Shown: positions 1 to 64,000, numbered from the stretch's first letter. The stretch: DNA of 64,000 nt from Mugil cephalus (GCF_022458985.1 NC_061776.1:8386591-8450590), one strand, 5' to 3'. The notes: a model not told the origin generated them from the sequence alone. Made by a program: numbers and translations.

Positions 1-800
1 GTCTTTTGTAAACGTCAAATAATCTGCACGTTGATTTGTGAAACCAACGTACGAAACCTTACATAAAGGTCAAGTGATTTTTTATCAGTGTTAAAGTTTC
101 AGTGTGTGGTGTAAGGAAAGTATTCCTGGCACCTGTTCAGTCAGGATCTAACTTTTATAAGTTCCTGCTTCCTTCTTATCGGTTATTTCATGTCATGGCA
201 GTGACAATCCAAACGACAAGTGCCTCCACCTCCAGGTCAACATCACCATGAGTTTCAACAGAGCTCATGTTTATTATGACTCACATGGAAAGTTTTTAAG
301 CCCTAAACGCTCAGCATTCCTCTATTGTTTTCTGTCAGGTGGCTCTGTGAGTTGGTAAAATCATTGTATCGCATGATCTCATTGGTCATTTATGTCATAC
401 ACTCATTCAAACTCATTTTAGCGCCTGAACCTGGATTTTTTTTTTTTTTTTTCATTTACCTTCCAGTCATTAGTTCCCTTTCCAGTGCTCCAGCCATTTT
501 TCTTTTCAAACCAACAGCACTGTTCGCTAATAGCCATGAATTGAAGGGATCAAATTACTGAACATTATGGGATTTTTGAAATTATTGATCGGACAAATCT
601 GAAAATTATCGTACGTCTGGTAAAGCTGGTTTGTATCTTTCATGCTGCTAACTGGAAACATGTGATCTCACCATGTTATTTTGTCAGGCTTTGACATTCA
701 TTTATGTTCAGGACTACTGCAGGAGCACATCCAGTATCTTTTACAACTTTACCAGGGTGAAATGTACTTATTTTTACTTGTCCCTGTGCCATTCTTACAG

Positions 801-857
801 ACCAACGAGAAAAAAACTAAGCGCCATAATCCATTTATGTCTCGTACTGCAGTCAAG
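801..857 (+). CDS. Gene A basic micro-exon, 19 codons TNEKKTKRHNPFMSRTAVK
   Basis: Acceptor cttacag|acc and donor aag|gtaaag. Length is a multiple of 3. KRHNPFM motif recurs at 1150. Confidence 0.5.
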
Positions 858-952
858 GTAAAGGTTGGCCTACTGTTGTATTGTTTCATACAGATTTAAC
901 TGCTAAGCCAAGGCTCAAGACATTAATTAATTCCACTGTGATGTTTTATCAG

Positions 953-1039
953 GATGCGTCTGATGATGAAGGGCTGAAAGAAGAGTCTTCGTCCAAAGAT
1001 GAAAACAAAGAAGAGGAGGGAAAAACCAAAACAGAGGAG
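953..1039 (+). CDS. Gene A acidic micro-exon DASDDEGLKEESSSKDENKEEEGKTKTEE (3' end uncertain)
   Basis: Acceptor ttatcag|gat. In-frame acidic peptide. The only nearby donor is a weak gag|gtctct. Confidence 0.4.
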
Positions 1040-1149
1040 GTCTCTTTTTTTTTTTTAATTTCCTCTATTTATCTGTAATTAATACATAAGGAAAATTCAG
1101 CATTCGACCTTTTCACTGTAACACTGATATTCTGCTTTTTTCTTTTTAG

Positions 1150-1200
1150 ACAAAAGTCAAGAAACCCAAGAGACACAATCCCTTCATGCCTCGGGTCAAG
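1150..1200 (+). CDS. Gene A basic micro-exon, 17 codons TKVKKPKRHNPFMPRVK
   Basis: Acceptor tttttag|aca and donor aag|gtaaca. Paralogous to the exon at 801. Confidence 0.55.
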
Positions 1201-1707
1201 GTAACATTCAGACATGTGACATGCACAGACTTGTTCTTGCTTTTAACAAGCCCTCCACTCGTTTCAGATAGTCTCTGCTTGTTATCCTGTGCTAAAGCGT
1301 TAAAAGAATCCAGATCAGTAGACTGACTTGAAGGCCACAAAGACGAACAGAACTTTTATTTCATTTATTTATCGACATTTTCTCATCAGTGTTGTTATAC
1401 GATATCATTTCTGGCTTGTAGCTGTAAAAAAACAACACAAACTATCACAGAATGTGTCATGTGATGTCACATGAGCCACCGTGCTGTAGTTGGTTTGTTT
1501 ATGAAAAGCTGTGCGTAAGCTGAGCACCATTATACCGTAACACAAAATTCTGCAGCTAATGCATCATTAGTATCGGCTGAAACACTCTCAAGAGAAGGTT
1601 TTGTAGAATGTACTGTGGTTTTTCTCTTTTTAATTGATTTAAGAGCAGCTCCTCAGCCTCATTTCACTCTACTCTGCCACTAGTTTTCCCTTCGGGGATG
1701 AATAAAG

Positions 1708-1730
1708 TAATCTATCTATCTATCTATCTA
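1708..1730. repeat. (CTAT)n microsatellite
   Basis: Direct read. Confidence 0.9.
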
Positions 1731-2740
1731 GTTCCATTTCCCAAATAAAAATACAAGCGTTAGTTCTTAAATTTCGATTAAGTACAATTTCTCTTTGTAC
1801 GTGTTTCCATTGAAAAGTGTTGTGTGAATGAGTTGTAACTCTCATAAACTCTTACGTTATCCCATAATTATCTTAATTTCTCGTCTGGTCACATGACGCC
1901 CTGCTTCATCTCTGGTGATGGGGATTGCGAAAAAAGTGTTTCCATTGCATCAATACGTCTGGAAAAAAAACACCCCTCGAGAGCAGAAAACTGTTTTAGC
2001 TTTAGATATTTGAGAGGTTTTTCAAAATGTAGTTGTTTTTATTACCATTTTTATTACTATATTTAGGTTTTGCACATTTCTAGAGGGAATGGAAACACAG
2101 CAACTGATGCTGATGAACTGACCTGAAGCATGCAGGTGTTTGAGCGTAAACCAGAACCAGACTCTACAACCAGAGTTGGATTCTGCACAGATTAGTTTTG
2201 GAAATGTGCAAAACATTGTAACAGGGAATATGAAGTCACTTGTACAGCTCCAGAGCTACTTCAGAGCTCCTTGTTGTTAATTCTCTGACCTCTATTGGAT
2301 TTAGATTCAGACTCATAGAACAAAGTGGCGGAGACTCGTGTCTGACGCATTACTTCAGAATTTCCCCACAAGTCAATGAGATGGGTTGAGCTCGCGTGAC
2401 CGTAAAGATCATAGCATGTGATCTTCATACTCACCTGTCTTTTTTTTTTTTTTTTTAATCCGCGCCGCTGACTGAAAACATGTGATCTCGCCATGTTATT
2501 TTGGCTGGGTTAGTGAGTTTGCATAACTGAAATTCTACCGTCATGATCACGTCACCAACCAGTTACACAGCTGCAGAACACAAAACCTGAAGGAGAAGAA
2601 ACTTTCGCTTGAATTATTTTGGTTGATTAGTGACTTTTTTCCTAACAAATTCTGAATTTGTCTAATAAAATTAAAAGCTGTCTTACAGCCTTTATATTGA
2701 TGCCGTGTTTTAATGGTGTGTTTGTGTTCTTTGATTTCAG

Positions 2741-2776
2741 CCCAAAGTTGTTCAGATGCAAGATGATGAAGCAGAG
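2741..2776 (+). CDS. Gene A acidic micro-exon, 12 codons PKVVQMQDDEAE
   Basis: Acceptor gatttcag|ccc and donor gag|gtaaag. Phase 0/0. Confidence 0.45.
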
Positions 2777-3389
2777 GTAAAGAAAATAAAATGTTCACGG
2801 TTGTTTGTGTATTTGCCCACCAGAGACGTGATCTTACTCATTGTGTTTCTGGATTATAAAAGGCCTGTTATAGTCACCTATCCCCTCCTTTCCTCCACCC
2901 AGAAAACACCCTCTGTCCTCCAGTCATTTATAGACTGTGTCTCTAGGGTGTTCCCTCAGCTCCCAGCAGACTCCTCTAGTCAACGCGGTTTGTTTTTTTC
3001 TTCTCTTCAGCTGTTGACATGCGTCCCACCCCCACCTTGACACGGAGTTTGCATGTCCGTAGCATTGGAAGATGAGACTGAGATTAGGCTGCAATGTGCC
3101 CAGACTTGTTTCTCTGCTTCCCTTTTTTTTTTCCAACAAGGCCATGGAAGATTCTGTGTCTTTTTACTTCTGCAAAAAACAGCAGAAATATGGACGCACG
3201 CCCAGACTCCCTTTTACCATCACTTCCTTTTATCTGAGCTTTGAACAATGAAACTGAGGAAATGTGACACATGATAAGTTGTCTCAGCTGTCTCTTCAGC
3301 TACACTACACACCCAGCCTACATGAGAATAACATGAATGTTAATAGTGACACAGTAATATTAAGCTTTATTTACTTTGTGTTGTCTCAG

Positions 3390-3467
3390 AATGAAGGAGC
3401 AAACAGGTCTCTGTTTGACAAGCTGGATGATTTTCGTCTCGAGCCCTCTCAGCCTGAAGACAGTCAG
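3390..3467 (+). CDS. Gene A exon, 26 codons NEGANRSLFDKLDDFRLEPSQPEDSQ
   Basis: Acceptor tctcag|aat and donor cag|gttagt. Phase 0/0. Confidence 0.55.
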
Positions 3468-3567
3468 GTTAGTGACTTTTTTATTTTTTTTTAATTTATT
3501 TAAAACAGCCTGCGTCTTCCTAGTTTCAGTAGCCACCATTAACATGTCATGTAACGGTGTCTTTCAG

Positions 3568-3607
3568 GATGTGGAGAATCTCATGGACTGGTGGAACACA
3601 GTGGAGC
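3568..3607 (+). CDS. Gene A linker exon DVENLMDWWNTVE (ends in phase 1)
   Basis: Acceptor ctttcag|gat and donor c|gtaagt. Homologous to the gene B exon at 40004 (ESDELMDWWNTVKGW). Confidence 0.65.
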
Positions 3608-3952
3608 GTAAGTTTTAGACGAAATGTTTGTCACTTTTGAGAACTCATCAGATCAGGACACCCCTATTTTGGTTTTAGACATCAGTGCCAATGACACACC
3701 ACACAAAGCCAGACAAATTATTAAACTATCTGACAAGTTTGGGTTGGAAGGACCTGACTATTCTGCACAGAGCCCATTAAACACCTATGAACCTATGAAT
3801 GAATAAGCTGAAAACTACAAAACGAACCTTGTGAATGTCGGCTGAGTGGGGAAAATGCCCACTGCTAGGTTGTCTTGATGACCACATACTTTTAGTCCTA
3901 TGATGCATGTAACACAATGAATAATCATTGTTTATTACTTTTACTTTGTCAG

Positions 3953-4004
3953 AATGGGAAGACGTATCTCAAGATGATGACATGACAGAAAAAGAAGAGG
4001 CCAA
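3953..4004 (+). CDS. Gene A acidic exon (Q)WEDVSQDDDMTEKEEAK (phase 1 in, phase 2 out)
   Basis: Acceptor tttgtcag|aa and donor ccaa|gtaagt. Phases join 3568-3607 to the 4952 exon cleanly. Confidence 0.6.
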
Positions 4005-4951
4005 GTAAGTAAACTTTCTTTTTGCTCAGGTTTTTAAATCTCTGCATCTTAAAGGTCCACTATCTAGACTCCAGTAGAGTCAGAACAGTGAATTCATTAT
4101 TAAAACTGGATAAGATTTTACAATCCCATGTGCCAAGATCCCAGGCAAAACACATTTAGGAGCCCAGTCCAACTGAAAGCCGACCAGCAGGCTAGCAATG
4201 AGCTACCAGCTAGCAACCAACTAGAAGACACCAGCTAACTAGCCTAGCCAACGGCAGTAGGCAGTATGCCGCACATCATTGGTGTTTTCTAGTGAATAAT
4301 AACATTTAGAAAAGGAGATGTATTTTAACTTATTCTATAAAATAAGTTGGCTAAAATATGTGCATATATGTGATTTATTTTTATTTTTAGAATGCAGCAT
4401 CAGCATCTGGATCTCAGTTTTTCCACAATCCATCCCAACCTACTTCTAATTAGCTAGGGATGTTAGTTTAATAAGAGGAAAGCTGCGTTACTCTCATTCC
4501 ATTGGCAGGCAAAATTAATTGACTGCCTGCATCAATTTTTTTTTTCTAAATGTTAGACCGGAGATCCGGCACGGTGCTGGATACTTTAAGCCATGTGTCA
4601 ATATCGTGAGCAGCATATGATATTTCAAAATTTGGGGTCAATAAAACCACCATTATCTGCTCCAAAAGGCATTAAAGAAAGGAAACTGGACTTGTAGAAC
4701 GTCTTGAAGGCGTTTTGCCACTCATCCGCGTAGCTTCTTCAGTTCTAAGGGGCAAGTTGAGGTTTAAAAAAAAACACTGTGGGGGAAAAACCCATCAGAA
4801 ACATGCTTGACATGTTTCTGTAATAACCAGAAACTGCCGTCACCATTATCTGTGTCCTTTACTAGTGGTAAATGAGATGAATGGCCTTTTAAGATGGAGT
4901 GATCTATCATCTCAGACTTTGCTGTGTACTCTAAATTCCTCTTTTTTTCAG

Positions 4952-5909
4952 GGCATTCGCTTTGACTGCAGAAAAAGTTCAGAAGGGCATCCGTGTCTTC
5001 AACAAACTGTTCTCAGAGCGCGCTGAGAGCCTCTGGCAGCACGTCATCGACCTCAACAGCATCGCAGACGGCCTGGACAAGTTCAACAAGAAGACAAAGA
5101 TCGCTCAAATCACCGGCGGCTCCACCAGCGCCATCGGAGGCGTCGCCACGATCGCCGGCTTCGCCCTGGCCCCTGTCACCATGGGAACCTCCTTGATCGT
5201 GACGGCGGTGGGATTGGGCGTCGCCGCGGCAGGTGGTCTGACGTCGGCAGGTGCCGGTATCTCCAACCAGGTCAACAACTCCATGGACCGCAAGAAGGTG
5301 GAGAAGATCGTGGAGGACTACCAGGAGAAGATACTGGACCTCAACAAGTGCCTGAAGTTCATCAAGCAGGGTATCGAGAACCTGCGCAAGTTCGACCTCA
5401 TCAAGATGAAAAAACATGCATACAACCAGGACTTCCCTGTGCTCAGTACCAGCTTCTATGAAGACGGTGCCATGGCAGGAAAGGCGATCCTCATCAACGC
5501 CAACGAGATCATGCGCGTGGTGCAGATTGCTAACGTGGCAGGCAGCACGGCGGCCAGAGCGGTCCAGATCGCCAGTATGGCCACCGGCGTGCTCACCGGA
5601 CTCTTCGTAGGGATGGACATCTACTTTGTGGCCAAAGACTCCAAAGAACTCAAGAAAGGGGCAAAGTCGGAGTTTGCTTCTAAAATCAGGGAGGTGGCCA
5701 CGCAGCTGCACGACGGTCTGGTGGAGCTGAACTCGATCCGGGAGGAGCTGCAGTCCACCCAACCAGAAAACAGGAAGAGCAGCGAATCAGAAGCCGTGGA
5801 CACTGAGAAGAACGTGAAAGATGACAAGTACGAGAGTTCGGATGAAGATGAAATCGATCGCATTAAAAAGGCCATCAAACAGGACATTGAGAACCGGGAA
5901 TATGTTTGA
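4952..5909 (+). CDS. Gene A terminal exon: complete ApoL domain in one exon, stop TGA 5907-5909
   Basis: Acceptor tttttttcag|g. The 315-aa ORF has a Gly/Ala-rich hairpin (LAPVTMGTSLIVTAVGLGVAAAGG) and the ApoL signature LFVGMDIYFVAKDSKELKKGAKSEFASKIREVA. GC3-rich. Confidence 0.9.
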
Positions 5910-7699
5910 CACATGACATCCCGCTTATTATTAAGTTTTGTTTGTTTGTGCTTTTTAAAATAAGGATAGATTGAAACATTCAGATGAATGTGTTTTTGAG
6001 TGTATGGAAGTGTATGGAAACTGAAATATCATCTTAAAATTTCATCAACATTTACAGTACTCCGGTAGGAAGTAAGGCATTGTATCATAACTGCTTCTTG
6101 GGTATCTGTGCCACTTGGTGAAAGGTTTCGAGAAAATGGGATTCAGATTTAATAATATTTTTCAATAGCAACAATTAAATGGGAGCAGTAGCATTAGTCA
6201 GTTTTAATATGTTGTTTGTCAGGATTAAAACTATTTCCTGACGTCCTGTACTTGAGGGAAATGAACGCGACATTTTAAAGTTAGGGTGATCAGATATGTA
6301 AAGATTGTGACTTATAAAAAATTGACCTAAATACTTTCTTTTAGTTTGTAGCTTGTTTCAAATTTGTGATTCTCTAGAGTTAGGGCTGCCCAAATCCACT
6401 GTCTAAACAGGAAGTCCCAATCCTTTGTAAATGCAGTGTAGTTTAGGTTTAGGGTGAGTAGGAAATATCTGGTTAAACTAAACTAAACAATGTTATATCG
6501 GTATGTAGTTCTACTGTTTTAGACTCTTTTGTAGCATATTGTGTTAATTGCCAGTTAACATAATGTTTTCTAAACTAACTCTAAAACTTCTCAGTCTGAA
6601 CTGTCTAAGCCGGTCACATGTTAGCAAGCTAACGTTAGCTCTGTTGGCTGGTTCCACTAGCTAAGCTACTGTTTAATCAAGTTACTGACTGTAAATATAA
6701 TTGTAGCAACTAATATAGATATGATGAATGGTTTTTGTGGAGCCACATGGATTAAACCAGTTATGTGTTTACTATTAATATGAACAGCTGTGCAGTCCAG
6801 GCTGCATGTGAGGAAGACACAATTTGCCAAATGTTTTTTTTTTTTTCTACAGAGTTAGCCGTTTGGTTTTCATTAACATTTCCTCTCTGATGAGGTGTTT
6901 TAATGGTTTTCGTGGTGTAAAACAGTCCATTGTTTGATAACTGGAATGACAGGGTGGTGAAAAACCAATCTGATTCCTGGGAAAAACCGTTGCCGATTTC
7001 ATTTGAGAATCAAAGGTTCGATAGTGTCAACGCTATAGTCTCTTTAGGGACAGTCATATTTATTTTCCTTTTTTGTCGTGGGTGAAGTTGATCATTCAAC
7101 AGTACCATTCCTGTGCAATATATTTTCACTGTGTAATAAATGTAAATATTAAATTAAAGGCCTGAGAAACATTTTCTGTCAATGTTTTGTTTCTTTATAC
7201 AAGTGGACAAACACTTAATTTCCTTCTACCCACAACACGAGCCACCGTACAGTTGGTTAGTTGCTATTTACCCAGTGAATACCAAGATAAGCTTGTTTAA
7301 AGTGTCCCGCTCTGTTTGCTTCTCTTAAGAGATTTCCATGACAAATGTAGGTAAGTTTTAGACTAACTGTACTGTAGGTGAGGTTTTCTAGCTGCATGTG
7401 TCCTACTGTTTAAGGAAGAATCTTGAAATAAAACACAAATTCATAAATAAAGTAAGCATAGTAATCTTTAATTTAACCTGCATGTTGGTGGTGACACTGA
7501 TTTATGTGTATATATATATATATGGTGTAATTCAAGACCAGTTAATTTAAGCATGACATTTTTAACACGCATTTGCTAATAATCACATAGCAACCAAGCT
7601 AGGACATTACAATATGTTTTACTATTATTTCCATGCAAACTGTTAAATTTGTCGTGCTAGCTAGTTATTAGCTAGTGAGTCTCCAAGCCCAGTATCCGC

Positions 7700-8280
7700 A
7701 TTGTGGACCCTACAACTCCCTGAGTTTCATCAATATTTCTTGGTCTCTAGTCACCACGTCTGCTCCTCTTCCCGACGGCCCTCTTTGATGACGTCACATG
7801 ATGTTGACCACGCCCCCTTGTGCACTTCTACATCACACAGCATCAGCTATTTGCAATAGTTTACTCTATAATTTCTTTTCATAAATCATAAATGAAAGAC
7901 TAAATATAGATTTTTTGTATTTCTCCATCTGCATTAGTTATTTATAGATATTTTTGGATAATTATTTCAGAACATAATGTTTGATATAACCGTAAATTAA
8001 CAAACTGATGCATCAGCGTTTTGAAGTCAAGATGACTCCTGCCTATTTACTCTTCTGTTTTCGAGATCAGCACTCACCGTCGTCATGTTATTTACACGCT
8101 GTGGACTCACATGAAACTGATGAGTCAGATTTGCCACAGAAACAGGCAGCACACAAACTGACCACGCCCCTCTCACAGGTGAGTCCACAGTCAGAAACCA
8201 GAAAGGAGACAAAAGGGGTTTCAGGTCGCGCGCATCTTCTCCGTTTACAACACGACAAAGCAAAAACAGGTGAGATTTGA
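7700..8280 (+). promoter_or_regulatory. Candidate promoter or 5' non-coding exon region between gene A and gene B. It has a full CRE palindrome TGACGTCA (7789-7796), two CCACGCCCC GC/KLF boxes (7808-7817 and about 8160-8170) and splice donors cag|gtgagt (8177) and cag|gtgaga (8265).
   Basis: Motifs read directly. A function is not demonstrated. Confidence 0.25.
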
Positions 8281-9559
8281 ACAATGGTCTTTTTGATAAG
8301 TGTCGCTATTAAGCATCAGGTGTGCAGATTAAGGTATTAAGGTGTGCAGACTGAGGTACAGACGCTCTAGGGGCGTGTTTTGGTTTGTTCAAGATGCTTT
8401 GTTCGACTCGTAAATTGTGTTGCCTTTGGGTGGTGTCGTTCATATTTGTGTTACTTAGAGCGGTGGTGAATGCGGCTGAAAAACGTGGGAATGTGAGTCT
8501 GACGGGTTGTTGATGAGTTCAGGTGGAGCTCATTCTGACAGTGATCGATATCCACACAACTCTTTTGCATTGTTTTGCCATAGTGTTGTTTTTTTGAGGC
8601 AGATTTTTGTTTTCCACTCTTTCTGAGGCAACAAATTCATCAATTTGGCGGATTTAGATCAAGTATTGTTGAGAATTTCATTATCACACCCAACAGTAGC
8701 GGAACTAGCATGATCCCTATTTTATTTCCGTTTTTTTTTTTTTATTTATTTCATATAACTCCAGTTTTACTTTAATTAAACAACCTCATCGTGCAATGGA
8801 ATAATATAAGATTTCATATAATTGTCTTTTTTTTGCCAATTCTTCTGGACAATAAAGGCAGAAAATAGAAAAACTATAATATAATAAAATAATACAAATA
8901 GGTAAACAAACATTTTTTTTAAATGTAGGCATGTAATACAATAAATACATTTGTAATTTATTTGAATAAGATTAAAAAAAGATTAATGAAAACCATTCAT
9001 CTACAAGACTAAGAGACAAATCAAATCTATGATAAATGCTGAATACATGATAATTTTGCTGATTATTTGTCAGATTGGAAGCTATTTACCATAGACACGT
9101 AAAGAAAAAAGCGTCAAAATAATACAAAACTCCTTAATATATAATAATAAATAATAAAATTGATATATATATATATATTTAAATTTCATAAAGAATTGAG
9201 TTGTTCGTGTAATATAATAAATACAGTTAATAATATAAATAAGATACTAGTAAAAACAGGCATTTTTCTCCTAATTAAAGAAAATAAATAGATAAAAGAA
9301 ATGTACATAAACAAAGTTAAATAAATGACCCTCCTGCTAATTCCTTGTGATTAAAGAGCAATTTCTTAAAAATTTAAAACAACCACTATTTAAAACAACC
9401 ACTTGTAAAGACACATCCTGTGGTCGTGAAAAAGGTGAAGGGTCCAAAAATCATTGGAAACTACTAAAACTGGGGTAAGAACTGACCAACGCATTATTAA
9501 AAACTGGAAGAAAGGGATCAGAAAAAAACCCTGATTGATTGTTTTGGGCGATCACTTGA

Positions 9560-10135
9560 ACGTTTGGTGAAATCAAATTGAATAAAAACAACAGTACTCA
9601 GGGATATGTTCAATAGTGAATGAAAGAGAATTTCCACACGTTCAATGTGAAGGGAACTCAGGGACTGAACAGCTGTGTAGCCTTAAGAAAATCACTAATC
9701 AGTGAGGCTAACTGGGAAAAAGGGCTTCAATTTGCTAGGGAGCATAAAGATTGGACTCCGGAGCGACGGAAGAAGGTCATGTGGTCTGATGTTGGCCTGT
9801 TTCAAAGTGATGTGCAGTGCAACGATTTTGGGTTTCTGCAGTTTTTTAAGTCCAGGTTCAGCAACATTATCCCAAAGAATGAGGTCAAATGACTGAATAT
9901 ACTGAATGACCAGCAATGGAAAGAGAGGTTCAGGGAGCGTGAGACACTACAGAGTCCAGACCTTAATCCCACCGAGGATCTTTGGGATGTGCTGGAGAAG
10001 GTTTCGCACAATGGTCAGACACACCCATCGTCAACACAAGACCTTAGTGAAAAATGAATGCAACGCTGGATGGAGAAGCTTCTTACTGAAACAGTGCCGC
10101 ATTGAATTCATGCTGTAATCAAAGCTAAAGGCCGT
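9560..10135 (+). mobile_element. Tc1/mariner-like transposase fragment (degenerate)
   Basis: ORF 9620-9892 reads ..LQFAREHKDWTPERRKKVMWSD.. Downstream is ..QSPDLNPTEDLWDVLEK.. Both are Tc1 DDE-transposase motifs and are frameshifted. Confidence 0.7.
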
Positions 10136-10189
10136 ACCACGACCGCATATTCATATTGAAAAACAAACAAACAACAGAGGACGAGGGAA

Positions 10190-10380
10190 AATTTTTGAAG
10201 CTGAGATTTCCGAGTTTCTGCGGCGCGCCTGAACACGCCGTGCAGATGTTGCGGGTGGAGTTTTAAAATGTCCTGGGAATGTGTTGCCAGTGAAGGAGCC
10301 GTCGGCTCTCTGTGTTTAGTTGATCTTCGCTCCAAGTTTAATAAGAAGCGTCTCTGAAGCGTCTTCAGCTCCTCCGGTAG
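10190..10380 (+). promoter_or_regulatory. Locally CpG-rich segment (gcggcgcgcctgaacacgccgtgcag..) with TATA-like ttttaaaatg, ending in donor ctccg|gtaggt. A candidate alternative first exon for gene B.
   Basis: Marked CpG density against a CpG-depleted background. The donor is read from sequence. Confidence 0.25.
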
Positions 10381-12000
10381 GTGAAAAACTAAACTAACTC
10401 TGACAGCAGCTGCATTTATTTCGACCGCTTTATATATTATAGGTTTATAATTTATAATTCATCGTCTGTTTCTTTTTGTTTTTTTCTTTCTTTTTTGATT
10501 TTTAGCATGAATGCTAGTATACAGAAACGCAAGCATAGACCACAAACTCTTTTTATTTCCAGTAAAAAAACGCTCAAAATGTACTCAAATAAACTCGGTG
10601 TGATAAGTTAGTGTATAGTTGAAACGTAGACTCCGCTACTGTGAACTATAATATGCACTTAAACATTGTACTTCTTGTACCTCATATTCAATTGTAGTTA
10701 ATATTGATGGCTGTTATTACTCAACACATGGATGCTAACACGTGCAGAGCTTGTAGACTGCGCTTCTTCATAAACTGCGGTGTTAATGTAACATTTTAGA
10801 GCTTACTTAGTTTGTATTGAACACAAACTGTGTTGGGGGGATTATCAGGGGAGGTAAACACAAACCTGCAATGTAGAAAACCTTTCATAGAATCGATTTA
10901 ATACACGTTTAGTTTTCTGGCACTTTCTTACTGCACGTTTGTCAAATCAAATCTGCTTCATTTGCCCTGTAAACATGTGAACACATAAAAGATTTGAGCA
11001 CACTTTGAGCTGTGGGCTGGCATCAAAGCATGCAAGGTTTAGATGCGTGGTCAAAGCACCCTCAGCCGTGCACATAGAGAGGATTGAACCAAAGCTGCTC
11101 CTCTATCCACTGGTGTCTTCAGATGCTTCAGAGTTTACTGGCTCCCTCCCTCCATTCATTGCCCGAGTCACCAGACTCATATTTTTATTTATAAGACTTG
11201 ATTACACTGAGCTCGTCCTCCTAGGTCCCAACCTTTGGTCACAGGACCTGCCGCCTGTCGCCAGCCTGCAGACCTGGAAATGTTTGCTGAGGGAAATTAA
11301 GTTAAAGAACTTAACATTGACTCACTCAGTTATTGTTGTGTTATTTGTGCTCGCTTCAATATCGATCGATGTTTGTTGCATTGATGTTCGCTGGCCAGGT
11401 CTCCCTCTAATAACAGGTCGCTGGTTAAGTAAAAGTTAAACCAATAAAAGTCTGTCAGGAAACTAATTTAAAAGTATTTTCAGTGCTTTAAAATGCAGTA
11501 TTAATAGTTTGTATTCTCACAGAGCCACAAGGTAATAAAAGTAATTAATTGTAGCTATTTTTAATCTGGTGCATCTTCTTTTAATGGAGTAGATTTTTTT
11601 TTTCTTGCTCAACACATCAAACTTACAGGTTATTAAATACTGGAAATAAACATTACAAGTGAAATGATTATTATCCTGATTGGCTTCTTATCTTTTATCT
11701 AGAGAACGTATAATAATGGAAATTGTGGAAAGTATTGTCAAGCAAACACACATCTTCATTCAAAAGTCCGATAGACTCTGTGTAACATATTTATTTTATT
11801 TAGACCTAATCACAGAGGACTAATGTTACCTGCGGACCTTTAATTATTTGTAATAATTTCAGAGTTTTTCTGTGATTTTAATCCAGGAATGTCTGTTTTT
11901 TTTAGTAAATATTACATCAAATCACCGACAATATTTTCACCCAAACACAGACACTGTGATAATACCACTACACTTCTTCTTCCTCAACTCACTCACGAAT

Positions 12001-12090
12001 TATAGAATAGAATAGAATAGAATAGAATAGAATAGAATAGAATAGAATAGAATAGAATAGAAAAGAATAGAATAGAAGTCATTATACAAT
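12001..12090. repeat. (GAATA)n microsatellite, about 17 units
   Basis: Direct read. Confidence 0.95.
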
Positions 12091-12380
12091 GAGATTGGAG
12101 TGCTTCTCCTTTTCAGTGCAAACATTTTCAAGCTAAAGTTAAAATATTAATACTAAAAAAAAATTCAAAATATACAAAAATTACAAAATATATATTGTTT
12201 TTTTTTATGGTAGCAGTGGTAAAGGTGTAAACATGTATTGCACAAGTTTTTGTTATGATTTGTTTTGTTTTTAATAAAACAGAATAGCAGCATCAGTGTA
12301 ATTGGACGTCTGTTATTCAGGGTGGTGATGTCACAGTGTTGATGCATGAATGTGTTCATTACATCAGTAAAGGTGGAGCT

Positions 12381-13110
12381 GATTTAACCTCCTGAGACCC
12401 TCATACGGGGACCTTAAGTCCTAGGTTTGTTGCAGCTTATTCTGCTCCATTTAGACCTGTTGTCCTCATAAGTCGACGCTTTTGTCTGAAATCTGGTGGT
12501 AGCAAAGGGACAATACAATCATTCATTCTACAGCTGATCACGGGACAAAAGTGGACAAGGCACAAAACATCATCACGTTTTCAGGATTAAACTTGTTTGT
12601 TTACGCTCTTTAACTTTTCTAGTTTGATATGACGCACAAATTTAACTAATTTTATCAATAGTAACGAGCTTCTACGTCTCTAATTAGCAAGTACTCGTTT
12701 GAGGACGTTGGGACTTAATTGTTTGCAACACAGCACAGGATTGTTCTGGGATTGAAATAGTTAATTTGATTTGATTAGATTAGAGTCTTTATTGTCATTG
12801 CACGGTAGCATATAACAATATACATTGCACAACGAGATTGAGGTACAGCTCTCCCGTCAGTGCAAAAGATAAATATTCAATAAATAACTAAACTAGACAA
12901 GGCATGTTCAACAAACTAACTAAAAGGACACTATATACAAATCAGAATGTAAACAGGACTGTATGATATTGCACTTAGAATGTAAACAGGATGCTCGTTG
13001 TATTACACAATGAAATAATCCATGTGGTCACATATGGGGAGGATATTCCCCCCAACTACTACTAGACTTTTTAGGTTCTTCAAATCCTAAATATCTTGGA
13101 GAAATTAAAA
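12381..13110 (+). mobile_element. MITE-like repeat family R1, copy 1 (terminus ttaacctcctgagaccc, internal inverted repeats cctcatatggggac / ccacatatgaggac)
   Basis: Near-identical to 26545-26960 and 47830-48290. Also present in reverse at 44040-44190. Confidence 0.6.
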
Positions 13111-14689
13111 ATGTGTTGCAAACAAAACTTTTCATTATTGTCTGGTGGCCACATGTAAAACACAGTAGAAAGTAATGGTTTGCAAAATGAAATGTATGTT
13201 CTTGACCTGGACACATATCGTTGCGTCTCACACAAAAGAAGGCTTTTCTACAAGGTTACTAAAGGTTGAACACGACTACTGTCGACGGTAGACAACACCA
13301 CAGCAACAGTGTCGACTAATAGAACACAACAGAACTAAACATTAACACATGAACTTATCATTACTGCGTGCTGCAGATATGTTTATTCTATATTAATCAG
13401 TACAGTCAGTTGCATTTAATAGTGCTTCACAGCGTGTTGTAAGACAGGAGCTGTGGAGTTAAGTTTGTTTGCAGGAACATGGCTGTGATTGGCTGTCGCA
13501 CTATCAAAGTATTTTTTTCTTTTTGTTGGTTGAAACACACCCCATAATGAAATCAAAATGCTGCGTTATCAGACTTATATTCTGATAAGAGTTGATTCTG
13601 GATATGTCAGGCCAGTCCCCAGGTAACACTAATACCATGTACCAATACCATAGTGCTTAAATGTGTAAGCTTGAGTAGTATTTCTTATTTTGCTTGAATA
13701 CTCTGAAATAACTTGGATTTTGCCAGCTGATACTGTACATATGAATAGAATACAAATGAGCCCTTGAACCTGTCGGTGAAATTCATCACAAACTGCTGCA
13801 GACTTGAGTTCAAACTAGATGGATCAAGTTGGTAAATTTGCTCTGTGTAACTTGGGAACATATTCAAGTGTATCAATGTGTAACACAGTGTATCACAGAT
13901 TTAAAGGTTAAGATTTGAGTTATTTTATGCTTTTATCAATAAACGCCAATGAAATGAAACCTGTGCAGCTGAGATTCAGTGGCCCATTGAACACCTCCTT
14001 TCTACTGAAGTCATTGTTTACACACACAAACATCTTAAGAGCAGACTGACATTAGCCGTCCTTCACTGTAATTAATGGCTTCAGTGTAGTTTATTCCTCT
14101 TGGCATCTGTGCACGCTCGGTAATCAGTTCAAAATCAACTGTTTCTTGATCCATTTCCTTTCCAGTTCCCTTGAGTCCACAGCAGACTTTGAACGCCTCA
14201 TTGTAGGAAAACCATATGTGACTAATTAAAGGCTCCTTTCCTTTAAGCCGGTATTCACAAAAGCAGTGGTGTGTCCTTGCTGCACTCACAAAGCAACAAA
14301 GTACTCCAGAAAGATTGTTTACAGATTAAAATACTTTATTTAGAGTGTGCTGTTGAGTGACATTATTGTTTTTGGTGGCGCTGCTCACAGCTGCAAAATA
14401 TGGTGAAATAAGACAAAAAGATCTACTAAAATTAAAACCCAGCTTTAAAAATATGGTTTCAAACCTTATTTAGTTCATATTTGTGACTAAATAAGCAGAA
14501 ATCATAGATAATGTTCAAACCTAATAACATAAGAAACTGTTTTAGGAAAAATGCTAAATCAGTTAGTGACTCAGTTTTATTTGTATGCAACCAAACTGCA
14601 TTAATTGTGCACTATATGATTAGTGTGTAGTCTCCAGGTCCTGTACAGAAGACGGTATGCAACAATGACACAATTCATGCACATAAAAA

Positions 14690-14775
14690 ACCACTCCTCT
14701 TCCACTACTCCCCAGGCACAAGGTGTCCCCCAAGGCTCAGTGCTGGGTCCCCTCCGGTTTATAAGTGTTTTATGA
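14690..14775 (+). mobile_element. Short LINE RT remnant
   Basis: Translation GVPQGSVLGPLRF from ggtgtcccccaaggctcagtgctgggtcccctcc. Confidence 0.5.
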
Positions 14776-14944
14776 TGATGATTATCATTATGATTATATT
14801 AATTTGACGATTAGTGAGTTGGTTTCTTACTGCTGGTCCAGGTTACGTTTCAAAGAAGCATTTAAAGTGTTGATGCATTAACTCACAAATCTGAAACTGG
14901 TCCTGTCTAACTCTTGGTCTTTCTGTGTAGCTCCAGCTAGAAAC

Positions 14945-14992
14945 ATGGAGGCGTGTATGATGAAGCCAGAAGTGAAAAAGAAACCAAAGCCG
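14945..14992 (+). CDS. Gene B putative start exon MEACMMKPEVKKKPKP
   Basis: Kozak-like aaacATGG and donor ccg|gtgaga. An upstream acceptor at 14930 leaves open that this is an internal exon. Confidence 0.5.
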
Positions 14993-16451
14993 GTGAGAAT
15001 ATTTACAGCTCAAATCTGAGTTAACAGTCTCAAATTATTTTTATTTTTATACAATATAAACCATCTCCAAAATGAAATAAACACAATCCTGTGAAATATT
15101 GGTAGGTAGAAGATCTTATGTGCTTAAATTACTTGGTAGACTGGTTGCTATGGTCACACTATGGAAGACCGTACCCGTACGTCACGGATAAGGCCACGCC
15201 CCCCCATGGATGAACACAGAGGAGAAGTTGCTGCGTTGTGTATCGTTCAATTTGTAGATTTTCTCTGCTCTCCTCAAGGGAGAAGTACAAAAACGGAATA
15301 AATGTATGACTTCAGGCCATACAACGGGTGGACAAAGATGGAAAGCTGTGGGACCCTGGTAGTCGATATGTGCGTTTGCGGCAAAGAGTCACTTTAAATA
15401 ATGATGCTAGCGTTAGCTAATGTCCGTAGTTGTCATAGTTGTTTGTTATAATGTTAAAAAGTCAAAGAAGTTAATGTTGATGCTGAACTGAAATGACATT
15501 AACGTTAGGTAACGACAGAGGAGAGTTAACTGTTACGTTACTGTAAAGCGTTTTTATTTATTTATTTCAATGAAACGTTGTCTAAGCTTCATGCTGTATT
15601 TATGTCGTGATTAACGTTACTTAATTCAACACTTTTTGCTGTCATATAAAAATATATATCCGGCCACTAAGTGAAGTCGTTCACCCATTTCTCTGTCCGG
15701 GGTCTATATGGACATACGGCCTCTAGTTTTTCAAGTTTTTCTAAGTGACGTCGCCGTCCGTCGCTTGGCAACGACATTACTTATGTGTCCACCTGACTAA
15801 CAGTAGTAAACCGAATGGGGGCGTGGCCTAAATTTCTACCGTTATATACCGTTATCTACAGTTTGGCACATTAAGCTAGCAGTCGGCCATTTTCTGCTCC
15901 TGTGGCTTAAGTTTTCCTGGTGTGTATTCCACCTTTGGAGCTAGCCGTACCACTTGTTAGTGGTTTTTTAGACAATTCAGCATTCATGTGGATGTTACTT
16001 AGGACAGGTACCACCCACCTAGACCAGACCAGTCACCCCTACCCCATAGCAATGACGCTCCTTGATGTCATATAGTTGGGTGTCTGTGGAACCTATGGTC
16101 AACATCATTGTCATGGGAGTCACAGTTGTTGTGTTGCTCATGTTTTCTGATGTTGGATATTATCATCTTGGTGTGAACACAGCATCTTTACAAAGAGTGC
16201 TACCGAGATCACATCGCAGCTTAATCGCGCTACTAAAAGTAGCATGTTTTATTTAGCTGATGAAGTTTTGGTGGCGTATTGAAGTAGAAGAAGAAGAAAG
16301 CACTAACAATCTGCCTGTTAAAGATGCACGTTGTCTTCATCTTTGTATTAGAAATCTAATCCACAGTGCACCAGCTGACTTTTAATGAATGAGAAAATAT
16401 GACTTATATTTGAGGTTTATCAACATTTCTTCTTTTGTTCTCTCTTCACAG

Positions 16452-16478
16452 CCCAAACCTCCTCCAAAGCCTTCAGAG
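16452..16478 (+). CDS. Gene B micro-exon PKPPPKPSE (9 codons)
   Basis: Acceptor cttcacag|ccc and donor gag|gtaata. Confidence 0.5.
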
Positions 16479-16611
16479 GTAATAAACCCAGACCTTTCAT
16501 TAACAAACAAACACACGCGTAATTGTGTCTTTGCTTGTTTCCTGACATGTATGTGTGGTGACATAAGTGGGTTTCAAAGTATGTTAACAGACGGCAAAAT
16601 AATGTTTACAG

Positions 16612-16680
16612 GCAAAAAGAAACGACCCAGAGAGACTTGAGAAACTGTCTCCTGTGGTTCCTCGACGACCGATGAACAAC
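16612..16680 (+). CDS. Gene B exon AKRNDPERLEKLSPVVPRRPMNN
   Basis: Acceptor ttacag|gca and donor aac|gtaagt. 69 nt. Confidence 0.55.
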
Positions 16681-17476
16681 GTAAGTTTTAATGCTTTGTT
16701 TGTGCACAGAACGTCAGACTAATACTGAGGATTTGTAGACAGCATTTATGTTTCATTTCATGTCTAAAATTATATGAGAGCATCTAGGGCTGGGCAGTAT
16801 GATCAAAAATGTGTATCACAGTATTTATTTTTTTTCATGCATAATCACAAGTTCACAACGTTTCCTACTGGTTGAAAGAGAAATTAATGCAGTAGATTGG
16901 CTAAGGATGGACTATTTTACTGTGATGATGAGTAAATGTTGTAGAATAATCCCACACTAGCAGTAAAACAGGTTTGCACGGCCCTGTGTTAGCACTGCCT
17001 GCTGATGTGGAAATCTGGGAATATTTACATGTTCCTGGTTATTAATATTTAAACTGCTATGTCTGTAAAGTCAACAGCAAATAGCAGCGCGACCGGCTAC
17101 CGTAATAATTGTAGTCTGCGTGCAACATTTTTTTTTTTCTTCTTCACCACTCCTCACAATGACACAGTCACACCATGTGCGTTTTGAAGCGCTACATTGA
17201 AAACGGTCCGGTGTGAAACAGTGTGTCACGGTGTAGCATTCAAAACGCTGTTTAATCAATTACACCGGTATGTTGGTATATTAGACATTCATATCATAAT
17301 TAATTAAAAATACTGTTATTCGATATGAACCGGTGCAGTATGAATGCACAGGTAGAGCTGTAGCTATACTAAAAGAAAACAAGTTTCTCACTGAGTATTC
17401 TGTGTTAAGGTTTATGAATGTGTTTTAGAAGATTTGTTGGACACTCAACCTTTTATTTGTGTCATCATTCGTGCAG

Positions 17477-17530
17477 GAACTGACCCACACACATAACAGA
17501 GTAAACAGAATGGCAGCGGCAATAAACGAG
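17477..17530 (+). CDS. Gene B exon ELTHTHNRVNRMAAAINE
   Basis: Acceptor gtgcag|gaa and donor gag|gtgggt. 54 nt. Confidence 0.5.
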
Positions 17531-17725
17531 GTGGGTTATGGTTCATAAAAAGGGGTTTAAAGTTGATAATATCCCACTAAATGTTTAATAATGTACAAAT
17601 ACAGCAAATACACACATCTGGGGCTTGTTTCCTGTCTGTCAGATAATCTTCAGATTAAAAAAAGAGGTGTGGTTTGATTTTATTTGAGTATATGTGGGTA
17701 ACCATGTGGAGTTTTGTTTTATTAG

Positions 17726-17806
17726 GCTAATGGAAAAATAAAGCAGCAGGAGACGAGAGAGAAACCATCAGAAACTCCTGTTGTTCCGCCCAGACCAACA
17801 GAGAAG
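17726..17806 (+). CDS. Gene B exon ANGKIKQQETREKPSETPVVPPRPTEK
   Basis: Acceptor ttattag|gct and donor aag|gtgcag. 81 nt. Confidence 0.5.
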
Positions 17807-17885
17807 GTGCAGTACACCCAAATTTTCCATTGGGGAAATATTCTCAGGATCACAGTTTGCTTAATAATCTTGATTTGTTTATCTT

Positions 17886-17926
17886 GTTATTGTTCCGTCT
17901 TTTGTGTGTGTGTGTGTGTGTGTGTA
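17886..17926. repeat. (TG)n microsatellite abutting the acceptor of the exon at 17928
   Basis: Direct read. Confidence 0.9.
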
Positions 17927-17927
17927 G

Positions 17928-17987
17928 GAACTGAATTCTGCAACCAGGTACAGCCAACGCAAGAGGATAGAGGCCGACAACAATGAG
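17928..17987 (+). CDS. Gene B exon ELNSATRYSQRKRIEADNNE
   Basis: Acceptor (tg)n-tgtag|gaa and donor gag|gtacac. 60 nt. Confidence 0.5.
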
Positions 17988-18079
17988 GTACACACAAAAA
18001 AATGAAACCGCACGTTCCTCCTCCTCCTCGCTCATTTTCATAAATTGTCGCCTCACTGTTTTTTTCTTTTTGTCCTCAG

Positions 18080-18145
18080 GGCGTCAGAGAAACGAACCAA
18101 CCAGAAGCTGCTGAGGTTCACAAAGATGAACTGGACTTCAAACAG
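18080..18145 (+). CDS. Gene B acidic exon GVRETNQPEAAEVHKDELDFKQ
   Basis: Acceptor tcctcag|ggc and donor cag|gtacga. 66 nt. Confidence 0.55.
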
Positions 18146-18222
18146 GTACGACAGCCTCCGCTCTGGCCTCAGCTCTGGTTTAACTTCTGTCTTCACATTT
18201 CCTAACACATGCTCTGTTGTAG

Positions 18223-18288
18223 AATAATCAGTCGGCTCTGACTGGAATGTTTCGACGAAGCCAGAAAGAGAAGTCGCCTACGTTCACT
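18223..18288 (+). CDS. Gene B basic exon NNQSALTGMFRRSQKEKSPTFT
   Basis: Acceptor ttgtag|aat and donor act|gtaagc. 66 nt. Paralogous to the exon at 21308 (FLTGMFGKTNKETSPTLT). The upstream intron is only 77 bp. Confidence 0.5.
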
Positions 18289-19673
18289 GTAAGCAGCCAC
18301 TGCTCTTCACTACAGATTAGACAGCAAACACAAAGTCATCACAGTCCTTTTGTAGGTTTTTTTTTTTTTTTTTTTACAAGTAAAATGACGATACTCATCT
18401 GTTGGGGATATTCAAAAGAGAAAAAAGAAAAAGAGAAAAAAAATTACAGGCGAATTCCAAAACATTAGGTACACTGGTTGGGAAACAAATACATTATAAT
18501 ATAAAAGTTTAGCTTCATGGAGGTTCCAGTCAAATTAATTTATACAATACATTTTAAATAAACGCAGAGGTTTCCAAAATGCTGTATAGAGGGTATGCAT
18601 GTGACATCACAGCTTAGCTTTACTTATTTATTTGTTCGCATGACAGAATTGGATCTAAAAAGGAACACGACTGTCAGTGTTCGCCAGTAGCTATTTTATT
18701 TTATTTTATTTTTTATTATCATTATTTTGCTGCTTATTATATTGTAGTTTTTTAGTTTAAGTTCTTTGTAAATTGATTCTAGATGTAAAGGGGCAGATTA
18801 TATAAGATTATTCTTCTTTTTGCTCCCTTTCGTTCAGATTTGGGAACATTTGTGCTTCTATTGAATTGTTTTGCTTTAATCAATGAATAAAATAAAATAA
18901 ATGAACAAATAAAATAAATATGTGCACATAAAATTAACAACCTACGTGGTATGAAAAGCCAAGGAAAGAGGTGGGTTTTAAGAAGAGCTTTACTGTAGTT
19001 GTATTGAATTAAAGTGTTTCTGCTTTTTAGCCTAGAACTAGCCTAAAATTAGGTTGTTATAATAGAATAGTATGTCAACACAACACAATACAACTCAATA
19101 GTGCTACAAACCACAGCCTCTAAAATTAATTTCTGAATATCATGAAGCTAGTATTTAGTGCAGGATTATTAAGTAGTTAGTTGAACTCATTGTTTCACTT
19201 GTGTACCTGATGAACTGGCAGTTGAGTGTGTGCAGGTAGACGTGGTGCATTAGAATTCAATATGGTGGATAAATCCTTCAACAGGTTGTATCAAGAGCTT
19301 GTATCAAGATTCTTTTACAGTACTTCTGGTCACAAAGCAGCAGTTCTCTCTCATTTTTTTCACATGAGTCATTTTAAATTAAGTATGTCAGAAGGTAAAC
19401 ACACAGATTAGTGTCTGGATCTGGTTCTGGTAGAGGACAAGCGTGCGTGGGTGTGCACATGCATGCAACACAAAACTGTATTCAAACACATTAGGTGTGT
19501 CGACATGTAAAAGCAGCTTTTCATGACTCACAGATTTAACCCATTCAGTATATATGTATATGTACATTTAGTCATTTGACAGACTCATAAATGTAAAAGT
19601 TTATGGCATCTGCTCAACACAAGACATTTTAGTTTGTATTTGAGATCAGTTTCCTCATGTTTGTTCTCCCCAG

Positions 19674-19751
19674 AGCTACATGATCGACAACTTTGACGAA
19701 GAGGAAAAGGCTGACGACATCCAAGTCAAACAGGCTCCTGGCAACAAACCG
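19674..19751 (+). CDS. Gene B acidic exon SYMIDNFDEEEKADDIQVKQAPGNKP
   Basis: Acceptor ccccag|agc and donor ccg|gtatgt. 78 nt. Confidence 0.6.
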
Positions 19752-19836
19752 GTATGTCTGTGTGTTTTCGTGTGTGTTTGTGTGTTGCACTGTTAATGAT
19801 GTCAGCCGGTTCATGACATGTGACTGTGGTCAGCAG

Positions 19837-19887
19837 GGCGGTCTGAAGGGAGTATTCAGAGGGTTACAGTTCAAGACATCACCAAAG
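19837..19887 (+). CDS. Gene B basic exon GGLKGVFRGLQFKTSPK. A NAGNAG tandem acceptor cagcag allows a start at 19834 and adds Q.
   Basis: Donor aag|gtatga. 51 or 54 nt. The upstream intron is 82 bp. Confidence 0.45.
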
Positions 19888-21030
19888 GTATGAAGCACCT
19901 GCTGGGTTTGGTGTTTTCTGCTGGTGGTGGTCGCTTTTTTTTTTTTTTTTTTTTTACTTCTAATACTGTAGTTAGAAGTTTAGTAGCTTAAAAGGAGAAC
20001 TTTTGGTAACACATGCTTAAGCTACAGACACACTAAAAGCCCTATGTCACTTGTTTCTGCACTGAAAAGTGGTACCTGAACACACCATGAAGGCTACAGG
20101 AAATGGCTAGCGAACGGAAACCATCTACTCTACTCTATCATTCAAACGGAATGAGAAAAAATGTCTCCATGTAAACCTGGCTAGTGCTAACCGCCACACC
20201 ACTGTCGTGCATTTGAATGTCCACATTAGATAAAGCTATAACGCAAACAAAGCCTTCTGTGTGCGCTTTTAACAGTGTTGTTATCCATTAGCCCATGTTG
20301 TTCATATTCAACATGGGCTGAACTGTTGTAACTAACTAACCGATGATGGTTGGTTTGGTGTGGCACGGCCTTTAGACGTCTTCAGAAATCCTTCCCAGTA
20401 TTGAAAATGTCTCCATGTCCAGTTCTTTTCGGATACTGTGGGACACGTAGCCTACAGCCAGTGCCTCGTCGTTGCGGCTCCCTGTGTAATAACACCACCC
20501 AAACAGTAGTCGGCGCTGTGCCAGTCTCTGTTTCTACTTCCTGCTTCATTTTCAATAATGTCGACTGAAACGTTCACTGGAATTTCACCAAAGACGAGTC
20601 CTACAAATGTTTGTGTCTCTGAACCTCCTCAGTTAACCTCTCTTTGATGTGTTCCATCTTTATTGATCCCAAACAATTAATTTGAACATCGCGTAGATGG
20701 AAAAGTAACCGAAAATACTAAAGCAGAAACACGCTACGACCAACAGGGCCAATCTCAGCTCTTGCCTGTGATTGTAGTTAACCATTTTTATACCATTTTA
20801 ATGTTTTCTATCTTCAGATCACAGATCAAATCAATCAAAGCAGCTCAGAGGACCATCCTCCCAACACAGTCTAGTGCAGGGTCGTTACATTAGTTTGTGA
20901 GTTTGTGCTTTGTTCAGCTCTGCCGTCGCTGCTTTGGTGTTTTTTGGGACTTCCATTCTTGCAGTTTCTGTTCTCGTCTGGTTGCGCCGTTAAAACCACA
21001 GACTGCTCATGTAGCGGAGTCTTCCTCCAG

Positions 21031-21135
21031 GTCAGCAGAGAGCCGAGTCCGGATCCCACGGCCGATGAAGCGGCTTCACAAAAGGAACAATCCACAGAGA
21101 AACCCAAGCAGGAAAGACATGCTGAAGCCAAACAG
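21031..21135 (+). CDS. Gene B exon VSREPSPDPTADEAASQKEQSTEKPKQERHAEAKQ
   Basis: Acceptor cctccag|gtc and donor cag|gtaaaa. 105 nt. Confidence 0.55.
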
Positions 21136-21307
21136 GTAAAATTCCAAAAAAACGGATCCTGGTTCTGCTTTTTCAAACACAAAAAAACGCATTAATTTAA
21201 CAAGACGTCGTTTGAGGTGAGTTTGTTTCATTTTATAGAAATGCTAATAGTAGTTTTAGCTTCTTTTTTATTTGTAACTTAAGGTTTTACTCTCCACCTT
21301 TCCTCAG

Positions 21308-21373
21308 GACAAAGGAGGTTTTCTCACTGGAATGTTCGGCAAAACAAACAAAGAGACGTCTCCGACACTGACG
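21308..21373 (+). CDS. Gene B basic exon DKGGFLTGMFGKTNKETSPTLT
   Basis: Acceptor tcctcag|gac and donor acg|gtagca. 66 nt. Confidence 0.6.
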
Positions 21374-21456
21374 GTAGCATCGACTGATTCTTCACCTTCT
21401 TCTTTTTAGTTTTAATCCCTTTCTGCTCGTTCACTCATCCCCATGTTTGCTGGCAG

Positions 21457-21519
21457 GTCAGTAAATCAGACAGTGATGCCGAAGATGATGTAGAGGAGAA
21501 GACATCACAACAAATGCAC
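21457..21519 (+). CDS. Gene B acidic exon VSKSDSDAEDDVEEKTSQQMH
   Basis: Acceptor tggcag|gtc and donor cac|gtaagt. 63 nt. Confidence 0.6.
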
Positions 21520-21614
21520 GTAAGTCTGTGTACGCTACTTTAAAAAAAACAGGAACTTGACGATGGTTAAAAGAACAAGGAGAATGAAGAATGAGGGGGA
21601 GAACATGAGCAAGA

Positions 21615-21830
21615 ACATGTTTCAGTGCTTTAACCTCCTGAGAGCTGAGCTTTTGTTTGGTATGCATTCTTGATTTCTCTTTATTTATGATTAGTAAGAC
21701 CTAAAAACTATAAAAACTAAGCATCGTCTTTGAACAGGAAGTAGTTTTTGGAAAAGAACTTTGTCCTCGTGTGTGGACACAGGGATTATTTCACTGTATA
21801 TTATAATAAAGTCACCAATGTAACAAAATA
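21615..21830 (+). mobile_element. Related repeat sub-family R2, copy 1 (same ttaacctcctgaga terminus; in a gene B intron)
   Basis: About 80% identical to 43805-44020 (..gagcttttgtttg..aaaactaagcatc.tctttgaacagg.agtagtt..gtggacacagggattattt..). Confidence 0.55.
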
Positions 21831-22205
21831 TAAAACTGAACATGGCTGTGCAAAGACAGAATTGCAAATAATGAAGTGGAGTACTTGCTAATTAAGTTAA
21901 AGTTTCATACTATTCTACTAATAGAATTTGCCATGTTGTCATATTGTACTATTGTACTGTAATAAATGGTAAATGTTGGGCTGGAACCTGCATTTTTATT
22001 GTTACAGTAAGAACCCTGAAGCCGTGAAAAACAGAAGTTACAATAATAATAACATACATTTGCATTAAGGAAGTTTATATTTATCCACCCTCTTGTAGAC
22101 TGAGTGTAAAAAAAGACTAAATAAATTAACTTGAAGACGCGTTTAGAACAAATACAAACTTTTTTTTCGTTTTTGTCTTTTTTTGTCTTCCATGTTGGTT
22201 CACAG

Positions 22206-22274
22206 GAAAAGGGAAACTTCTTCTCTGGGATTCTTAAAAAGACCAATAAACCATCAGAGGAGATGTCTGCACAG
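22206..22274 (+). CDS. Gene B basic module EKGNFFSGILKKTNKPSEEMSAQ
   Basis: Acceptor ttcacag|gaa and donor cag|gtgagc. 69 nt. Confidence 0.7.
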
Positions 22275-23672
22275 GTGAGCAACATTATCATCAGATACTT
22301 ATTTTGTGACGAGGTTTGTGAGAAGATTGATTCCACTTCTCATCTCTGAATCTTCAATAGGAAATTAATTAATTAATTAACAGCCATTAAATAAATGCAT
22401 TGTCACTATACAAAAAAAAATACATTTATCGTTTTAGATTAAATTTTACAAACGATGTTCGATGCGTTCACTTGACTCAGTATTTTTGGTACCAAGATCA
22501 ACTTAATATTTTGTTCATTCTAAACTGATATTTTCTGCTTCACTTGACATTGAACTGGTTTCAAGTTCTGGTAACTTAATAAAATTGACCTGATGACTCA
22601 GTATTTTAATTCCCCAAGTCTCACTTCACTCTTTAGACTCAACAAAGAACATCAACACAACAGTTTCCATGAGTCTTTTTGTGTTCCGACAACTTCTCAT
22701 GAAATGACTTTTAACCAGCAGAATTTATTGAGTTACGGGAACTATCTTCACAATCAGGAGTGTTTTTAATTCTGAATTAGTCAAGATGGATGACTCAGCC
22801 TAGTCCACTATCAATCATAACAAATAATAATAATAAATGAAATTCTACTCGCTTTAAACTCAGCTAAGCTAATGATAGTGATAATAGCTCAGGAGGTCGA
22901 GCCAATAACCCAATAAGTGAAAGGTTGGCGGTAGTTTACCACCACCAGGATGTGACTGTGTGAGCAAATGAATAATATATCCAGTGTTAAGCGTCTATGA
23001 CAAAGCGATATGTAAAACACATGCATTATCATTAATGAAAACATCTAACTGGAACAACTTAATTTTAAAATGCAGGTTAACTTAAACTGTTCATAACTTT
23101 GAGAATTAAGCAAATAACAAAACTAAAGATTTCTTTTAAACAATGTGAAGAAACTGGGGAACAGATACAGCTTCAACGAAAGATTAATGGACAATTACTG
23201 TGGAAGAAATCTTCTTATGGAAAACTTGACACTCATACTGATGTTACTGATCCTGATTCTGGACAGAAAATGGGAAAAATGGGATATATACAAAACTCAA
23301 AGCGATGATACTGGACCGGATCAGTAACCGATGGATGCAATAATCTGTATGTTTGTAATATTATTATACAGTCCACAGACAGCTTTTATTTTTGTTTAGT
23401 TGCTTCAATTTGTTTCTGTGATCGCAGTAATTTGCCAGTAAAGATCCAAGTGATTAAAAAAAGAGAAGATAATAATTCCTGTAACTCAATATATTCTGTT
23501 GGTTAAAAGTCATTTCATGAGAAGCTCAAAAAGACTGATGGAAACTGTTGATTTTCTTTGTTGAGGCATTTGTTTTCAGAGTGAATAGGGCAGCAGGAGG
23601 AAATGCATGGACAGGAGCAGACATTTTTATTTACATCGTGATGTCGTTTGACTTTCTTTCATGGTGTTTCAG

Positions 23673-23744
23673 GACAGTCTGAGTGCTCAGGGTCTCTCTA
23701 CCAGCAGTGACAGTCTGTCCGAAAACAACAACAACAACAACAAG
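23673..23744 (+). CDS. Gene B acidic module DSLSAQGLSTSSDSLSENNNNNNK
   Basis: Acceptor gtttcag|gac and donor aag|gtgagc. 72 nt. Confidence 0.7.
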
Positions 23745-23900
23745 GTGAGCGGCTTAGAGATATCTGTGTGACGGCAGCATGAAGATAACGTTATCTTAAG
23801 TTTCAGTGTAAACACAAATCTGCAGCAGCTAATGTACCCGTCGCTGGCCTGAACTTGACCAAAATAAATAAAGAAGCCGCACTGTCGCCGTCTGTTTCAG

Positions 23901-23972
23901 GAAAAAGGAGGAATATTCAGTGGGATGTTCAAGAAGACGCCAAAACCAGCAGAAGCTACTCAAGCTGAGGAG
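23901..23972 (+). CDS. Gene B basic module EKGGIFSGMFKKTPKPAEATQAEE
   Basis: Acceptor gtttcag|gaa and donor gag|gtggaa. 72 nt. Confidence 0.7.
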
Positions 23973-24067
23973 GTGGAAGAGTTTAAAAAAAAAAATACAT
24001 GAAACATCATGTCCAGATTCATTCACTGGAAAATCTAATTTATTTTATTATTTGTGTGTGTGTTTCA

Positions 24068-24133
24068 GGACCAGAAGTCTCTGAGTGGTGATCTCTCCCG
24101 CAGCAACGACAGTCTGACTGAGACTCACTCAAA
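24068..24133 (+). CDS. Gene B acidic module DQKSLSGDLSRSNDSLTETHSK
   Basis: Acceptor gtttcag|gac and donor aag|gtgact. 66 nt. Confidence 0.7.
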
Positions 24134-24211
24134 GGTGACTCAGTGGACTACGATGCAGCATTATCTTTACCATCTAACCATCTCTAACCGCTCAAATTCA
24201 TTTGTCTCCAG

Positions 24212-24280
24212 GAGAAGGGGTTTTTCAGTGGGATCCTCCGCAAGTCTCCTAAGCTTCCTGTGGAGGGGACACCTGAGCAG
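24212..24280 (+). CDS. Gene B basic module EKGFFSGILRKSPKLPVEGTPEQ
   Basis: Acceptor tctccag|gag and donor cag|gtaatg. 69 nt. Confidence 0.7.
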
Positions 24281-24689
24281 GTAATGATGAAACCATGAGA
24301 TGACTCCACATGCTTTTCTTTACTTCTCAAATGCACATGAGTAACGTTACCGTTACAACAAATGCTTTTTTCCTCAAGTTTATTTTTTAAATGTGCAAAC
24401 AGCAGCACAAATCAATAACAGAACATGTCGTCTTTCAAACAAAAGCGACAAGTGGAGGCTTTTCTAGAGTGGAGGTCAGCCATTAGCAAGCCGTGTTGTA
24501 GTTTCAGTACAACGGCTGTCAGTTGTTAACGGCGCACAAGACGCACTGTGTACAGCGTTGCTTCCTGAATTTGGTCCTTTGAGTTTTCATGCTGCCTGCG
24601 AACCACATCAGAGTTGGTTTGAACTTTCACACCAGCTCAAACGAATCGGGCTATCGGAGGAAACAAACTCTGGTCGGTTTAAAGGCACC

Positions 24690-24835
24690 AAACAGCTCTG
24701 GTGTGAAAGTGAACTAAAGCTGTGGTTCTTAGTTGTGATCAGATTGAAGATGGAAACCCCCAAAATGAGGCTAAACACCAAAGGTGACCGAGCCTTTGTG
24801 CCGGCAGCCTCCAGGCTGTAAAGATAAACCTCTTC
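24690..24835 (+). mobile_element. Fragment of a common teleost interspersed repeat (translates ..LNTKGDRAFVPAASRLW..)
   Basis: The peptide pattern TKGDRAF.VAAP.LWN is a familiar fish repeat signature. A related downstream piece (..LKNLTLTHS..) lies at about 11280-11330. Confidence 0.4.
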
Positions 24836-25428
24836 TCTCTGGCTTTTGGTCTGCGTTTAAGTGAACATCTGGCAAAATTATAATATAGTGTATTTTGTTC
24901 TATTTTATTGCACGGTATTTTATTTTATTTAATGTAAATGTGGCATCGTATGGGTCAGTTTTCACCATCCGTGCTGCTCTTAATCTGTGTTCTATAAATA
25001 AAGTTTGAGTTCAGCCTGTGAATGAACATTAAAGTGCAAATAGGTGTTGAAGAGGAACTAATCCTGAAACTAAAAGACCAAAGAGCTACTGTTAGCTAGG
25101 AGGCTAGGAGGCTAGGAGACTAGGAGGCTAGGACAAGCTAAAGCCAGTTACACAGAGCTGACCTCTCCTGAATACATGAAGTTTTGATGTTTGTTTGTTG
25201 TTTTCAGTGGCTCATACCCTCCCTCACTTCTTCACACGTTAGCATTAAGTTGTTGTAAGCAGTTATATTACATCCTCCTTTATTTAGTTCACTGTAAGAA
25301 CTTCTTACATTTTAGATTTACGTTAATTTAGAAAATTTATGGATGCACTTTTTTGCAGTTTCTTGTTGCTGCAAAGTTTTTTGTTTGTTTGTTTGAGTTC
25401 TTATTTATGACTTTTATTTGTGTTTCAG

Positions 25429-25485
25429 GATAAAGAGTCGGATCCGTCAGCCAGCACTGAGAGTCTGTCTGAAACCAACACCAAA
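25429..25485 (+). CDS. Gene B acidic module DKESDPSASTESLSETNTK
   Basis: Acceptor gtttcag|gat and donor aaa|gtaaga. 57 nt. Confidence 0.65.
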
Positions 25486-25622
25486 GTAAGAGTTCTCAAC
25501 AAAACTAGGATCTATGTTCATGTTCATTCATTCCTGTCAAAGTTAATACGAGACAGAAAATAAATTATACAAACCAACACGTCGGTCGGTTATGTGTTGG
25601 TGTTCTTTCGTTTGTGCATCAG

Positions 25623-25694
25623 GAGAAAGGAGGTGTTTTCAGCGCCATGTTTAAGAAATCTCCAAAACCGTCTGAAGGGCCCCGACTGGAGGAG
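25623..25694 (+). CDS. Gene B basic module EKGGVFSAMFKKSPKPSEGPRLEE
   Basis: Acceptor gcatcag|gag and donor gag|gtaacg. 72 nt. Confidence 0.7.
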
Positions 25695-26544
25695 GTAACG
25701 CATCTGATTTGATCTTTACTTCTCGAACCATCAGCACATAAAAGCAAGTACAAGCTGCATCAGTTTCCAACAACGATATAAAACAATTCTGTAAAGACAA
25801 AATAAAAAGATTTAGCTCCAAACACTTATTTAATGGATAAAACCTATATTTGATTCTGAAATGTGTGACGTTACTGCACATTTTTATTTCCATATTCTAA
25901 CCCCACAAACTGAAATGCACATCTTTTCCAATGTAGGATGTAGTTTTTAAGTTTTCCTCAGCATATTACTGACATATTAGATTGTCACTTGTGAAGCTTT
26001 TTAATGTTTTGTGTGTAACCAAAGGAAGCAGAGACGGACGTTATGGTTCGAGTGTGTTTAGTGACTCTACTTTGAATGCTGTTTTGATTGGCTCTACTTT
26101 TATAGCTGAACTGCATCCAAATGCTTCTGAGTTTGGTTCCTGCCACGTGCCTCGTTAGTCTAGCTAGTCTGGACTAGACCAGTAACCTGGAGGTGAGGCG
26201 TTAAGAGTACATCAGTTAATAATAGATTATGAAAGTAACCCTCTCTACATGTGCGTTTTAAAACTTGGGCAACAGCAAACAACTCGAGTCGGACTTAGTG
26301 AGAGTGGTTTTGTTGAAAATAACCAGGTTATTTGCAGTCGCTGCATCACCAACTGTGTTTTAGGTTCTTCAAATGTGTCCACAGTGAGTTACAACACAAC
26401 ACAACAACAACAACAACAGTTAGAGACAAACTGGTGAACTTACTGGAGCTTTTTAGAGCTGACATGTAGACATTGCACAATAGCTGCAGATAACCTCATT
26501 AAAGCAGCATTGTGAGTTTCCTTTTGCTCTTCCAGAGGTCAAAA

Positions 26545-26960
26545 CATTTCCATTAACCTTCCGAGACCCAGCGTCCTCATATGGGGACATTATGTTTCAG
26601 GTCTGTGGCAGCTTATTCTGCTTCGTGTTGACCTGTCGTCCTCATAAGGAGACATATTTGTCTGCCCCGTACTGGCAGCGAAGGGTCATTACACTTGTTT
26701 ATTTATGCTGATTCATTTTTCCAGGTTGATATGACATGAAATTTTAACAGAGTCACATGTACTCGTTTGAGGACGTTGGGATTTCATTATTTCCAGTTTT
26801 ATATTTTGGTGCGCACCGTCGACATGTAACATACAATGAAATAATCCCCGTGTCCACATATTTTTTTTTTCAAAACCTGTTTCCAGTTCAAAGATGATGC
26901 TTATTTTTTATACTTCTCAGATCCTACTGATCCCAAATACCTAAAAATCTTAATCTTATT
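26545..26960 (+). mobile_element. R1 MITE-like copy 2 (in a gene B intron)
   Basis: Shares ttaaccttccgagacccagcgtcctcatatggggac .. actcgtttgaggacgttgggat .. aataatccccgtgtccacatat .. cccaaatacc with the other copies. Confidence 0.6.
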
Positions 26961-27502
26961 TTAAGGAAAGTAAGATGCATTCGGGATGAAGGAGGTTAAA
27001 GCTTTAAACAGACGAATTTTCCAGTTTCATCATTCATGTCCGGTTATTTTGTGTTGTTACAGTTGATATGTTATCTTGGCAAACAAGGTGAAGTTTTAGT
27101 TGAGATAAAAATCTGTTTTGAAGGAGACAGAAGACACAGGAAACAAGTTTGTCTGATTATTTGTGAACGTAGCGCCACCTATTCTGAGTTCACGACTCCA
27201 CAGTTCGTTAAGAGCTTTCTTTATCTTCTAACTTTCTACATTATATGAATGAATGAATTTTCTTGCCTTGATTTTTTTTATTTTTTTTTATTATCATCAT
27301 CATCATCTGTCACCGAACAGGTTCTTTATATAATGCTTGAAAAAATATGCCAGGTGTCACATGTGGTAAATGTTACGAAACATTCCTCTACCTCCTCCCT
27401 CTCTCCTCCCACTTTCTGTGTCAGGTTACATCCGACATGTTAGTGCGCTCGCCCGTCATGTTCCCACAGGTCGGGTAACATTTTTTTTTATGTTGTGTTT
27501 AG

Positions 27503-27562
27503 GGCGCGGAGCGGTTGCACGGAGAGTTCTCTGCCAGCAACGACAGCCTGTCAGAGAACAAG
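27503..27562 (+). CDS. Gene B acidic module GAERLHGEFSASNDSLSENK
   Basis: Acceptor gtgtttag|ggc and donor aag|gtaaca. 60 nt. Confidence 0.65.
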
Positions 27563-27698
27563 GTAACAGATCCTCCTCCCCACAGAAACTACACCGGTGA
27601 CTGTGACGTACAAAGATGTTAGAACATTGTGTCCGTTTGTGGGCGGACGATGAGGATCAGTTTAAAAATGAAAGACTTGTCTTCTCTTCTCTCTGTAG

Positions 27699-27755
27699 GA
27701 GAAAGCCGGTTTGTTCAGTGGACTCCTCAGAAAGACCCCGAAAACAAGCGGAGAG
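27699..27755 (+). CDS. Gene B basic module EKAGLFSGLLRKTPKTSGE
   Basis: Acceptor ctctgtag|gag and donor gag|gtacaa. 57 nt. Confidence 0.7.
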
Positions 27756-28580
27756 GTACAAAAAGTATAGTTTTCATATAAAAAAACATCAAAACCCTAG
27801 AAAAAAAAACCCTAAAACAACCAGTAATCTTTGCAGTTTTCTACTTCCAATGCGCAGATTTAATTGTGCGTTACATTTAGTTTAATTTCAGGGTCCTTGT
27901 AATGTGGATTCTGCCTCCACAGCCTGGATATATTTCACCTTTTAGTGCTGTGACAAGTCAGAAATCTCTGCTGTGTGGTCCAGGCCTCTCGTGGAGGCGG
28001 GGCTGTTAAAAGAACCAGGAAGAAGTCTTGTAGTTTGGGGCGGGACTCGAAAACAAACAAAAAGTTTCAGACACAAATGAGTCTGTGTGTAGCTAACGTG
28101 GAGCGATGACGTCATTCCCATGTCAGCGTGACAGAAAAAGCCTCCAATCAACAAGACACATGCAGCACGTTTGGTTTCCCCACCTTTTTTTTTTTCTTTA
28201 TCGATAATCAAAATTAAAACTAACTTTTTCTTTTTTTTTTGGTGAACCTGCTTTATTCATCACTGAGCTTTATCAGATCAAATTATCCATTTATCCTCAA
28301 AGTACATATGAATATAATGTTCATCAGATACAGTGACCCAGCACATCCACCCTCCCACCCATAGGGTCACAGGTCTTGAGCACATTAATGAGTAAAAGAA
28401 TAAATAGATAAATAAACAAATAAATCATGGGAGAGACAGAAAGAGGGGTCTGCAATGGGTGTGTGAGTTTTACCTGGTTCCATCTTATTCATTATCAACG
28501 GCTTCCTGCAAGGACTCGTTGAAATCAAAAAGGTGTCTTCTGTCTAAAGGTTGAACAGTGATATTCTTCTCTTGTTTCAG

Positions 28581-28649
28581 GAGAGTCTGTTGGCACAGGA
28601 AGAGATTTCAGGCAGCAGGGACAGTCTCACTGAGGCTGGCAGCACCAAG
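28581..28649 (+). CDS. Gene B acidic module ESLLAQEEISGSRDSLTEAGSTK
   Basis: Acceptor gtttcag|gag and donor aag|gtgggt. 69 nt. Confidence 0.7.
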
Positions 28650-29329
28650 GTGGGTTCATGCATCATTTTATTTTAATGAAATATCGATACAGAAATGCAT
28701 ATTAATACATAAAAAGTACTGTATGATCAAAGTTACAAAAGCATAAAAAAACATATGGAATATATTTGAAAACAACATACAGAGTTTGAGAGAAAACTTA
28801 AATTGCAGGTTTCCCTGAAATAGTTCAGCTCTAAGATAAAGACCAGTTCAAGCTGCCAGCTTTGTAAAGGACATCGTGTTCAGCCTTAGTTTATGTTTTT
28901 GCCACCAGTGTCGACCTTAAAGATCTTAAAAGACTCAGTTACTGAAAAGCTGGTGAACATACTGGAGCCTCTTACAGCTGAAGAGATAGATATTTAGACC
29001 CACGTTCATCTAAAACGAACTAAAACAAATAACAATAATGTTGCTCAGTAACTGCAGGATGTATTATTAACCAACTGAATTCACCATAGAAGCGCTGTCG
29101 GTTAGTTTTTGGTCACAGGTAGAACAGTGTGCGTGAAAATGTGCTATTAAATCATAGATTTAAGTAAAATCTTCAGTAAAGTTTCCAGTTTTATCTTGTT
29201 AAATGTTTATTTCAGATAAAAATCTGTTTTGAAAGAGACCATGGAGATGTTGAAGAGTCCAGTTTAGAAACAAATAACAACACAAAGAGGCTAAGAATTA
29301 ATTGAAAAAGGCAAGAACCGGAATTTCAG

Positions 29330-29640
29330 AATTGTTTTTTGGTGATTAGTAATTGCCTAAAATTCAATTAAAAGCCAAACTAAAATAAGTTAAAATTAGT
29401 TAAAAGCCAGACTAAAATGAATTAAAATGAGTAAAAAGACAAACTAAAAAGATAAAACTAATAAGATAAGTCAAAATTAGTTAATAACCAGACTAAAAAG
29501 ATAAAAATAATAAAAAAGAAATAAGTAAAATTCAGTTAAAAGTCAGACTAAAAAATATAAAACTCTAAAATAAATACATTTCAATAAATAACCAGACTAA
29601 ATTCAGTTAAAAGCACGATTAAAAAGGTAGGTCTGTAGTT
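29330..29640. repeat. AT-rich degenerate tandem repeat (agttaaaagccagactaaaa-like units, about 7 copies)
   Basis: Direct read. Confidence 0.7.
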
Positions 29641-29669
29641 TGTTCTTAAAGATGTGTGGTGTATTTCAG

Positions 29670-29741
29670 GAGAAAGGAGGAGCATTCAGTGGAATATTCA
29701 AGAAGTCGCCCAAACCTGCAGACAGTCCTCAAACAGACGAG
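29670..29741 (+). CDS. Gene B basic module EKGGAFSGIFKKSPKPADSPQTDE
   Basis: Acceptor tatttcag|gag and donor gag|gtttga. 72 nt. Confidence 0.7.
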
Positions 29742-29941
29742 GTTTGATTTCCTTTAGTTATTCATTGGATTTTTTTTTTACGACTGATTCTATTGATCTC
29801 AATATGAGCCCATGCTTATTGTTTCGTATTTGCACGGGATGCTGGGTTGAATAAAGTTCTCTGATTCTGATTCTAAATCTAAAAAGTTTTATAACGGACC
29901 TCATCTTCTTCTTCTTGTTCTTCTTCTCCTTCTTTTCTCAG

Positions 29942-30004
29942 GAGAAAAAGTCACATGGCCATGAGCTGTCGGGCAGCAGTGAATGTTTGGCCGAGAACCC
30001 CAAG
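29942..30004 (+). CDS. Gene B acidic module EKKSHGHELSGSSECLAENPK
   Basis: Acceptor ttttctcag|gag and donor aag|gtgagt. 63 nt. Confidence 0.7.
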
Positions 30005-30105
30005 GTGAGTCGTCTTCATGGGTCATCGTGAACTTTACTCAAGTATTTAATTCTTCCGCCCTCGTAGAGAAAACCTTCCTGTTCTCTCTGATCGTCTCTT
30101 TTCAG

Positions 30106-30183
30106 GAAAAAGGAGGAATGTTTAGTGGAATATTCAAGAAGCCTCATAAACCTGCAGAAGCTGCTCAGCCTGAGGAGGGAACG
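30106..30183 (+). CDS. Gene B basic module EKGGMFSGIFKKPHKPAEAAQPEEGT
   Basis: Acceptor cttttcag|gaa and donor acg|gtacgg. 78 nt. Confidence 0.7.
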
Positions 30184-31124
30184 GTACGGATCAGCTCTTT
30201 ACCGACGCGTCTTTGTTCTGCTCATTTTATCCACTTTTATTAGAAGTAGAGGTAGGATGTAGAAACATGACGCCCTGGAGTCTAGACGCTGTGTCTGTGC
30301 GGGTTTTCTCCCATCGTCCAAAGACATCAGGTTAATTGGTGATTCTGAGTTAGTCGTGAATGTGAGTGGCTGCCTGTTTCTCATTTGCTGCGTTTTTCAT
30401 TCCCCCTAGAAATGTGCAAAACCTAAATATCGCAATAAAAAACTGGTGATGGAAACATCAACATTTTGAAAAAAAAAACTCAAATATCTAAAACCAAAAC
30501 ATTTTTACCCTCTAAATTTATTGCACAGGTCATGTGACCAGTTCATTTGAAGTCACAGCTCATTGGCAAAACACCTTTCACTGGAAACACGTACAAAGAG
30601 CAATTGTAGTTTATCGAAATTTCAGAAAAATCGGTTTTTTTTGCGAAAAACTGTTCCAGGGTGTATCCCAAGTATTTAATGACTGCAGACACGGCAGGTA
30701 AATGCAAAACATGTAGAGAAAAAAATCACAATGCTGCACGAACATGGGAGAAAAGAAAAAAACATGGCGTGATGACACAGGTGAAACCAGTCAGGACAAT
30801 CAACAGAAAAACACAGCGAGTGACACTAGAAACATAGTAAATGACAAAGACACAGAATCATGACAGAGTGTGACTGGTTCCTAACAAGCAAGTAGAGCCA
30901 GCTCCATCCATACACTGCGTTACCAAGGCAACCGGAGTCTGGAGAGTCCCCTAGCAACCAGCTGAGGGACCATGAGATTTTAGAAACTATGAGTAATAGC
31001 AGTTAGTAGTTTTCTTGATGGGAGGATTATTGGTTCTAGTTGTTCTAGATAAAGAAACTGTGTCTCCATAGAACAGTAACACAACATGACAACATGACAT
31101 AACTTTTATTTTATTTTATTCCAG

Positions 31125-31184
31125 GATGTTTCACCAGAGACTGAGCTCTCAGTCAGCAGTGAGAACTTATCTGAGAACAAACAG
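31125..31184 (+). CDS. Gene B acidic module DVSPETELSVSSENLSENKQ
   Basis: Acceptor ttccag|gat and donor cag|gtccgt. 60 nt. Confidence 0.65.
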
Positions 31185-31189
31185 GTCCG

Positions 31190-31900
31190 TGACCTTCCTC
31201 CTCCTCCTCCTCCTCCTCCTCCTCCTCCTCCTCCCCTTTCTCTTCCTCTTTCTCTTCCTCCTCCTTCACCTTCTTCTTTTGTTCCTCCTCCTCCTCCTCC
31301 TCCTCCTCCTCCTTCACCTTATTCTTTTGTTCCTCCTCCTCCTCCTCCCCTTCTTCTTCCTTCTTTCAACTTTTCATCGTCCTCTTTTTCCCCTATTGTC
31401 CTCCTTCCCCATCTCCTCATCCGCTTTTCTCTCTTCCTCCTCCAGCTTCTTCTCCTCCTTTGTCTACTCTTCCTTGTTCTTTCCCTCTTCCTCTCCTTCT
31501 TCTTCTTCCTCCTTTCTCATTTTAATTCTCTTCTTCCGTTTCATCTTCCTCATTCCACTCCTCCTTCCCCATCTTCTTCTCCTCCTCCTTCTCCTCCTCC
31601 TTTTCTCATCTTCATCTTCATTCTTCCTCCCGTTCATCTTCCTCCTCCTCCTTCTCATCTCCCTCATCCCCTTTCCCTCTTCCTCCTCCTTCGTCTACTC
31701 CTCCTCCCCTTTCTCCTCCTCCTTTTCATCTTCCTCTTTCTCCTAATATCTTTCTTCTTCTCCTCCTTCGTCTGCTCTTCTTTGTTCCTCCTCCCCTTCC
31801 TGTTCCTCCTTCTACAGTTCTCCTTCTTCCTTATTTCTCCTTTCCATCTTCCTCCTTCTCCTCTTATTCTTCCTTTTCTTCCTCAGCCCAGACGGGACCG
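31190..31900. repeat. About 700-bp pyrimidine (CT/CCT/CTT)n low-complexity tract in the gene B intron
   Basis: Continuous tcctcctcct / cttcttcc runs. Produces spurious ORFs on both strands. Confidence 0.95.
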
Positions 31901-31941
31901 TCTCCTGCTCTAAATGCTTTTCTCTGTTTGTCTTTAATCAG

Positions 31942-32013
31942 GAGAAAGGAGGAGGCTTGTTCGGTGGACTCCTCAAAAAGACTCCTAAAGCAGAGAAGAC
32001 TGCTGAATCGCTG
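31942..32013 (+). CDS. Gene B basic module EKGGGLFGGLLKKTPKAEKTAESL
   Basis: Acceptor taatcag|gag and donor ctg|gtaaat. 72 nt. Confidence 0.7.
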
Positions 32014-32095
32014 GTAAATTTTTTTGTTAGAAGAAGAAGTTTCCCAACCTCCACCAGCGACTTCGCGCTAACATTTGAGCCACTTTCTGTTTCAG

Positions 32096-32155
32096 GACCC
32101 GGAGGCTCAGCGGGAGCTGTCAGTCAGCAGTGATGACCTGTCAGAGAACAACAAG
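32096..32155 (+). CDS. Gene B acidic module DPEAQRELSVSSDDLSENNK
   Basis: Acceptor gtttcag|gac and donor aag|gtgact. 60 nt. Confidence 0.7.
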
Positions 32156-32236
32156 GTGACTACGAAGGGATAAAACCCGCAGACGTCTTTGGAGGGAACG
32201 TTTACTGACGTCTCTTTGTTTATTTATGACTTTCAG

Positions 32237-32290
32237 GAGAAAAACATTTTCAGCAACATGTTTAAGAAGCCACAGAAAACGGCAGAGAAG
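32237..32290 (+). CDS. Gene B basic module EKNIFSNMFKKPQKTAEK
   Basis: Acceptor ctttcag|gag and donor aag|gtgtgt. 54 nt. Confidence 0.7.
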
Positions 32291-32299
32291 GTGTGTGTG

Positions 32300-32314
32300 T
32301 GTCTGAACTAGACT

Positions 32315-32352
<38 letters not shown>
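32300..32352. repeat. (AAT)n microsatellite in the intron just 3' of the exon at 32237
   Basis: Direct read. Confidence 0.9.
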
Positions 32353-32354
<2 letters not shown>

Positions 32355-32400
32355 CACACTGCTACAGAGGAAATGTTCACTGTTCCCTTGTTGAATCCAG

Positions 32401-32466
32401 GACACGGAGGTGAGCTCTGAATTATCTGGCAGCTCTGAGAACCTGACAGACGCGACCGTCCCCAAG
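32401..32466 (+). CDS. Gene B acidic module DTEVSSELSGSSENLTDATVPK
   Basis: Acceptor aatccag|gac and donor aag|gtattt. 66 nt. Confidence 0.65.
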
Positions 32467-33146
32467 GTATTTCACTTTAAAAACAAAACAAAAAAAACTC
32501 TTCTCCATTTTCTGGGTTGTGTCGCAACTGTCGCGGCTGTTGTGTCGTGTGAACTGAAACTTGACCACATAGATCAGAGCTGAGATAACTTTGGGCTCTC
32601 AGGTCCTCGTCATTATCAGAACATAGAAACAAACTCTAAAACACAGCGACTTCCAGTACACAAACAAACACAGACATCAGCATAACACACCAACAAAATC
32701 AACAAGATCAGAAAAGGAAAAGGAAAAACTGGTAATATGTACAAGACTGTGTTAACATGTATTAATATGTAATATGTTAATATGTTTTAAGTTGACCGGA
32801 CAACTTTACAAGTTACTATTTTTACAATATTGGCTCCGTAGAAACATGCATGTAAATATTTCTGTTTGTGGGTCCATATGTGTTTGTATGTGGTTATTGT
32901 ATATGCATGTTTTTATATTACATGCATATAACGTATATATGTGTATTGTGTAATTATCAGGTTTTGTTAGTTTGATTTCATTCTTTAAAAGAAACAGAAA
33001 ACAAGGGTTTGGCATTCACCCTTTTTTGTCAGCTGTTCTTTATTTATTCAGTTTTTTGTACATGTTTTCGCGGTTGTGTGAAGATTTCTTTCATCATTTC
33101 ATTTATTCATTCAAAGTGGTGTTGATGATGTGTTTGTGTGTTTTAG

Positions 33147-33212
33147 GAGAAAAAAGGAGGCTTTGCTGGAATATTTAAAAGATCGGCCAGTATCGACAAC
33201 CTGTTCGATGAG
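33147..33212 (+). CDS. Gene B basic module EKKGGFAGIFKRSASIDNLFDE
   Basis: Acceptor gttttag|gag and donor gag|gtcagt. 66 nt. Confidence 0.65.
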
Positions 33213-34412
33213 GTCAGTCTTTTCTATCTTGTCTGTGGACTTTTAACCTTTTTTTTGTGTAAGATTTGTCATTTGTCGTTGTGTATTGTATGTATGTTTT
33301 TTTTTAAGATACCTGCGTTAGGACAGTGGATGAAATTTAGCAGCTGTGCTAACTCATATATATTTATATAGATGCTTTTTGCTAATAGTTGTGGGGTAGT
33401 TGTGGCTGCGTTAGCGCTGCCTCACAAGCTCGTGGTCACAACATGTTTAGTGTGAAGTCTTGAGAACTGTTGTGTGGCTAACGGCTGAGTAACTAAATGT
33501 AGGAAATACCTTAATTAAGGCAGAATAAGAAGGATGAAGACATAGGAAATATCAGCATTTTCCTCTGACATGTTATAAAATCAGAAAGATTAATTTTTTA
33601 ATTTCTGTAGTAAAAGTAGTTAGTAGTAGTGTTTACATCCTCCATTGGAAAGCTTTATAATTAGGGCATAGTTATTTGTATATACTTTGAATTGTTCTAT
33701 TTTTTTGTTCCTTAAAAGTGTCTTGTACTTGCACATCATGTTTATTGGTGGAAAAAATATCGATATGAATATATACTCTTCCGATATCTTCCAATTTTGA
33801 ACGTCATGTTTTGGGCCGTGAACGACTGGATTAATATTGTTTTTTGACTCAATTTGTCCAATGAATTATCACTGATGTCATCTGACTTGTAATTTAAGCT
33901 GCATTTAAAATTTATCAGTGAACTATGTAGAATATTGCAATATCAAAATATCGCAATATCAAAATATCGCAATAATGTATCGTATTGGGACTCAAGTATC
34001 GTGATACTTGCCAATGCCCCTCTACACGTCACAACTCGTGAGCTCTGAGCTTCTAGATAAATTTCACCACTCAGTTTGAAGGCAGCGTAAATCTGAGTTT
34101 TCTTTTTGCAGTGTCTGTGTTTTCCTGTTGCACTTCTAGATTTTCAGTTCCTGGTCATTTAACTTGTGCTTTTCAAAGGACTTCTGCTTTATAGCACGAC
34201 ACGCTGAGATCACTCTACGTGTTTCATGACTTGATTTTTTACAAGAAACCCTAATTTATAATATTTAAAAATGCTGAGTTCAGCCTTTAAGGTTGCAGCT
34301 GATCATGCACCTAAATGCACCAACAGTGACTGCAACACAGCCATTAAAAGACTGAATCATTTCTTGATAATAAAACTAATACGTGATGTAATTTCCTGGT
34401 TGTATTTGTCAG

Positions 34413-34484
34413 GAGAAAGGTGGACTGTTCAGTGGACTCATCAAGAAAACTCCCAAAACATCTGGAGATGAGGAAGGTGCAGAG
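34413..34484 (+). CDS. Gene B basic module EKGGLFSGLIKKTPKTSGDEEGAE
   Basis: Acceptor tttgtcag|gag and donor gag|gtcagt. 72 nt. Confidence 0.7.
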
Positions 34485-35290
34485 GTCAGTGTGTGACGAC
34501 TTTAACCTGACACATCAACACGTTCACACAAATCTGACTACGCACAAATGCTTTTTCCTATAAGGACACACACTTCTCCCTCCTTCTACCTTTTATTTTA
34601 TCTCCTCAATGTTCAGATTTTAGTAACTTCACCTCCAGTTTTAACGCCTCAGTTACACAACGAAGCTGAGTATAAATGCTAACAGCGGCGTGTAGATACC
34701 GTTAGGTTGTGTTTACACAACAGATAAAAAAAAAGCAGCAGCCCACAGTTGATTTTTAAAGGAAGCTGGTGATACCAGGTTGTGAAATGATGCCCGTTAC
34801 TTGTTGCTATGTGACAGGAGCTACGTATCAAAACAGAGCTTAAAGCTTAAAGAGGATGTGAAACAAACAGAACAAACGGCATCATATATATATGTATGTG
34901 TTCATATTTTAAACATAATGACAAAATAAAATAAGCTTTTTAAAAAATCGACTTTCTAAATGCAGTTATGATACGTTTTGGGACGTTCTCTCCTCCATCT
35001 TTATTTTATGTCACTCTCATTAGTTGCTTTGGCTGCTACTAAAATATCTGAATTAGGTAGAAAGGGAGATTTTTCTATGAACTAACCCAGTGGCCGACGC
35101 GTTTGAGCCATCGATAAGAAGGAGGAGGGTTGACAGAGACATTTTTGTGGAGGATGAAGGAGACAACAGTGATTAGAGGGACAATACTTCATGTTACATC
35201 ATGTACAAAATGTTACTGTTACTGTACCAAGATTGTTATGACAGAAAAATTATGTTTTTAAGTCATGAGGACGAGTGGGTTCATAGTGAT

Positions 35291-35300
35291 CTCTGCTTTG

Positions 35301-35336
<36 letters not shown>
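35291..35336. repeat. (TG)n microsatellite
   Basis: Direct read. Confidence 0.9.
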
Positions 35337-35930
35337 ATTTTAGGGTTTTTCAACTATATATTTTATCCTGTTACTTGAAAGTCAGAGAGAATCAGTCTGA
35401 ATGTGAAAAAAGCCAAAGTGCAGCAGCAGTTTCAATGGATTTTTAATGGGAGTGATTGTTTGAATCAGGCACTACAAAAAAAATAAAAACGCATCAAAAT
35501 CAGTGTTGCTACTGATTATCGACATGACCAAGGCTCAAATAATCACTCAAGAAAAATCCACTTTGCATTTAGATTATTGAAAATATTAAAAAAAAAAAAA
35601 TCGAAAAATGTACTTTTGGTGTTTGTAATTACTATTGAAGTGGATTAAAAGATTTATGTTGAAAGCAATATTATTATGCTATTATTTAGGATGTTTTTGA
35701 AGTGGACACTTTTGCCCCTTTGTGGTAACAATGTAACAGTTTAGGTTACACAGTATAAAAACGGAGCCTTATGGGGTTTGAGTTTGAAATATAAAAATTT
35801 GCTATAAAAAAAAATACACACTTATCCTTCAACGCTCCAGTGACGTGTGAACCTCTCATATGTGTTAAGTAGTGTGAAGTGTTTTTACCCCCAAATAACG
35901 TCTTTGTGTTTTATTTATTAATTATTTTAG

Positions 35931-35996
35931 GACAAAGACTCCCAGAAGGAGCTGTCAGCGAGCAGTGACAGTTTATTTGAAAACAATAACACCAAG
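35931..35996 (+). CDS. Gene B acidic module DKDSQKELSASSDSLFENNNTK
   Basis: Acceptor attttag|gac and donor aag|gtaccg. 66 nt. Confidence 0.7.
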
Positions 35997-36128
35997 GTAC
36001 CGAGTCATAAAAGGCTGATTTTATGTTATATTATGCAGCAGCAGATTTCTGAGTAAAAGTCTGATTAATGTGCTTAGTAAATAATGAACCATTTCTCTGA
36101 ATCGAACTCTTCCAACGTCTGATTTCAG

Positions 36129-36182
36129 GAGAAAAATATTTTCAGCGGGATGTTTAAGAAAACTCAGAAGCCAGCGGAAGAG
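36129..36182 (+). CDS. Gene B basic module EKNIFSGMFKKTQKPAEE
   Basis: Acceptor gatttcag|gag and donor gag|gtgcag. 54 nt. Confidence 0.7.
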
Positions 36183-36263
36183 GTGCAGTCACTTTCCAAA
36201 TAAAATACACGATTCAATTTAAATTACATGTGTCATTTTCATTCATTTATTGTTTGTGTTCAG

Positions 36264-36335
36264 GAATCAAACATAGAGGAGGACAATAAGTTATCGACCA
36301 GCTGTGAGAATCTGTTGGAAGCGTCTACAACAAAG
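36264..36335 (+). CDS. Gene B acidic module ESNIEEDNKLSTSCENLLEASTTK
   Basis: Acceptor gtgttcag|gaa and donor aag|gtgcag. 72 nt. Confidence 0.65.
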
Positions 36336-36425
36336 GTGCAGATGTTGTTCAGTGATCACAGTCTCTTTGTCTGTTTTTCTCTCTTTTCTCTGTCGCTGAT
36401 TATTCGTCGTATATTTGTGTTTCAG

Positions 36426-36497
36426 GAAAAGTCAGGTGGACTTGCAGGGATCTTTAAAAAGTCTCCAAAACCAGCTCCTCGCTCCATCGCTGTTCAG
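36426..36497 (+). CDS. Gene B basic module EKSGGLAGIFKKSPKPAPRSIAVQ
   Basis: Acceptor gtgtttcag|gaa and donor cag|gtgaga. 72 nt. Confidence 0.7.
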
Positions 36498-36912
36498 GTG
36501 AGAAGATTCCACCTTATTTTTTCCGCCTTAGTTTCTTCCTGATATTTTAAATGACGGTGCAGGTCTCTCAGCTGCTTTTTGTTCTTTATTGTATTTGTTA
36601 AACCATAATTTCAACATTTTAATATATTTTTTTAATTCAGATGCTAAATCTCACACAACAGTTCTTCCATTTCTGGCTAAAATGACTATTCCTCTGCGCT
36701 GACCTGCTCACATATGACAGGTTTCTTTCCTGCTGACGAATCTGACAAATTCTGACTCAGGAGACTTTAGAAACCTTTGATTTGTTTACTTGTCGTACGC
36801 AGGTCGAAGTTCACTGCTTCACCTTCGATTTAAAAAGTTTGAATTAAATGCAGATAAAAATAAAAACAACTGGACCAAGTTCAGACTGTAAAACTCTATT
36901 TATTTTTTCCAG

Positions 36913-36975
36913 GACCCCCTCAGTGACTCTCAGCAGCTCTCAGGCAGCTGGGACAACCTCACAGAGACCGAGAAG
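36913..36975 (+). CDS. Gene B acidic module DPLSDSQQLSGSWDNLTETEK
   Basis: Acceptor tttttccag|gac and donor aag|gtaaga. 63 nt. Confidence 0.7.
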
Positions 36976-37346
36976 GTAAGAGACGCTAAACACATTTATA
37001 CTTAAAAACATAAAAAGACATAAAAAACAACAACAACAACAAAAAATAACTTTAGCTGGAACAGAGAAATGCTCTGAAAATGTCTGACCATGTTCAGACC
37101 TGGTATTAAGTGACTCCCTCTGGTAACCAAAGCCTTTTAAAGTATTCATGAATTTGTTGCTGTTAATTAAGTAATTAGCGATAATTAACAATAAATAATA
37201 ACCTAAGCTTATGTGTATCATACCCCGACGGTTGTTGTTGTGTATATGTATGTGTATATATGTCGTATACAGGTTTAAGCAAGATGCCTGGTTTTCTAAA
37301 TTCATATTAAACATATAAAGTAGTGAGTGATCGTATTTTCTTTAAG

Positions 37347-37418
37347 GACGAACTTCTGGCTGCTGGTGAATTGTCGGGCAGTAATGTTAATCTTCTAGAA
37401 GCTAACGGCCCCACAAAG
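37347..37418 (+). CDS. Gene B acidic module DELLAAGELSGSNVNLLEANGPTK
   Basis: Acceptor ctttaag|gac and donor aag|gtgagt. 72 nt. Confidence 0.65.
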
Positions 37419-37510
37419 GTGAGTGTATGAAACTCTTTCACTGTAACATCTTTGTGTCTTAAAACACAGTAAATACTTATTTTCTTTTTTCTTTTCTTTT
37501 TTTCCAACAG

Positions 37511-37564
37511 GAGAAAAAAGTCGGCTTTGCGGGAATGTTCAGACGGACGCCCAAACCTGTGGAG
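37511..37564 (+). CDS. Gene B basic module EKKVGFAGMFRRTPKPVE
   Basis: Acceptor ttccaacag|gag and donor gag|gtacga. 54 nt. Confidence 0.7.
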
Positions 37565-48290: not shown

Positions 48291-48889
48291 AGAAGAAAAA
48301 AGTTAGATTAATTGTTGTCCATATTCTGTTAAGAGTCTGTGGAAAGGAGTTGTTTCTTTGACCCAATTATATTTAAATATCGTCCTCAAATAACCTCTAT
48401 AAATGTCACAAACGACAGTGGTTGACAAGGGGCAGCGTTGTTAACATAACGGCCTCTTTCCAAATCAAATTAATGTGATAGTCTGATGCTGTTTTGGCTG
48501 CTTGTTCACTACGAAAGGCCTGTATTGAGCAAAATTTTCATGCAAAGGGAATTCAAATAAAACTCAGCATGAGAGCTTGCGTGTCCTCCTGGTCGAATTG
48601 AATAACATCTGTGAGAATTTGTTTTCTGATTCTCGAGTCAGTGTTGAGGTGGAGATTTTGTAACCTATCAAAATCTATCAGTCCTATTTTACTCAATTTT
48701 ATTCTGCAATTTCTTTTGTCGTTAAAATATATAATAATATAAAATTTCTTGCTCAGAACTTTGCCTTGTATGTGGGTGGCCTCTGACACATCAATATTTG
48801 GGCTTAATCTTAGTTTTAAATCACCTCTGCATATCACTTAACTTTGGCATCAATAATTCAATAATATTTCTAAAAAATAAAACCCAGGG

Positions 48890-50000
48890 GGTTTGGTTCT
48901 GAGGCTCTTAAATGGTTCAAAAGAATACTTAGCAGTAAGGACTCAATGTGTCTAAGCAGAGGAAATAACTAAAGGTGTACCCCAAGGTTCCATTTTGGTG
49001 CCTATCTTGTTTTCTATTTTTATAAATGATGTAGGTTACGACATTCAAGCTAATTTGCACTTGTATGCAGATGATACAATCGTCTATACATCTGCTCCCT
49101 GTACAGCACAGGGGACTGATAAATGTCAGGCTGTATTTCAGTTATTACACAACACTATGAACAGTCTAAAATTGGCTTTAAATGCCCATAAAATAAAGTT
49201 TATGATTTTTCCATTATCTAAGATATTCTTCGTCTGATGGCACATTGATTGAAAAGGTGTCCTGCTACAAGTATTTGGGAACATGAATGGATGAAAACCT
49301 TTCATTCAATCTACATATTTCTAATCCACTTGAGAAAAACTAATTAATCTCATTATATCTTCCATACCGCTTAATCCTCACTAGGGGCGCAGGGGTTGTT
49401 GGAGCCTATCATAGCTGGCATCAGGTGAGAGGCAGGGTTCACCCTGGACAGGTCGCCAGACTATCACAGGGCTAACACATTAACAAACAACCATTCGCAC
49501 TCACACTCACACCTACGGCCAATTTAGAGTCACCAATTAGCCTAACGAGCATGTCTTTGGAGGTGGGAGGAAGCCGGAGAACCCGGAGAGAACCCACGCG
49601 GACACACGGAGAACATGCGAACTCCGCCCAGAAAGGCCCGAGCTGGACTCAAACCCGGGAAAAACAAATTAATAATAATAATTACTAAATCATGCTCTAC
49701 ATACTCTGCAAAGAAAACAAAAACTTGTGGACGCCATGTTTCTATCTGTGATTGATTGTGGTGATATACTGCGCGTGCATGCAGCTTCCTCCACCTTAAA
49801 GAGACTCGATTCAGTGCATCATGCTTCTCTATGTTTCATTCCAAACACAAAATCTCTCACTCACCACTGCATTGTTTATGATTTTGTTGCTTTTGAATGT
49901 TCCCTGATTCTTGTATCGGGCACCATGGTCGTGGAATAACCTTCAAAAATACTTTTAAGAGTACTATAAAGAATGTGACGGAGGAATGTCACCATTTCTC
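48890..50000 (+). mobile_element. Non-LTR (LINE) reverse-transcriptase fragment, interrupted by another repeat at 49370-49690
   Basis: GVPQGSILVPILFSIFINDV.. and YADDTIVY (RT motifs) at 48962-49100. LINE C-terminal-like ..FLSVIDCGDILRV.. at 49727-49940. Confidence 0.65.
49370..49690 (+). mobile_element. Interspersed repeat (SINE-like) nested in the LINE fragment
   Basis: Non-coding segment (..ggttcaccctggacaggtcgccagactatcacagggctaacac..) splitting the RT frame. Familiar as a common teleost repeat. Confidence 0.45.
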
Positions 50001-50559
50001 TTGAGAGACCACTCTTCTTGAACAGCTGTTACTCTGTTTATTGGTTTAATATTCTACTGTTTTATTGCTCATTTACGTATCTGTTTTATATTACTTTTGA
50101 CTTTGCATGGCTAACACCTACCATGGCTGAGTTAAGAGAAGTTGGGTCTAATTTCAAAGGGACTTCCTGGTTAAACAAAGATTAAATAACATAAAAAAAA
50201 ATTCCCTCACACTGAAGCACCACTATATACAGTAAATGTTTTCTTGTTATTCAGGGTAATGTTTCATATTTTTATATTCGTATTGTGATTTGATTTGACT
50301 TTTGGTTTGCTACATGAAGCTTGTATTGACTGAACTTTTTTTTTTTCACGGAAATGGCATGCAAATAAAACCCTCATGTGAGATGTGATGGCTCACTCAC
50401 ACGTGTTTTAAACTAAATATCCTCTACACATTTCCTTACTAAAGGATTCGTGGTAATGCCCCTATTTGTTTTGTTTTTCATGAATGTTGCATAATTCTGA
50501 CCATGTTTCCGCATACAGTTATGATAGAGGGAAGTTGGGTTCTTTTATAGGAAACGATT

Positions 50560-51420
50560 TCCAAGTTTATGGACAGACTGGTTGTAGATGATTAAAAGGC
50601 TACAGTAACTCAAATAACCACTGGGTACAACCAAGGAATGTAGAATACCATCTCTGAACGCACAACACGTCCAACTTTGAAGAAGAGCAGAACACCACAC
50701 TGGGGGCCACTCCTGTCAGCTAAGAACAGAAAACTGAGACTACAGTTCACACAGACTCACCAACACTGGACAATAGAATATTGGCAAAACGTTGCCTGGT
50801 CTGATGAGTCTCGATTTCAGCTGCTACATTCAGATGACAGGGTCAGAATGTGGAGTAAACAACATGAAATCATGGATCCATCCTGCCTTGTATCAACGGT
50901 TCAGGCTGGTTGTGCTGGTGTGATGGTGTGGGGGATATTTTCTTGGGACACTTTGGGTCCCTTACTACAAACTGAGCATGGTTTAAATGCCACAGCCTCC
51001 CTGAGTATTGTTGCTGACCATGTCCATCCCTTTATGACCACAGTGGACCATCTTCTGATGGCTACTTCCAGCAGGATAATGCACCATGTCACAAAGCTCA
51101 TATCATCTCAAATTGGTTTCTGGAACATGACAATGAGTTCACTGTACTCCAATGGCCTCCACAGTCACCAGATCTCAGTCCAATAGATAAAGCACCTTTG
51201 GGATGTGGTGGAACGGGAGATTCACATCATAGATGCAGCCGACAAATCTTCAGGAACTGTGTGATGCTATCATGTAAATATGAACCAACATCTCTGAGGA
51301 ATGTTTCCAATTCCTTGTTGAAAGTATGACATGAAGAATTAAGGCAGTTCTGAGGACAAAAGGGGGTCCAACCTTTTACTAGCAAAGTGTACCCAATAAA
51401 GTGGCCGGTGAGTGTACATT
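50560..51420 (+). mobile_element. Tc1-like transposon, 5'-truncated and frameshifted, with 3' TIR
   Basis: ORF 50677-51186 has WSDESRFQL and VMVWGIFSW, then a frameshifted DNAPCH and a frameshifted LQWPPQSPDLSPIDK. The 3' end is the rc of TACACTCACCGGCCACTTTATTGGGTACAC (51385-51420). Confidence 0.75.
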
Positions 51421-51439
51421 ATGTCCTTGTAAATATAAA

Positions 51440-52060
51440 GAAGTGAAAGAGGCCTTGTTACGGAACAGAAAATCAATTCTATGTCAGACTTTGGAGAGCA
51501 GTGTGTTAATGTTCACATCAACCGCCCAAGGAGGATATTTTGAGAGGACAGGTGATAAGTGGTAGATTCCGGTTGAATATCGTGCATTTTGTTTTATTGG
51601 TGTTTAAGTGAAGGTTGAAAGAAGCGTGTTGGATGTTGTTGAATTGAATTTGCAAGGAAGTCAGAGCATTGTCCAAGAAGGGGCTGGATGTGTACAAGAT
51701 GGGGTCGTCGGCATATAAATGTATATGAGAACTAGTATGGACCCCTGAGGAACACCTTTAGGCAGAGGCAGTGGGTGGGACAGAAATCCTTCGGATCTTG
51801 CAGACTGTACACAACCAGAGCAGTAGCTGTTGAATCATGCCAAGCAGTTCTCAGAGAGTCCTTTGTCCTTAAGCCCGTCAACCAGGATGTAGTGATCTAC
51901 GGAGTCAAATGATTTTGCCAGGTCAACAAACAAAGCCATGCAGATTTGCAGCCAGCTTCCTCCTCCCTGGACCGTGCCGTAGCTACTGCCACCAGTAGAT
52001 GTGCTGTTATTATAAACAATACCTTTCAGATCGTTCAAAGCAGATACTGGAAACAAGAGG
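51440..52060 (-). mobile_element. LINE RT fragment on the minus strand
   Basis: Minus-strand ORF 51835-52056 reads ..ALFVDLAKSFDSVDHYILVDGLKDKGLSENCLA, the RT domain FxDxxKAFDxV motif. Confidence 0.6.
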
Positions 52061-54499
52061 TCACTTGTACCTCACAGATAGGTAGGTCAAATGTCTACTT
52101 TGAGGACTTGTTTTCTAATAATTTTATGTACAAATGTGGAAAATTCTATTCCAATTCATTGAAATGTGTGTTAATTTGCTGCCTGCGCAAACAAAATGGA
52201 GTGCGTCTTCTGGAGCAAAGTGTCCTCTCAAAAAAATGAATTCAGGTCTGTTATGTTTAGTCAAATCAAGTGTACATTTTTATGTATCCAAATATCTACT
52301 GTCTCTCATTTGCCTTTACAAGACGTCCTTCGACCCTTGGTTTGAAATTAAGACATTGAATGTAAAAGTTACATAACATCATAGGGCCTTGTCTTTTGTG
52401 TCTACGTTTACGTCAGGTGTCCACAGCTTTATCACCACACGTTCTGGTTCAATATTAACACTTTAACTATTAATATTCGAAAATGTTAAACAGTGAGTGC
52501 ATTCATACACAGCAAAAGGAAATAGTTATAACGTGACTGCACGTTAGAGTGGTTGAGTAATCATAATCAGCTTGTCTGTCGCCTAGTACTAGTACTTAAG
52601 GTGCTGTAATATCAAAGTTATGTTCTGCATCACAAGAACAAACAATTTAAAGGATTGCAGAGCTGCCTTTTATTGAAAACGGACAGACAGGGAAGTAAAG
52701 GCCAGCTCTTTAAATTGTGTTGCCAAGGACAAGGTGTGCTAAAACCTTAATCCCACAGTTGGTCTGTAACTTCCACTCCCCGCTCCTACGCCCAGGTCAC
52801 CACCTTGAACTACTTTGTTTTCTGAGCTGTTCCTACACTTGTAGTACATGGAACAACCTTGTGTGATAATCTTCTACAGTGTTTGTGGTGATGTGCAAGT
52901 CTAAGTAACATCCACACGATGGGCCGGGACTGAAGGTTTCCCAGCAGAACACTGTAAAGAGATGATCAGTGTCATTTGTTGGTGGTTTTACTGTTGTTTC
53001 TGACTGGTGGAACGTCTAAACGAGTGGTTCCTGAACGAATACGTCGTCCCATGACTGGGTGACGGAAACAAGAATCAAGAGAGATGTTGGCAAACTAAAG
53101 TCTAGAGATAAATGTCAAGATTTGTGTAAATCTTTAAGGCCTCGACTCTGCCGGCTTTGAGACCTTGGGACCAGATTTAATGATCCTCTATTAGCTTTTA
53201 AGTAGAGCTTGAACTTACTTATAGTTTCAACTGATTAAATTACAATTTGAAATAGCACTAAATCTGCCAAAGAGGAAAAGGTGAACTTCCCCGTGCTATT
53301 TAGTTACCAGATCTGACTTGTCCTCCCTCTATATAATAGCGTCAGAGAAATAGTTTGGATAGCAATTGTTTAGTCACATGTATTTGACGTTGACCTTTAG
53401 ATTTTGCCACCACTTCCCTCTTCTTTCTCTTTGCCTTTTTGGTCTGTTGGTTCTTCATTTTCCTGGTCTCTCCCGTTGTTGAACGAGGTCCCCGCCCTGT
53501 TTTAAAGTATACTGATAAGAACAAAAGAAATCTGAGCGGGTCTGGGTGTCGGGAAAGGAGACTGCACAAGGGTTTAAATATAGCTTTTGGAGGTTTTTGG
53601 GGTAAATTCACAGGGTAACAACAAAATATTTGACAATGCTGTTGTGTTTTAAGGTTGGTTTATAGCCATCCAGGTTATAGTACATGCAAAACTAGTATAT
53701 ATAAAACAAGAGAACAACTCTACAAGTACAGTGGCCTAGTTTTTTAACCTTTTTTTTTATAAATCAAAAATTTCCCCCGGATGTACTTTGTTGTTTTATG
53801 TTTTGTACTCCTAGCCACATCACGTAGGATGGGGAAACAAATTAGAAATTTCTCATGCGGAGACAAATGACATTAAGGTGCACCATTGTTATCTTCAGTG
53901 TCCGAACAGTATGACGCTGAGTCAACAAAAGTCGTCACGAGTTGTTTATTTTGCCAGACCAAGACGAGTTAACCAACATACTCATTATCCTCTGTGCTGT
54001 CTGAACGCTGTGTTCGTTTCCTTTATTGATTCAGTGTTTTACCTGCCTCAGTGAATGTAAAACTCTCAGAGCCCAATGTTGTTCAGCAGGGTATGAAAAG
54101 CCAAACGATTGCTTTATTTGCACAGATAATTTAAAGACTCTTAAAAAAAGTCAGACTTTGACTATGATAATTAATTAGTTTTGATGATTACAGTTCAGTC
54201 ACCACCTTTCTGACGCCTTTTCTACATAAATTGAACATCATAAACATAATGCATTCTCTCTAGTGTTTTTTTTAGGTAAAAGATCATGTAACTATGAATA
54301 ACTCTGTAGTGGGGTCAACAAATCCAACTCAGCGTACCGGAAACCTTAGTTATTTTCCTCTCAGTGCTGACGGGGCTTGTTTCAAAGAAACTGCTGCAGC
54401 CGTGTGACTCAAACGCCCTCCGGGGAGGAAGTTAGACAGGTGTACTCTTACAGAGCCCCGCCCCTTTTAAGATGCTGCAAAAAGCCCCCCCCCCCCACC

Positions 54500-54646
54500 C
54501 ATTCCTGCATCACTGGCACATCAGTCTGACGTCTGCTGATTTAAGTCGTTCCCGCAGGGATCAAGTGCACTCAGAGGACAAAAAGCAGCCCGACAGAGAA
54601 CATTTCTGCAACTCAACTTTTAGCCTTCACCCAAAACAAAAAACAA
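54500..54646 (+). other. Gene C putative non-coding first exon (5'UTR); start approximate
   Basis: Upstream GC box ccccgcccc (54456-54464) and a ttttaag TATA-like motif. Donor caag|gtaagt at 54647. Confidence 0.35.
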
Positions 54647-55233
54647 GTAAGTACCTCAAATCTTTATCCATTTATCACATTGTTTTAGATATGAATTCTC
54701 AGATGTACTGAACTGCTTATTTTCATTATGTTAGAAATTTGATTAACATTTAATTTGTGTAACGAGAGTGTGACTTTTGTGAATCAGTTTATTTAATTAA
54801 GTTAATTTTTCCGTCAAATAGTTCAACAAAACTCTTTTAAATGTTAAATGTTTTAACATGTTAATGTTAAATTTTAAATGTATTCAAAACGTCTGGGGAA
54901 TAAAAGTGAGGATGAGGGATTTAACTGGTAGTTTTTTATATTATAGTAGCCAGTCATCCATCTGTTATATAAAAATAGTGTGTGTGATGGACTGTGGTGG
55001 CGCGTTTCCCAGACAGTTTCATGATATGCAAAGTTTTTCACATTGATTTACGTGTTTTTGTTTTTTCTAGACTTGACATTTGTTCTTTGCACTCAAAATG
55101 TAATGAGTTTTAATTCACAACAGAGCTAATGAAAGAGTTAATTTCTAACATCTTTCAAATTAAATTGTTCAGAAGTTAGATTTTGGCCGTCTCATTCTGA
55201 CTTTCTCTTGTCTGTAATTGCTTCCTGGCAGAA

Positions 55234-55323
55234 ATGCAGCGAGGACTGATCCTGTTGTTCGCCACAGTCATGGTTTTTGTGGCAATGGGTGTCCAAGGAA
55301 CGTCAAAAAGGGATAACACAAAG
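55234..55323 (+). CDS. Gene C exon 2: MQRGLILLFATVMVFVAMGVQGTSKRDNTK (signal peptide)
   Basis: Acceptor cctggcag|aa, ATG at 55234 and donor aag|gttggt. Confidence 0.7.
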
Positions 55324-55973
55324 GTTGGTTTTCACGGAGCTTAACCCTGTCAGGAGGTAACACAGCGACCTTTGTACGAAGCCTACGAGCTATATTTGTT
55401 TAAAAACGACTTTGACATGTTTTAATTGCACCAGCTTAGACAAGGCAAACAATACAGGTGTTTATACTGGCTCCCATAAAGCTTTTAACTTTAATGGTTT
55501 TTAGTTTCTGTTGCGTAAAAAGGTTTTACACCTTTTACATTTTTTTTTTTTGTCCTTCTGCTGGTGCTTTTATTGAGAAATGTTGATGCGGTTTATTGTT
55601 CTTTTCCAAGAAGCAGCTTTGTTTGCCTTCAATATAAGAGGGAAGTTTTAATGCTGCCTTCATGTTTCAGGTCAAAATGTGTTTGTGCTTTTAAAAAGTG
55701 AACTAAAGTAAAGTTTGCGGAGCTCAAAAGGAACACATAAAAAATATGTAGTAGTAGTTTTATATTCAGAGGTCGCTTTTTTCCATTGTATTGACATTGT
55801 CCGACACTTAAAATTATGTCAAATTTTTTGAGTGGCCCTTTAATTTAGCCACCTCCATTTACAAGTAATGACTGCACCAAAACAAACATATAAAATGAAG
55901 TATCATCTAAAGGTAGTTCAATGCCATAAGGAAATAACGATATTGACTTTTGACGTGTCCTTGTCTCTACCAG

Positions 55974-56174
55974 GTGTCCATCACTCGGGACTATTGCGGA
56001 GCCACGAAGGTGTGTGTGGAGACACCAGATAACTGTGATCCTGCAAACACCACCTGTCTGTTCACGTCCATCCATGCTAGCGACCCAAAGAATTCAAGTA
56101 CTGATCTGTTCATCGAACTCAGTGGCAGCTCCCAAGGGTACATCGCCATGGGGCTCACCGAGAACGCAACTGAG
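55974..56174 (+). CDS. Gene C exon 3: VSITRDYCGATKVCVETPDNCDPANTTCLFTSIHASDPKNSSTDLFIELSGSSQGYIAMGLTENATE
   Basis: Acceptor tctaccag|gtg and donor gag|gtacaa. 201 nt. Has the DOMON N-terminal Cys pattern. Confidence 0.7.
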
Positions 56175-57039
56175 GTACAACGCACAAAACAATGTTATGT
56201 TATGAATATCAGTAGTGATTCAGTTTGTTGTTCTCTTAGCTAACTAGCAAAACCCGGCCTAATTACTTAAAAGCAAAAAAAAAGCCAAGTGCAACAATCA
56301 AATGAAATCACTTTTCACAGAATTTTTCATGTATTCTTTGACGGAAAACATTTAGATTTATCTTCGTACATTGCAGAAGGCAGACACATTAAAAAATAGT
56401 CGACTTTTGGGACCATGCAAACCAGGAAGTTGCCACCTCAAAGGTGACGTAATGCAAATACAGGCTACTTTGTTGTATGATCCTAGATTTTACAGGTTAA
56501 TGAATGACTCACGGCAAATACTGTACCAAGGTCAGTAACCAAACAGTGAAGGAATACGTTACATACGTTAAGAGACTGTCTTCATGTTCCATTAAGTCAC
56601 CGCTTCACTGCCATATCATTGGCTAATTTGAACATATTTTTATAAACTCTTTTTTCTCTAGCTAGCTGTAGCTACGTTAGCTAGCATCATAGCAGGGGCG
56701 TCGATTCACTTTTTCTCAACAGGGCCAGACCAGTAACACAGTAGTATGTTAATCTATAAATCAACTCCACATGTTTCACTTTGTTTTAGTGCTAATAAGT
56801 ACATTATGAAAGTGTTTACATTTAATGAGCTGCACTATTGCAAAGCATGTAATGATCAACTGGACATTTATTTAAAAACGGGAGTGCAATTTCTGTTAAG
56901 TCTAGGTCTCAGTGTTGTGTTATGTCCACAATTCTCTATAAAACTGCGTGAAACTGAGAAATAGCAGTTATTTTTATTGGAAAAATATCTTCACTGATTT
57001 AATCAGGGAGTCTGATACTAAACGTGACTTGGAGGTTAA

Positions 57040-57360
57040 ATGTAAAGGTAGAAAGTTATTAAGAGCTAAAAAATAAAAACGTCACACTTACAACTGCTAT
57101 CTCTTCTGCTAAAATATCTCTGCAACTTTCCAAAGAGCTAGCAAGCAGCTAGCCTAACATGATACCGTTAAGCTAACTCCTGATACTGAAAGTGACTTGG
57201 GTGTTAAGGTATAAACTTAAAGCTATTAAGAATAAAAAATAGAAATGGCAAACTGACAAAAATGAATCGGCAACTTTCCAAAGAGCTAGCGATGAACACG
57301 CTAGCAGCTAGCCTAACATGAGACTGTTAGAAGCTAACCCCTGATACTGAACGTGGGTTA
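57040..57360. repeat. Tandem duplication of an about 150-bp unit (..caactttccaaagagctagc..gctagcctaacatga..ctgatactgaa.gtg..)
   Basis: Two adjacent copies at about 85% identity. Confidence 0.7.
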
Positions 57361-57420
57361 ATGATTTAAAGTGTTTTTGACCATTTTTATGAAATGAAGG
57401 AAAAAAAAGAACAAAACTCA

Positions 57421-57540
57421 TAATAATAATTTTTACAAGGGGCTAGCAAGGCTAACACGAGGCAAACACGAGGCAAACACGAGGCAAACACGAGGCAAAC
57501 ATGAGGCTAACACGAGGCTAACACGAGGCTAAGGAGCTTA
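57421..57540. repeat. 12-mer minisatellite (acgaggcaaac/acgaggctaac) x about 9 in gene C intron 3
   Basis: Direct read. Confidence 0.9.
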
Positions 57541-58022
57541 TAGCTCCATCTAAAACAAGACTACCTGGTAAATTGATATGCCGTTTGTTAAATTTAGCAG
57601 ATGCTACGTGATTTGTACATATGTAGTAACTTTGACACTTAACAGTTAACATTCTTGCTAGCGTGTAGGTTAGCATGATTTAACTGGACAGTGGCTACTA
57701 AGATAGCAACAAAGAAAGGCAAGAATATATACAAAAAACAAGAACAAATTTGAAAGAATATACAAAAAATAACTACTGTCAAAAACATATACAGAGGAAA
57801 ATATAAAAACATTATTTATGCACAGGGTGGAATGGGAGTTGAAATTGCTAAAATTCTCAATTGTAGACAGTGAAGTAGCTGTTTGTACAAAAAAGGAACA
57901 AGAAAACAAAGGCCGTGTGTTATGTGAAACCAGTAGAAGGATGTGCTGAAATGTGCTATTGTGTTCTCCGCAAAAACGCTAATCCTCCGAACCTTTTTAT
58001 TATCACTGCTTCATTTCCTCAG

Positions 58023-58139
58023 GGAACCACCCTGCTGTACGTCTGCGCTCGTAACACCTCCAATGGTGGCAACAACAAGTTCTTCTTCCGGACAATGGAA
58101 AGAAACAACATGAACAATTCACTGAGTGAAGCAGAGAGG
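58023..58139 (+). CDS. Gene C exon 4: GTTLLYVCARNTSNGGNNKFFFRTMERNNMNNSLSEAER
   Basis: Acceptor ttcctcag|gga and donor agg|gtgaga. 117 nt. Confidence 0.7.
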
Positions 58140-58428
58140 GTGAGACCTTGACTACAGCAAAATATTTAATTAAATTCAGTATCAATTAATACACCTACAT
58201 CTCTTTTAAATAATATTAACAAATACACAGACAGAGGATTGCTCAGATTGTGCTTTCAGATTAAAACTTCACAGTAAAAGCAAATGATAGCGTGTTTAAA
58301 CATGCTACCAAAATGATCCAAATGTATCTTTAAAGCCTTTAAAAAACACCTCATGCATCTCTTGATTACTCAACAAACAGGGGCATTTCACACGAACTCA
58401 TCAAACTTTGTGTCCTATTTGTCTGCAG

Positions 58429-58555
58429 AGTGTGACAGAAATTCGAGGCACGGTAGACGAAAGCTTTATCGAGTGCATGTTCAACGTCTCCAGTGTGAAC
58501 GCCACCAGCATCAGGAACTTCACCGTCCTCCTCGGGTGGGGAACAGTGGACGGAG
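58429..58555 (+). CDS. Gene C exon 5: SVTEIRGTVDESFIECMFNVSSVNATSIRNFTVLLGWGTVDG (phase 1 out)
   Basis: Acceptor gtctgcag|agt and donor g|gtaagt. Confidence 0.7.
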
Positions 58556-58910
58556 GTAAGTGCATTTGCTGTTTGTTTTTCCATATAAATAGACACATAA
58601 TTGAATATAGAATTGTACTTTTCTGATTCATTGTTTTTAGAGTTTTTATTTATTTATTTTTTTGCTTTTATTGTTGTGTTGTTTAGTTATTGTTTTGGTG
58701 TTTTTGCGTCTGTTTTTAATTGTGTCGGATGCCTTACTTCGAGCCGTAAGCCAAGTTTACCTGCGGGTGTAAATGAAGTAACCTGAAGACGATTAAATGC
58801 TCTCAAAATGCAACATACCCGCACACTTACCAACGTTTTATTAATTATATATATATATATATTTTTTTTTATATATATTAAACCTTTTCATGAATTCAAT
58901 TATTACACAG

Positions 58911-59039
58911 ATGGTATTAAGTCCTTCAACGTCAGCCGGACCGAAGGCCCTCTGAGTTTCGACGTCCTGACCGGCACCACCGCCGCCCCTACAACAACCA
59001 CGACAGAATCAAGAGCCAGCTACGCCCTCCAGTCCCACG
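58911..59039 (+). CDS. Gene C exon 6: (D)GIKSFNVSRTEGPLSFDVLTGTTAAPTTTTTESRASYALQSHG (Thr-rich stalk)
   Basis: Acceptor ttacacag|at and donor cacg|gtaatg. Phase 1 in and out. Confidence 0.65.
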
Positions 59040-59135
59040 GTAATGAGCCACACCGTCCTTTTCTGTTCCAGGCTGTACATATAAAAAACAACAACAACAA
59101 CAAAATAAATAAATCCACCGCTGTTCTTCTTCCAG

Positions 59136-59188
59136 CTGTTTTGCTCCTGCTGAGCGTCCTCACACTGACGGTCCTGAAGACAGACTGA
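59136..59188 (+). CDS. Gene C terminal exon: AVLLLLSVLTLTVLKTD-stop (GPI-signal-like hydrophobic tail)
   Basis: Acceptor cttccag|ct. Stop TGA 59186-59188. Confidence 0.65.
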
Positions 59189-60589
59189 AAGCGTCCGGAG
59201 AGGAAGTCGTGACCCAGCGTGATGAGAGTCGATCTATTTATACTGTGTTTATATTTAACTAATTCAGAGATGTTCAGGGGATCTTTTGCACTGTGCCCTA
59301 TAACTGCTTGGAGATGAAGAAACCAACGAAAACAGGCGCATGGTTTGATTTTTTTTTTTTAATTTTTATTTACTATTAACCAGCTTTCCCACGATTTGCA
59401 TTGGTTCGCTCATTGTAACCAGTCAGAATGTGACACGCTCAGGATGATTATGATGTTTAACAAGTTTATGTGAATATATTGTGACTGTAAACTATCTGTT
59501 GAACAGATGAGAGAACACATAACGATAACAATAAAACAGAAATTACCACTTGTGACTTTCGTGTCATTGGCTCACACACCAGAACCCAGACTCATCCAAG
59601 TGTCTTGTTCAGGTCTAAATGTCTAAATGTCCGTCTGGGAGTTTAATCGGTGGCGTAACGTCTTCAGGAAAACTTTGGTTTGCTCAGTAAAGAGCTGGCA
59701 GCACAGTTGCCTGCCGGTTACTGTATGTTTCCCACTGTCATTCTCAATCACAACATCAATTTTACACCTTTACAGTTATATACAGGCAAAAGATTAGCAG
59801 CTGATTGAGGTTAATTTACACTTTTTCCCCACATGAGATATCGTTGACTGCACTGATATCTACAAGTAGCATTCAGTGTACATGTAATACATATTTTTAG
59901 ATTTAGAAAAGTATGTTTTTACATCTTTTCTCTACAACATTTGATAAATTATTCCCTGGTAGTGTCATTTTGAAGCAGTCTACAGTGTTTTTTTTTAGGC
60001 CAAGGACCAAACTGATGGAGAAATGATCTATGCTTTAAAGATAGAGCATTTCAATACGGTGTATAATGTCTTTCTGTGTAATAATCTTACCTACTTACCT
60101 ACCTCGGGTGAATAAAAACCCGTTCTGGGGACGTCAGGCCATTTCACAAATGACCCTCATCATAATCATCATTATATCTCTGTCGCGTGTGACGCGCGGA
60201 ATAAGCAAAGCGTGTGTTTTACGATAATCCGCTGACATTATCCAGGATATAATCACATGCCTGTGTTGTTTGCCGATTCCTCTTCATTGCACGTCACAGG
60301 TAAATACCGTAGCTTACACATCCAGGACACGTGATGATTCAAATACAGTTCTGTTTGTTCGGGCACGACTCACATGTTGTCCCAAATAACATCTTTAAAA
60401 GCGGTCGGTGTCATTTTCTTTTCTTTTTTTTCTTCTTCTAATTCAAGCTTTGCATCTTTTTCTCGTTATGAAGATGTTTAGCTTGGGTTTTGTCAATTCA
60501 GGCGTTTGGGGAAAAAAATAGAAATCATCATCAAGTAGAACTGAAACGGAGAAGACATCTAAAATAAAACCAAAAACACAACTGGACTT

Positions 60590-60725
60590 GTTCATTCATT
60601 CGCTCATTCACAGAGTGAATGTGTGGGATTAGAGCAGTGGGATGTCAGAGTTAGGAGCTTGGACGTGATGTAAACCTGTCGGTCCCAGAGCTGTTTCTCT
60701 AACCACTACGCCACAACCAGCAATT
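60590..60725 (-). mobile_element. tRNA-derived SINE head (minus strand)
   Basis: The rc begins GCTGGTTGTGGCGTAGTGGTTAGAG (A-box-like TGGCGTAGTGG). It lacks a proper T-arm/B box, so it is not a functional tRNA. Confidence 0.4.
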
Positions 60726-62319
60726 ACACGTTTTGTGAATTTGCGGAGGTTAAACCCCCGTCTTCCTGCTCACAGATAAATAACCACCGTTCTCTCTGTG
60801 TTCTCTCTAACTACACATTAATAGCCTGGAAACTTTCCAGACTCAAGCTTGTAAAAGGGAGTAAAAACTATTTGCATCTATTTCCCCTAATGACGAGGTT
60901 TGCTTTTTTTTTTTGTCTGTGCACGATCAGCCACAACATTAAAACCACTAAGAAGTTTTAGGAACAACTCAAAATACACAAAGAACAGCGCAAAGTGTTG
61001 ACCTAGGCCCACGTCCACTCTCTGATGCGTCACAATTATTTTGGACCTACGCAATCATCATGTTAACTTCTAAAATAAAGATTTTGATGAAATGCCCTTA
61101 TGTGTTTATGTGCTTAAAGTCAAATGTGAGCTAGCTAACCGTGTAACCAGTCTGCTAGCACTAATCCATCAGACCTGAAAGCTGCTGTCTTTTATATCAA
61201 CGCACAAACTAGCTAAAATAGCGTTAGCACTAACAATTTGAGCACAATGTAGTTCGTCTGCATCAGCTGATGTTATCAAATTTCTGAAATATCGCGACCA
61301 GCCCAGGTAGCGGGGGCCGCTTTCGTTGGTGCTTGCGCCCCCTGGTGGTAAGTATGGAAATATATAGCTACGGAGGCACACGTGTTTTTATGCGTATTTG
61401 TGGATCTTCCGCTTCTGAAAAGGACTCTAGCGCCGACGTTTAATTTCAACACTATTAAAATTGGGGTTTTGATGCAGGACAGAAAAAGAGATATGCTAAA
61501 TAACACCTTAATTATTATGGGCAAATATTTTATCCATATATGTAGATTTTCAAATGTCACAACACTGTTTATAATGTTTATGAATGAGTTGATTAATTTT
61601 TAAAAAAAAAAACTTTGAAACATAAAAACGAAACAAGCCTTATGTTTACAATATTGTAAACATAATTAACATAATTAAGCTATTTAGCTTAATTACATTG
61701 ATTCCTGATTAAGTGACTTTTTTTAAATTAGTTTTTTATATTAATTTCTATTGTGTTTTGATGATAGTGTTGTTTTCATATATTTACATGTTTTGCTTGG
61801 TCTAATATGCTACATTTTGTCTGGAATATGAGATCTGATTGACACAGACTTTGTAATGCCGGGATTTGTCAATAAAGTTAATTTAAAAAGTAAAAAAAAC
61901 AAACAGACAAAAAAGTAAAAAACGTGTAAGAAGATGCCCAGTCTAGAGGTTGGAAAAATCAGTGTACGTATTTGCAAATTTATTTTACATTTGTGTATCG
62001 AAATACACATTTGCAAATACTTTGGCTACATTAATGGCCCCATCATAATTTACACATTAGTAAAAGGTGAGGATTACGTAAACAAATATATGTGTGACGT
62101 TCATGAAATAAAAAATAAAATTATGTTAAAACAAAAAAAAAATACTCATAAGCATTCATCACATTTTAATATTTTATTGCAATTTATTCCTTTACAGTCA
62201 AACTTAAACTGAATAGTATATAAAAAAAATGACACCGACATACAGACACACAATGTCAAACGAACTGATGCTAAAAACATTTTTACTGTAGCTGAAATAT
62301 TTGTCCTCGCGTTAAGACA

Positions 62320-62789
62320 ATGTCCGTCGAGATGTCGTCTCTGAGAACATTAGCGCTCTGCGTCGCTGTCTTCTCTCTATCCCGAAGACGACGACGCGGT
62401 AAAAAACACAAACCTGCTGTTACAGTGACTCCGGACAAAAAAGAAAAAAAAAAGAAAAAAGAAAAACACAACTAACAAAAGAAAGAGAAACTTCTTTAGG
62501 GACAATGTGACGATAGAGTGTGTGTGTGTGTGTATCATGCTTGTGTTTGTGTGTGTGTGCTCACATTTTCTTTTCTATCTACAACATGAGTGTTAAAACA
62601 GGAGTCCGAGTTCCTACGGGGGAAGCTGCGAGTGCGTCCGAGTGCCTACGAGTCGTCGTCACCGTTGACGCTGTCGCCGTCGTCGTCTCCTTCTACGTGT
62701 TCGCCTTCCTCCTCCTCCTCCTCTTCCTCCTCATCCCTCTCTTGGCTCTTCACCTGTTTGTGGGAGGAAACAAATCGTCAGGTAAGATC
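62320..62789 (+). CDS. Candidate 5' coding exons of a further + strand gene. The first is ATG 62320 MSVEMSSLRTLALCVAVFSLSRRRR ending at a gtaaaa donor. A second GC3-rich exon ends at tcag|gtaaga (62789) and encodes a TM-like segment VAVVVSFYVFAFLLLLLFLLIPLLALHLFV.
   Basis: Open frames with GC3 bias and good donors. No homology recognised. Confidence 0.25.
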
Positions 62790-64000
62790 ATAACGGCTGC
62801 AGACGACTGATCTGAATCTTAAAGGATTCAGAAAAAATTATTTTATGAACAAATTCAACCAAACATCGCCCGAGTTGCTACGTTTCCATTTCCTCTAGAA
62901 AAGCGCAAAACTTAAATATCGCAATAAAAAAAAATAAAAAAAAAAGGGTAATGGAAAACACCTACATTTCTAAAAAGCTCTCTTTTTACTCTCTCATGAA
63001 GTGGTTTTCCAGATGTATCGATATAAAAGTTTATTATGCAATGGAAATGGCATTTCACTCGTCACTGGGCGTCTCAGTCATGTGACCATTTCATTTGAAA
63101 TCTTCAAAGTGAAGTCTCAACGAGGATTTAAGAGAATTGTGAGATATCGTGAGACTTCATGAGAGTTGCAGCTTATTCACAAAACACTTTTCAATGGAAA
63201 CACGTACAAAGCGCAATTGTACTTAATCGAAATTTCAGAAACATTGCTTTTATTTTACGAAAACATGTAAAAATGTGAGTCCTGGGTCACAATATAAAGA
63301 CCATCTACTTGACTGGTGTTGGGACAGGAAGAGGACCTTTGTCTCATCCATTCATAAAAACTATAAAGGAAAAGGCTCAAAATTAATGCATGAAAATTTG
63401 TATTTTGGAGAATAATTAATAGCCCACTTCCCACTGAAAGTGATGCTGCAGTTTTTAAAAAGGAAGGTGGGAGATGACGGTACGAGTAAATCTGCTGAAT
63501 CTAACAGACTAGAGTTAATACAGGTAAAAATATGATTATAATATATTTCTGTATTCACCGTCTAACTCTACATTGTAGTCACCGCTGAATATTGGCAACT
63601 TGGCTTTAAGTTTAGCCAGCGGAGTACTGCTCTTCTTAGTTTTATTTTTTACGGCAAATATTATAGACGAAAGTCCAAGTAAAAAATAAATAAAAAAATG
63701 GGACATATATTTTCCTTTTGGGATGAGATACATTCACTTTGGGACAGTTCAATTTGTATTTAGGGACGATTCTGGGACGGTGGCCCAAAAAGTCCAAAAA
63801 AAGTCCTCACGACACAGATCAATAAATAATAAATCAGCATGTGTGTCTAAGGCAAACACATTAAGCAGCACTGGTTCTTGGCTCCGAAACAGCAGCAGGT
63901 AAAATCCATTAGAGAAGTCAGCTGTGATTATTTGTGATTATTACCCAACGCTTGTGTAAAAAACCCAATTTCAGACATTTATGTTGCCAAAAACTGTAAT

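Follow-up and report, generated by a model that had tools for sequence, protein, structure and literature searches.

The 3' part of a probable teleost apol1 gene with NPF-bearing micro-exons upstream of apold1a in Mugil cephalus

Positions 801-5909 of the window, the stretch of 64,000 nucleotides from Mugil cephalus that was analysed (GCF_022458985.1 NC_061776.1:8386591-8450590), very likely hold the 3' portion of teleost apol1 (“apolipoprotein L, 1”), here called gene A, in 8 exons and 452 codons. Its old sister apold1a, here called gene B, follows downstream on the same strand. Gene A is a known gene that is already annotated across fishes, and the visible portion constitutes its final two-thirds. 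All features that a sequence-only reading had placed in gene A were present, exactly or within 1-9 nt, including the basic NPF micro-exons that alternate with acidic ones. The exons of gene A and the exons of gene B used for comparison are as follows.

801..857, + strand: NPF module micro-exon, basic, TNEKKTKRHNPFMSRTAVK; 57 nt, phase 0-0, net charge +5, AG acceptor and GT donor
953..1039, + strand: acidic module micro-exon DASDDEGLKEESSSKDENKEEEGKTKTEE; 87 nt, phase 0-0, net charge -8
1150..1200, + strand: NPF module micro-exon, basic, TKVKKPKRHNPFMPRVK; 51 nt, phase 0-0, net charge +7
2741..2776, + strand: micro-exon PKVVQMQDDEAE; 36 nt, phase 0-0, placed by splice sites and frame
3390..3467, + strand: acidic pre-linker micro-exon NEGANRSLFDKLDDFRLEPSQPEDSQ; 78 nt, phase 0-0
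3568..3607, + strand: linker exon DVENLMDWWNTVE; 40 nt, ends in phase 1, length and phase as in gene B 40004-40043
3953..4004, + strand: linker exon (Q)WEDVSQDDDMTEKEEAK; 52 nt, length and phase as in gene B 40125-40176
4952..5909, + strand: terminal exon with the whole ApoL domain; 958 nt including the stop codon TGA at 5907-5909
40004-40043, + strand: gene B linker exon ESDELMDWWNTVK; 40 nt
40125-40176, + strand: gene B linker exon; 52 nt
40261-40675 and 42061-43599, + strand: gene B ApoL domain in two parts, separated by a phase-0 intron of 1385 nt (40676-42060) after ..ECLEFVQ

All eight exons of gene A have AG/GT splice sites and all introns are of the GT..AG type. Each of the first five exons has a length divisible by three and phase 0-0, and the joined coding sequence of 1359 nt forms a single open frame of 452 codons that ends at the TGA. 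From one exon to the next, the net charge changes sign (+5, -8, +7, -3). The exon at 801-857 is homologous to the TKVKKHKHHNPFMPRAAAK exon of apol1 in Seriola and Limanda, and no other module of the N-terminal tail is as conserved as the exon at 1150-1200, which has an identical peptide and a length of 51 nt in Limanda as well. The counterpart of the acidic exon at 953-1039 is 96 nt long in Limanda, and the exon at 2741-2776 corresponds to GKVIQRH..DEAE of the orthologs. The tblastn HSPs of the exon at 3390-3467 show 61-68% identity to apol1 of Seriola, Xyrichtys, and Cyprinodon, and 48% to that of Channa. The terminal exon also encodes an acidic tail and the conserved C-terminus ..EDEIDRIKKAIKQDIENREYV.

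By sequence comparison, gene A was shown to be orthologous to the annotated teleost apol1 gene. The spliced product matches teleost apol1 proteins with E = 3e-242 and 82-84% identity across 98-100% of the query, well outside what chance would give. Among its best 120 matches, most of the named proteins are either apol1/“Apolipoprotein L, 1” or LOC models labelled uncharacterised, with identities of 70-86%. In a midpoint-rooted neighbor-joining tree drawn without mammalian APOL1-6, gene A was nested within the apol1 clade together with apol1 of Limanda and Seriola. The exon layout of teleost apol1, as represented by the locus of Limanda, another percomorph, with phase-0 NPF and acidic micro-exons, linkers of 40 and 52 nt, and one terminal ApoL exon, was recovered in full in gene A. 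The sequence-only reading had further predicted that the gene continues in the 5' direction with more modules, which is very probably correct, because orthologs carry up to about 350 additional residues at their N-terminal ends. The start codon and 5' end are located outside the window, and the gene model is based on the genome sequence and a transcript from a related fish. In this Logan RNA contig of 1936 nt, the homologous modules and the ApoL domain are joined in one transcript, as had been presumed, by an uninterrupted ORF of 533 amino acids that spans the NPF and acidic modules, the linker, and ApoL.

The N-terminal tail is most readily described by its modules. NPF is the classical ligand of EH domains, and PxxPxR is the class II form of SH3 ligands. 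EH ligands are recognised in sequence as NPF tripeptides, usually multiple, in a disordered region, and this is also the arrangement in gene A, where two tripeptides are located at 828-836 and 1177-1185; the candidate EH-ligand peptide is KKPKRHNPFMPRVK. At least one NPF is present in 112 of the 120 apol1-type orthologs listed, with up to five per ortholog, and the consensus across these is VKKPK[KR]HNPFMPRVK. The basic context, KKPKRH-NPF-MPR, is also reminiscent of a nuclear localisation signal of the monopartite type, or of a polybasic patch that binds lipids. Species differ in how many NPF/acidic module pairs they have: there are two here and one in Channa, and Cyprinodon has three NPF-bearing modules and a degenerate fourth (KKHKHHLFIPQ). 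The two copies in the window encode the same KRHNPFM with different codons at four of the seven positions, and since they differ only synonymously, the NPF core appears to be under purifying selection. Three classes of NPF modules (KLNPFRSANK, KILKNPFTSS, and KRHNPFMPRV) have only N, P, and F in common, while their flanks are wholly different. Other NPF or [DN]-x-F arrays are found in related fish ApoL proteins, among them long [DN]-[PI]-F arrays in Arapaima that lack basic flanks.

It was also claimed that the two genes had swapped module chemistry, but this is not borne out by a broader sample. Modules of the FxGMFKK type are located further 5' in 67 of the 120 apol1-type proteins listed, many of which are isoforms of one gene, and upstream of the NPF exons at the Limanda apol1 locus. 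Conversely, NPF modules are also present in one apold1b protein examined and in one Albula protein of the gene B clade, and in paddlefish a micro-exon next to the linker exon, on its upstream side, encodes NRRNPFMKTE. The FSGMFKK-type and NPF modules thus both belong to a shared ancestral toolkit, and the window cuts gene A before its expected FSGMFKK-type exons.

Based on these features, the product of gene A is predicted to be a membrane protein that faces the cytoplasm. Its ApoL domain would insert a flexible, Gly/Ala-rich helical hairpin without acidic residues into membranes, by analogy with APOL3 and APOLD1, while its long disordered N-terminal tail would act as a string of short linear motifs, consisting of basic ..KKPKRHNPFM.. 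modules, PxxPxR modules further 5', and acidic spacers. Through putative docking of NPF to EH domains and of PxxPxR to SH3 domains, these motifs may bring the hairpin domain to the endocytic or trafficking machinery or anchor it there. Each tail module would be skippable or duplicable as its own phase-0 exon, since the frame is then left intact, which fits with the many predicted isoforms and the differences in module number among species. The cytoplasmic topology of the tail is assumed by analogy with zebrafish apol1, for which no signal peptide is reported and which is stated to lack a secretory domain (PMC4492502).

A possible but somewhat unlikely alternative is that the KKPKRHNPFM modules are not EH ligands but nuclear localisation signals or patches that bind acidic phospholipids, and that the NPF core is conserved for another reason. 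KKPKR matches the monopartite nuclear localisation pattern, which is K-K/R-x-K/R, the modules have the net charges of +5 and +7 given above, and the NPF is followed by M-P-R, whereas EHD-type EH domains favour acidic residues. NPF motifs are reported to be read by the nuclear protein POLE2 as well, so that EH domains are not their sole readers (PMC12808100). However, N, P, and F are exactly what the three module classes share despite their unlike flanks, which suggests that the common constraint is the NPF core and not the charge. The Arapaima arrays likewise lack basic flanks, and an integral-membrane hairpin protein is an improbable cargo for nuclear import.

The ORF at 4952-5909 was assigned firmly to the ApoL family by homology searches, as had been proposed. 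The match to Pfam ApoL PF05461 has E = 4.4e-37 and 128.6 bits (cut-off 25.9) and covers profile positions 44-297 of 298. In tblastn HSPs, the exon is 85-91% identical to apol1 orthologs of other percomorph orders, and an alignment with 14 apol1 orthologs gives identities of 78-91%. Hydropathy of the 452-residue model indicates a Gly/Ala-rich hydrophobic hairpin at residues about 189-238 and a second hydrophobic helix at residues 334-362, and G55, G62, G69, P74, T76, G78, S80, G87, and G94 of the exon are invariant among the aligned fish and amniote homologs. Hydropathy and invariant residues agree with the hairpin that characterizes the family, a double helix rich in Gly/Ala/Ser/Thr, after which come a second hydrophobic helix and, at the C-terminal end, an amphipathic one. 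An AlphaFold model of the exon has a mean pLDDT of 40, too low for use, and the hairpin is predicted here from hydropathy and alignment. A flexible hairpin without acidic residues has been proposed to insert in membranes at neutral pH, as for APOL3 and APOLD1 (PMC11726835).

Gene B is apold1a by the names of its homologs, and its ApoL domain is followed by a long tail rich in Glu, Lys, and Arg. The identical lengths and phases of the 40-nt and 52-nt exons agree with the view that gene A is a same-strand upstream ApoL paralog of gene B with a common WW linker. An identity of about 45% across ApoL had been expected; the two proteins are 39% identical over 355 amino acids including the linker, with a gapless ApoL alignment, and the mean identity between the apol1 and apold1a/b clades in the ApoL core is 47%. 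In the neighbor-joining tree, apold1a/b form the sister clade of teleost apol1. In Limanda, apold1a begins about 5.4 kb downstream of apol1 on the same strand, and TEP1 is located upstream. The apold1a side of this TEP1 - apol1 - apold1a order is seen both in the window and in Limanda, while the TEP1 side is seen in Limanda and would lie beyond the 5' end of the window. The apol1/apold1a pair also has adjacent locus tags in Albula and is placed on the same contig in Anabas. A recent tandem duplication of genes A and B was rejected, as the pair is old and conserved in Limanda, Albula, and Anabas.

The contrast between the single 958-nt ApoL exon of gene A and the 1.38-kb intron after ECLEFVQ in gene B was confirmed. 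It had been ascribed to intron loss or gain, or to a retro-derived exon, and the comparison with other fish genes that was suggested at the time supports the gain. The ApoL domain is encoded within one exon in gar (amino acids 128-412) and paddlefish (amino acids 142-417), the terminal exon of Limanda apol1 is also single and 958 nt, the emu APOLD1 coding sequence is uninterrupted, and amino acids 34-281 of lemur APOLD1 are encoded in one exon. A single “large homologous exon 7” is common to the APOL genes of mammals (PMC8557400). The phase-0 intron is located at an identical site in gene B, Misgurnus apold1a, Onychostoma apold1b, and Albula. These patterns show that the one-piece exon is the ancestral state, retained by gene A, and that the intron was gained in the teleost apold1a/b lineage, because it is present only there and at one identical site.

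It is very improbable that gene A instead lost an ancestral intron, for example by recombination with reverse-transcribed mRNA, or that its ApoL exon is retro-derived. Gene B does have an intron where gene A has none, and the homologous site in gene A, AAGCAG|GGT, is similar to a spliced junction, but CAG|G is equally expected at a proto-splice site without any past intron. The intron is absent from all outgroups examined (gar, paddlefish, APOLD1 of emu and lemur, and mammalian APOLs; PMC8557400), and a loss would therefore need several independent events. Moreover, the WW linker exon is also found in gar and paddlefish, and the two linker-flanking introns just upstream are kept at the same positions and phases in gene A, gene B, gar, and paddlefish, which disfavors a retro-copy, since it would not retain them. 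The retro-derived exon was rejected for this reason and because the outgroups offer no ancestral intron to lose. It is extremely improbable that gene A is a decaying, non-functional duplicate with a coincidentally conserved exon model, since although its 5' end is outside the window and the model in this species is derived from the genome sequence, it has 452 open codons and eight canonical splice pairs, the ApoL identities of 85-91% and 78-91% given above, synonymous-only differences in the NPF core that indicate purifying selection, and exon sizes that agree with those in Limanda.

The closest known system is teleost apol1 itself (in zebrafish, NP_001025309), with the 82-84% identity of the teleost proteins across the visible product and no architectural difference. 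Limanda apol1 has the same micro-exon order, WW linker, terminal exon, and downstream apold1a. Knock-down or F0 CRISPR of zebrafish apol1 results in pericardial oedema and glomerular filtration defects, and the papers describe a 2.6-kb locus with a short protein model in which the long N-terminal tail is not discussed (PMC4492502, PMC4854397). Teleost apold1a/b are similar to gene A in strand, micro-exon tail, WW linker (40-nt and 52-nt exons), and ApoL domain, but differ from apol1 by the phase-0 intron after EC[LM][ED]F[VLM]Q. The two long forms of apold1a examined have no NPF, many more FSGMFKK/ELSxSxxxLSE modules than apol1, and a very long Glu/Lys/Arg tail. Amniote APOLD1 (VERGE) has the same ApoL hairpin (..LSPVTLGTSLL.SAVGLGVATAGG..), encoded in one exon and without acidic residues, for which insertion at neutral pH was proposed (PMC11726835). 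However, its identity is only 25-28%, it lacks the WW linker, the micro-exon tail, and a stretch of about 50 residues that follows CLEF in both fish genes, and it was placed outside the group of teleost apol1 and apold1a/b in the neighbor-joining tree.

Human APOL1 also belongs to the Pfam ApoL family, and one large terminal exon encodes most of the protein; it arose within primates, occurs only in humans and a few primates, carries a signal peptide, and is trypanolytic (PMC8557400). An identity of 38% was given by Anderson et al. (PMC4492502). The linker and tail design of fish apol1 is common to fish apold1a/b and the gar and paddlefish genes, so that the name “apol1” in fishes probably reflects the best BLAST hit rather than one-to-one orthology. 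On a more speculative and rather less likely reading, fish “Apol1” would not be the counterpart of human APOL1; the ApoL hairpin proteins of gar and paddlefish, together with teleost apol1 and apold1a/b, would instead form an actinopterygian lineage defined by the WW linker and a phase-0 cassette tail with putative docking motifs (NPF and PxxPxR, with [DN]xF in further paralogs), in which cassette splicing would set where and how strongly a membrane-remodelling hairpin is recruited to EH/SH3 scaffolds such as Eps15 and intersectin. In that case, what the zebrafish “apol1 nephropathy model” reveals in podocytes would be an endocytic or trafficking role rather than APOL1 biology, and most of the protein would have escaped the published work, which was built on the short gene model. 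The tails of multi-NPF endocytic adaptors (epsin, Dab2, Numb, and the synaptojanin-170 type) are similar in that they contain several NPFs, tens of residues apart, in a low-complexity disordered region, and PxxPxR is also present in apol1 orthologs. This likeness is one of motif grammar only, without homology; the tail is joined to a predicted membrane-inserting ApoL domain in apol1 and to ENTH or PTB in the adaptors.

Gene A, the 3′ part of a teleost apol1 gene, was modeled by reading window positions 1-6600 and then testing the exon boundaries. All exons and peptides quoted for it in the sequence-only reading were present, and the model consists of eight exons:

801-857, + strand: gene A exon, 57 nt, phase 0-0, AG/GT bounded
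953-1039, + strand: gene A exon, 87 nt, phase 0-0, AG/GT bounded
1150-1200, + strand: gene A exon, 51 nt, phase 0-0, AG/GT bounded
2741-2776, + strand: gene A exon, 36 nt, phase 0-0, AG/GT bounded
3390-3467, + strand: gene A exon, 78 nt, phase 0-0, AG/GT bounded
3568-3607, + strand: gene A exon, 40 nt, AG/GT bounded
3953-4004, + strand: gene A exon, 52 nt, AG/GT bounded
4952-5909, + strand: gene A terminal exon, 958 nt, AG before its start

The lengths of the first five exons are multiples of three, and these exons are therefore in phase 0-0. The joined coding sequence of 1359 nt is open until the TGA at 5907-5909, giving 452 codons, and the net charges of exons 1-7 are, in order, +5, -8, +7, -3, -4, -4 and -7. 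The last exon matches the Pfam ApoL family (PF05461) from position 44 to 297 of the 298-position profile, at E = 4.4e-37, and this match, along with those to apol1 proteins, assigns the 4952-5909 ORF to ApoL. The proposal that the gene extends 5′ beyond window position 1 is very probably correct, as full-length apol1 orthologs reach 790 aa; the window would thus cover about 60% of the coding sequence, at its 3′ end. No additional gene A exon was found in window 1-800 by tblastn and reading of three frames, and an Rfam scan of the whole window gave zero matches. A 48-nt direct repeat, ..AACATGTGATCTC[A/G]CCATGTTATTTT.., occurs on the + strand at 644-691, just upstream of exon 801, and at 2464-2511, within the 1201-2740 intron. 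The copies are 85% identical, and each has a poly-T of about 17 nt upstream (436-452, about 190 nt before the first; 2440-2456, adjoining the second); they are probably a piece of a dispersed repeat.

A search of the spliced gene A product against 5.8 billion proteins returned, among the matches listed, teleost proteins mostly named “apolipoprotein L, 1” or apolipoprotein L1, or uncharacterized LOC models. The best match listed is from Lates japonicus (82% identity, 99% coverage, E = 3e-242); after it and Seriola dumerili (84% identity, 98% coverage) come Cyprinodon, Epinephelus, Limanda, cichlids and salmonids. These matches make gene A the ortholog of teleost apol1, a widely annotated gene, in a percomorph-like fish absent from the matches listed. 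It belongs to the ApoL family and to the ortholog group of teleost apol1, and one-to-one orthology with primate APOL1 is not demonstrated. The gene is already known from annotations in dozens of fish genomes, and for genome annotation gene A matters little, being a readily recognized ortholog.

The predicted joining of the micro-exon modules to the ApoL domain is supported by a transcript from a related fish: a Logan RNA-assembly contig of 1936 nt (SRR14563198) contains a single uninterrupted ORF of 533 aa that spans NPF and acidic modules, the WW-containing linker and the ApoL domain. Its product shares 82% identity with that of gene A. The apol1 locus of Limanda limanda has the same micro-exon order, a 51-nt exon encoding TKVKKPKRHNPFMPRVK, identical to the gene A peptide, and a terminal ApoL exon of likewise 958 nt. 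Upstream of the annotated Limanda apol1 ATG (position 10001 of locus L002), by 1-2 kb, lie unannotated FGGIFKKSPKP and ELSGSNDNLSE micro-exons (7765-8905), and the deposited model is probably lacking 5′ exons or else an alternative promoter. Six database apol1 models (P0011, P0027, P0046, P0055, P0065 and P0066) start with MPRV.. or MPRG.., that is, at the Met within NPF-M, and look like truncated gene models rather than genuine short isoforms.

Gene B, apold1a, lies downstream on the same strand. Its C-terminal half, with the linker, is encoded by four exons:

40004-40043, + strand: gene B linker exon, 40 nt
40125-40176, + strand: gene B linker exon, 52 nt
40261-40675, + strand: gene B exon, C-terminal half
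42061-43599, + strand: gene B exon, C-terminal half

The C-terminal half matches “apolipoprotein L domain containing 1a” (apold1a, si:rp71-1g18.13), and a second group of matches is apold1b / si:cabz01007802.1; no mention of apold1a or apold1b was found in the literature searched. Genes A and B share 39% identity across 355 aa (E = 4e-90) with a gapless ApoL core, and the two linker exons are equal in length (40 and 52 nt) and phase. The tandem order of apol1 and apold1a is old: in Limanda, about 5.4 kb separates the apol1 stop from the start of the apold1a-type exons downstream, the A-like and B-like genes of Albula goreensis have consecutive locus tags (AGOR_G00187640, AGOR_G00187630), and both types occur on one contig in Anabas.

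Upstream of the linker, gene B has a micro-exon array of roughly 21 kb (17747-38846, + strand), and long gene B orthologs measure 1233-1627 aa. Basic exons of the QEKGG[IVMA]FSG[MI]FKK[ST]PKP type (e.g. at 22200, 23898, 24218, 25620, 27699, 29667, 30103, 31930, 33147, 34410, 36126 and 36423) alternate with ELSGSSENLTE-type exons; a FAGMFRRTPKP exon at 37526 is more divergent, and the array also holds a PPRPTE exon (17747-17803) and VSFRVKKTLPK (38654-38731). A long TCC/CTC-rich low-complexity tract at 31126-31863 (+ strand), probably intronic, yields a spurious Leu/Ser/Phe ORF of 206 aa and overlaps a candidate gene B micro-exon at 31143-31187, a weak tblastn match. Elsewhere in the window, ORF fragments at 9620-9892 (+ strand), between the two genes, and 50677-51186 (+ strand), downstream of gene B, have Pfam matches to the Tc3-type transposase HTH that do not reach the curated cut-off (PF01498; E = 1.5e-5 and 7.4e-5) and look like decayed Tc1/mariner-type transposon remnants. 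There is also an (ATAGA)15 microsatellite at 12002-12077 and, downstream of gene B, a tandem repeat at 46498-46811, with 2.4 copies of a unit of about 134 nt (87% matches) and a sub-period of about 67-70 nt.

Gene B, but not gene A, has an intron in the ApoL domain, after ECLEFVQ. A phase-0 intron after EC[LM][ED]F[VLM]Q, at an identical codon boundary, is found in four genes:

Window gene B: 1385 nt
Misgurnus apold1a: 123 nt
Onychostoma apold1b: 2855 nt
Albula B-type gene: 475 nt

The apol1 genes of the window and of Limanda lack this intron, as does every outgroup reached (spotted gar, paddlefish, emu and lemur APOLD1, and mammalian APOL genes). In spotted gar, aa 128-412 are encoded by a single exon of 855 nt and in paddlefish, aa 142-417 by one of 828 nt, and both genes retain the WW and GWDxW linker micro-exons. 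The entire coding sequence of emu APOLD1 is uninterrupted, aa 34-281 of lemur APOLD1 lie within one exon, and the mammalian APOL genes have a common “large homologous exon 7” (PMC8557400). In a midpoint-rooted neighbor-joining tree of the ApoL core, from which mammalian APOL1-6 were left out, the teleost apol1 and apold1a/b clades are sisters, with amniote APOLD1 outside. Mean identity in the core is 47% between A and B (about 45% had been expected), 28% between A and APOLD1 and 25% between B and APOLD1; the proteins of gar and paddlefish stand about as close to A (51-53%) as to B (50%).

The sequence-only reading had left open intron loss, intron gain or a retro-derived exon, and of these only gain, in teleost apold1a/b, agrees with the comparison. 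Loss from gene A was rejected because the outgroups lack an intron at this site. A retro-derived ApoL exon is excluded by the introns just upstream, which A, B, gar and paddlefish all keep in identical positions, and by there being no ancestral intron to lose. A pseudogene reading of gene A was also considered and rejected. The simplest history suggested by these gene structures is a single intron gain on the teleost apold1a/b stem, postdating the A/B duplication and predating the elopomorph split; gene A retains the ancestral uninterrupted exon. The pair offers a clean, datable and polarized intron gain, shared by every teleost apold1a/b gene sampled. In the alignment, amniote APOLD1 lacks about 50 residues directly after ..CLEF.. 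that both fish genes have, and this gap coincides exactly with the teleost intron site. In an older gar model (P0526, Lepisosteus oculatus, 691 aa), the WW-linker ApoL gene is preceded, in one fused protein, by an ApoL-like segment, ..FVVQKVRQGMKRFHREFGEQAPKLRAHVASLN.., apparently without the hydrophobic hairpin; this segment may represent a second, tandem ApoL-related gene.

The claim that gene A carries a different basic module holds within the window, where basic NPF modules occur on the + strand only in gene A (n=2), and two long apold1a proteins, from Anabas and Solea, are without any NPF. As a swap of modules it fails: FxGMFKK-type modules stand further N-terminal in 67 of 120 listed apol1-type proteins, many of them isoforms of one gene (e.g. 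Xyrichtys isoform X4), and NPF modules (KLNPFRFSSQ, QKVNPFRSASQ) were found in Onychostoma apold1b and a B-clade Albula protein. In the paddlefish pro-ortholog, a micro-exon upstream of the linker exon encodes NRRNPFMKTE, and in isoform X2 (P0262) this peptide adjoins the linker directly. Both module types were therefore part of the ancestral gene, and gene A is cut by the window edge before its FSGMFKK-type exons would appear.

The N-terminal part of gene A is of low complexity and alternating charge, with short conserved cores. The NPF consensus in apol1 orthologs is VKKPK[KR]HNPFMPRVK, and N, P and F are the sole residues common to the three NPF module classes. PxxPxR, which takes the form ETPVVPPRPTEEEM in orthologs, is present in 90 of the same set of 120 apol1-type proteins with its many isoforms of one gene. 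In the window, both copies of the KRHNPFM core encode an identical peptide although their codons differ at 4 of 7 positions, and this is an old duplication maintained by selection on the peptide. A recent tandem duplication was rejected, as the two exons and their flanks show no DNA similarity beyond 10-nt words. Up to ten isoforms are predicted per species, module number differs between species, and the tail architecture appears to be undescribed in the literature searched. Two proteins 44-47% identical to apol1, from Arapaima gigas (P0266, 1073 aa) and Albula goreensis (P0263, 508 aa), seem to form a group of ApoL proteins that have the WW linker and are more divergent; in the former, about 20 tandem ..KPDIFQ.. 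/ NPF / DPF modules make up a [DN]-x-F array resembling that of endocytic adaptors, in place of which the latter has three near-identical 56-aa repeats.

NPF is the classical ligand of EH domains, and PxxPxR has the form of a class II SH3 ligand. From motif grammar and conservation, the peptides KKPKRHNPFMPRVK and AMTKLNPFRSANK are candidate NPF ligands of EH domains, a testable hypothesis, and fish ApoL proteins may, as their conserved NPF core suggests, be linked to EH-domain endocytic scaffolds; no such link was found among the papers listed for apolipoprotein L with NPF or EH domains. In our working model, the ApoL hairpin would anchor the product in the membrane, and the cytoplasmic tail would dock to EH- and SH3-domain endocytic scaffolds through its predicted NPF and PxxPxR motifs. 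The phase-0 micro-exons would let modules be skipped or duplicated, which fits the predicted isoforms and the varying module number. A live rival is that KKPKR serves instead as a nuclear-localization or polybasic lipid-binding element, and POLE2 is a second known NPF reader (PMC12808100).

Knock-down or F0 CRISPR of zebrafish apol1 causes edema and glomerular filtration defects, in studies working with a locus of 2.6 kb and with a short model of the protein (PMC4492502, PMC4854397). Many database apol1 models are truncated, often beginning at the Met of NPF-M, and the motif-bearing long tail has therefore played no part in readings of the zebrafish “APOL1” kidney phenotypes.

An AlphaFold2 model of the ApoL exon from a 39-sequence alignment was all-helical and unusable (mean pLDDT 40.4, pTM 0.31), and sequence and profile searches of the PDB matched no APOL structure. 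Marginal matches to MakE (6w08_A), a Vibrio alpha-pore-forming toxin component, and a chain labeled Nhe L1 (6tao_A) fall on the membrane-inserting hydrophobic hairpin (E = 0.1 with the single sequence, 0.013-0.014 with a profile of the ApoL alignment; ItGLaLaPvTlGtSlivtAVGlG against TIFGVVLAPFTLGGSLILAGFGV). This likeness could reflect compositional convergence or a distant link to ClyA-family toxins, and is a lead, not evidence. The exon encodes a hydrophobic stretch rich in Gly, Ala, Ser and Thr (model residues 189-238, ..GGSTSAIGGVATIAGFALAPVTMGTSLIVTAVGLGVAAAGGLTSAGAGIS) and a second hydrophobic helix (334-362), and many Gly, Pro and Thr positions of ApoL are invariant from fish to amniotes. 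The APOL literature describes the hydrophobic stretch as a flexible transmembrane hairpin between amphipathic helices, and for hairpins without acidic residues, as in APOL3 and APOLD1, insertion at neutral pH and participation in membrane fusion, fission or trafficking, rather than action as a secreted pore, have been proposed (PMC11726835). The hairpin of gene A contains no acidic residue.
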